From assembly GCF_036588685.1 (NCBI RefSeq), contig NC_086378.1:57598001-57662000 (forward strand): 64,000 nt of DNA. Direction: 5' to 3'. Position 1 is the stretch's first letter. Every line of letters begins with the position of its first letter. This document shows, piece after piece, positions 1 to 64,000 of the stretch. The stretch comes from Mytilus trossulus (lineage: Eukaryota). The notes beneath the pieces are model-generated. The model did no database searches. It saw only the letters and a program-made list of their open reading frames with translations, and was not told where the DNA came from. The position numbers and the translations under genes were made by a program.

Positions 1-399
1 TCTTGATACATCAGAAAATAAAATAAAAAAGGGGGAACCGTTTTCATTATTCAGATACAAACTGTATGGTACGCCAAAAATAAAAAGGATAAATAAAATA
101 TCTTAAAAATCAGCAGATAATGTTCACCTTCTCAAAATTTTCCTATTCGTTGGTTCACAGAATGTTTTTTTTAGCTTTCAAGCAATGTCCTTGGAAATTT
201 GAAGTTTACCGTAAAAATCAAAAATATTAGGCCACCGTATTGATGTCTACTGTAACACTACCACAAATTAACGCTATCATACCGTACAATGTACAAAATT
301 AATGAGTGTGTATAGCTTTTTTTCTTAACAGTAATTATTTCGAATGCTCAAGCGTAATCAATTGATAATGAAATAAATGTATTAATATTCTAAGGATAA

Positions 400-690
400 T
401 TATCATCCCGTTCCCTTTTCACGAATGTGAACTACCGAATGAGACTATTAACTAGGATGTGTAATAACATGAACAACAAGATGGGTGCCACATATGGCGC
501 AGGATCTGCTAACCCTTCTGGAGCAAATGAGATCACCACAATTTTTTACAGGGGTTATTTATGCTTTTAGTCTTTATCATTCTATGTTGTATCTTGTGTA
601 CTGTTGTTTGTCATTGTCAGCCATGGAATTGTCGGTTTATGTTTGATATTTCAGTTAAAGACCCCCTGGTATATGTTGCCTCTCATTTAA
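400..690 (+). mobile_element. Penelope-like element 3' fragment
   Basis: Similar to 52310-52600 and 63605-63870. Confidence 0.65.
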
Positions 691-745
691 GCTGACATAT
701 AATTAAGATTAAATTATAAATCAAGATCAAAAATTCTGATATTAC

Positions 746-3147
746 CTGATTTCTTGTGTTTGTAATAGTAATGTGCTTCGACTGCGACAAGTATAACAAA
801 CACCTATAAGATAAGTAAAATCAAAGATATTTTCATTTCTCGAAGCTGTTATAATACATATTGTAGTTTATATAAGATAAGAAGATGTGGTTTGATTGAC
901 AATTATACAAGTATGTACTATTCATTAACTGACGTAGGGTTTATCAAACATACGTTTCTAAAGTCCTTCAACAATGAGCCAAACCAATATCACAATATCT
1001 AAACTTCGATGCTCGAATTTGAAGTTACCTATTGAGACGGGTAGATGGGCGGGGATTGCTAGGGAAAATAGAATATGCACATCATGTAATGAGGGAATAG
1101 GGGATGAGTTTCATATATTGTTTACCTGTAAAAATGCTGATGTTTCTGCTCTTAGATCAAAGTTTATACCAAATTACTATGTAATGAATCCAAGCAAGAA
1201 CAAGTTCACTGGCTTGTTGTCTATTTGTAACGTACAAGTTCAAAGGAATTTATCAATTTTTGTGAAGAAAATCATAAAATACTTTATTTAATTATACCAA
1301 TTGTCTTTTAAAATATACTATGTATTTGTGTTCCGTTTGTCCTGTCTCGCTATGTTTTATCTTAATATGTATGTATATATTGTCCTCTTGTACACAAGTA
1401 TGTGTCTGATGTTATGAATAAAATCTTGAAAATCATAGTCAGCATTAAAAGTATCAGTAAACTTTGCAAGTAAATATCACTTAATTATACCCAAGCACAC
1501 AAATATCGCACAATTTATCTCCTATACATAGTAGTTGCAAAACAAATAGCAAAACCATAGAACAATGCACTCTTAACATTGCAATCAAATCACGTGTTTA
1601 AAATGAAATTTTGTTTTTGGTTGCGAAAATTGTGATTTCATTAGATAAAAGTCAATGAACTGTAAAGTCTAAATTTGTCATAAAAAAGTTTAGAACGTAA
1701 AACATCTAATAAGTTTACCTATTTGGCCTTGACTTTTTTTAGTAGATTTTGAAAACAATTGTTTAGTTCTGGGTTTAAAATGCGTTTTGCTAAGAAGTCA
1801 AAACTCAACATTTAAGTTTGGCTTATTTCAATTATTTGAAAAAAGTTACGTATTTAAAATAGAAACGTTAGCTCTACGACAAACATAATTGTGATGGTGC
1901 TTTAGTTTATGTCAATTTTGTTTAATTGAATTGGTTGTTTACTTGAGCTGTGCAGCATATACATATACATTTTCGCTAGCCAAGGGTTACGTTCAAATTC
2001 CCTCCTTTCAATCCTTGGCAGCTTCAGCCAACATTTGTGATAGCAATGTTACGCCATCTGTCGGTTGGTTAAAGTCACGCCCACACGCTATGAACACATT
2101 ATTATTTTCCAATAGTATACTTGAACTCTTTTCGGTGTGGAGGTAAAAACACGATAGCGTTTAGACCTACAAAGTTGGTGAAGCAGGAACAAAAAGGCCT
2201 ACGTTGACATTTCAACATTTGTGTAAGAAACATACACAGGAACTTCTATTATCGATTGAAAACATTTAAATTGTCATTAAATGTCGTCGAATGTTTTGGG
2301 ATGAAAAGACTTGTTGCACAATCAGTACGTGACAATTGTTTACCTACATTATCAATTTTTACACAATTTTTTTATCATGTTGTATATCATGATCATGCTT
2401 TTTGATTGGATGCAGCCAGGTACGACTGCAACCAATGAAAATCATTACATTGTGTCTCCCAAATTATGCCAAGGGTAAAGAGGAGGGAAGTTGATCGAAA
2501 CCCTTGGATTGCGAAGATAAAAGATATAAACTAAACACTAATAATAAAGAAAACACCAATATAAATAAAACCAATTTATTTCAGACCTGTTGCATATAAG
2601 AGACTCGACTGATAAGGTAAAACGACCCTTTCTATAATTGTCTTTTGCCAACTTCTACGTACTTGTTTGTTTGTAATGTTGATATTGCGTTGAACGATGA
2701 CGTATTTCTGAACAGAGATATATTAAATTCAAACATAGAAAAGTTGAAACAAAAACAAACTTTCATCAAATTTTGAATGACATCCCCTATTTAGAACAAT
2801 TTTAGGAGAATGATGTTTTTAAAACCACAACTATGATCTCAAACCTTTTAACAAGCTGGGGCCAGTGTTGCAAACCAAGTTGGTGAAGGAAATATGGTAG
2901 CCAATTTTTTGCAATTAAATCTCGATTAAGACTCATGACATTTTTATCTATAAAACAAAGACCTAATGTCATTATGTTTTCTTGTAAAATTCACAAGATT
3001 TTATTTCTAGAAGACAATGTATGACATGTACGTTTATCATGTTTATCAGCTATAATAGTTGCAATTCTTGTAATTTTAATTTGGTTTTCTACGACAACCT
3101 CCTTCTTTAAAATTTAAACTTACCTTAACAATATTTAAGAAGAACAT
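746..3147 (-). CDS. Gene B: tandem paralog of gene A, 5' part only (continues beyond the window start)
   Basis: Coding exons 3147-3124 (MFFLNIVK) and 803-746 (VFVILVAVEAHYYYKHKKS); same exon sizes (32 and 58 nt), phases and splice sites as gene A. Confidence 0.82.
950..1434 (+). mobile_element. 5'-truncated non-LTR retrotransposon (LINE, RTE-X/L2-like) 3' end
   Basis: ORF 974..1291 KLRCSNLKLPIETGRW...RICTSC...GDEFHILFTC resembles the C-terminal Cys/His domain of LINE ORF2; AATAAA near 1417. Confidence 0.75.
1969..2518. mobile_element. MITE with ~50-bp imperfect TIRs
   Basis: ttcgctagccaagggttacgttcaa...ccttggc versus gccaagggta...ttgatcgaaacccttggattgcgaa. Confidence 0.55.
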
Positions 3148-3415
3148 TTTGATATCTGAAAAAAAGAAGAGATGCAGATTTCATTTCACATTCAGATTTT
3201 CGGCTTTGAATTTTCCTGATGAAGGTTAATCTGGAATACCGCGTTTCACGCATATAATTATTCAACATGTTTTTTTTAGTTTTTTTTTAGAGCTGTAGAG
3301 TTGCATGGCTTGACAAGCCTCAGTTATAAACTACTAAGTCGATGATTGGACAATCATCAGTTAAGGAGGTTGACTACTTAATTCCAAAATGTTCAAAATA
3401 ACAAGGATTTCAAAT

Positions 3416-3592
3416 AGATATAAGAAGATGTGGTGTGAGTGCCAATGAGACAACTCTCCATCCAAATAACAATTTAAAAAGTAAACCATTATAGGTTAAA
3501 GTACGGCCTTCAACACGGAGCCTTGGCTCACACTGAACAACAAGCTATAAAGGGCCCAAAAATTACTAGTGTAAAACCATTCAAACGGGAAA
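3416..3592 (+). repeat. Young interspersed repeat (gatataagaagatgtggtgtgagtgccaatgagac family; probably a Penelope 3' end)
   Basis: Near-identical to 18683-18978 (+) and 7585-7872 (-); diverged copy at 17940-18220 (-). Confidence 0.8.
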
Positions 3593-4258
3593 TGATTGTT
3601 ATAAATAGGTATATATATATAGAACCTAAATAGAGAAACCAAAAAAGCTGAAACAATTATTGGTGCGTGTGCTTGCTTTTGGGCTATAGGCCATTGAAAG
3701 TGTGGCAGGAAAAATTATCTCTAGACTTTTCATTCATTTAACATTGGCCACTACTTCTTTTAAAAAGCTATGAACAAATAACAAAGGTTTTATGAGGTTG
3801 ATAGGGACATTGTTTAGAGGCAATTTGATGGATAAGAACAGAGGATTACGAAAATCTGACAAAATGTAAAAAAAACAGAGTAGCAAATCTCCTTAATAAC
3901 GGTATAGTTAGTTGAACGAACCTCAGTAGACGACAGTATTGCTTGTTTGAATTTTTTACACTAAAATTTCGTAATTTTTGCAATGTCAAAGGCAAATAAA
4001 AAGTAATGACATTCTTTTCAACATGTAGATAATCCTCAATGATTTTGAAGCAACAGATTCCAAAACAATTTTTAAAATTTCAATATCAAGTTTTATATTA
4101 ATTCAAGACCTCGTGTTGAAATGTCCCCGGGTTATGAGACTCAGAACAAAACATACATTTAGCAAATCAAAATAACTTATAAACAGTAAGGAAACTAACA
4201 TGCAGGTAGTGAAATACGACCATATTGGTTTAATAAAGTTTTAAACGTAGATATGTTA

Positions 4259-5547
4259 CAGTGAATTTGTATAATCAGTGATTATGTAGAATCCCTGAAT
4301 TTTTCAGGGATTATGTAGAATCACTGGCTAGTTTAGTGATTATGTATAATCACTAGAAAAAATGTCAGGGATTCTACATAATAACTGAAATGAAAAAATA
4401 GTTTTATTTATAAAAAAATTAATAAAAGTAGAATAATCTATTCTATAAAATCACATAAAAACATCATAATAAAGTAACAAAACTTGTAAAATGTTAAGCA
4501 CAATATATCAAAATTATCAACCCAATATTTTTAAAAGTTAGGCACACTATATTAAATGTTAAACACAACACATTAAAATGAAATGCTTCACATCGGTTTT
4601 TACTACAATATCCACATTTAAAAAAATCTTTTTCCTACACGTAATGAATCAGATTTTAACAACTGGCCTAAGAAAAATAAAAAGTTCAGTAAAAATATCT
4701 GAAGGTACCCCCCCCCCCCTTTCCCCCCATAAAAAAAAATAGGAATTTGCAACCTTGAACAGGTTCGAGCAAGAAAGATACTATTGTTTTGTGGTCAGGC
4801 AATATCCTTCTTCAGACCTTTTTTTTTTTTTAAACAATTGCCATTACGTTTTTTGGGTTTTCCTTTTCTTTTTTATCCTGTCGAATTGCTATGAGAATAT
4901 GCAAGCTTCCTCTTTAAGTTTGTTCTATTTGTCAATCCCAAGTTCTGCCTGTTTTTCTATACATTTAGATGCCTAAGTTCTCACACAGTTTGAATTTCTT
5001 GCAAATTGTTCTTTGAACCAAAAAAAAACCACACAAAATAGTTGTTCCATAATCTACTTCACCATTTCCTTTACATGTATCACACATAATATGCTTGTGG
5101 ATTTACAAATAGAGCATGAATATCCATTTGACGCTGGCTTTTAATAAACAACCAATACATGTAAAGCTATCGGTATAATGGGAAGGTTAATATTATTAAT
5201 TTTGAAGTCTTCAATTATATCTTGAAACCTTGCGTTGGTTATATCTTTTAGATCATCCTCTGTGTTTAAAGGCAAAATTATTTCATCTGGCAAGGAAAAT
5301 GAAAGAAACTTCAAATCGTAATTTGTCTATATTAATTTTGTTTATCAAACAAAGGACAATTAAATTATTTATAATCCCTGAAATCATATTAGGGAATTTG
5401 TAAAATAATTATTAAAATGTTCAGTGATTATGTAAAATCACTGGCCATTTTTAGGGATTATATATAATTACTAATGATTTTAGTGATTCTACATATTCCC
5501 TGAAAAATCAGGGATTCTACATAATCCCTGATTATACAAATTCACTG
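4259..5547. mobile_element. Non-autonomous TIR DNA transposon with arrays of subterminal motifs
   Basis: TA|cagtgaatttgtataatcag...ctgattatacaaattcactg|TA; repeated gattatgtagaatc units at both ends; symmetry continues into the flanks, so the termini are uncertain by a few bp. Confidence 0.8.
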
Positions 5548-6273
5548 TAACATATATATGTGGGGTGCATATCAAAAATATATAAAATGTAGAGATTTTT
5601 TTTCCCTCTAAGATACAACAGATTCACATGGCAAAATGATAAAAGATGTTAAAATCCCTTCCCAAACTGTTTTCAATAACATGGAAATGGATATTTATTT
5701 ACAGCACAATAAAAAAGAAAGAACAAAATGATGGACATTTCATAGTCAACTGAGTGGTTTCGTAGCAGCATAAATACGTAAGGGGAAATATAAACGTTAT
5801 ATCTATATGGGAATTATTTTTTCATCAAATATGTACCGTTTTGTCAATGAAAAGGTATTAGCTTCTGAAAATAATCTTACTACATTAACTACACTAATTT
5901 GCCGTTAGTATTATATACATTGAGGTCTTTGCTTAAAAATAATAAGCGAAGAAAACAAAATGCTATTTTTATTTTACTTTACAAAATGTTTAAAAGCGAT
6001 AGTTAGATAAACACATAATAACTTAAAGTCATATATACTTTGTAATATTTATACTTCATTAATTATAAACATATATGATGTATATGTTCATTACTTGGTT
6101 TTAGTTTCATGTTCACGCAGTAAAGGTATTGAGAAAAAAAAACATATAATAAAGAACATAGAAGACATTATCGTGAATTTAAATTAAATATTTTGAACTA
6201 TTTTCATTAACTTTAAATTATAGCTGTAAACATACAATATATTTTCAAAGAAGTAATACATATATATTCTTAC

Positions 6274-6370
6274 CAAGTGTTCTGTGTGTGTCGACTTGGT
6301 ACGCCTATATTCTTTTACCTAAATGTTTGTGACTGTTAATTGAGCACCTCTTCAAGTTCCATTGATGAAG
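6274..6370 (-). other. Gene B putative non-coding exon 1 (5' boundary approximate)
   Basis: gtaag donor at 6273-6269; TATATAA upstream; ACACAGAACAC shared with gene A exon 1. Confidence 0.5.
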
Positions 6371-6397
6371 ATCACCTTTTTGTAGGCAAATCCTGGG

Positions 6398-6424
6398 TTA
6401 TATAGGTCGACAGTGTAACAGATG
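6398..6424 (-). promoter_or_regulatory. Gene B core promoter: CATCTGTTACAC followed by TATATAA
   Basis: Conserved with 39955-39981. Confidence 0.55.
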
Positions 6425-7309
6425 CTCATTGCAGAGTTATTGAACTATATGATCAGATCAAATATAAATTCCGTATTAAAACTATTATACTACTTGGTTT
6501 GAATAATATAAGTGTAACAAATTGATTTCTTGTCTTTAAAATATATCCCTAAACGTTTAGATGCATTCGTCCCAGTAAGCAAACAATTAAAAAAAAACTG
6601 GAGGGTGAAAGTACACCCGAAAGAATAATACAATGTTCATTCGTGTTCATAATGAAATAATCTGGTAATTTTCATGCCCAATCCAAATATACATCAATTT
6701 CATTAATTGTGTACCTGAAGAAATAAAAAAAAAAAATGAGAATTTTCAATTTACTCCACACTTTGATATATCACTTGGTCTTTTTCTGAAACTTAATTGA
6801 TGTTGTTTTCATTTAGTTCAAATATTTAAATAACTGCATGATTTGCATGATCATATTAATAAGATTGTTTACATTCAGGCGAATACTTATAAGCAAATGA
6901 CGTATTCCATCACTGTGGCGTACTTAGATTCTTATTTCGATATTTTTTATCTTTGTTTCCTTTATCTAGTGAAACAGAATTGGAAACTAGAATAAACGGC
7001 TGGAATTTCGAATGCAAATGGAGATAAAAAAGAGCCAAATTATTTTCAATCACCTTGTCATCGTCAGTCTCTAAAAAGATTTGTTAAAAGATTCCTTTAA
7101 TTTGTAGATAATGCAAAACTCAACGTTTAGGAGTCAACAGATTGCTCGATCCTATTCTGATCGGACTTGGATGCGTAATCATACAATTTGCACAGCTCAA
7201 CGAACAGACGCTCAATTTCATGGAATAACTGCTTGATGGGAGACGTTGAGAATGATTATATCTACATATCCATCAAACTTTGGAGTTTATTAAAAGCAAA
7301 ACATATTAT

Positions 7310-7872
7310 TTTTGCAAGTCTGTGTAGAAAGCTTATTAAAAATGGTATTTCACATCCTAAATTTTATGGTAATATTGTACTTAAAGCGAGGAAATCACTA
7401 TGTGATCCTTGTAAACTCATCGAACCTTTAAACAAACTTATAAGTAAGGGTAATCGTACCAATATTGTAATTAGATCTCTGAATATAGTTCACATTGGCA
7501 CTAATATTGATTTTGTCATTAGCAAATTAAAACATAACTAAATTTCATTATCTTTTGAGGCGAGATGTATAGAGACACATACAAATGTTTGCACCTGTCC
7601 TAATTCAGGAATCTGATGTACAGTAGTTGTCGTTTGTCTATGTAATATACACGTGTTTCTCGTTTCTCGTTTTGTTTATATAGATTAGACCGTTGGTTTT
7701 CCCGTTTGAATGGTTTTATACTAGTAATTTTGGGGCCCTTTATAGCTTGTTGTTCGGTGTGAGCCAAGGCTCCGTGTTGAATGCCGTACTTTAACCTATA
7801 ATGGTTTACTTTTTAAATTGTTATTTGGATGGAGAGTTGTCTCATTGGCACTCACACCACATCTTCCTATAT
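7310..7872 (+). mobile_element. Penelope-like element C-terminal coding remnant plus 3' repeat
   Basis: ORF 7188..7541 part KNGISHPKFYGNIVLKARK...PLNKLISKG runs into the repeat family described at 3416. Confidence 0.55.
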
Positions 7873-8069
7873 AGGTTCGGAATAATGATTCGATCGTTTA
7901 CAACACATCATAATTAATGTCTCAATTTTGACTATATGTGTCTATTTATGAGATACCCATCTCAAAAATACATTCATATATCTGCTGCTCTGAAATGCGA
8001 GGCGTTGTTTTCGGTAAAGTGTGACTAAACAATGTTTTTTCGAGTTCTAGATGTGTATCGAGAGAAGTA

Positions 8070-8400
8070 GATGAACTCATCATATATACCAGGACTTAAT
8101 TTTGTATATACGCCAGCTTACGCGCGTTTCGTCTGCAAAAGACTCATCAGTGACGCTCGAATCCAAAAATAAAAAAGGCCAAATGAAGTACAAGTTGAAG
8201 AGCATTGAGGACCAAAATTACTAAAAGTTTTGCCAGATACAGCTGAGGTAATCTATGCCTGAGGTAGAAAAGTATTTAAAAAAAATAAAAAAATTGTAAA
8301 CAGTAAATTTATAAATATAACCATATCAATGACAATTCATGTCAGCACAAAACCTCGGGGAAAGAAATCTCCACAAGCAGTGGAATCGGCCCAGTGGCCC
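8070..8400 (-). repeat. Hammerhead-ribozyme-bearing repeat copy
   Basis: Reverse complement gcgtca CTGATGA gtct tttgc agac GAAAC gcgc gta agc tggcg; 3-nt insertion at the cleavage site. Confidence 0.75.
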
Positions 8401-8498
8401 GACTCATTATAGATACCAGGTATCTGAAACACAAAAAATCCGAAGGTAAAATATAGTGTGGTGTTACTTTAAAACAGCAGATATGCATGATATAAATA

Positions 8499-8714
8499 CC
8501 CTATAGCGGGTTATTTTCGCGGGATGTAAATTTTCGCTTATTTTCGCGGATAGAAGAAAATCGCCAAAATAAATTCAGCCAAATTAACGGTGTACATGCA
8601 AAGGTATTAATAAAAGTTTTCATCCGCCAAAATAATAACCGCTAAAATATTTCGTATACCTTGTTCAATGAAAATCGCGAAATTTTACACCCGCGAAAAT
8701 AACCCGCAATACGG
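8499..8714. mobile_element. Palindromic MITE with TA TSD (Tc1/mariner-like)
   Basis: TA|ccctatagcgggttattttcgcgggatgtaaatttt...aaattttacacccgcgaaaataacccgcaatacgg|TA. Confidence 0.8.
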
Positions 8715-8865
8715 TATTAGATATTTGCTGAATTAGAATCATTATATAATGCTAGATTAGATGAGAAAGTGTTCATTCTGGTAAACTTAAACTACTTCAT
8801 GTATTGTGATAAATTATTAATATTCTATACTTCATTAAATATACGAGAAAGTTATACCTACAGAA

Positions 8866-9045
8866 TAAACCCATCATAGACACCAGGATTGAATTCTGTA
8901 TTCACGCCCGACGCGCGTTTCGTCAAAAAAAAGATTCACGAGTGGCGCTCGGATCCAAAAAGGTTAAAACGGCCAAATGAAGTACATAGTTGAAGAGCAT
9001 TGAGTACCAAAATTCTTGAAAGTGTTGTTAAATACAGCTTAAGTA
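8866..9045 (-). repeat. Degenerate copy of the hammerhead repeat family
   Basis: GAAAC gcgc GTC retained; CTGATGA mutated. Confidence 0.65.
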
Positions 9046-9486
9046 CTTTGTTAATGTGGATTTTCGTTCAGGCTAGAAAACCATCTCCAGTTGATTATGT
9101 ATATTAAGTTACTTATTTTTTTTTACATCCCATTTTAACCTAAACTGTTTATTGACACAGATATTTAGGTCTATACATACAAATACAATCATTAAATAAA
9201 AGACTAAGCTGTGACTTTACTTCCTTATATTTAAGTTCTTAGGTTTAACACGATTAAGGTTATCAACTACAGCTAAATATAAGACATGTTAATGGGATTT
9301 TAATGTAGGTTCAGTTTATATCCTTGTAACAGGTTTGGTTTTCACAATATAAACGGTAATAATAATTAAGCACTGACGACATTATGCAAGTCCGAAAAAT
9401 GTTATCCTATCAGGAAGTCTTCTGTCGTTATAAAAATATGATAAAAATTACAAATTAAAAGAACACAATGTCTTTGACCTTCCATA

Positions 9487-11880
9487 ATAAAATTGAAAAT
9501 TGAAATGGGGGAATGTGTCAAAAGACAAAAATCCTACCTTATAGCAGACAACAGCGGATGGCCACCAATAGATTTTTAGTGTAACGAGAAACTCCCGCAC
9601 CCAGAAGCGTCCTTTAGCTGGCCCATAAACAAGAATGAATACTAGTTCATTGATAATGGACGTCATGCTAAACTCCGAATTATAAACAAGAAACTAAAAT
9701 TAAAAAGCATACCAGACTAACATAGGCGGGAGGCTCCTAACTAGGGACGGGGTAAAACTTTTTTTTTAGATCTCAACCCTCCCCTTGTACCTCTAGCCAA
9801 TGTAGAAAAACAGAGGCAAAACAATACGTCAGTAAAACTCAGTTTAAAGAAGTCCGAGTCTGATGAAGGAATATGAAACAACAGAAAATAAACAAAATAC
9901 CAATAGTACATAAACATGATAAATAACAACAAACTACTAGCACTTACTGACATGCCAGCGTAAGACTCGTAAACTGATTGGAAGATTGTGTCTTCATCAT
10001 ATGAATATCAAGCACAATCCTTCCTGTTAGGGGTTAAGTATTATACCATCATGAAATACATGAGAAGAACATAACCCGTGTAATTCCAATAACTGGTTTT
10101 AGAATGAATTTGTTTAATTCCAATGCAAAGACCCTGTAAGTGAATCAATATTAAAGCCAACATCTGCAATCTTTAATGACTTGACAACAGTATCGTTACT
10201 ATATCCCTTCTAATAAGTCTGTTTTGTTAGCTTTTATTACCATTGATAAGATTTAGTAAATGTTTTGCCTAGTTTATGATATCGAAAACCCTGGTGTAAT
10301 AATTTTTCAGTAATTCATAAATTTCTCTCGCTCAAATCTAATACGTTGTTACATACACGAGCGAATCGTAAACGCTAAGATATATAAATACAATAAGATG
10401 GTGATAAGGGAACGCCGCCATCTAAAAATGGATATTTAACGATAGGAAAAATCATCTCTTTTATCATAAATGTTTGTATCAAGCTTCCTGTTAATGATAA
10501 AGATATCAAGATCGATGAAAAGTCAGCGGTCATTGTTAGTATTAGCTTTATTTAAAGTAAATTCAACAGGGTAAATTTCTTTAGTATACATTCTGAAGTC
10601 GTCATTATTGAGAGCAAATACATCTTCCAAATATCTTAAAGTCTTGTTAAATTTTTGTATCAAATGTTGTTTTGATGGGGTTTGCTGATGAAATTCATAA
10701 ATTGTAACTCATAACAATACAAAAACAGGTCCGCAGTAAGTGGCACACAGTTATTCCCCATTGGAATTCCAATCGTCAAAGCAAACCAAAAATGTTATCA
10801 AGTAAAAATTCAAGAGCAAATATAGTCATGGTAGTATCAAAGCATGTCCAATTGACATAGTTATATTGTTTGTTGCTACTAAAGTTTGACATAAAAGAGT
10901 TTGAACACTTGTATTGGCATTATGACTTTTTAAATGCCCAATTTATTAGGGATGTGAGTTTTTTCTTAATAAGAATATGAGGCAAAGTGGTATATAGGGT
11001 AGAACAATTTATTATCCGGTTTGTGATTGTACCATGTGTACTAGTAAGTAGAATAGACAATTTAGTAGTGGAACAATGGCTTGAAGATGAAATAAATCTA
11101 TATTTGTAAGGTGTTATGAGTAGCTTCGGAAGCCAGTACATATAGTTCATTGAATATGTATTTGGTTCTGCTTGTAAAGATAAAGCTTTAAGATTGTGTT
11201 TTTCTACATTTGAAAATGCCTGTACCAAGTCAGAAATATGACAGTTCTTGTCCATTTGTTTTTGGTGTGCTTTGCTATTTGATTTTGCCATGTGATGATG
11301 GACTTTCCGATTAGATTTTCCTGTAAGTTCTGTATTTTTGTGATTTTACCTTTTAGTTACAGATGTCGTTTTTTTGAAAATGCAGTCAGTTGAAATGTTG
11401 GCGAATGAGTGAATTCCTTTTGTAGAACCTCAATGTAAAATTTACGATAAAAATAATGATATTATTGGCAGCTTTATCTGCCGGGACTTCAACGAATTCC
11501 TTTGCTAGTTCTTTTAGTTTATGTTAGATACGCGAAATATGGTTTTATTGTTGTTTTTAAGAGTAAAATGTTCTTTAAAGTGTTGTATACGAATATCAAC
11601 TATCTTTATTACTGAATTAAAAAAAAGAGTCGAAAGATTTTTTGTCAGCTTTTTCCCGTTTTACACATTTCAAACCGTAAGTACGGAGTGAGTTGTGGAT
11701 AATATCACGACACTCATTCCAATTAATAATTGACGCGGGACGATGTTTAGGTCCTTTACTGAAGAATGATTTGCTCTCTCGGTCGCATACGATGTTTATG
11801 TCTCCTATTACGACTTGGGAAGGGCCATAAGTATATTCAGAGTATATTCAGAATTACTGCATTTACATGACACGGAGTAA
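9487..11880 (-). mobile_element. Decayed Penelope-like retroelement with RT remnant
   Basis: Minus-strand motifs YWLPKLLITPYKYRFI, IGIPMGNNCVPLTADLFLYCYE, RYLEDVFALNN, PFLDGGVPLSPSY; many frameshifts; 3' end ...cattcccccatttcaattttcaattttatt; a separate repeat is inserted at about 11185-11355. Confidence 0.8.
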
Positions 11881-11881
11881 T

Positions 11882-12160
11882 TGTCGATGCCACTGCTGGT
11901 GGATATTTATTTCCCCGAGGGTATCACAAGCCCAGTAGTCAGCACTTGTTATGCTGACATGAATAGTCATTAATATGGTTATATTTATAAATTTACTCTT
12001 TACTACAAATTTTTGATTTTTTTGAAAAAAACTAAGGCTTTTCTACCTCAGGCATAGATTACTTTAGCTATATTTGGCAAAACTTTTTAAAATGTTGGCC
12101 CTCAATGCTCTTTAACTTCGTACTTTATTTGGCCTTTTTAACTTTTTTGGATTCGAGCGA
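11882..12160 (+). repeat. Hammerhead repeat family copy, truncated just before the ribozyme core
   Basis: Matches the reverse complement of 8155-8400. Confidence 0.7.
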
Positions 12161-13449
12161 TTGACATACTTTATTTTAATGAATTGTTTTTATAATCTTC
12201 AGGGCGATCAATTTTAGGAAACAGTTAAGAAAAACAATATGCCATTATAATTTGAACGATTTCATACTTAGGACTGCAATATGAAATTGTGTTGCAATCC
12301 TCTAAAGTTTTATTTATAGGTAAAGAACAGAGCTTGGTTAACAGATAACGGCTGTCGTTGTTTTTTGAAATAGAAAGTAGGTCCGAAATATTTGTATGGT
12401 TGGTCCGAAATTTTGTTTGATTGTGATGTTTATTACGTCCATGAAAACGTTTTTTAAGAGCAGTTTTAAAAACTTAATTGTTTAATAATTTAAAAATTTA
12501 TAAACGGACAATGTTCCTCCAAATCCAAAGAAATCAATCTGCAACATTTCAAGTTATAACAGAGATAAATGCATTATTTTTCTTCGATTTTCAGTGGTAC
12601 TAGTAGTTCAACGAGCCACGGTTATATGTTAAATTATAGCAACATCTGCGACATAGCCTATTAAATGTTCCTTGACCTTAACATATTGAAAACAGACAGG
12701 ATTGTCATTTTGGCAATGGCTATGTAAATGGAAATCACACTAACACATCTCTTTGTGATTCTGTAATAACTTATTTGACGTTTTGTAACTTTGTTACTTC
12801 TATATAAAATACTAATACTCATTATAGAAATACATACACATCAAACATCCGCTCAATTAGAGTTTGTATGAAATGCTCTTATACGGATGACGACATTCGG
12901 GAAAATAACTTCTATAAAATTTACCGGGTCGCTTCTATTAAAATCAGCAAATAATTATGTAACGAACAAATATGAAAGAGAATTGATTGTTATTTATGGT
13001 GGAAATACACAAACACGTTGTGTTTTGGGAGACAATTCTTACTATAAAAATGTCTTCGGATACACAATATGAGTTTTAAAAGCGTAATAACTGTTAAATA
13101 TAATATCCAAAATTTCTAAGCAACATCTTGCAAAACTATATACCGCAAGAAAATGGTTTTGCGCGAAAAATTATCAGAAGACATGCAATCGGTCTTTCCC
13201 ACAGAAAATATAAAGGCCTTCATCTTTATCACCAAGTAATTTACGCGATGACTGATATATGTATTTGCATAAGAAGATTTAAAGATCGTCCCAAAAGCAA
13301 TCAACAAATGATATATGCTATAATAATGACATGTCTAATCTAATCATCATCTTTAAAACTTTATTCCTTTACATAATAAGAAGTAATTCTGTTTTAGACC
13401 TTAATACAAGTCGTCAAGCGACTTTATTTTATTATCGAGAAAACGTCAA

Positions 13450-16400
13450 TAGTCCATCAGCTGGTAGGGCAAAATTTCAATTCCGTGTTACACCCCAGGG
13501 TACCGCAATTTTTTTTGTATAAATTTAAAGAGTTATATCGGAAGAATATTTTAAGAGGTGTTAGACTTTTGAAAAAGTGTCCAAAAGGGGTTAAAAGGGA
13601 CTTATTTAATGTTTTATGTTTTGCACATATTTACAGAAAAATGTAAAAATAACCAAGTATTCAGTACTATTCTTTTTATTAAATGGAACACATCATATCT
13701 TATTAAAACACAGGCTTATTTTCTTTTTTTTTTTTAAATCGTAGAGGACCAAGAAAAAAAGGGGGAGGGTCGTTCCAAATATCATGATTTTGAATAAAAA
13801 GAAGCATACGTACTAACTTTCTTGATAAAATGGTATTTCATTTTACATTGAAACATAGAGCATAAAGTAACTAAAGGCAGTTGAAAAAACATTAAAAGGA
13901 AAGAAACAAAAACATGGAATCAACGACAAACACAAACATAAGCAATCAGAAACGCACGATTCTGTCACAAATTTATACATCACATTCATGAAATAACTCA
14001 CATATTAAAACACACAAAACTCAGGGTTTCTAGATCTCTATTTAAAAAAAAAATTAACAACCGAATCACCACATTTTAAGGTCACGCAGAAGGTCAATCC
14101 ATAGAATCATCATCAGTTTGGTCACCTGCATCTACCGAATTATCATTATCATCATTTCCATCATCTTCGTCGTCATTGTTAGCAATATCAACGATTTGAT
14201 AATCCTTATATCTACACGCTTTCGAGCATCAACATTCAGCTATCTGTTCAGAATAAACCTTGTTGAACACATGCACATCTTTTGTTGACACAACCAGCTT
14301 TACATAAACAGCACATCAGAATTATCAAAGCATCTAACGATGGTGGTTGGTCGAGCCAATTGATATTGATCAAAGCGTTCTAAACAATCCAACCATAGTT
14401 GTTTGGCAACAGACCAGTGTTGTGTTTAAGAGCAGATTTCCCAATCTTCGTCTGAAAGTTGGCTAGTTTAATGTGCTTTAACATTGCATCTTTTGCATTT
14501 CAATCTTTATTCTGATTTTTATTCATCGATATTTTTAATTTCGTAGCCATATAACACAAAAAACTCTCGAGTGTTTTGACAACTTTTCGCCAACCTCTTC
14601 AAAGGTTTCACTAATATGGAATAGACCTTCTGAAAACTCCCCAAAAACGCGTCAAAAAGCCGAATGCTTTGTTTTTTTCTTTACCAGACAAAACACTAAC
14701 TGAATCACAACCTGTATTGGTGTGAAATCCTGGCAGTTTTCTACAAACATGCTTACCAAATTTCGCACACATTGATTGCACATTTAATAATCTGCATTTG
14801 GAAGATGTATCTTCCCGTCTAACAATGTTAGAATTGATATGCAACTGTGAAAATAATAGGCCAATACTTCCACATCAGTGTCAGAAGGTTTTTTAACAAT
14901 GGAGTCGTAACTTTTGTCAGCTGCATGTTTTTTGCATTTAGAAACATTTTTTAATCAGCTTCTTCCCGTTTGATTATAAGCTAAAACCATTCTACGCTAT
15001 TTCATTTTCAACATATATTTTGTGGCACATACTTCCATAGGATACAAATAAATCAATACCTTCAAGTGTAAATCTATAGGATTGTTTACTCTTTTCCAAA
15101 CCAAAAAAATCAACAAGAGCAACTTTGTTTCCCCCAACTAACAAACATTTCTGTCATTCCCAAGAACACGATTGTGATGGTCTAGAACTTATCGTAACGA
15201 TTTGCCCTCCCAAGAACCTGCCGTACTAATTTCTTTATGAATAATGTGGGAAACTAATCAGTGACAAAATCAATGCGGGACCTCTTTTCGAAACTAAACG
15301 GATGGTTTTTAAAATAATAATTGGCAAATCGAAAAAGATGCTTGGTATCCTAATAATGGATTAAATAACTGCCAAGTCATCAAATATCCACATGCTTTCC
15401 TAAGGAATGACCTTTTTCTAAAAGACCATCCAGGACAGATTTGATTTTTTCATTACATGTGTACCATCAAAGTTTGCAAGAGACATTAAAAGAGGACCTT
15501 ATTCAAACTGGAGAACCTATCGCATAACCAACTATCTTGTCTGGGCTATGACAAGCTGGCGACATTTTTTCTATCTGCTCTCAATGTTTTGTTGTTCTAA
15601 TCAGCCATTAACAGCTTGCTTTTTATTTCCTTTTTTAAAAATGTAAGAAATGATTTTCTTTTAAGTGTTTTGAAGATATTGGTTGACTTTTTGATAGGCC
15701 GTTGCGTAATGAAAATTTCTGAAGCAAATTCTACCTTTCCATACGCGTTTAGAAGGTCTCACGTTAATTCCAAAGAAGCAACATAACTTGAGAACAAGCC
15801 ATGTAACTGTTGAGATTTTTTAAATTGATTTGGCCAGCTTTGTAGTGTCTGAAACAATTTCAAAAGATCAGTTTCGTCTCACATTATTTGAGTTTTTCAG
15901 AGTTCTCTTTGGGCGGATGTTTCAGGGTTATCCATTCCTACCAAATCTTGACATTTTGAGAATATTTAAGCTCTTTCATGTGCATTTAGCAACCAACGTT
16001 TATCAGAATATTTATTGAAACTTAAACTAACAAAGCCATTTTTATTTTGTATCTCTAAGAAACATAAGACAGTAAAAAGTATTGCCAAATCCCACAACGG
16101 ACTATTTGACGTTCGTTCAAAGCGATGCTTGTCGATTGTATGACTTAACAATCTTAATTAAGCCAAACACTACATAGCTAAAACACAAAATGTTATCAAG
16201 CACACCTTTATTGAGTTCAATAGAGTGCACCTTTTCCGAACGCCAAAAAAATCACATTAATTTGTATTTTCCCATAAATATTTCGTTACACATTCACTTT
16301 ATAAAATAAGTTGTCTCACAAAAACATCATAAAGCGACAAATAAATTTTTGTTTTTAGTTGCAATTTGATAATGCTTATGTGTGAATACATTGTACATGT

Positions 16401-16981
16401 TATATACTGAATCAAAGACGGTAATTTGATGATTTCCGGTATTTCACGAGTATTTGCACGTACTTATATGTTATCAAATAATTCATATTTCAGACGATAG
16501 ATAAAAACTGCAAATGATTTAAACATTGCATAATGATTAATTCTCAAGTTTAATTAACTAAAACGGGTAATTGTATAACGAATTTCTTTATGAAAGGAGA
16601 AAATATGCCTTAATTTGAAGCCAAAAAATCAGATTGTTTGTAATGCAAAAAACATTTTTGTTAAAACAAAAATCTTCCAAGTTACATTTAATATCATAGT
16701 TTTGTATCTGTTTTAGTTGTTTAAACCTAGACTTTATTTTTTTTTTGATCGCTTTATATTAAAAAATTAAATTAAAAATTACTTAGTCGTGATTGCTAAA
16801 TGAGGGGACTATTGAAAGGGACGTTTTTAAACCTCTTTTGGACACTTTTTCTTTAGTCTAACACCTTGTATTTTATCAATAAGATAATGAAGTTAAATTA
16901 TATAAAAAAAAAATCGCGGTACCCTGGGGTGTAACACAAACTCCTTAACTAACGCGCTTTTGAGATCTAGCTGATGGACTA
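13450..16981 (-). mobile_element. Academ DNA transposon, decayed
   Basis: CAA|TAGTCCATCAGCT...AGCTGATGGACTA|CAA: 3-bp TSD, TAG termini, ~160-bp imperfect TIR. Minus-strand remnants REEAD, SDTDV, LPGFHTNTGCDSVSVLSGK (XPG-like domain) and a Cys-rich C-terminal segment (about 14230-14305, frameshifted). Confidence 0.85.
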
Positions 16982-17229
16982 CAAAGCTAGGTCTACAGTT
17001 ATGTTGTTATATCGGTATAAGGTCAGTCATAAGTGATAAAAAAATAAATTTTGCAAAAACTTGACGTACATTGCATTGTTTTAACTTCAGTCAGAAAACA
17101 ACTTACAATTACTGATAAAATCTATTTTTATTTATGTCAAGGAAATATTTGCTAAAAAATTACCAAATATATATACAAATGTTTTAAAATACCTACAAGC
17201 CGGTATTTTGATACCAAAAAAATGTGGAA

Positions 17230-18368
17230 GCATCCCACGCAATTTGTTATATATTTTTGGCACAATAATTGTGATTTATTATATCCCAAAAAACTCTTTT
17301 CAAATACCGTGTTGCCATATAAAATGGTTTTCACTGATGCCAGTAGATTTGCATCAATAAGTTATGCAGTTATAATATTTACGAAAGTTGTTCACAAACT
17401 GTAGACAACTGATGAAAAGCAAAAGAGTTTAAGCTATAGAGAATGTTTTGATAACAATTATGTTTTGATACAAGACTTTCATGGTCATTTCATTAAAATT
17501 TATACAGACAATAATAATGTCATCAAGATTATTTAAGCTTGGAGTTATAGGCTGAATTTTAACTTTAGCAATAAAAAAGTATGATTCACGTGTGTCAACG
17601 CTGTTTCAATAGAAGTCAAATCGGTTGGAAGAGACCAAAACCAAATATATGACTTCATTTCTATCATTTTGACTTCGTTGATTTGGACATTTTAGATAAT
17701 CATTAGTAGATATAATACAGTTTACAGTTTTCAATTCCTTGTGATGTATTCGTGGATACAAATCAGAATAATTACTCAAGTTTTTTTCTCATTGGCATCC
17801 CGGATTGGGAGGTATAGACGTTTCCGCATATTACTTGTCTTAATATAAATAGATATGATTGTAACGATTTTAGATTGATTAGTAAGTAAACAGTGCATTT
17901 AAAAAAAGTGCCAAAGGAAAGTTGTATTGATTGTACAAGAGAGGACATCATTAGGTGTTTTTTGCCAATCATAAAGTGTTTGTTTAGTGGTTGTCGTTTG
18001 TTGATGTGGTTCATTAGAGTTTCTCGTTTTTTGTTATAGATAAGACTGTTGGTTTGCGTGTTTGGATTGTCTACACTTGTCATGATTAGGGCCCTTTATA
18101 GCTTGCTGTTCGGTGTCAGACAATGCTCCGTATTTTGACCTTTAATTGTTTACTTTTACACACTGTGACTTCGATTGAGAGATGTGTCATTGGCACGTAT
18201 GCGACATCTTCTGATATCTATGTAAAAGAAAAACCCTGTTGGTGTATTTGTCAAAACAATCATCGATTGCAAACAAACAAGTGGCTTATTTCATGAAATA
18301 TCAGATTCTTAAAATATTTTTGAAGCTGATCGTTTGGCCTTAAATGTTCTTGTGTCAAATTTAGATTA
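17230..18368 (+). pseudogene. Fossil DIRS/Ngaro-type retrotransposon: RNase H and downstream methyltransferase-like region
   Basis: FWHNNCDLLYPKKLF...MVFTDASRFA...KVVHKL*TTDEKQKSLSYRE, IKIYTDNNNVIKII, SIEVKSVGRDQNQIYDFIS, HWHPGLGGIDVSAY; interrupted by a repeat at about 17870-18220. Confidence 0.7.
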
Positions 18369-18682
18369 ACCTAGGTAATAGGGTTCAGTTCTTACCATAG
18401 TGACAGAGACCAGAAGTTACACCGGTCCTGTTCTTGGTATTTGAGATGTGAATCATGTGATTAGTTTGCCCGTGAAAGGATAGACATTGTATTCCTGATT
18501 TACCCGTTATAGGTGTTCCTGTATATGGTTCTGAAAGAAGGCCTTACGTATAGTCTAAGATTGTGCACCTAAAGAAATCTAATTTCGTGTGTTGAGATCA
18601 GCAAATTATTTGTATCCCGTGATGGGTTTATATTTCTCTAATTTTCATGCTATTTTCACATTTCCTGACCGGTGTGAGAATA

Positions 18683-18978
18683 GATATAGGAAGATGTGGT
18701 GTGAGTGCCAATGAGACAACTCTCCATCCAAATAACAATTTAAAAATGAAACCATTATAGGTTAAAGTACGGCCTTCAACATGGAGCCTTGGCTCACACC
18801 GAACAACAAGCTATAAAGGGCCCCAAAATTACTAGTGTAAAACCATTCAAACGGGAAAACCAACGGTCTAATCTATATAAACAAAACGAGAAACGAGAAA
18901 CACGTAAATATTACATAAACAAACGACAACTACTGTACATCAGATTCCTGACTTAGGACAGGTGCAAACATTTGCAGC
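18683..18978 (+). repeat. Young interspersed repeat copy (same family as 3416 and 7585)
   Basis: Near-identical by eye. Confidence 0.8.
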
Positions 18979-19619
18979 GAAAAATATTTCTAATCTCTAG
19001 TGAAAAATTTGTTCTCAGCAAAGATGGGTCGAAATTATATTGTTACGTTTAATTTTCTTTGTTTCTTCTGAATTTTCCTATTGTGACGTCATGATAAAAG
19101 GCGACCATGCCTGATGACGTCACATAAATGTACACAACTTTCTTCGAATCCTTGAAAAAGAAGGATAAAGTCATTAGAGAAACAGATTCCACCACTATAA
19201 CTCGTGTATTATGATATTGCTCCATTCTCGACAGTTAAATTTTAACTTTTAAAAAATCTAGCCAAAGCCTCGCGCTTGAAATATCAAAATTTAACTGTCT
19301 CGAGTGGAGAAATATCGTAACACACTTGTTCCAGTTGTGGAATCTATATTTATAAGTTTTGTCACTGTGATCAGGTCTATTTTCCTGAGATGTGTAGGTG
19401 TCTAAATTGAAATAGTAAATTTGCCTGTTAGTTTTATTTATTTTTGAATACATTTATTTTTGCTGAAATTTACTGTTTAAGTAAGACCTTTTAGGTTTTG
19501 AAATACTATTTTTTTGTCGCACCTCTTTCGTTTTATTCCTGTTTTAACGTTTGTGTAAAACGTTTTGTAATATATTTTCAGATGATTCAATGTCTTGTTG
19601 AGAATAGTCACAAGCAGTC

Positions 19620-20274
19620 CAAAATCTGTCATTACGAGACATTGAAAGTAAACTGTCAAGAATAACAGAAATGCAATGGCAATTACACAGGTACAGTTAT
19701 GATTTTAAATGATTTAGTTTTGGTGTTCTAAATACCATTGATGTCCTCTGCTAGCTTCAATGACAACTGTCTTTTTCATCACGTTTGGTACAATTGAAAT
19801 TGTCAGCATAATATTGTTTAAAATCGAGCACTATATGGTATAAAATGGGGATATGATTAATTAAAACCAGCTGTATATTAATGTGTTCTCATTGAATTAT
19901 GGTACAATTGTAAAGTACTAATCTTCAACTTTGTTCTATATTTGACCTTTATAACACTCTTTGATCTGAGCGTCATTGACGAGTCTTTTGTAAACGCTAC
20001 GTGCGTCTGACGTAAATATAAATGTTTGATCATGGTATCTATGATGACTTGATTCATTAAATTATGGTCAAGAGTTGTAGAAAGAGGATTGAACCTATTA
20101 TCAAAATCAGTTAACAAGAAAGAACCAATTCCTTTAGATATAATAAAGAGAATTACAGCAAACTTTGGTTTATCTAACATACAACAGAATATACTATTTA
20201 GTTCTTTTGAGTTACGCAGATAAAGTGACCTTTCTCACTTAATAGTTTCGAATTAACAATTTTACAATGCACAC
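19620..20274 (+). pseudogene. Fossil tyrosine recombinase, N-terminal part
   Basis: RYSYDFK*FS/WCSKYH*CPLLASMTTV, ALYGIKWGYD, ERGLNLLSKSVNKKEPIPLDIIKRI, LRR*SDLSHL; interrupted by a hammerhead repeat copy (19890-20060) and cut by the BEL insertion. Confidence 0.7.
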
Positions 20275-20457
20275 TGTTGTGAATTAGTTATAGTTTCTTT
20301 ATACTCATTTATTTGTTTAACGTTTTACCGCCATTTACGTAACTATAGGCCCGCAACGTCGTCACTTGGCGACGTCACTCTTGTATATCATAGACTAGTA
20401 AAGCATACGAAACATTGAAGACGCTTTTGTGTTTACTATTATCGAAACGTCAAAACA
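20275..20457 (+). repeat. BEL/Pao 5' LTR (183 bp)
   Basis: Direct repeat of 25797-25980. Confidence 0.95.
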
Positions 20458-20458
20458 T

Positions 20459-20470
20459 TGGTGCCGTGAC
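20459..20470 (+). other. Primer-binding site, tRNA-His
   Basis: TGGTGCCGTGAC is complementary to the tRNA-His 3' end (GUCACGGCACCA). Confidence 0.75.
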
Positions 20471-20485
20471 AAAAACAGAAGAAAG

Positions 20486-23400
20486 ATGAGTACCGCGAAG
20501 ATGAAGACCAGACGAGCTGGACATCGGGGAGTTCTTACAAAATTACTGAAGAAAGTGGAACCGAGTTCCGAGGAACTTTTGCAGGAATATGACGTTAGTG
20601 AACTTTCAACTATTCGAGGACTTATTGTGAAGAAGCAGGAAATGATCGACCAACTGAACGAGAAGATTGTGGAGGAACTATCGGAAGAGGAAGTGAGCGA
20701 AGAAATAGAGGAAGCCGACAGATACACATATGACATAGAAATGAGTGTAACTAAACTTTCAAAAATCATTAAGGAATCGGAAATCACAGTCAAAGAGTCA
20801 AGTAAGTCATTGCTTAACCCAAATGCACACGAGTTTATTAATTATACAAATCATCAAGAAAATCAGTCCAGTTTCATGCACGCAAATACATCAGCGTCCG
20901 TTTTTTCAAACTCCAGCATGTACCACAAACTTCCCAAATTAAACTTACCAACGTTCGGTGGGAATATGTTAGAATGGCAACCCTTTTGGGATTCGTTTAG
21001 TGCTGCCGTACACGATAACCTGTCTTTAAACGATGTACAGAAATTTAATTACTTGAATTCTCAACTGTTCGGAGAAGCCACCCAATGCATAGCAGGTCTA
21101 CAAATAACTAACACAAATTACGGATAAGCATTACATGTACTGAAACAAAGATTCGGTCAACCACACAAGATAGTACAAACATACAGGCAGAGTTTAATCA
21201 GCCTTCCTAGTCCAACGTCAAATATTACACATTTGAAAAAATTCTACGACAGCATGGAAAACTACATCCGTGGCCTTGAAAGTATAGGGGAGTCTCACGA
21301 GTCATTCGGAAGCCTTTTAGTGCCCATAATATTAAATAAACTACCCGGGAATATACGAGAAAACATGGTACGTGCCCACGGAGGGGACCACTGGAACTTG
21401 CCGTCGTTACGGCAAGCTATTCAACATGATATAACGATTAAGGAAGCGGGTCAGTCGGTAAACGGTGATGATATAGAGCCAAATTACACACCCACATCAG
21501 CATTCTTTACGGGTACAATCGCAACTACACAAATCAGAAAGGGAAAAGAGACATAACCAAGAAGCCGTGCATCTTTTGTCAAGGAGTTCACGCCCCATTA
21601 GCTTGTAAAACTGTTACGGAAATTGAAGCTCGAAAACGCATTGTTAAGGAGAAACAGGCATGTTTCAATTGCTTAGGAAATCACAGAGTTGCCGATTGCA
21701 AATCCGATAAAACTTGTAAAAATTGTAATAAACGACACCATACCAGTATTTGTTCAAAGAATGAATCACACCTGTATACCAAGTCTAAAGATAGCAGTAC
21801 ATCAAAACCAGATACCGATGCCGCAGTCGCAAGTATGCATTCATCCACATCATCAGTTAGCTCGGAGGTATTGTTGAAAACCGCGATAGCGCCGATCACG
21901 TATGACAATACACATTTTAACACCGCCAATATACTATTCGACGAAGGAGCCCAGCGAAGCTTTATCACTCAAGAGATGGCCGATTTATTGAACCTGAGAC
22001 CACACAGGAAAGAAGCGATAACGATATCCGGTTTCGGTGAATCCAACAAGAAGGTTAGAAATTTACAAATTGCTACTATGTATATAAAAGGTCTAACGAA
22101 TACGCTTATCCCTATTGAAGTTCTTATAGTACCACATGTTGCTTATCCGATACATACATACGCAAGGAACCAGTCTAGTTTTACGCATTTAAATGGATTG
22201 AAGTTAGCCGACCCAGTTTTACAAGACGAGGATTTTTAGATATCAATCTTAGTTGGCGCCGATTATTATTGGGATATAGTTGGAGACAGAGTAATTAGAG
22301 GTTCCGGACCAACCGCTGTACAGTCCAAAGTTGGATACTTGTTATCAGGACCTATACAATTGAATAGTAACATTAATAATCAATCAACGTCATCGATTAT
22401 GAACATTTTGACCCCACACAGACTAGAAGAATGTGAAATACATAAATTTTGGGAAATCGAATCCATAGGAACAGAAACAGACAGCGAAGTGAAAGCGAAA
22501 ACAGACTTACAAGAAATGACCACTTACCAAGAGAATAACATTCATTTAAAAGACAATAGGTACATCGCCAAGTTTCCATGGAAACAGGAACATCCGGAGT
22601 TGCCGAGCAACGAGATGATCGCCAGAAAGAGAGCATATAACGTGATAAACCGACTTGCTAAAGAACCAGAGATGCTTAAGATATACGGTAACATAATCAA
22701 CGACCAAGAAATTCGAGGTTTTATAGAGAAGGTTGAGACCCCGGATGAGACTACTAATCGAGTGCATTATATTCCGCACCACCCAGTGAAAAAAGATTCA
22801 TCGACTACACCGATACGTTTAGTATATGATTGCAGTTGTCGTCAAGATTCAGAGTCACCCAGATTAAATGATTGCCTTTCTTCTACACCGCCGCAGCTTA
22901 ATAAGCTAACAGATATACTTACAAGATTTCGCTACGGGAAATACGCCTTAACAACATATATTGAGAAAGCATTCCTCCAGATTGGATTAGACGAAGAAGA
23001 CCGCGATTCCACCCGATTTTTCTGGCCTAGAGATCCAAGCAACCCCAATAGTGAACTTGAGACTTACAGATTCATGGTAATTTTATTCGGAGCGACATGT
23101 TCGCAATTTATTCTTCACGCTACATTATTGAAACATTTGTCAACGGTTACAAGTGCTACAGCTGAGATACTCAAGCGAGATTTGTATGTAGACAACGTAC
23201 TTACAAGTGTTCATACGGAAGAAGCCGCCTTAAATTTCTTTGAAGAATCTAGAGAACTCATGACAAATGCAGGATTTAATTTGAGAACATGGAAGTCAAA
23301 TAGCAAGCAACTTAGCAACGAAGCTATAAAGGCAAACGTACTTGATACGGATAGCGAGACGAAAATTCTTGGGATGCGTTGGGATGCGAAGTCAGACATG

Positions 23401-25712
23401 TTGACATTAGCGAAATTAAATGAAGATCGTATAGATATTGATAATTCACAAGCGACAAAGAGAGAAATATTGAGTAAATCATCGTCAATTTACGACCCAC
23501 TAGGAATTCTTGGACCAGTGACCGTAAGAGCTAAGCTACTGGTACAAACATTATGGAAAGAAGGATACGATTGGGACCAGGTGTTGCCTAGCAGTATAGT
23601 TAAATCATGGTATGAAATTTTAGATGACATCCGAGATGTAACAGTTAATACGAAAATCGCACGACATTATTTCAACGATCAAAATGAGAACGAAAGCAAC
23701 GAGAAAATCACATTACATGTCTTTGTTGATGCCAGCTAACGCGCTTATGGAGCCAGTGCCTACTTGTGTAAAGGAAACACTTCTTCCCTCGTAATTGCAA
23801 AAACCCGGATCGCTCCGCTCGCCAAAATGACATTACCAAAGCTAGAATTGATGGCTGCAGTAATAGGAGCTCGAATGGCTAAAAACATCACGAAAACCCT
23901 AAAACCACAACGCATAGTACTATGGAGTGACAGTCAGATAGTTCTGCACTGGATTTCGTCTTTAAAATCATTTGGAAGAATTGTTCAGAATCGTGTGATA
24001 GAAATTAAAGAATCGACACAAAATTACGACTGGAAATACGTACCAACAGACTCAAATCCAGCCGACCTTCAAACTAGAGGAATATCATCAACGCAATTCA
24101 AAGAATCGACTTTGTGGATGCAAGGACCGTCGTGGATATCGGATGAGAACAGTTGGCCTACATGGACCCCACAAGGTAAACAAGAGACTCTTTTGTTAAC
24201 GACAACAGTTGACAGCGAAACGACAAAACCGTGTGAATTAAGTGGAATTTCGAAAATAATTGATCTATCGAGAATCTCGTCATTAAAGAAGTTACTACGA
24301 GTTACATGCTACGTGTTTAAATTTGTGAATATATGTAAAAGTAAGCGACCGTATAACTTGAGGAAATATGCTAGACACGGAAAAGATATTACGAAAGATG
24401 AAATTGATCGCGCAACTCGTACATGGATTACAGATATTCAAAATGAAAAAATCAGTAATGAAAAGCAGCAACTCGCAAACCCGTCACATGACAAGAATAT
24501 ACCGTTAGTAAGACAACTGCGCTTGTTCATAGATACAGAAGGTGTCATTCGATGCGCCGGGCGCATACACAATTCACAGTTAAACGACTCCGCGAAGTTT
24601 CCAGTGTTACTACCGAAGAAAAATCAATTTACGGACTTAGTTATATTGAACGCGCACCTGCAGATGTTACATTCTGGTGCTTGACAGACAATTACGCAAA
24701 TCCGCCAATCATATTGGATACCTTCAATTAGACAATGCGTTAACCACATCGTACAGAAATGTGTAAAGTGCCAAAAAGTGACCGGAAAAGCATTTCCACA
24801 GCAAATTTCGCCTCCGCTACCAAAGGATAGAGTCACCGATATGATACCGTTTACGACAACTGGTGTTGATTTCGCTGGACCACTATTCGTTAAAGATAAT
24901 GGACTTGTTACAAAATCGTTTATTTGCCTATCCACATGTGCTTGTATTCGTGCCGTACACCTAGAACTTGTTACAGATATGACAATCGAATCATTCAAAT
25001 TAGCGTTTAGACGATTCGTTAGTAGGAGAGGAATTCCGAGTACTGTGTATTCCGATAATGCACCAACCTTTGTTTCCGCCTCACATGACATTCCGAAGGA
25101 AATAAACATTCAAATTAATTGGAAATTCCGAAAGTATCACCGTGGTACGGTGGATAGTGGGAGAGGCTAGTTGGAATTACGAAAACGACATTAAAAAAAG
25201 TGCTCGGAAAATCACAAGTAAATTCTGACGTATTACGAACAACTTTGATAGAAATTGAACGTGTAATCAACGATCGTCCAATTACGTATGTATCGTCCGA
25301 CATCCGAGATCCAGAGCCGCTTACGCCTTCACATCTGCTACAGGGAAGAACACTATCACAAGAGAACAATTCCGATTCAGAGGACAATAATTTTAAATTA
25401 GATTTCACAGAGGCAAACAAACGTTTTAATCATAAAGTAGCTTTGATTGAACACTTTGCAAAACGATGGAGAATGGAATACCTCACTGGATTAAGAGAAT
25501 TTCATCGCGTCGCGGGAGACAAAAGCGCACATGTGAAAATCGGTTCCGTCGTACAAATCATCAACAATTCACCGAGAATGATGTGGAAACTAGCAGTTAT
25601 AGAAGATTTGATCACCGGAAAAGATGAAGTCGTAAGAGCAGTCAAACTTCGGACATCAAATGGACTGATTACCACGAGACCAATTGTGAAACTGGTGCCA
25701 TTGGAAATATGA
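20486..25712 (+). pseudogene. BEL/Pao gag-pol polyprotein with stops and frameshifts
   Basis: DUF1759-like KLPKLNLPTFGG...WQPFWDSF; three Cys/His knuckles at about 21570-21750; protease LFDEGAQRSFI; RT LYVDN; RNase H VFVDAS; integrase GVDFAGP and SDNAPTF. Stops at 21125, 22237, 23737, 24682; frameshifts near 21540 and 25130. Confidence 0.93.
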
Positions 25713-25796
25713 ACTTTAATTGTTAAAAGTATTTTTTCATTAACCCCTTTTTATGAACAAAATATGAACAGTAATTGCATTTTGCGGCCCCCAGAA

Positions 25797-25980
25797 TGTT
25801 GTGAATTAGTTATAGTGTCTTAATACTCTTTTATTTGTTTAACGTTTTACCGCCATTTACGTATCAGTAGGCCCGCAACGTCGTCACTTGGCGACGTCTC
25901 TCTTGTATATCATAGACTAGTAAAGCATACGAAATATTGAAGACGCTTTTGTGTTTACTATTATCGATACGTCCAAAACA
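25797..25980 (+). repeat. BEL/Pao 3' LTR (184 bp)
   Basis: Direct repeat of 20275-20457. Confidence 0.95.
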
Positions 25981-25985
25981 CACAC

Positions 25986-26230
25986 TTTTGCATGACTAAT
26001 GTTTCTTAAAACCGACGTTTACAGACAAAGCAATGTCGATGTGCTCCGAGTTTTGTCTCTTGAAAATGTTAGAGAGATATTTGAAAGAAAGCAAATATTT
26101 CCCTATTCCAGATAATTTTATATTTAGTTCTAATTCATTTTTGAAATTAAAGAATAATAAAATTTTGTGTAAAGCTACGAAACCAATTTTATAAACAGAA
26201 GCAGGAGAGATATTATTTAGTGAATGGTCA
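25986..26230 (+). pseudogene. Fossil tyrosine recombinase, continuation after the BEL element
   Basis: KTDVYRQSN, FCLLKMLERYL, DNFIFSS, KPIL*TEAGEIL. Confidence 0.7.
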
Positions 26231-27271
26231 CAAGAAGGTTGTGAAAAGAACAAAGTAACATAAAACAATATCTTAAATAAAGGCATCTGTAGTATACCGC
26301 TGTTCAAAACTCATAAATTGGTTGAAAGAAAACAATTCCCTCAGACCGGGTAACAAACTTTAACCGAGGGAAACACATCAACTATAAAAGGAAAACAACG
26401 AAACAACAGAACACTGAAGTGCAACAAAAAACGACAATGCAAACATAATGACAATGTTAAAAATACCCCTAAAATGACAAATAAGCAGTTTAAAAAAGTT
26501 TGGATTTATAGCAGTTATTAATTAGACTAACCACAGCTACCCATTATGATTTTTCCTTTTGTGTTTGTAACTGCGTTGCACCAACGCATCTTTTAATCCA
26601 CCAAAGCTCCAGGTGAATTTATTTTAAAGTAATCGGAAAACTTGTTTTTGAAGAAACCGAGCAAGAGACAAATACGCAATCTAAATATATATGTACTGCA
26701 TCTGCATGTGAAGGTGAAATATATGTAAAGTCAACTATTAATTTGTATTGACATTTTATTTACTAATTATTCTACATCAATAGTATGTTTTTGCAAAACA
26801 TGTGGAAAAATAACAGTATAGCGAGGGTTATTAACTTGAAGATATTAAAATCAAAAGTGGAACAATGACATTTCCCTTGATAGCTAGAAAATTCGAACGA
26901 TCTGAAATAGTTTTTTTTTGTAGATTTAAAGTACTTTATTTCTTAACACTAATAAAAAAGAATAATAAGTTAAAATTTTAACGAAAATTTTAATTGTCTT
27001 TCGTCAAAAAAATAATACGCTTGATTTCAATTTTAGATACTGTTCAGAAAAAGAATCAATAAATGTGAACTTGATTTTTTTCACATCCTTTCAAAATCCA
27101 AAATACAAATCTATTTATTTAATTACTTCATAGCTTATTAAGAGAATAGTATTAATAAAAAAGATTTCAAAAGCCTTTTGTCTCTCTCCTAAACAAGTAC
27201 TTTACAACATATATATAGCAAATAAAATGACAATTTTTTGACGTTAATGAACATGACGACGTGTCCATTAT

Positions 27272-27480
27272 CTAAGGTTGTGGTTGGGTCTTTACTGGAA
27301 CTCGACCAGGTAAATCAAGGTGTTGAACACTTGGTTTGAATTTATTGCCGTATCCGTAACCATGTTTAGTGCCTTTTATCAAAGATATCAGATCTTTCAA
27401 ATCGTTCTTCTGATTTCTGTTCACAGGATAATCTGATGGTATCATGATTGGCATCGGTACAGGAATCAGTATACGATTTC
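27272..27480 (-). CDS. Gene A last coding exon (Pro/Lys/Gly/Tyr-rich tail to TAG)
   Basis: ttttgtag acceptor; in frame with track ORF 27272..27454; AATAAA on the minus strand at 27114-27119. Confidence 0.8.
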
Positions 27481-30400
27481 CTACAAAAGATTAGTAAACG
27501 AAAGTTATAATCTTAACAATGGCTATCTATATACTCCTTGCATCTGTTTTGTCATATAAGCTCATATGAATAAATATCCAGGTTGAACAAGACATTTCAA
27601 AAAAAATCTTACTCACAAGAAACGAAAGAAAAAATTCGACTGACTTTTGTTACAGTAAAAAATGTACAATTTATATCATTCATCTAAATCACGTGAATTG
27701 GCCCTTTTTATCGAAAAAAATCATTCCGATACTGGAACCTAACATTGTTTTCAAACACCAATAATGAAATGTTTTGTAAAAATCTCAATCTTTTGAATGC
27801 TTTTCCCAACTGTTTTTTTTTACTTAAAAATTGCTTGATTTTACAATCATTTGAGAAGTCTTTTTTTTTTATTATGAACAAAATGTGGTGCACACTGAAT
27901 AAGCAACAACGTGTTATCTTAAAGTTTGTGCAACATTTTTTTTTATGTTATTTCAAAAATTAAAAAACGGTAAATAAACCTTTTCAGACAACTTTGTGAA
28001 CGAAAGTGAAATATTTGTTGATGATTCCATACATAATTACATACCAAGATATAAGAAAAGATACTCAATTACTTGTCTTTAAAAATATGAAATACAACAT
28101 TTAAAACATTAATATTTCTACCTCCATAATGATGATTGCCATGTCCACCATTATTATCAGGAAAAGCGACTGCAAAATACAAACAAGAAAATGTTTAACC
28201 TTATATACATTATTATCAATAATGAAATACAGACTTGTTGGAATGCTTGAAAGATGTATTCAACATACGACACATAGACAAAACCATAGCTATGTGTAAA
28301 GTTTGTACATAAAGTATCGAAACCATATGTAAAGCTCAGAATATACCAGAGTGAAGTCAGGAAGTAATACCAAATTCATTTACGGATAAACAAGATATAA
28401 ACAATGACATACAACGAGAGGCTGGATTAATTCAGGCTATCTCCAAGACAATTTCTACGAATTATCTCTTGTTGCAATCACATACTGAACAAAAAAATTA
28501 TAAGAATTATAAAATATTTTTTTGCAGACCTTTGTGCTAATACTACACCTTGAAAGAGTATCGAAAGGTACCAAAAGGACAGTCAAAATCATAGATCGAA
28601 AATATACTGACGTCGCCATGGCTAACAAAAAGGCAAAAAGAAAATATTACTACAAAACAAAACACAACATAGAAAACTAACGGCTAAACGACACGAACCC
28701 CACCAAAAACTGGGAGTGGTCGCAGGTTCTCCGGAAGGCTAATCAAATCCTGCTCCCCATGTTGCATCGGTCGTGTTGCTCGTATATCAAAAACCCAGTA
28801 AGTAGTCTAATTCGGCAAGTCACATTCAGGAAAACAGGAAAAGGAAAGATGATTGTAATTATGACAAAAGGAACATATCCAATACCATCTGTGAAACGGT
28901 AATTTCACAACGGTCAACCAACTCGTGATAGCGTTCGTATAATTTACGCAGGGAAGACTTCAACTTAATGTTTATGGAACGCTCGGTTTAATAGCTTCCT
29001 TGTTAGCAGCAACACTCTATCGAGTAAATCATAACAGGAAATACGATCTTTAAATTGTGATTGATTCCAAAGAGGAAAACTACAATAGCCATGCATATTG
29101 GAACAAGTTATACAAGGTCCAATGAAAGAGGTTAATTCAAAGTTACTTCTAGGTCTCACAAAAATATAAACAATTGGCCTATATCATATATTAAACTAAC
29201 ATCATAGCACGCTTATCCCCGTTAAACTTATTTAAAATATAAATGTTCATTTCCACGACCGACACTCTGTTAATCGGGTTGGCTAAAGTCTGTTAAGAGT
29301 AAAACTCACAGTTAAATGTTAAACTCTGTTACATATACAGATTTTTTGGCATATTATGAGAATCACATAAAAAAAAGAAAAGTGTCTGACAAAATGATAT
29401 CTATCATAGAACATTTTCCACCATAAAAAAAAATGCATAGCCTGCACAATTTTAAGTAAAACGAAAAGGCGTCGCGCAAGTAAGTGTTTTTTATGCTTGT
29501 ACGCATAGCAATATTTTAGATAAAAGGCCAAAAAAACATTTTAAGATATGATTTAAAGGATACAAAGTAGTACTTTGGTGCTAAAAAATCAATTGTCATT
29601 GACAAATATTTCATAATTGTTATATAAGTTGAGTTATACCACTTTTTAATGAATATTAGGGGAATACAGTCTGTTAATGGGTTGGACAATTTAAATCGTG
29701 TCAGTTAAGAGTTAATTAGCCACGACAATAGTCTTACTACATTGAGTTTATATTTTCACATTAAAAAAATGAAATGTACTTGTGACGAAAAAATTGCAAT
29801 ACGGTGCAACAGTATCCTTATAGAAAGAGCACTTTTATTTTTATTTTTTTCATTGAAAGGGTGTGTCACTTCAAATTAGCGTTATATGGACTCATTGGCC
29901 GCTCGAATTCGCATGAATTTATTATTTACGCCAAGTTATCAATCAGCCTTTTTTTTTTGTCTGTTCAAAGTCTGTAACATCTATGAATCTGCCATGTGTT
30001 GCAATGCAGCTGGTTCAATTCCATGCGTTTTCTTTGGAATACTAAGGCTTTTCTACCTCAGGAATAAATTACCTTATGTCGGCGTCACACATTGGTGGAT
30101 ACACCGACGTGCACCAAACGTACAGAGAAAACTGACAAAGTCGGTATACGTTAGTTGCACGCCATAGGAACGCTTAGCAATCGTTCAAAGCGCGTTGCAT
30201 CAGTTTGAAGTACGTCGAAATACAAAGGTAAAATTGAGAAAGGAAATGGGGAATGTGTCGAAGCGACAACAACCCGACCATAGAACAGGCAACAGACAAA
30301 GGCCACTTATGGGTCTTCAATGTAGAGAGAAACTCCCGCACCCGCAGGCGTCCTTAAGCTGGCCCCTTAAAATATACAATGTTTGTATACTAGTACAGTG

Positions 30401-33400
30401 ATAATGGACGTCATAATAAACTCCGAATTATACACACACAAAAACTAAAATTAAAAATCTTATTAGACTAACAAAGGGCTCCTGACTTGGGACAGGCGGA
30501 AAATTGCGGAGGGGATAAACATGTTTATGAGATATCAACCCTCCCCCTATACCTCTAGCCACTGAAGGAAAGTTTATACGCTTGATGAACGCTACAACCC
30601 GAGGAAATTTTTATGCAGCATGACAAAAACATACAACATACGCCAACATACGTTTCTTGAACGCCGTATACACGCTTAGCCTTAGGTACGCTTCTAGTTC
30701 GCCCAATACACGCTTAAAGCATATTGGCAGCGTAAATGATTTTTAACACGCAGGAGCTATACGCTTATGTGTGACGCCGGTATTAGTTGTATTTTCTTGA
30801 ACAGGAAATGCTTTTCAACTTTGTTTTTGGTCTTTTAAACATTTTTTTCGAGCGTTACTGATGAGTTTTTCGTAGACGAAATGCGTGTCTGGCGTAAATA
30901 TAAGGCGCAAATATCAAATTTCAATCCTTGTATCTATGAGGAGTTTATTTCCGGTATGTATTTTTGTTTGTACCGAGTCATCATTCACATTTTTTGCTGC
31001 CTAAAGAAATGTCTATACCAAGTTCTAAACCGTGGTTCTAAACAAAAAATAGACATTAGTAAGTTTTTTTTTATATTAGTGTTGGGTGCTGATTTAATGT
31101 ATAACAACAAGCCAATTCTATATTCCTGTAAATCACAATAAATGCATAATATTAATTTTATTTTTCGAGTTGTGATGTTTTCTTATAATGTCGTAAGTCA
31201 TTTAGCCGACTCGCAGTCCGCAAACGTGTTTGTTTTTCTATCGAGTGACCTTCAAGGTGGTTTAGAGAAAGGTTGATGTTGAAAAGTTTGTCTATATTAA
31301 AATTTTGTTTGCATTATAAACATATTTCAGTTCATTTGATATTTTAAAAAAATCAAAACATTACTAAGTATATCTCTGATTAATGTACTTGTTAACTATG
31401 TAAATGACAAATTGGGGCCATTCATATCAATGAAACAGAATCCACATGATATATGCGACCATTCTTTGATGTAATTAATATTACTTTGATTTTACACTTT
31501 TTAAAATCATTTCTTTCAATTTTCAGATTCCATTGTCTAAACTTATGTTTCATTGTTCATGTGTTGTTTCCATTTATTCTAGCCACTAATCTTGAGCCTA
31601 TCTCTTTATTCAGATAACACCCCATATAGCAATTAAATTATACTTGTAATGTCCTTCATAACTCTTAACAGACCATTTAACAGACCGAGTTTTATACATC
31701 CGACCCATTAACAGACCATATATTTTTCAAAAATTGATTTATGTCATCAAAATACTGTTTTTCGTGTAGATTTTTCATATATTGATGTTAATATGGTAAA
31801 CAAACATAATGCCAGTCTTTTTTCGATGTTCAAAAGATTGCATGCAAGTAAACCCAACCAACTTGTCATTTTTGTGTACATTTTGTGTGTGTAAAATGTG
31901 TATAAATTTACAGATGAGTAACTCGCCTTTTCGTTTTATAGATCGTTTATTGAAGCTAGAAAAAAAATAATTACACCACTGAATTCAGTACTCCAAATCA
32001 TTTTGTCAGACATGAATAGTTTTTATGATATAAATATAATTAAAAAGTTATACAATGACACATGCTGACCTTGCACTGATTTTCACGATAGCACCTGATT
32101 AACAGACTTTAGCCAACCCGATTAACAGACCCACCGCCGATATAGCCGCATACTCAATATAGATTAACCGACCCATCTCTCGGTTAGCCGAGTGTCGGCC
32201 GTGATTTCTGTATTATACATCTATTAACATAATAATATGGCTTTTTGGGTTTATGTATTTTAATGTTATAGTTTTTTATTCCTGTTATTTGTAGTACATA
32301 TTGTTAATTTTGGTGCATTCTTGTAATCTTACTACTAGATGTACTTGGTTGATGGATAAAAATAATTTCAACTAATATTCTAGAAGTTATACCTCCAAAC
32401 TGATAGTAGAAAATATGGGCAATCTTTCAGTCTATAAAATCATAATTTATACCGTCTATGTCTTATCACAGCAGCATTTAAAACATTGCAAATAATAATG
32501 TCAAAAATAAGCAGTATCTATATGATGTGAATTCGTATGAATGATTTGAATTCGTATGAATGACTTGAATTCGTATGATAAAAATAAATCCACTAATATA
32601 GGGAAATTAGAATAAATAAGTTAGCATTTGTATGACTTAAAATTACTAGTATATAAACATTGTTCTAACATAAATGGGCATTGACGTCTGTTTGCTTAGA
32701 TCAAGGGAAAATAATCTTTCGCCAGATTTTCTTTGAACTTTTGCTTTAAATATTAGCCCCTAGACTTTAAGCAACCAACAATTAACAACTATATCTCTTA
32801 ATTACATAATGTCTTGTTAAGCTCAAAAGATTAGTAAGATTCCTCAATTCCTCCAAAAAGTACTACAACCAGAAAAGACTGGAAAGAGATGACACTTTTA
32901 ATCACATTGTTGTATATGTAGAAGGAAATACACAACAATGTTTTTATAATTTCGCATTTATGAAGCATAAAAGCGATGTTTTAATACCCAACACTAGTCC
33001 TCATCAACATCATGCTTACATAATGCTTAAAGGTGTTGTTTGACTCTTGATGAGTTTTTCAAGTTCAACTGATTAAGTTTTTACCTGTGATGTGTGTATC
33101 ATGCGTTAAACTGATTGGAAATATTGAAAGATACATTTTTCAAGACGTAGAGTACCAAAAGCTCATATAATAGTGGACCAACTGGGAGGTGCTTTTTTTC
33201 TCAAAATCTTCAAGGTTTTGTTAAATGAAAATGTTGTCAAAGGTATCAATACTCTCAAGGTAGACAACTGTTTAAATTGAGTATAGATACTTTGACAGAA
33301 GAAAAGTTTCACAGGGTTATTAATATTCTGGAGGTTAAAAAATTGCTTCATAATACTACTCAAATAAACGAAGGGAACCTATCTTAGACACAAACTGAAG

Positions 33401-36400
33401 GATTTTTTGTATTTGAGTATCGCAATTTTCCTATTTAAAACGGAAAAATACTGGTGCTGCTAATTAGTGCTTACTTATCTGAAGAATTTTCCTGATATTG
33501 AAAGTAGTCTACACAAGTTTGAAAAAGCTACTGTGACAATTCACAATCATGGAATGGATAATATCAAAAATGGACCGAAATGGGAAATATTTATTTTACC
33601 TACAAACGTTAAGCTCTATGGAGCAAGAAAACTTTGATTGAAATAACATCGGAAACTTTGAAACAATTTACCCTTGAATGAAGAACTGCATGATTTGAAA
33701 ATAATAAGATGTGGAAAACGCTTTGGCAATTCCACACCTTCGCATTACTCATTTCTGAAATATCATTATGCTAAAGATTTTTTTTACCCCAGCATGCCCA
33801 GGCATAGATTACTTCAACTGTATTTTGCACAACTAATTGGAATTTGGGGCATTTACTGCCTTTTAACTTAGGATTGTTTTACCTTCCTAACTGTTAGGAT
33901 CTGAGCATCACTGACGAGTCTTATGTAGACAAAACGCGTGTCTCGCATATCAAATTATAAGCCTGATACTTTTGAAAACTAATAAAAGAATCAGTAAAAA
34001 ATATGATTTTCTACTTCAGAAAACGCAATAAAGATCCTGGTCATAGTACACTCCTTAATATTATTTTTTCTCGTTAGATTTATGAGGTCTTATTCGAATG
34101 AGGAATTGTTACTTACCACATGCCGAATTACTGCAGGCAGCCTGCACAAGTCCTTCAACAAGTGTATTCAACTCATTAAACATATCGACACTAAACACGT
34201 TAGCTTGGCCTCCCGCTATTTTCTCCAACTGGTCACTGTTAGCTTTTCCAATTGAAACAACGTAGACAATGCAATTTTTATCTTGTCTTAGTTTATTAGC
34301 TTGTTTTATAGGATCAGCCGTTCCTGTATTCTGTTCACCATCTGTTATAACAATAACAAAGCATTGAGCACAAGGCCTGCCTATACCTTTCTCTTGGGTC
34401 AGAAAACTGGTACGTACTTCCTAAAATGTTAAAGAAATAAGAATTAATGCATGACTGTTAATGTATGAATTTTATTAAGATATGCAACAAACAAATATTC
34501 TGCATGCAAACCATAAATCGCCGATTATATTCGGGTAATTAATAATTTTTAAAATAGTTTTTAAGGTATTGGTACAGTTCGGAATAGCTGCAGTTTCAAA
34601 CGAAAGAAATAAAACAACAATCAATATACATTCTAGGAAAGATTATAAAAACATGAAAGAGAATTATAATTAAGAACGTATTTAATGGCACATTATTAGT
34701 CGAATCTATATAATTGATTTTCATTAATATTTCAAATTTATACTTTTAAAGCATCCCCGATAGCTGTTAGGCTATTTGGAGCAGTTGAGAACGCCTCAAT
34801 GTCATCTTTAGTTGCCTGTTTTGGATCAGCGTCGTTGTTATTATCATTCAAGTAGAAATGTGGTTTTGGATTCACCGAAAAGCACAGTGCTGCAAATTGG
34901 GTACCGGTAGCTCCTACTGGGTTGAACTCATCCACAATATTTATCATAAATTCTTTCATAGCGTCAAAATTCGCTTGATTATTTGATGAACCAATACTTC
35001 CACTGGTATCGTATACAAAAATGATGTCTGCAACTGCATTACATGTGGGATCTTCAATTATAAATATATCAAATAAGTTCTATATTGTTTAGTTGATTTT
35101 ATTTCATACACAAACTTTAAGTAGATATATAGTTCTTATTCTCTCATTATACAAAAAAGGTAGGATATTTTCATATGATTTTTTTCAGTTTCAAAGCAGA
35201 CAAATTATCACAAAATATATTCCTGCTAACAATATCAAAATATTTCTTTACAATTCTTTAAAGTTATAACCAAATAGCTCAGTGTTACTATGAAAATAAA
35301 TTGAAAAACAATTTATGTTTTTAGGAGAGAACAGCTGTAAATCTGCTGGATCTCTTTGTTCAAAGTTGTCTTTGAATTTTCGAAAAAGTATCGAATTAAC
35401 AAAAGTTTGCTTTCGTAGTTGGTGTTTTTGGTAGCTAACAATATGCGATCAAAACAAAAAAGGGTATCAAAGTAATTTGTTTTGATAAACACTGGACAAA
35501 TGAAATATAACTACAACATATCTACCTAAGTCCTTCCCTTATTTCTATTTTTGTTTACAATATTTGTTTTTTTAAAACACTTTTTTGGTGGATTATGTTA
35601 TTTTGCTTTGACGTTACTAAAAGTAAAAATAATTATTAAGCTCACATTGAAATTTAAAATTTAATTGAAATCTGATATTACCTGTTTTCTTCGGTTTGTA
35701 ATAGTAATGTGCATCTACTGCAGCAAGTAAAACCAATACCTATAATATTAGTAAACTATAAAATATGTGATATGATTGCTCATGAGACAACTCTGCACCA
35801 GAAAGGTTTTCGACGAGTGAAAATAATTGAATTATACTCAAGAACACAAACAACGCTCAAGTGTCATTTCATGCATTGATGTTTCATATTTTCTTGAACT
35901 TTGAAACACATTTCAAAACACTAGGATAGTTAATGCATATCATCGAATCTACTTTTTTTTCTTCTTTTTTTTTACAGTTGAACGATTTTTTCGTGGCCAA
36001 AACAAATATTTCATTTAAAAAAATAAAAAAATCATCATTTAGACATTTGTCGTCTATAAGATAAGTAAAATACAATTTCATTTCTATTTGCTGCAATCGG
36101 TAAGTTTGAGTCTTCTACTGTTAGTATTTTTAAATGGTAAAATAAAATAAAATACATTGCTTTATTTCGGTTGCATTAGTGATATGTTTCAGGTAGAGCA
36201 AAGCAAAACAGAAAATGAATACATAAGATATGGGCCATCAAGGAGTTTAAAAAACATAAGACTGGTTGGCTTGGCTTCAGTATAATGTGTCAGAGTAGGG
36301 TGACATGTGGCTATCATATATACTTTATGACTATATGCATGATTAAAATCTGGAGTGCCGATCTACTAAAACAAAGCAGGGATTATACTCATATTGCACT

Positions 36401-38385
36401 GATGTGCTCTTCATGAATATGAACGAATCATAAGGAGGCTTGCGGGTATGAGATTTTAGGAAAAAAATAAATATTTATTTTTCATTACAAATTTTATTAA
36501 TTACATTAGTTTGTTGTTACTTTATTATATAATAGAATCCAAACAAAATAATCATGTTGGCCCCAGGTGACTTTTGAAATAAAGTTATTATTGAAAAGGC
36601 TTCAAATTAACTCCCTTTGGTGCAAAAATGCCATTTTTTGGCATTAAAATTGAAATATCTTTTTTAACTCATCGGTGACCTAAATTTTTTATTGTTGTTC
36701 TCGAATAAGCTGTACATAAACTAAATAATTGTAACATTTAAGCGAATCCTGTAATTTAGTGTTTTTTTTATTTCGATATTACCGTAATTTCTCCTATTAA
36801 TTCAACTGAAAAAAGGACATTAACAAAAATGTATGCTTTTTTCGAAGGCAGGTTGTAAGCGTAAATGAACGGGACCCCATTTTTTTATTTAATTGTTCTA
36901 TTAAGTATAAGATAAAGTTCATTTATGGAAAAATACAGCGAAATCCTACATTAAATAATAAAAATGATTTAGACCCGCGAGACCCGTTAAAAATCATCCA
37001 TTTACTTATCCCAAAGTCAAATATAAGCTAAAATATGGCTAAATACATTAATTTTGACATACTTTGGCAAACTTATTCTCTTGCAAGGGAATAATTCAAC
37101 CTCAATGAATCTGTTTTCATGAGACTTTCAATTTAAATTGTATATGTATATTTGTTAATAAAATTGAGAACGGAAATGTGGAATGCGTCAAAGAGACAAA
37201 AAAAACCGACAAAAGAGCATAAAACCATTAATTGTTCCTCAATAAAGCGATAAAATCCCGCATCTGGAGGCGGCCTTCAGCTGCCCTCTAAACAAGATCA
37301 TGTACTAGTTCAGTTAAAAACAGAAATATACCAAAGAAACTAAAATTAAAAAGCATACAAGACTAACATGGGCCAGAGGCTCGTTATTTGGGATAGGTCT
37401 AAAACACGTTTTTGTTGAAGATCTCAACCCTTCAACCTTTACCTCTAACCAATGTAGAAAATGAAACACTTTTAGCTTTAAAAAAATATCAACATTGAAA
37501 GTGAAACAACGAAAAACACCATTAGTTGACTGATTCGATCCGCTAGAAAGTTTTGATATGGGGTTATATTCATCTAACCGTCGGTAGGTTACTGAGGGCA
37601 TGTCGGTGGTAAATTAGACTACGATTAGACAAACGAAAAATTGATACATATTATCGTCGCCATATATTGATAATTGTTCATTTCATACGTTTTTTTTTAT
37701 TTGGGTATACTTAATATGAAAATTTTAATCAAAGTCGGTGAACATCAATTTGACACTAATGCCCGTTTAACTTGAATTCAAAATTGTACTGGAAATAATA
37801 TTTTGACTTTTAAAAACAAATAATTTCATTTATTAAATGATGTCTTTCGGAGACAAATTTTGCAATAAATTTACATTTAAAACAATGACCCTCAAAGTAT
37901 TTTGTAACGCTGGATAATTTTTCATTCTATGGAAATACGAAAAGTTGTCCACACTTGATATCTTTTGAATCACATTCAGTTTGAATAAAACATCTACTAT
38001 TGACCCTTTGAATGAAAAAAAACAATACCTATTTCCTTATATGCATATAGCAGCTAATTAAAATTCCGTACGCGTTAGTTTTCGCGGCAAATATAAAGAT
38101 GTTTTAATAATGGAAAGACAACTACCACAGACAAAATAACTACATAAAAACTAACACACACAACTAAAGATTGATGAACGAATACCGAATGTAAGAAAAA
38201 TCAACATTCCTACTAAGATAAGTAAACAATAACAATAAAATGAGAGATCAAACTTTGAAATTTATACGATGTTTTTTGTGACACAGACACAGTGTAATCA
38301 TGTAACGCATACAACAGCACATACATATTCATGAAACATGTGTATTTAGATTAAGACTTACCGTTATAACATTTTTGAAGAACAT
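27272..38385 (-). CDS. Gene A: secreted von Willebrand factor A (VWA) domain protein, 316 aa, 6 coding exons
   Basis: Coding exons 38385-38362, 35739-35682, 35051-34744, 34420-34117, 28169-28122, 27480-27272. All introns are GT-AG with compatible phases (0,1,0,1,1) and the exons total 951 nt. Protein: signal peptide MFFKNVITVLVLLAAVDA, then HYYYKPKKT, then a VWA domain (ADIIFVYDTSGSIG ... TAIGDAL ... VIVITDG, a complete MIDAS), then a G/H/Y/P/K-rich tail. Confidence 0.88.
28122..28169 (-). CDS. Gene A exon 6 (VAFPDNNGGHGNHHYG)
   Basis: 48 nt, phase 1-1, ttttgcag acceptor, gtaga donor. Confidence 0.75.
28563..29045 (-). mobile_element. Penelope-like 3' fragment in gene A intron 5
   Basis: ISCYDLLDRVLLLTRKLLN; antisense match to the 51887-52603 family. 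Confidence 0.7.
30077..30782. mobile_element. Harbinger-like MITE (TTA TSD) nested in a hammerhead repeat
   Basis: TTA|tgtcggcgtcacac...gtgtgacgccggta|TTA; splits the host repeat at attacctta/gttgtatt; contains a Penelope 3' fragment at about 30229-30575. Confidence 0.72.
30852..30895 (+). ncRNA. Minimal type I hammerhead ribozyme motif (best-preserved copy)
   Basis: gcgtta CTGATGA gttt-ttcgt-agac GAAA t gcgt GTC tggcgt; helices I and II pair with G-U wobbles; predicted cleavage after C30889. Confidence 0.65.
33775..33980 (+). repeat. Degenerate hammerhead repeat copy
   Basis: gcatca CTGACGA gtcttatgtagac AAAAC gcgt GTC; GAAA mutated. Confidence 0.65.
34117..34420 (-). CDS. Gene A exon 5 (VWA C-terminal half, VITDG)
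   Basis: 304 nt open frame EVRTSFLTQEKGIGRPCAQCFVIVITDGEQN...AACSNSAC; ttttag acceptor, gtaag donor. Confidence 0.92.
34744..35051 (-). CDS. Gene A exon 4 (VWA N-terminal half, DTSGS MIDAS)
   Basis: 308 nt open frame that includes track ORF 34738..34959; AG/GT flanks. Confidence 0.92.
35682..35739 (-). CDS. Gene A exon 3 (end of signal peptide plus HYYYKPKKT)
   Basis: 58 nt, AG/GT flanks, homologous to 746-803. Confidence 0.88.
36434..36986. mobile_element. Kolobok-like MITE in gene A intron 2
   Basis: ATAA|ggaggcttgcgggt...acccgcgagacccg|TTAA. Confidence 0.55.
37157..37465 (-). repeat. Penelope 3'-end fragment (aataaaattgagaa...gaatgtgtcaaagagac family)
   Basis: Similar to 9487-9810 and 30229-30575. 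Confidence 0.7.
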
Positions 38386-38393
38386 TTTGAGAT
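38362..38393 (-). CDS. Gene A exon 2 (32 nt; ATG at 38385; MFFKNVIT)
   Basis: ttttag acceptor, gtaag donor; same length as the paralog exon at 3124-3155. Confidence 0.8.
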
Positions 38394-39835
38394 CTAAAAA
38401 AGAAGAATAAAAAATTGCTAAAAGCACTACAGACACCGTCATCTTTACATAAAGTGACAGACGCTACCACAGGAATATACAATACGATAAGTTAAAGATA
38501 AACTGGTAAAGCTATGGCAAAAAAAAAGGAACATCTAGTAGCATAGAAAACAAAAGTTTCAGCAACACGCATTGTAGGGCTTATTTGGTCCGGAAAATGC
38601 ACCAACAAATAGAACAATGCTGTCGTTATATACAAAATTTAATTCTATTTGGGGGTACTAAGTACTAGAAGAAACGATTTCCAAAAAGTGTGAATATAGA
38701 TCATCCTTAATAACACAATTTAACTGTGATGTCTTAAAATGATTTTATAAGCAAGATTTGTAAAAACAAGAATGAGCTTATTGTAAGCTAAAATAACAAA
38801 GTGCACAAGCAAGTCACAAAAAAATTATTTGCTATTGAAAAGATAGACACAAAATAGATTTACTGTTGCAATATCATTTTGTTTGAATGTTGTGTTCTTT
38901 GCTATGCCTTAAATGGCTACAATATATTAAAAGTGAAGAATTTCCAAATTTTCGCCGTTTTGCTGATTTTCTATCCTTTCATTGCTGTATTACTCATGAC
39001 AAATAAAAGCATATAACCATTACACGAGGATCTAGAGGAGGGTTGTCGCCATTTTTAATGCTTAAAATTTTCGGTCATTTTTTATCGTAAGTAAAGGTTT
39101 TCTATAATTATATGCTTTCTTTATTCGAAACATCGTTCATTTCGGTATAACATTATATCTTTATCTGGCCTCTGTATAAACCGGCAATTTATTGATAAGA
39201 ACAAAAAATAAATTTCAAATATTATGTCAGAAAATATCAAATATTTTGTATGAGGCTGCGAAACTGGGGAAGGGCGAGGTTCTACCGATCCCTTCCCCAA
39301 GTTTTGGAGCGAATACATAATAGTTTATATTTTGCTGACATTGACGTAATATTGTTTTATACTGCAACCTAGTTTAATACATTGGAAGCTATTTAAATTT
39401 TGAAACTAATCTCTAACTTATTTTCATCCTTTAAGAAACCACTGATGTGGAGAAACAGTGATTCATGATGAATTTAACATAGCACAAAATATAGCTGCGT
39501 TACGATATTTACAAAATAAACACAACTAGTTTGAATATACAAAGTTCCAGGAAATCACGAACGTATAATTCCTTAAATATTGAATCTAAAGAGACAATTT
39601 GAAAGCTTGCAAAACTCGAAGAAAAAAATCTAGTAAAGCATTATAATGAATTTACAGTTAATATTTGGGAAGTTTTTCGTTGTGTAAACATGCCCTGTTT
39701 TAAACATATAAAGATGAAGTTATTTCAACCGACTTGTTTGTCAGTGTTGGAACACATCGACATGATTTTACAGTTATTATTAACAGTTAGTATTTGTTAA
39801 TATTCAATGTATCGTAAATGGAAACAAATTCTTAC

Positions 39836-39930
39836 CCAACTTGTATGCCTGTGTTGATTGACTTGTCTAACTTCTTTCCAAAGGTATATGTGTTCTGTGT
39901 ATCGAACACCTTCTCACACTGTGGTAGATG
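39836..39930 (-). other. Gene A putative non-coding exon 1 (5' boundary approximate)
   Basis: gtaag donor at 39835-39831; TATA-like box about 25-30 nt upstream; shares ACACAGAACAC with paralog exon 1. Confidence 0.55.
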
Positions 39931-39954
39931 CAGTCCTTTGTGTTGATACAAGTG

Positions 39955-39981
39955 TTTATGTAGGTGCCTGTGTAACAGATG
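39955..39981 (-). promoter_or_regulatory. Gene A core promoter: CATCTGTTACAC followed by TACATAAA
   Basis: 12-mer identical to 6413-6424, at nearly the same spacing from a TATA-like box. Confidence 0.55.
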
Positions 39982-40172
39982 GCCACATTTGAAGCAGCTG
40001 ACCATGCTTGTTTGAAATACTATACCACGTAATTTGATTTTAACAAGTTTAGAAAAATTGATTTCGTGTCTAAAAAACATCGTTCTTAACTTTAAAATGT
40101 GTTCGCCCCTGACATAAATGTAAAATTAAATATATATATATGTTCAAAGTACACCCGACAAAAATCAAAAGC

Positions 40173-40621
40173 GTCCGAGAACACAATTAATTCGTAGTGC
40201 ATTTCTTTTAGAACATAAATGAAAATTAAAAAAATCCCACCTGCGCTTTCTCAATGAAATTTTTACAGTGTGTTGTACTACTTTTGGGACAAATTATATC
40301 AAAATTATAGAAAACTTCATCGCCTCAAACTCAAAATATGGACAATTTTGTGTTTAGGGTGTCTTGAAATCTTTTGACAGCTTCCGAAGTGCTAATTTTT
40401 AACCTTTTTCAGCTGGACCGAATCACTACTTTCCTGTAAAATTCTGGACCCAAATTTTTTTACAGTGTAAATTCACCCCCCTACTTACAATTTGAGGCAT
40501 TAAACATGGAGAAATAAATTTGGAAGGGGTATAAAAATTATTGGCAAGTAACCCACTGTTAACACTAGGGACTATATTCGTGAACAACGAAAATCAAGGG
40601 ACGACAATTGTGGTCTCGGAC
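40173..40621. mobile_element. MITE between the gene A promoter and the satellite
   Basis: gtccgagaacacaatt ... aattgtggtctcggac inverted repeat. Confidence 0.6.
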
Positions 40622-41243
40622 CTAATATGTCGACTAAATATCATCATGATCATCGTTAGCCAAAATTAAAATTGCATGAGCATTTATTTCATTTATTTAG
40701 AAGATAGCATTTAGAATTAAAGAATACTGTGAATTGTCAATTTACTTTACTCTTTCACTCTTTCAAACTTGGTCATATGTCTTTCATATTTAGTTAAAAT
40801 CTGTACCCTGGATTCAGCGTTTACAACAATTAGTTTATCAAATACGCAAAATAAAAAAAGAAATGTTTGACCTGAGCGAAAAGGTACATATATGTATGGT
40901 TATAGGAAATATGAGAATCATAAACTCGCATACAAAGTGTGCATTGGGTTCTGATTGTTATAGACTCTCAAACAAAGTGTGTATTTGGTACTGATTGTTA
41001 TAGACTCTCAAACAAAGTGTGTATTGGGTACTGATTGTTATAGACTCTCAAACAAAGTGTGTATTGGGTACTGATTGTTATAGACTCTCAAACAAAGTAT
41101 GTATTGGGTACTGATTGTTACAGACTCTCAAACAAAGTATGTATTTGATCGAATTATTATAGACTCTCAAACAAGGTGTGTATAAGGTAATAGATGTCAT
41201 AAACTCTCAAACCAAACGTGTATTTGGTACTGATTGTTATAGA

Positions 41244-41429
41244 AATTAGTATGGCGTTCATTATCACTGAACTAGTATATATTTGTTTAGGGGCCAGCTG
41301 TAGGACGCCTCCGGGTGCTGGAATTTTTCGCTACATTGAAGACCTGTTGGTGACCTGCTGCTGTTGTTTTTTCTTCGGTCGGGTTGTTGTTTCTTTGACA
41401 CATTCCCCATTTCCATTCTCAATTTTATT
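41244..41429 (+). repeat. Penelope 3'-end fragment inserted in the satellite (copy 1)
   Basis: Ends ...cattccccatttccattctcaattttatt. Confidence 0.85.
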
Positions 41430-43305
41430 CCAAACAAAGTGTGTATTGAGTACTGATTGTTACAGACTAGCAAACAAAGTGTGAATTGGGTACTGATTGT
41501 TATAGAATCTCAAACAAAGTGTGCATTTGATACTTATTCTTGTAGACTCTCGAACAAAGTGTGTATTTGGTACTGATTGTTATAGACTCTCAAACAAGGT
41601 GTGTATTTGGTACTGATTGTTATAGACTCTCGAACAAAGTGTGTATTTGGTACTGATTGTTATAGAATCTCAAACAAAGTGTGTATTGGGTTCTGATTGT
41701 TATAGACTCTCAAACAAAGTGTGTATTGGGTACTGATTGTTATAGACTCTCGAACAAAGTGTGTATTGGGTACTGATTGTTATAGACTCTCAAACAAAGT
41801 GTGTAATGGGTACTGATTGTTATAGGCTCTCAAACAAAGTGTGTATTGGGTTCTGATTGTTATAGACTCTCAAACAAAGTGTGTATTGTGTACTGATTGT
41901 TATAGACTCCCAAACAAAGTGTGTATTGGGTACTGATTGTTATAGACTCCCAAACAAAGTGTGTATTGGGTACTGATTGTTATAGACTCTCAAACAAAGT
42001 GTGTATTGGGTACTGATTGTTATAGACTCCCAAAACAAAGTGTGTATTGGGTTCTGATTGTTATAGACTCTCGAACAAAGTGTGTATTGGGTACTGATTG
42101 TTATAGACTCTCAAACAAAGTGTGTATTTGGAACTGATTGTAATAGACTCTTTAATACACAAAGTGTGTATTTGGAACTGATTGTTATAGACTCTCAAAC
42201 AACGTGTGTATTGGGTACTGATTGTGATAAACTCTCAAACAAAGTGTGTATTGGGTACTGATTGTTATAGACTCTCAAACAAGGTGTGTAGTTGATACTG
42301 ATTGTTATAGACTCTCAAACAAAGTGAGTATTGGGTACGGATTGTTATAGGCTCTCAAACAAGGTGTGTATTTGATACTGATTGTTATAGACTCTCAAAC
42401 AAAGTGTGTATTGGGTACTGATTGTTATAGACTCTAAAACAAAGTGTCTATTGGTACTGATTGTTATAGACTCTCAAACAACGTGTGTATTTGGTACTGA
42501 TTGTGATAAACTCTCAAACAAAGTGTGTATTGGGTACTGATTGTTGTAGACTCTCGAACAAAGTGTGTATTGGGTTCTGATTGTTATAGACTCTCAAAAA
42601 AGAGTGTTTTGGGTATTGATTGCTATAGAATCTCAAAAAAGTGTGTATTGGGTACTGATTGTTATAAACTCTCAAACAACGTGTGTATTTGGTACTGATT
42701 GTGATAAACTCTCAAACAAAGTGTGTATTTGGTACTGATTGTTATAGACTCTCAAACAAAGTGTCTATTGGGTACTGATTGTTATAGACTCTCAAACAAA
42801 TGTGTATTGGGTACTGATTGTTATAGGCTCTCAAATAAAATGTGTATTGGGTACTGATTGTTATAGACTCCCAAACAAAGTGTGTATTGGGTACCGATTG
42901 TTCTAGACTCTCAAACAAAGTGTGTATTGGGTACTGATTGTTCTAGACTCTCAAACAAAGTGTGTATTGGGTACTGATTGTTATAGACTCTCAAACAAAG
43001 TGTGTATTGGGTACTGATTGTTATAGACTCTCAAACAAATGTGTATTGGGTACTGATTGTTATAGACTCTCAAACAAAGTGTGTATTGGGTACTGATTGT
43101 TATAGACTCTCAAACAAATGTGTATTGGGTACTGATTGTGATAAACTCTCAAACAAAGTGTGTATTGGGTACTGTTTGTTATAGACTCTAAAACAAAGTG
43201 TGTATTGGGTACTGATTATCATAAACTTTAAAACAAAGTGTATATTGGGTACTGATTGTTATAGACTCTCAAACAAAGTGTGTATTGGGTACTGATTGTT
43301 ATAGA

Positions 43306-43491
43306 AATTAGTATGGCGTTCATTATCACTGAACTAGTATATATTTGTTTAGGGGCCAGCTGTAGGACGCCTCCGGGTGCTGGAATTTTTCGCTACATTG
43401 AAGACCTGTTGGTGACCTGCTGCTGTTGTTTTTTCTTCGGTCGGGTTGTTGTCTCTTTGACACATTCCCCATTTCCATTCTCAATTTTATT
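43306..43491 (+). repeat. Penelope 3'-end fragment inserted in the satellite (copy 2)
   Basis: About 1 mismatch to copy 1, same junctions, offset 2062 bp. Confidence 0.85.
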
Positions 43492-46400
43492 TCAAACAAA
43501 GTGTGTATTGGGTACTGATTGTTACAGACTAGCAAACAAAGTGTGTATTGGGTACTGATTGTTATAGAATCTCAAACAAAGTGTGTATTTGATACTTATT
43601 CTTGTAGACTCTCGAACGAAGTGTGTATTTGGTACTGATTGTTATACTCTCAAACAAGGTGTGTATTTGGTACTGATTGTTATAGACTCTCGAACAAAGT
43701 GTGTATTTGGTACTGATTGTTATAGAATCTCAAACAAAGCGTGTATTTGATACTTATTCTTGTAGACTCTCAAACAAAGTGTGTATTGGGTACTGATTGT
43801 TATAGACTCTCGAACAAAGTGTGTATTGTGTACTGATTGTTATAGACTCTCGAACAAGGTGTGAATTGGGTACTGATTGTTATAGACTCCCAAACAAAGT
43901 GTGTATTTGGTACTGATTGTTATAGACTCTCGAACAAAGTGTGTAATGGGTACTGATTGTTATAGACTCCCAAACAAAGTGTGTATTGGGTACTGATTGT
44001 TATAGACTCTCAAACAAATTGTGTATTGGGTACTGATTGTTATAGACTCTCAAACAAAGTGTGTAATGGGTTCTGATTGTTCTAGACTCTCAAACAAAGT
44101 GTGTATTGGGTTCTGATTGTTATAGACTCTAAAACAAGGTGTGTAATAGGTTCTGATTATTATAGACTCTCAAACAAAGTGTTTATTGGTACTGATTGTT
44201 ATAGACTCTCAAACAAAGTGTGTATTTGGAACTGATTGTTATAGACTCTTACACAAAGTGTGTATTTGGTACTGATTGTTATAGACTCTCGAACAAAGTG
44301 TGTATTTGGTACTGATTGTTATAGACTCTCAAACAAAGTGTGTATTGGGTACTGATTGTTATAGACTCTTGAACAAAGTGTGTATTGGGTACTGATTGTG
44401 ATAGACTCTCAAACAAAGTGTGTATTGGGTTCTGATTGTTATAGACTCTCAAACAAAGTGTGTATTTGGTACTGATTGTTATAGACTCTCGAACAAAGTG
44501 TGTATTGGGTACTGATTGTTATAGACTCTAAAACAAAGTGTTTATTGGTACTGATTGTTATAGACTCTCAAACAAAGTGTGTATTGGGTACTGATTGTTA
44601 TAGACTCCCAAACAAAGTGTGTATTGGGTACTGATTGTTATAGACTCTCGAACAAAGTGTGTATTGGGTACTGATTGTTATAGACTCTCAAACAAAGTGT
44701 GTATTTGGAACTGATTGTAATAGACTCTTTAATACACAAAGTGTGTATTTTGGATCTGATTGTTATAGACTCTCAAACAAAGTGTGTATTGGGTACTGAT
44801 TGTTATAGACTCTCAAACAAGGTGTGTATTTGATACTGATTGTTATAGACTCTCAAACAAAGTGTGTATTGGGTACTGATTGTTATAGGCTCTCAAACAA
44901 GGTGTGTATTTGATACTGATTGTTATAGACTCTAAAACAAAGTGTTTATTGGTACTGATTGTTATAGACTCTCAAACAACGTGTGTATTTGGTACTGATT
45001 GTGATAAACTCTCAAACAAAGTGTGTATTGGGTACTGATTGTTGTAGACTCTCGAACAAAGTGTGTATTGGGTTCTGATTGTTATAGACTCTCAAAAAAG
45101 AGTGTTTTGGGTATTGATTGCTATAGAATCACAAAAAAGTGTGTATTGGGTACTGATTGTTATAAACTCTCAAACAACGTGTTTTGGGTACTGATTATTA
45201 TAGACTCTCAAAAAAGTGTGTATTGGGTACTGATTGTGATAAACTCTCAAACAAAGTGTTTATTGGGTACTGATTGTTATAGACTCTCAAACAAAGTGTT
45301 TATTGGGTACTGATTGTTATAGACTCCCAAACAAAGTGTGTATTGGGTACTGATTGTTATAGACTCCCAAACAAAGTGTGTATTGGGTACTGATTGTTAT
45401 AGACTCTCGAACAAAGTGTGTATTTGGTACTGATTGTTATAGACTCTCAAAAAAGGTGTGTATTTGGTACTGATTGTTATAGACTCTCAAACAAAGTGTG
45501 TATTGGGTACTGATTGTTATAGACTCTCAAACAAAGTGTGTATTGGGTACTGATTGCTATAGACTATCAAACAACGTGTGTATTTGGTACTGATTGTTAT
45601 AGACTCTCAAACAAATGTGTATTGGGTACTGATTGTGATAAACTCTCAAACAAAGTGTGTATTTGGTACTGATTGTTATAGACTCTCAAACAAAGTGTTT
45701 ATTGGGTACTGATTGTTATAGACTCTCAAACAAATGTGTATTGGGTACTGATTGTTATAGACTCTCAAACAAAGAGTGTATTGGGTACTGATTGTAATAG
45801 ACTCTCAAACAAAGTGTGTATTGGGTACTGATTGTTATAGACTCTCAAACAAAGTGTGTATTGGGTACTGATTGTTATAGACTCCCAAACAAAGTGTCCA
45901 TTGGGTACTGATTGTTATAGACTCTCAAACAAATGTGTATTGGGTACTGATTGTTATAGACTCTCAAACAAAGTGTGTATTGGGTTCTGATTGTTATAGA
46001 CTCTCAAACAAATGTGTATTGGGTACTGATTGTGATAAACTCTCAAACAAAGTGTGTATTTGGTACTGATTGTTATAGACTCTCAAACAAAGTGTTTATT
46101 GGGTACTGATTGTTATAGACTCTCAAACAAATGTGTATTGGGTACTGATTGTTATAGACTCTCAAACAAAGAGTGTATTGGGTACTGATTGTTATAGACT
46201 CTAAAACAAAGTGTGTATTGGGTACTGATTATCATAGACTTTAAAACAAAGTGTATATTGGGTACTGATTGTTATAGACTCTCAAACAAAGTGTGTATTG
46301 GGTACTGATTGATATAGACTATCAAACAAAGTGTGTATTGGGTTTTGATTGTTTTATACTCTCAAACAAAGTGTGTATTGGGTACTGATTGTGATAAACT

Positions 46401-48070
46401 CTCAAACAAAGTGTTAATTTGGTACTGATTGTTATAGACTCCAAAACAAAGTGTGTATTGGGTACCGATTTCATAGACTCTCAAACCAAGTGTGTATTGG
46501 GTACTGATTGTTACAGACTAGCAAACAAAGTGTGTATTGGGTACTGATTGTTATGGAATCGCAAACAAAATGTGTATTTGGTACTGATTGTTATAGACTC
46601 TCAAACAAAGTGTGTATTTGGTTCTGATTGTAATAGACTCTAAAACAAAGTGTGTATTGGCTTCTGTATACTGTTTACTCTAAAAAAAAATGTATTGGCT
46701 ACTTTATACTGTTTACTCTCAAACAGTGTGTTTATTGGGTACTGAATATCAAAAACTCAAAAACAAAGTGTGCAGTGGGTACTGAATATTGTAAACTCTC
46801 AATAAAAGTGTGTATTGTGTACTGAATATAATGAACTCTCAAACAAAGTGTGTATCGTGTACTGAATATTATAAACTCTCAAACAAGGTGTGTATTGGGT
46901 ACTGCATATCATAAACTCGCAAACAAAGTGTGTATTGGGTACTGATTGTTATAGACTCTCAAACAAAGTGTGTATTCGGTACCGATTGTTATAAACTCTC
47001 AAACAAGGTGTGTATTGGGTACTGCATATCATAAACTCGCAAACAAAGTGTGTATTGGGTACTAATTGTTATAGACTCTCAAATAAAGTGTGTAGTGGGT
47101 ACTTAATACTGTTAACTCTCAAACAGAATGTGTATTGGGTACTAATAATATCATAAACTCGCAAACAAAGTCTGTAGTTGGTACTACAGGTTATAAACTG
47201 TCAAACACAGTGTGTATGTTGGTACTAAAAATTATGAAATCTTAAACAAAGTGTGTATTGTGTATTGAATATCATAAACTCTCAAACAAAGTGTATATTA
47301 GGTACTGCGTAATATTCCCTCCAAAACTAAGTCTGTATTGTATACTGATTATTCTAAACTCTCAGACAAAGTGTTTATTGGGTACTGCATATCATAAACT
47401 TTTAAACATAGTGTGTAGTCGGTACTAAATATTAAGACTGACATCATGAACTACGTATAATATTCGTTTTTATATCGCCAGTAAATGAAACAATTTATGA
47501 TCTATTGCTCATTTTAGTGGAGAAATATAAGCGCCACACCAATTTTACATATGTTTGCGTTAACCTAGCTCAAAACACATAGTCAACAAAATAAGACACA
47601 AACACGGTTAGTTTACAAATTTCAAACACTAACAGTATATCTGATTTATGTGCAAGACAATAAACGACTCTGACCACAATAAAGAATATAACAAGTTATT
47701 ACTCATACCCGGAGTTACTCTTACTTGATCGATTTATAATTTGAACTGATTTTATCATGACCGAATATACTAGAACATGAAAACCCTGTATTTGCCACCT
47801 GACGTTCCCTAACATCAATCAATATAAAAATCATTCTCAATATACATGTTTTCCTGTTTTCTAGTATATGTGCATATGTTACCTTATTCACGTGTAATTC
47901 GTTTGCATATTTTAATCTAATTTGATCTTGATTTTGAATCTGAATAATCCTAAATAACTAACTACACCTTTACATAATTACCGGTATGTTAAATTATAGA
48001 TTGCAATTTTGAAGTTAAACTGAGTAGTTACAATCTTGAATATTTAGAGATCAGTATTATTTAATCTCTT

Positions 48071-48245
48071 AAAAAGTAAAATCACAAAAATACTGAACTC
48101 CGATGAAAAACGGAAAGTCCCTAATCAAATGGCAAAATCAGCTCAAACACATCAAACGAATGGATAACAACTGTCATATTTTGACTTGGTTCGACATTTT
48201 ATTAGGTAGAAAATTGTGGTTTGAACCTGGTTTAATAGCTAGTTA
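48071..48245 (+). repeat. Interspersed repeat (aaaagtaaaatcacaaaaatactgaactcc family)
   Basis: Reverse-complement match to 11185-11355. Confidence 0.65.
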
Positions 48246-49964
48246 AGTGGCAGTCTGTCTTATATTTATGTTGATTCTTAAATTTTCCAACATAACCTAT
48301 TAGGAATCATTATCTCATCCATACCAAAGAATAAATAGAAGAGATTATGAGTTTCATGCATTCAAAGCTTTTTCTGGATTTATCTTCTTCCGAAACATTC
48401 AAAGCCGAATATTTGAAGCCAATTCAATTTTTAAAATAATACGGACACACTCTATAATGTTATTAACAAACATCGAATAATGCAAACAAACCTCGCGAAA
48501 TCAAGCTTTTCTCATAATTCTAGTTTATCGTACTCTTTGATCCGCACTATTGCGTGGCAATTTTAATTTTGGAGTTAAAAACACTAACCATACAAGCCCT
48601 TAACTGAATGTACATTCATTTCTCTGTAGGTATCATAAAATGATGCAGACGCTATTCGACAAACTTGCGATCGATCGTATTTACCAATTGGTGTGAAGTT
48701 GAGACAAAGATGTGTTAAAATTGTAAAGCACAGAAAGAGGTACAGCAATAGGTCTAAAGCGTTCTATGTTGAGACTTTACCATCTGGCAGTATTGGATTT
48801 CAGTTGATATGACATCTTCGTTCATAAACAAAAAATATGATTTTATTTTTTACATGTTGGTCGAGCTATGATATTGTATTCTTATTTTTGTTATTTTTTA
48901 AATACTACCATGCAAGGATAAAGTTGTTGCTATTTGAAAAATATTGTTTAAGGTAATATCTAACACCTTGACTTACATAAAAGTGACTTGTTTAAATTTC
49001 ATAAATATTTTACATAATATTAATAATGACCATTTGAAAAAACTATAAAAATTAAAAAAAAATCTTGAACCATACATTTCGTCTGTAAAATTTCATTGAA
49101 TACATAGCAATTTTGTAACAACTTATTTTTCATCTTAATATTTCTATAACCACAGATTGTGTTTAAAACGTTTAGTTGATTTCCCTGTAGTGTTAAGTAC
49201 AACCTTGAAGTACTTAATATTTTATATTGACATGGTTGATACCTGACCACTAATTGTCAGATTGTGTTCTATCAGTATATGTATTTCTGTGTAAAAGAAC
49301 CCATATTTTTTTCTCTTCAATATGGTTGGAAAAAACATGTTTTAGATGTATGAACTGGGCAAACATTAGTCCTTTTATTTAATTTAATTCAACAATCTTC
49401 AAAAATAAACTTGTTCGATACGACAAGTTAAATTTGTTATTCAGACATTTAGTTCGTTCTATACAAGAATGTATAGATTTTATGTTTTTTTTTTCTTAAA
49501 TTTTATTAACTTGGGTTGATGGCATATATAAAACGTACAAGTTATAACTCATTCCAGGATGCACTTAAAACATTGTTTTTAAGAAAAAAGCTCATTGGTT
49601 AAGAAATATAACATGTTGTTGTTGTTAGAGCTATGATATCATCATTTGTTATTTATAATTATTTTTAATGTAGCATACATTTTATTATGAACCAATACAC
49701 TTAACGGTGTGGAATTTAACAACTAAGTTCACATTATGGTCTACAAGAGTGAACAAAACTTAAGATGAGCAAACGCAAGGAGCTGTATAAAGCTAGAACA
49801 ATCAAAGTAGACACAAAAAGTACTTTATTTCAGGACAAGACTGATTATTTTATTTATGAAAAAAAAAGAAAAACGAAAGAGCACAAGCATTTTAAAAATG
49901 TTATCTTGGAGGACAATTCTGAGCGACATATCATTTAGTGAGACTCGTAACTGATACACAAAAT

Positions 49965-50125
49965 TACGTCCTCAATGCTTCTCAATTTTGTACTTTATTT
50001 TGCCTTTCATTTTTATTTTCAACTTTGTTTGATTTGAGCATCACTGATGAATCTCTTGAAGACGAAAAGCGCATCTAGCGCATATACAAATTTTCAATCC
50101 TGGTATCTATGGTGACTTTATTTAC
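49965..50125 (+). repeat. Degenerate hammerhead repeat copy
   Basis: gcatca CTGATGA atct cttga agac GAAA a gcgc atc tagcgc. Confidence 0.65.
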
Positions 50126-51589
50126 ATAAGAATAGAAGAGCAGCACACATAAACGTCCGTAATTGCAAGTCGTATTAAGAGGGACATGAACACATTTAAT
50201 ATCTGAATATGATTTAAAATGTTTTAAAAATACTTATTTACAAATTGAAAAAATCAAAATAAGGAATGTGTAAAACGATTGACATTTTTTAAGTGTTCCT
50301 AAAAGACCACACTTAAACTCATCATGCAACAATTACTTCTGCTATAATTTTAGTTTGTGGTAAAAATTCATTTTATTTCATGAGTCAATTACCAAATTAT
50401 TATCCAAATCAAAATTAAATTTTTCGGAACCATTAATCTATGACACTGTCAATGGTTATTTCTTGTGCAATAACTGTTCGACACTCGTCGAATAAATTAC
50501 CCGGATCATATGCAAATGAATATAATTATACGCTTATGATTATAACCTTACGCTTAAGGTCCAAATGCTCATATGGGTCAGTACACACTAACCAAAGGCA
50601 GATATGAATAAATATGAAAACATTGACCCGTATGCTTATTAGCTTCCGGATATTAAACTAAATGATATGAGTTGATAACCATTCTGGTGCTCTCAAAATA
50701 TTTCTTGTATTGCAATTCGTTTTCCTAGTTTTATACTTTCGAGAATACCCACCGAAAAAAAAGCTGGTTCCAATAAGATAAGGCATGAAATTGGCTGCGC
50801 AGTGCTAACGGTATTGTTTGAGAAATGAGAGGGGAAAGAACTGTACATGTAATAAGAAATACTTGTATATTATCGAGCTGATTTCCAATGCATACAATGA
50901 AAAGACAGCATTCATGCATACATTAAAACGTATAAAACAATTTAACAATGTTCCGCCCTAAACTCTTAACCTGTTTAAATGTAAGCAAAGAAACAGAAAA
51001 AGGTTATCAACTTATATAAAAAAGAAAAACAAACATGACATATTCATTGACTTTTTATGTAGATTCAGCATACTTCCATGTAACACGTGTTAATGCTACA
51101 ATGATGCGGTCGCAATGTACTTCCTTTTAAATCAAAACACAATTTATCCGGTCAAGTTTGGTATATTATGCCACTTTAAAATCTCAATTAAGAAACGGTT
51201 GTTGTATCATTTAAAAAGGTTAATACCCAAATCAATGTAACTGAGAGCATGCGCACTGATGGGTATTAATTGTTTGATTTACATGAATTAAAAACAGTTG
51301 TATACAATCTAAAACAAAACCTCTAGGTAGAATTGTTCATTTCTGATGACCATTCCTAAATGAACTAGTCACTTAAATTTTGCAGATCTAAAACATGCGA
51401 CCCAACGTTTCTGAAATAAATCTTTGCCATACATTTGTCAATCTACAGTAATCAAACACTATATATACATGTATATATATATATGATAGTTTAAACAAAG
51501 CAATTTACCTTATAACAACTTATGGTATACATAAAACTTTGCTCCTTTTTCCATGTGGTCATTTTTTCATGTAGTCATTTTTTTTTATA

Positions 51590-51825
51590 AATTTCATGTT
51601 TACAAAACTTTGAATTTTTCGAAAAAACTAAGGATTTTCTAATCCCAGGCATAGATTACCTGGGCCGTAATTGGCACAATTTTTTGAATTTAGGATTGTC
51701 AATGCTCTTTAACTTTGAACTAGTTTGGCTTTATAAATATTTTGATATGAGCGTCACTGATGAGCATTATGTTAACTAACCTCGCATCTGGCGTACTTAA
51801 TAGAATACTGGTACCTTTGATAACT
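51590..51825 (+). repeat. Degenerate hammerhead repeat copy
   Basis: gcgtca CTGATGA retained; GAAA lost. Confidence 0.65.
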
Positions 51826-51886
51826 ATTCCATTTTGTAAACTTATCATATAATTCAGTGACATGCCGATAACCTAAATTGTGTATC

Positions 51887-52603
51887 GTGGAACGCATCTA
51901 TCCCATCGAACTAAAGATAAAAGATACTACAGATACAATTTAGTCGGCCTCATATCTTGACCTATATCAAGAAATTGACAATGAGGGTCAGTTGAAAACA
52001 AAACTTTACGACAAAAGAGATTATTTCAACTTTCCAATTATGAACTTTCCATTTCTAAGTATCAACATTCCAGCAGCATCTGCATACGGTGTATATATCT
52101 CCCGTTTGATATGATATTCCCGTGCTTGCATTGCCTATCATGATTTACTGGACAAAGGGTTGCTGCTCACAAGGAAGCTATTAAACCAAGAGTTCAAAAT
52201 GGTGAAGTTGAAATCATCCCTTCGTTAATTTTACGGACGCCATCACGAGTTGGTTGACCGTTATGGAACAACCGTTTCACAAATGATATTGGATGTATTC
52301 CTTACGTCGTAACTACAATCCCCTTCCCTTTCATGAATATGACCTACCGAATTAGACTATTTACCGGATAAGTTATCACATAAGCATCACGACGGGTGCC
52401 ACAAGTGGAGCAGGATCTGCTCACTCTTCCGGAGCACCTGATATCACCCCTAGTTTTTGGTGGGGTTTGTGTTGTATATTCTTTAGTTTTCTATGTTGTG
52501 TCATGTGTGCTATTGTTTGTCTGTTTATCTTTTGCATTTTTAGCCATGGCGTTGTCAGTTTTTTTTCGATTTATGAGTTTGACTGTCCCTTTGGTATCTC
52601 TTT
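51887..52603 (+). mobile_element. Penelope-like RT C-terminal remnant plus 3' region
   Basis: ASYLDLYQEIDNEGQLKTKLYDKRDYFNFPIMNFPFL...AYGVYISRLI...GLLLTRKLLNQEF...FYGRHHELVDRY. Confidence 0.8.
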
Positions 52604-54094
52604 CATACAGAATAACATTTTGGTTATTTTTTTTTTTAATATATTAAGTATACTTAACTTTCAAATGACGGTATCTTAATCGAATCCCAATTACAACCAT
52701 ACGTTATTATGGTAACAGACTCCTGGCATTTAAGATGAGTTGATGTATTTGCCTTATTGAATATATCTAGTTGGCAATCGATCAACAACATATTTAATCT
52801 GGATTTTCTTTTACTAGAGCATACACTTCATAATGAACGTATACACTGAATGGGAATGGATTTAACAACTAATGCCACCTTTCGGCCTTAACTTGAAAAA
52901 TCATAAAAAATTACAAATTAAAACATCAAAATATTAAAAATTAACAATGTGTAAAACAGTTGACTTTTGGTTTAACGTGTTTCGTAAAAACAACTTAAAA
53001 ATAACCATGCACAAATACGTCTACTTTGATTTTAGTATGTTATTTCACTAATCAAGTTACAATGATTACCAAGTTTTTATCTTAGTAAAACTTTCATTTT
53101 TCGAAACTCCAAATCCATGACACTTTGGATAATTATGTCTTACGCAATAACTGTTGACCATTCGTTGTATTAAATACCGGGACCTTGACCGTACGTGTAT
53201 GTTTAAATCATATGAGTTTATACGCATATGGTCCAAATACTCATATGGTCCAGAACACATTAAACAAAGACAGATATGAATGAATATAAAAACATTAACA
53301 TGTAGTCTTACGATATTAGCTTCCTAATATTATACTTGATATGATATGAGTCGTATATCATTCTGGTACACTTTGAATACTTCGTGTACAGCGATTTGTT
53401 TTTTTATTATTCTAAACTAACGTCAAAATAACACCTACAGAAAAAAGCTGGTACTAATCAGATGAATTTACAAGTGGAATGAGTTGACCAGGCAATGCAA
53501 AGGGGATTATCGGATAAATGAGAAGAGAAGCTATGGGTTTCAGCCCCGGTTAAGACAAATGTAATAAGAGATACTTGTGCATTATCGAGGTTATTTACTA
53601 GGCGTACACTGTATATGTATGTGTGTTTACATACGACAAAATGCATGACATATAAGACACTATTCAATTTTAAATTCTTTAAAACATGTAAAGTGAAGAC
53701 TAATTTATACAACAGAACACGACATATTTATGGATGTTTTATGTACATACTTTCATGCAACAAGTTTATTTTTGTTCCAAACAAGCGGTTGCATATATTT
53801 CCTTGTAATTCAGAACGACAAAATAAAAGAGGACGGAAGACCCTTCATTTCTTCATTCAGGAACTTCTTAAGGAGAACAAAAGTTATCATTATCATTTGA
53901 CTTTGCTGTCCGCTTTAAGAAGATATTATGTCACTAAATAATTCTAATTTGGTGACTATGTTGAATGCATCTCCGAAATTTCTCGATACATTGAAGACCT
54001 GTCGGTGACCTTCTGCTGTTTTTTTTTTCTATGGTCGGGTTGTTGCCCCTTTGATACATTCCCCATTTCCATTCTCAATTTTATCTGTCCCATA

Positions 54095-54231
54095 ACACTT
54101 GTGATTCAACAGATACAGCCTCATTTCTTGACTTACATCTAGAAATTGACAATGAGGGTCGGTTGAAAACAGAACTTTGCTACAAAAGAGATGATTCTAG
54201 TTTCCCAATATGAGCATTCCCTTTCTATGTA
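54095..54231 (+). mobile_element. Penelope-like remnant, left part (resumes at 63344-63870)
   Basis: Collinear with 51945-52600 once 54232-63343 is removed. Confidence 0.75.
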
Positions 54232-54844
54232 CAGTGGAGATCACTTCTAACCTCCTCATTAGAACTGTCAGGAGAACTGTCATGGAACTGTTATAACCTG
54301 TCCTAGAACAGTTCTACCTAGAACAGTTCTACCCTAGAACTGTTCTAAGTAGAACTGTCAGAATCAGTTCTAGGTAGAACTGACTAAATCAGTTCTAGGA
54401 AGAACTGTCAGGATCAGTTCTAGGGTAGAACTGTCTAATTCAGTTCTAGGTAGAACTGTTCAAATCAGTTCTAACGGCGTAGAACTGTCAGCAGAACTGA
54501 CTAAATCAGTCAGGACTGTAGAACAGTTCTAAATGACGTCACTGCAGTAAGGGCACTTTATAATTTAGAAGAAATAAATCACTCCCAATTACTTTGCCAT
54601 ATAATAGCAGATTTTCTATATTTCTGTCTGATCAAACGTTACATGTACAAGTATCGAAGTGAATAGGAGGTTATCCAACTCATCGGAGAAATATTTTTTA
54701 TAAGATTGCATAGGAAACATCATTGTTTACGTTTCTTCGTTCCCCGTTTTTAACAGTCTCTTCATAGATTATATAACTCTGCATTTAATTCATGGAACTT
54801 TAATCGTAATTTACCTTGTATGCCTTGGATTTACATTCATTTAA

Positions 54845-55583
54845 GGTTTATATACCCTTCTGTAGCCATTTTTGTACGAATTTTTCAAACCTCAATTGTA
54901 TCAAAACTACAGATATATTGAATAATAGAGATAGGCCATTTAGTACATATTCCAAGGGGAAACTTGATGCAAAGCATTATTTTTTACTGTTTCATTGCAT
55001 TTGATAGAAAAAGAGGACTTTGTGGCAAATAAATCAAGATTTTTATAGAAAATCCACAGCCTTTAAAACAGAGATTTTTGTTATTAAATTTGAAACACAA
55101 ATTACTCACTTGATTTTCTATGATGTGCTAGTGTTTATTTTTTACAAAAAGTTCTAAGCAACCTGTAAATTCCAAAACACCTCGTGCTGAGTCACTAAAG
55201 TCGAGCGCACCCTAAAAGGTGTACTTGATTTTGGCCATATTTATATTTGTTTTAACCAATAACCACATTTATAAACTTGTTTTAAGGAAATCAATGATAG
55301 CACTGCATGCAATAATCCTATATCTATCAGTCATCAAATTGCCAAATATGAGAGTACAAGGATAAAGGCTGTGGATTTTCTATAAAAATCTTGATTTATT
55401 TGCCACAAAGTCCTCTTTTTCTATTAAATGCAATGGAAAAGAAAAAATTAATGCTTTGCATCAAGTTTCCCCTTGGAATATGTTCAAAATGGCCTATCTT
55501 TATTATTCATTATATCTGTAGTTTTGATACAATTGAAGTTTGCAAAGATTGTACAAAAATGGCTACAGAAGGGTACATAAACC
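54845..55583. mobile_element. Kolobok-like MITE, TTAA TSD, ~220-bp TIRs
   Basis: TTAA|ggtttatatacccttctgtagcc...ggctacagaagggtacataaacc|TTAA; 54845-55066 is inverted at 55362-55583. Confidence 0.85.
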
Positions 55584-55678
55584 TTAAGATTCTGTTTTGA
55601 CAAATGTTCATACGAAAATTGTACAGTGGATGAATTATGGGATATTGATATTGTTGTGTTATAACGTAAAAAAACTAT

Positions 55679-56294
55679 TGTAGCGATTATAGTTTGACTG
55701 TATAAATTATTATTATGTAAGATGTCTTTATTTTAAATACGTTTGGGTTAAATAACATTTCTACAGGGCAATGCCTAGTATTTTTTATTTATTTGAACGG
55801 TTTCTATATTATTTAAATTCACCGCCCGGTATCTTAAGAACCGCCCGGTACCCCATCTTTGGAACCGTCGGGGTACCGTCCGGTAACCCCATCTTTAAAA
55901 CTGTCAGGGTACCGCCCGGTAGCCAATCTTTAGAACCGTTGAGGTACCGCCCGGTATCTATAGAACCGCCCGGTACCCCATCTTTGGAACCGTCGGGGTA
56001 CCGCCTGTAAATATGTATATAAGGGGATGCGAGAGAGAATATAGAGAGTGCGAGATTTGAGATTGTTAGTTAGAAGTGTTGAGAGTAATATTGTTTTAGT
56101 GAATTAGGATTATTGTTCAACTGTTTTATTCTGTCAAACTGATATATATTCAACAGATTACATACTTATTTGATTTGAAACTTTGTGTTGTGGTTTGTTT
56201 TCTTTGTGCCATTTGAATATGGATTTTACGTAATTTACGCTACCAAAATAACACATCGACAAACACGAATCCATACAAAAACGACAACGCTACA
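55679..56294 (+). repeat. Gypsy 5' LTR (616 bp)
   Basis: Direct repeat of 59328-59944; TATATAA at 56016-56022. Confidence 0.95.
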
Positions 56295-56296
56295 AA

Positions 56297-56314
56297 TGGT
56301 GGCAGCGGTGGGAT
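56297..56314 (+). other. Primer-binding site, tRNA-Leu
   Basis: TGGTGGCAGCGGTGGGAT is complementary to the tRNA-Leu(AAG/TAG) 3' end. Confidence 0.8.
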
Positions 56315-56427
56315 AGCCATACACGAAGTTTTAGATTCATAATGAGAATAATTGTTGGAATATCAGTGAGACTTAAACTATTTGGATACATGTTACAATT
56401 TTCAGTTCAGGTTATGTTTTATTATTA

Positions 56428-57780
56428 ATGGAGATGGATCGAAATAGAACTGACTATAATTCTTATCCAATGGATTTTACGAACATTGGAGAAGAGCAGA
56501 CTGTTTCTGGAGAACACAACTTTAGGAACAGAAGTCAGTATTTACCAGGATTATTTTCACCATCTCAAGAATTCCAAGGGGTGCCCGATTCCATTCCAAG
56601 GACACCGGGAGATACCAGAACCGCACACCGGACGGTCCCTGGAACCCCATTTTTGACGGTGCCGACAGCTAACAGGTGGGGTGGTTTCGACGGTAGCAGT
56701 AATTGGAAGGATGAATCTTTTATTTCGAGCACACCAATGTCTGATATGAACCAGAGACAACAAAATGCTAATACAGCCGAAATTGATCATAAATGGAAGA
56801 AATTTGTTCTAAGATGGATTTGGTTTATCTTAAGTTTGATACTTGTGATCGGATTCTTTTCCGTAACATTTCCATTTCATGACATTGTTTGTTGGCTGAA
56901 GCAAAATGTTATATTATTGGTGGTTACTCTACTGATAACATTTCTAGTTTCGGTAAAGTTATTCATAAATGAAACCACAAAACGTCTGGAACACTTTGAA
57001 AACCAAAATGAGTACAGTAGAAGACCAACAGATTCCGTGCGTAAGCAATTGAACTTTGACCAGAACATTCCACATAGTCGAGACAATGCAAGGAATGTAC
57101 CGATGAACTCATCATCATCTCTGCAAGTTAACCGATCCGAAGTTCAGGTGAAGCGGACATTTAGTGGCGGTAACGATGATGTGTTAGCAGACTTTCTACG
57201 TTACTTTAAAAACATTGCGACACTAAATGCGTGGAATAAAGAGAGGAAAAGATTAGTGTTCTTTACAACCTTGCGAGGACATGCAGAAACATTTGTGCAC
57301 GGATTGCCTTTAGATATCCAAATGAGATGGGAGAGTTTGATAGATAAGATGGAGTTACGATTTGGACATTCAAACATGAAAGAAAGCTACCTTGCAGAGG
57401 CAAAACTAAGGAGAAGGAAACCTGGGGAATCGTTTAAAGATTTGGGGCAATCTATTGAAGATTTGTACAGGCGTGCATACCCATCTCATCCAGAACTTGT
57501 CCAAGAAAATAGTATCAGATCGTTTCTTGACGCTTGTGGTGAGTCGGAGGGGTTCCGCATGTTTATAAGGCGAACTAAGCCTAGGACTCTCCAAGAAGCT
57601 GTTGCAAGTGCCATGCAAGAAGAATGTATTCGAATGAATGAAGGAAATGTGAACAAGGTTAACAAGAGAAATAATGTTTATACAGTGGAAAAAGAAAGGG
57701 ATGTTTATGAACCGAGTTCAAAGAAGAACAATTATTCCGAAAGTCCGATAAACAACCGAAGATTTCAAAATAAGATATAA
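56428..57780 (+). CDS. gag: Gag (450 aa) with two N-proximal hydrophobic helices; the in-frame CCHC knuckle lies just past the TAA (57781-57948)
   Basis: Capsid-like region FSGGNDDVLADFLRYF...LRGHAETF...RFG...RRKPGESFKDLGQSIEDL; hydrophobic aa ~126-150 and ~161-180; downstream RQCTNCGKRGHTREYC. Confidence 0.88.
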   Translation: MEMDRNRTDYNSYPMDFTNIGEEQTVSGEHNFRNRSQYLPGLFSPSQEFQGVPDSIPRTPGDTRTAHRTVPGTPFLTVPTANRWGGFDGSSNWKDESFISSTPMSDMNQRQQNANTAEIDHKWKKFVLRWIWFILSLILVIGFFSVTFPFHDIVCWLKQNVILLVVTLLITFLVSVKLFINETTKRLEHFENQNEYSRRPTDSVRKQLNFDQNIPHSRDNARNVPMNSSSSLQVNRSEVQVKRTFSGGNDDVLADFLRYFKNIATLNAWNKERKRLVFFTTLRGHAETFVHGLPLDIQMRWESLIDKMELRFGHSNMKESYLAEAKLRRRKPGESFKDLGQSIEDLYRRAYPSHPELVQENSIRSFLDACGESEGFRMFIRRTKPRTLQEAVASAMQEECIRMNEGNVNKVNKRNNVYTVEKERDVYEPSSKKNNYSESPINNRRFQNKI

Positions 57781-57920
57781 AGACAGTGTACCAATTGTGG
57801 AAAAAGAGGACACACAAGAGAGTACTGTTGGAGTAAGACACATTCAAACAATCAGAACATTTCAAATCAGACGGTACCAGAGGAAGACACCGCCCAGATT
57901 AGCGGTGTAACCTTTCAGCA

Positions 57921-57963
57921 GTTAAACAACAACCGGTCGGAGCAATAGGCCCTGCTCCGACCG
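57921..57963 (+). promoter_or_regulatory. Predicted -1 ribosomal frameshift signal
   Basis: G_TTA_AAC in the gag frame, 6-nt spacer, perfect 11-bp stem cggtcggagca/tgctccgaccg with an 8-nt loop; the -1 frame is open to 58160. Confidence 0.75.
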
Positions 57964-59070
57964 ACGGTACCTGGTGGCCTAGCAGAAGTTTAAAGGAGTG
58001 TTCCTTGGATAAACATAGGACGACACGTTCCACTCAAACTGAAAGGGGTGATATGGAGATTGACTTGGATCACTTATTAGACCAAGATTTAACTCCAGAG
58101 TATCACATAACACCTAAGCGGTTGAGTGGTGGTGCGTTTGTTTATCTACGAGGGAACACATAGACAATGAATTATTGTCAGATAATATTGGGCAAAACAA
58201 CGTAGCTATGTTAACGAAAATACCTGGAAAAGTTGGTATGATGGTGAATGGTCAAATAGAAGGATCATCAATTAGTTGGTAGATTGATACCGGTGCAAGA
58301 TGTACATTCATTACAGAAGAATGCTACAGAAATATTTTGTCTGATGGTAGACCTATGCTAGGACCATTAGATACCAGGTTCATCACAACTATTGGTGGTG
58401 ATTTAAAAGTGCTAGGAACTGCTGTTTTGACGTTATCATGTGATGAATTTTGTGTTCAATTTTCAATTATTGTTTCAGGAGTAATAAATCATTTTCTTGG
58501 TGAAAGTATTATCCAATCCATTCGATGTCAAAGGGACTGGGATTCCTTATTTTTAGAAATAAGAGGCAGAAATATTCCATTTCATGTCAAAATATGGACT
58601 ATCTTAATTCTTCTCAAGGTATGGTGCATGTAAGTTTGTTTAACCCAACCAGTAAAGATAGTATGTTGTTCAAATGAACACATATTGCTGTGTTTGTACC
58701 AGTTTTGAATATCGGCAATTCTGTTGAGGTAGAAGATGAAAATGAAGATGTTTGTGGTATTGTTGAGCATCGTAATTCGTCTGATAGTTTGTTTCCTCAA
58801 TATATGAAAAAGATGTACCAAAGCGGTATACAGAATCTTTCAATTTAAGAAGCCGATGAATTTAAAAGGGTATTGCTGCAAAATTGTTGTGTGTTTGCTG
58901 ACCCTGATGGAGAAACTGGACATATATTATTGGGAATGCAAGATATCATACCGGAGAAACAGATACCAATCAAGATACTGCAGGACCATTCTTTTGATAA
59001 ATCATTGGGACCGCTGAACATTTTTTTTATAAATAAAATATTGGAACCACCAGACAATTCTTCAAAATAA
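57927..59070 (+). pseudogene. Degenerate pol: aspartic protease and pre-RT linker only
   Basis: MMVNGQIEGSSISW*IDTGARCTFI (DTG at 58286); later EFKRVLLQNCCVFADPDGETGH...PIKI; frameshifts and stops. Confidence 0.75.
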
Positions 59071-59327
59071 AACATTGGAATCTCTTGGAAATTATTTTAA
59101 TGGAACATTGGGTACAGAGTTCGTCACAGCTAATGTTGATGATTTGAAAGTAAAGTTAGGAACTGCTGTTATAACTTTATTATGCATATTGAAGTGAATA
59201 TACAACATTGACTTGAGTTGAACTATATTGTTTTTTTTGGTGGATATGTATTTAATTCTACAGTGAGTAGACTACTTTTGTTCAATACGACATTGAAATA
59301 GGAATTGCAATTGCTAGTTGGGGGGAT

Positions 59328-59944
59328 TGTAGCGATTTGAGTTTGACTGTATAAATTATTATTATGTAAGATGTCTTTATTTTAAATACGTTTGGGTTAA
59401 ATAACATTTCTATAGGGCAATGCCAAGTATTTTTATTTATTTGAACGGTTTCTATATTATTTAAATTCACCGCCTGGTATCTTAAGAACCGCCCGGTACC
59501 CCATCTTTGGAACCGTCGGGGTACCGTCCGGTAACCCCATCTTTAAAACTGTCAGGGTACCGCCCGGTAGCCAATCTTTAGAACCGTTGAGGTACCGCCC
59601 GGTATCTATAGAACCGCCCGGTACCCCATCTTTGGAACCGTCGGGGTACCGCCTGTAAATATGTATATATAAGGGGATGCGAGAGAGAATATAGAGAGTG
59701 CGAGATTTGAGATTGTTAGTTAGAAGTGTTGAGAGTAATATTGTTTTAGTGAATTAGGATTATTGTTCAACTGTTTTATTCTGTCAAACTGATATATATT
59801 TAACAGATTACATACTTATTTGATTTGAAACTTTGTGTTGTGGTTTGTTTTCTTTGTGCCATTTGAATATGGATTTTACGTAATTTACGCTACCAAAATA
59901 ACACATCGACAAACACGAATCCATACAAAAACGACAACGCTACA
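59328..59944 (+). repeat. Gypsy 3' LTR (617 bp)
   Basis: Direct repeat of 55679-56294. Confidence 0.95.
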
Positions 59945-61063
59945 CTATATACATTTGCACCATCTCGTCAATTTAGCCAGACTTATCCATAACGATTATA
60001 AATGATATCTTGGAGTCTGAAACTCAGAAAAATATACTCATCTGAACATAAATGAAGCATTTGCCACTGGACGTTCGGCTACAAACAAAATCATGCATTT
60101 TTCTTTGCCTTTTCCCACTTGTCTTCAAATTATATTAACAGTATACTAGTCTATCCAAGAAGAGAACTTCCCATACATGTACTTTTTATTTTAAAATAAA
60201 GTATATGAATTAGTCATGTGAGTGTTGGATGATGCCGTAAAATAGTTTTGTTTAAAAAAAAAAACATCACAAACTAACTGACTTAAAAAGTCACTTGAGT
60301 GACGGTTCATTATTATGGATACAGAGAGAAAATAACGGCATGCTAAATTTTAAGATATGGTATAAATACACCGCTATTTGTCTGCCATTACTGGATATCA
60401 CACAGGTTCCCGTAAAAATTTGACATCATAAAACAAAATATCTGACGCCACAATGGAAAAATGATTGTTGTATGCTTCAAAAGTTCAAGAGGGAGGGTCA
60501 GCCAGGATTAGCAATATAGGTGTATTGTGTTCCAAAGTTGGAGGCAAATATTTGCCATTACCATAAATTAACGCACTTTTAAATTGACGTAAACAAAGGA
60601 GCAAACAGAATAAGTGACATGCTCAAACTATTTACAATAACGTATTTGGATGAATTTTAATGATAATTTGCTTATATGTCTTCTATGTATAAAATTTGAG
60701 CATCGTTTGTTTACGTTTCCTTGTTGTGATGATTTTCGGTATCAGAAGGGTGTATTTTGCCGTAAAATGTTTAAATTATAACCTCACCATTCTATGACAT
60801 CGGGTACTTCATTCATAAAAAAACATATGACGTGGGAGTACGATCGGAACAGCCGATGCAATATATTCATATTTTACCATGGGTGTGTACTCAAAGCGTT
60901 TGAAGGACGTCATGTTAAAATCTTTTTTGGCCAATGTGTTACAATATCATGAATATTGCTGTCATTTGAATTATACAATCCATCCTGATATGTAATTACA
61001 TGTATAAGTGATTTACTATGTGGCTATATATATATATTAAAATTTACATTATAAAGTGTAAAT

Positions 61064-62290
61064 ATGGTCAGTTTTGGTTGATGCTGTCACATATGGTCAG
61101 TATTGGTTGATGCGGTCAAATATGGTCAGTTTTCATGGCTTTGGTTGATGCGGACAAATAATTTTGTTATATCCATGAGTCACTCTGAGATATCAAAACT
61201 ACTGAAATTAGTTTACGATTCAAAATTTTGATTAAAAAGAGGACATGCTGGCACTTTAAACTGATGCGAGCATAATTTTGTTTTCCAATATTGCTTTCCT
61301 TCATATTGATTTGATTTTGATTTGATTTTGATATTGAACAATCCATCCTGATATAAAAATGTAAGCATGCGCAATATAAAATTCTACTCAGAACAATATT
61401 CCCCAATATTCATGCAATAACCCTATAATATAGATCATTTGTATTATAATGATTATACACTCCATCCTTACATAAACATATTACAGATTTACTATGCGAC
61501 TATAAGAGTTGTATAAAAAAGAGCAAATATGGTCAGTTTTGGTTGATGTGGTCAAATATGGTTAGTTTTGGTTGATGCTGTGAAATATGGTCAGTTTTGA
61601 TTGATACAGACAAATAATTTTGTTACACGAGTAAGTCTGAAGTATGAAAACTACTGATATTTGTTTCTGATGCGATATTTTAAATAAAAATTGGAAATGC
61701 TGGCACCCTCAATTAACATGATTCATGCGAGAAAAAAATGTGTGGTCACTGATTTCCAATATTGCAGTTATTAATTATATACTACAGTCCCTCTCGAACT
61801 AAAATTATAACTGAATTGCTGTGCAGCTATATAGATTTACGTAAATAAAAAAATATGGTAAGTTTTGGTTGATGCAGTCAAAAGATTTTATTACACGACT
61901 CAGTCTGAAGTATACAAACTACTGTCTGATATTTGGTTATGATTCAATATTTTGAATAAAACAAGGACATGCTCATTGGAGAATCAAGGGGAGGGGGTCC
62001 AGGGGTTGGAACCCCACTTTTATTAACATCAATGCTTATGAATGGGAGCATATAGTTTGACCCCCAGCCTGATCTAGCTGCCCCTGGATGCTGGCACTAT
62101 AAATTGCTGTGAACAATTACATTTTTTTTCTCCAAAATTGCTGTTACTTGTATATTACAGTCCCTCTAGACCTAAAATTAAAACTGAAGTACTGTGCAGC
62201 TATATAGATTTGCAGAAAGAAAAAGCAAATAAAGGCAGTTTAGATTGATGCGGTCAAAAGATTTTTGTTAAACAGGTCGTCCGAGGTATG
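61064..62290 (+). repeat. Diverged multi-level tandem repeats inside the large TIR element (~28-bp atatggtcagttttggttgatgc units within ~330-460-bp blocks)
   Basis: Motif clusters at about 61064, 61527, 61853 and 62230. Confidence 0.6.
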
Positions 62291-62597
62291 AAAACTATAT
62301 GAAAACTACTTGTAAACAGATATTATATTGGTTATTGAGGTCCAATAATTTTGTTATGTGATAATGAGCCATCCTGACTCCCAGAATAACAAGTGTAAAA
62401 CAATTCAAATAATAATGCCCCCCCCTAATACATGATACATGTACTAACGGCCTAATTTATGTACAAAAATTGAGAGAAAAACAAAAAATTATGTAACACA
62501 TCAACAAAAGAAAATCCCTGAATTACATGCTCTTGACTTGGAACAGGCACATACATGCAGAATATGGCGGGGTTAACAGGTAAAAAATGTTCTCTAA

Positions 62598-62889
62598 GGC
62601 AGCAACCATTTGATTTTCGGGGGGGGGGGGCTATGTTTTTTTTTTCTGTACAAACTTTTTTTTCTCCTTCAACGAAGAACAATCTATTTTTTACCCGACA
62701 AACCGAAAACAATTTTTTTCTTTCAATTTTAGCATTACATATAGTGGCAGCTGAGGATGAAACAAACAATTTTTTTTTCTCAGGGTCCAAAACAAATTTT
62801 TTTTTTCACCAAAAACTGGAAACAAACTTTTATTTCCAAATAAAACCATTGCCCCCCCCCCCCCCCCCGAAAATAAAATGGTTGCTGCC
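62598..62889. mobile_element. Harbinger-like MITE, TAA TSD
   Basis: TAA|ggcagcaaccatttgattttcggggg...ccccgaaaataaaatggttgctgcc|TAA. Confidence 0.85.
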
Positions 62890-62989
62890 TAAGTCTTGCC
62901 GATTATAAATCTGAAATAAAACCGGCAAAATAGCAAAACAGTATATAATTTACCCAACCCTTTGTATTAAGGCAAAGTGTTCTTAAAAC

Positions 62990-63260
62990 TTATAAATCAA
63001 CTCTAGCCGTAGAATTCATAAAACATTTTTAGAATTTATAAATCAATTTTATCCGTAGAATTTATAAATCAATTCTGGCCGTAGAATTCATAAAAATCAA
63101 TTTTAGCCGTAGAATTTTTAAATCAATTTTAGCCGTAGAATTTATAAATCAATTCTGGCCGTAGAATTTATAAAAATAAATTTTAGCCGTAGAATTTTTA
63201 AATCAATTTTACCCGTAGAATTTACAAATCAATTATTGCCGTAGAATTTATAAAAATCAG
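62990..63260 (+). repeat. Minisatellite, 26-28-bp unit tttataaatcaattctggccgtagaa, about 10 copies
   Basis: Visible tandem units. Confidence 0.85.
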
Positions 63261-63343
63261 TTCTAGAGCCTGACAGTTCTACGTACTGTTCTAGAACAGT
63301 TCTCCTGACAGATTTAATGAGAGGTTAGAAGTGATCTCCACTG

Positions 63344-63870
63344 TACCAATTTCCCAGCAGTTTCTGCATGCGGGGTAATTGATACGATATCCTGGCCTTG
63401 CATTTCCTATCATGACTTTCTTGCTAGAGGGTTGCTGCTAACAAGAAAGATATCAAACCAAGAGTTCCAAATGGTTAAATTGGAATAATCACTTAAAGAC
63501 ATTCAAGCCATCACGAGTTGGTTGACCTTAATGGAAAATCCGTTTCACAGAATAATAATTATTCATCTGATGATAATGGATTTGTTTTTAATTCATAGCA
63601 AGAATGCCTTCCCCTTTTAACGAATATGACCTACCGAGTTTATACTAACGAGAACAAACGACGGGTGCAACATGTGGAGTAGGATCTGCTCAACCTTCCG
63701 CAGAAACTGAGATCGCTCCAAGCTTTTGATGGTGTACATGTTGCTCAGTCATTTGTTTTTTGTGTACTTTTTTTCGTCTGTTCGTCTTTTTCGTATTAAG
63801 TCATGGCGTTTTTAGTTTATTTTCGATTTATGTGTTTGAATATTCCTGTGGTATTTTTCGTCACTCTTGT
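63344..63870 (+). mobile_element. Penelope-like remnant, right part
   Basis: Continues 54095-54231; matches 52060-52600. Confidence 0.75.
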
Positions 63871-64000
63871 TTGCTTTATTTTTAGACCATTTTTCTCTAC
63901 TGTGTATTTAAATTGCCCAGCACTAATCGCAATTAATTACGAATTAAAACAATTACATGTAAGGGTACATGAGCCGATCAAATTCATAACATATAATGAT

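Follow-up and report, generated by a model that had tools for sequence, protein, structure and literature searches.

The capsids of Ty3/Gypsy retrotransposons are commonly considered to form freely in the cytoplasm. It is an open question how retrotransposon ancestors came to attach capsids to membranes for the first time, a step that in retroviruses falls to the matrix domain. The mouse IAP, an env-less ERV derived from a betaretrovirus, has one short hydrophobic stretch at the N-terminus of its Gag, which directs assembly at the ER and budding into it. A survey of mollusc LTR elements (PMC6238403) classifies them by RT and RNase H, and the word 'transmembrane' is absent from its main text. 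As described in its available sections, the screen of 10.1101/2025.03.14.642691 covered arthropods and short single-span ORFs only. In the portions of text at hand, Tor Env (PMC4402516) is a partial precedent, and an annelid survey (PMC8220671) and a study of env-carrying Gypsy elements (PMC13524379) describe no two-helix Gag. Our own search covered the full-text literature outside subscription journals and repeat databases, and within that range it returned no description of a two-helix Gag architecture; the families may already be catalogued in Repbase, GyDB or Dfam.

Here we analysed a window of 64,000 nucleotides of Mytilus trossulus DNA (the whole stretch, numbered from its first letter), for which a preliminary description had proposed an LTR-retrotransposon Gag with a built-in transmembrane hairpin. 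We find the hairpin to be genuine, shared by the whole lineage and under selection. The element itself is of a known kind, and the hairpin would have an unusual effect on particle formation.

The element in the window

The Gag of interest is held by a 4.27-kb LTR retrotransposon (55679-59944), in which the Ty3/Gypsy hallmarks are present: two TG...CA LTRs, a target-site duplication and a primer-binding site. All features of this element lie on the plus strand. The 4-bp duplication (left copy 55675..55678, right copy 59945-59948) was read straight from the flanks. The 5' LTR (55679..56294) and the 3' LTR (59328..59944, with a short G run just 5' of it at 59320-59325) share about 98.7% identity, being 6 substitutions and 2 small indels apart. 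The primer-binding site (56297..56314) is near-identical across all 7 elements compared and is a putative tRNA-Leu complement. Several short tandem repeats that have palindromic cores were seen in the LTR (55820-56010, 59470-59660). Elsewhere in the window we observed a MITE-like element of 747 bp (54841-55587), which ends some 90 bp before the 5' LTR and whose inverted arms of 225 nt are 93% complementary, and a 40-bp tandem satellite extending from 45000 to at least 46870.

The gag frame (56428..57948) runs for 506 codons to its natural stop, a TAG at 57946-57948. The 450-aa protein of the preliminary description is correct as an ORF length, but it does not end naturally: a premature TAA at codon 451 (57778-57780), just 5' of the CCHC knuckle, cuts the knuckle off while the frame continues to 57948. 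Sister copies read through at this position. Downstream, a broken pol remnant (57903..58974) consists of the protease region and a spacer. Comparison with the full-length sister L034 revealed that about 3.2 kb containing RT, RNase H and integrase is deleted from the window copy and that its 3' region is missing as well. The window copy is a dead relic of the proposed membrane-anchored Gag design. In a database search, the named relatives nearest to its Gag were Mytilus proteins.

A predicted membrane hairpin upstream of the capsid

The protein begins with a polar tail (aa 1-120, 56428..56787), which is probably disordered, as had been supposed: AlphaFold2 pLDDT lies below 50 over most of aa 1-106. 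Two hydrophobic runs follow at exactly the places reported. The first, predicted membrane helix 1 (aa 126-150, 56803..56877), has conserved tryptophans at its N-terminal edge (W123, W130), and the second, predicted membrane helix 2 (aa 161-180, 56908..56967), ends in a conserved lysine; in sister copies this second helix is longer by two residues. Between them lies a 10-aa loop (56878..56907) after a conserved proline; it is probably a short amphipathic helix and would face the luminal or outer side. The basic flanks were also found as described, HKWKK at aa 121-125 and TKR at aa 184-186. A variable linker (56968..57144), about 60 aa in the window copy and 29-325 aa among 41 homologues, leads to the capsid. 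Although the tail and linker vary, short motifs of the Ser-Thr-Pro and Arg-x-Leu types recur in them (56428-56800 and 57040-57070; alignment A1), in hairpin-free families too; these motifs resemble those for CDK, Polo-box and cyclin docking.

Whether hydrophobic helices are predicted at all was a check that the preliminary description had called for, and both hydropathy and AlphaFold2 answer it positively. The best 19-residue Kyte-Doolittle means of the two runs are 2.38 and 2.77, on a hydropathy scale that here takes the place of a dedicated topology predictor. Two such windows occurred in 0 of 5000 shuffles of the protein, and one in 8 of 5000. With a 33-row alignment, AlphaFold2 placed helices at 106-147 and 150-195, interrupted at the loop proline, with pLDDT of 82-89 across aa 121-180; the linker was of low confidence, like the N-terminal tail, and the helical capsid domain was confident. 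We therefore predict that the hairpin crosses a membrane. Both termini had been proposed to be cytosolic, for which the predicted number of helices speaks; the charge bias agrees modestly, with K+R per residue of 0.16 before the hairpin, 0.11 in the loop and 0.23 after it. Among the 25 Pfam families listed, of 41 matched at E <= 0.1 by 33 aligned proteins, none recurs as a hairpin model. Because of this, and because some gene models skip the hairpin, the feature is easy to miss.

The loop bears on how deeply the hairpin would enter the bilayer. Monotopic hairpins of the reticulon, caveolin and lipid-droplet types are known, and the Gag hairpin might likewise insert without spanning, acting as a wedge that bends the ER or places assembly on lipid droplets. 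A central proline, loops that are hydrophobic or amphipathic and poor in charge in several subgroups, and the presence of only 2 glycosylation sequons among 41 loops would all suit such a wedge. However, each helix is long enough for a membrane span, at least one acidic residue is present in all 41 loops, and the loops of distant members reach 27 aa. We consider the wedge improbable.

The two-lobed capsid domain (aa 240-405, 57145..57642) was identified by AlphaFold2 and by fold match. The preliminary description was right that a capsid-like domain is present, but placed its start at about aa 245, whereas aa 240 is nearer the mark. The best fold match was the capsid of PNMA2 (E 3.1e-4), followed by Arc, MLV, dArc1 and Ty3. 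Against a viral structure library only capsids matched, with a fungal metavirus ORF1 as the best. The CCHC zinc knuckle (57787..57828) lies beyond the premature stop and is hence severed from Gag in the window copy. The Gag of the lineage combines a two-lobed capsid fold with a nucleic-acid-binding tail, as in Ty3/Gypsy. The Gag C-termini of L036, L039, L041, L042 and L065 carry an Arg/Gly-rich tail instead of a CCHC knuckle.

Conservation and selection across the lineage

A search of the mussel's own genome gave 110 matches. The window's family is mostly decayed, and five sister families with capsid identities of 53-57% have the same hairpin. The preliminary description had also proposed looking for the hairpin in sister and autonomous copies, and we found it both in young, intact gag-pol copies and across the clade: L036 and L037 combine LTRs that are 99-100% identical with unbroken gag and pol frames and the hairpin, L039 bears it in unbroken frames with an altered RT motif, and an oyster (Saccostrea) Gag-Pol model contains both helices. 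Homologues in which 110 aa or more precede the capsid were grouped by capsid score, and two or more hydrophobic windows were present in 67 of 75 at >=200 bits, 4 of 9 at 100-200 bits and 0 of 15 below 100 bits; the first homologue set came from a whole-protein query, which enriches for matches that bear the hairpin. Four close homologues have no helices: in two, the gene model passes over a segment that sister DNA does contain, a third starts where helix 2 ends, and the fourth is a downstream-started call with a cluster-mate that has a helix. Scans of viral and metagenome contigs yielded 0 and 1 loci, none useful, no longer fused proteins were found among 3428 candidates, and a whole-protein query of the ESM Atlas returned only generic Gag clusters, below 0.9.

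The capsid tree of 70 rows is divided by a branch of support 99, and all 42 two-helix rows lie together on one of its sides. The same side holds 3 rows with one helix and 2 rows without; of the latter, one has a longer cluster-mate with both helices and the other a longer cluster-mate with one. The opposite side holds 22 rows without a hydrophobic window and 1 with a single window. The rows were hand-picked, with fragments, near-duplicates, P0042, P0092 and P0093 left out, and the tree is midpoint-rooted. A midpoint-rooted RT tree of 18 hand-picked own-genome rows, which left out the near-copies L038, L040, L044, L050, L053, L054, L059, L060 and L063, separated 9 rows labelled as elements with hairpin Gag from 8 other Gypsy rows at 100/100. 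L061 is unlabelled in this tree; helix 1 was found in its frameshifted gag. Judged by these sequence comparisons, the hairpin marks a whole Ty3/Gypsy lineage that includes mussel and oyster elements, and the simplest reading would be a single origin in a deep lineage.

We then consider what is kept. The mean identity to the window Gag is 61% in the capsid, 27% in the hairpin with 1% gaps, 13% in the tail with 41% gaps, and 11% in the linker. The spacing of the helices stays within 30-46 aa, compared with 29-325 aa for the linker, in a set of 41 proteins that excludes P0194, where the anchor motif is absent. The loop, 11-27 aa long in this set, has conserved features in the largest subgroup, and its proline is present in 76% of the 41 proteins. 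Seven distant rows have both helices even though the hairpin profile scores them at 4 bits or less. As the distant members keep the helices without likeness in sequence, the property that is kept would be a physical one, hydrophobicity. A dN/dS-type check, another suggestion of the preliminary description, revealed constraint: over 58 hairpin codons that are gap-free in the five sister families, pN was 0.14-0.34 and far below pS, which at 0.56-0.98 is near saturation (10 pairs). The capsid pN of 0.12-0.18 indicates that constraint on the helices is weaker than on the capsid. In the closer pair L039/L030, the hairpin gave a dN of 0.06 and a dS of 0.24. These comparisons indicate that the hairpin is under purifying selection while the flanking tail and linker drift.

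The same results dispose of the idea that a T-rich stretch of one broken copy just happens to translate as hydrophobic. The window copy is indeed degenerate, which would suit chance or decay, but the shuffles, the conservation across the clade and the purifying selection all contradict it, and we regard it as refuted.

Splice signals and gene models

The hairpin is left out of two public gene models, which raises the question of isoforms; the preliminary description had itself named a downstream start or splicing as something that would remove the hydrophobic part from the protein. The hairpin form might be an accessory membrane protein like MLV glycoGag, with a spliced or internally started soluble Gag that builds cytosolic capsids; glycoGag itself would be the precedent, to judge from the available part of PMC12530543. 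In 5 of 5 sister families (rows L036, L039, L064, L041, L042 and L065, scored with donor weights), gag nt 51-60, upstream of the hairpin, match the consensus of a phase-0 splice donor, and the donor's codons are used by only 8 of 44 other Val-Arg pairs in the ORFs of these families (13 of 49 including the five). The gene model P0093 links this donor in frame to a site past helix 2. On the other hand, the gene models are predictions, and the junction in P0092 differs from that in P0093. No in-frame acceptor is conserved in position, the window's family keeps the hairpin without a strong donor, and the donor may instead serve the 3' zinc-finger ORF of the same families. A reading frame opened at the first ATG includes the hairpin, and no Met is conserved in the stretch from hairpin to capsid, where 12 of 41 proteins have none. 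We find two isoforms rather unlikely.

Pol, frameshifting and the absence of env

A likely -1 frameshift signal (57921..57963) consists of a heptamer at 57921-57927 and an 11-bp hairpin at 57934-57963, with pol in the -1 frame. The RNA fold at this site had a z of -1.82, and 8 of 200 shuffles folded equally well. The slippery heptamer and the inverted repeat are kept across families (L036, L039, L041, L042, L065), and the Gag stop of sister copies comes directly after the heptamer. With pol reached by a -1 shift at a slippery site, Gag-Pol would carry the membrane anchor too. The order of pol in the sister L037 is PR-RT-RNase H-IN, as in Ty3/Gypsy.

It had been stated that there is no env ORF. 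The window copy is uninformative on this point because it lacks the 3' region and much of pol, but five sister elements have no env-like ORF: among sense ORFs of at least 50 aa with a hydrophobic span, neither an env nor an sORF2-like gene was found in L034, L036, L037, L039 or L041. The sole non-Gag hydrophobic ORF in the five was an out-of-frame ORF of 93 aa within a broken pol. Other classifications were rejected. The lineage does not consist of env-carrying Gypsy elements (errantivirus-like or Tor), as the five elements have no third ORF for a membrane glycoprotein. Nor is it of the sORF2/FAST-bearing kind, since the helices lie inside the Gag frame and there is no separate short, single-span, myristoylated ORF. 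A domesticated Gag gene such as Gagr, PNMA or Arc does not fit a lineage that is multicopy, LTR-flanked and equipped with pol in sister copies.

Other ORFs accompany some of these elements. A protein with C2H2 zinc fingers and an acidic tail is encoded at the 3' end of pol (L037:6955-7980, plus strand; L041:2289-3113, minus strand), an assignment made from a Pfam match below the curated cut-off. This ORF is also present in L039, L042 and L065 and in the hairpin-free L043 and L047, and is absent from the window's family; in L037 and L039 the region is in frame with pol and has its own Met. The hairpin-free Gypsy element L058 has an ORF of 302 aa upstream of gag (8517-9422, minus strand) with no Pfam match at E <= 0.01, which by eye we take to look like an SGNH esterase.

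Proposed assembly at the membrane

We propose that Gag is likely a membrane-anchored capsid precursor, at somewhat better than an even chance, in which the hairpin replaces the retroviral matrix domain and directs insertion into the ER and assembly against the membrane. This proposal draws on the sequences and the structural model. Nascent Gag would be inserted co-translationally into the ER with both ends cytosolic. The capsid and the RNA-binding tail must face the cytosol to package RNA, and two spans joined by a short loop would leave both ends there. Gag and frameshifted Gag-Pol, together with their RNA, would be concentrated in two dimensions, and the capsid lattice would grow from flexible tethers. 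With all its subunits anchored, the shell could close only by wrapping membrane or by being severed from it; the particle would thus likely bud through an internal membrane or mature on it. Finally, the protease of the element might cut the disordered linker at a putative site and free the core. Tyr-Pro or Phe-Pro pairs were seen just 5' of the capsid start in L036-L042, P0035 and P0096-P0103, and presumably resemble retroviral matrix/capsid cleavage sites. We did not adopt aromatic-Pro pairs as general protease sites of the linker, given that they are present in some subgroups and missing from the window's family.

The same Gag anatomy would also fit release from the cell, an idea of the preliminary description, with Gag at the plasma membrane or endosomes budding in a vesicle that spreads to other cells, as from soma to germ line, or to other animals, and with the outer loop serving contact or fusion. 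The loop features kept within the largest subgroup (76% of 41 with the proline, 11-27 aa) would agree with this, as would the soma-to-germline transfer of env-less MDG1 in flies by way of a small membrane protein, reported in the accessible part of 10.1101/2025.03.14.642691. Nevertheless, the five elements encode no fusogen, the loop is short and varies among subgroups, and the hairpin profile misses distant members. We hold enveloped release to be unlikely, if still worth weighing. A bolder version, in which Gag fuses the roles of matrix and envelope and a two-span capsid protein wraps its own envelope and moves between cells or, via seawater, between animals, seems to us a degree more doubtful. 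If it were true, a self-enveloping Gag would join the capture of Env and separate sORF2 fusogens as a third way of becoming infectious. Membrane-bound assembly inside the cell, the reading that we favour, needs fewer assumptions than release and spread in vesicles to explain the data.

An active, diverse and env-less lineage that keeps a predicted integral-membrane solution in Gag offers a natural system for env-free enveloped assembly. If the particles do leave the cell, it would also provide a mechanism by which retroelements pass from cell to cell and from one aquatic animal to another.

Comparison with known systems

The mouse IAP is alike in being env-less and in having a hydrophobic segment in Gag. 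They differ in that IAP has one short N-terminal stretch, whereas the hairpin lineage is Ty3/Gypsy and has two internal helices 50-170 aa from the start.

MLV glycoGag (PMC12530543), as far as the available text describes it, resembles the mussel protein in that a segment integral to the membrane, predicted in the mussel Gag, precedes the capsid. GlycoGag has a single span, a capsid part outside the cytosol, an upstream CUG start and an accessory function. By contrast, hairpin Gag has two predicted spans downstream of the main ATG, and its capsid would stay cytosolic; by its predicted spans and main ATG we rejected a protein of the glycoGag type. Drosophila Gagr (PMC8956099, from the part at hand) is comparable as a Gag of gypsy origin that possesses a transmembrane domain, and the ER has been proposed as its location. 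It is a domesticated host gene that reportedly gained this domain after domestication, whereas the hairpin occurs in mobile, recently inserted elements.

The sORF2/FAST-like proteins of the MDG1 group (10.1101/2025.03.14.642691, in its accessible sections) share with our lineage the setting of an env-less Gypsy element and a membrane protein encoded near the start of gag. sORF2 is a separate, single-span ORF of 60-210 aa and is often myristoylated; hairpin Gag has two helices within its own chain and no N-terminal Gly. Two further Gags have links to membranes. That of yeast Ty1 (PMC3945221) has an SRP-mediated link to the ER, but according to the available text it crosses into the ER lumen and returns to the cytoplasm. 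That of zebrafish Bik-1 (PMC12067270) has a link to the plasma membrane but binds by a coiled coil, and the word 'transmembrane' does not occur in the portion of text available.

The nearest comparison is with the mollusc Ty3/Gypsy elements (Metaviridae) described in the available part of PMC6238403. The hairpin lineage agrees with them in the LTR-PBS-gag-pol layout, in the order PR-RT-RH-IN, in the capsid fold and in having gag and pol in separate frames, and it differs from them by two predicted membrane helices in Gag.
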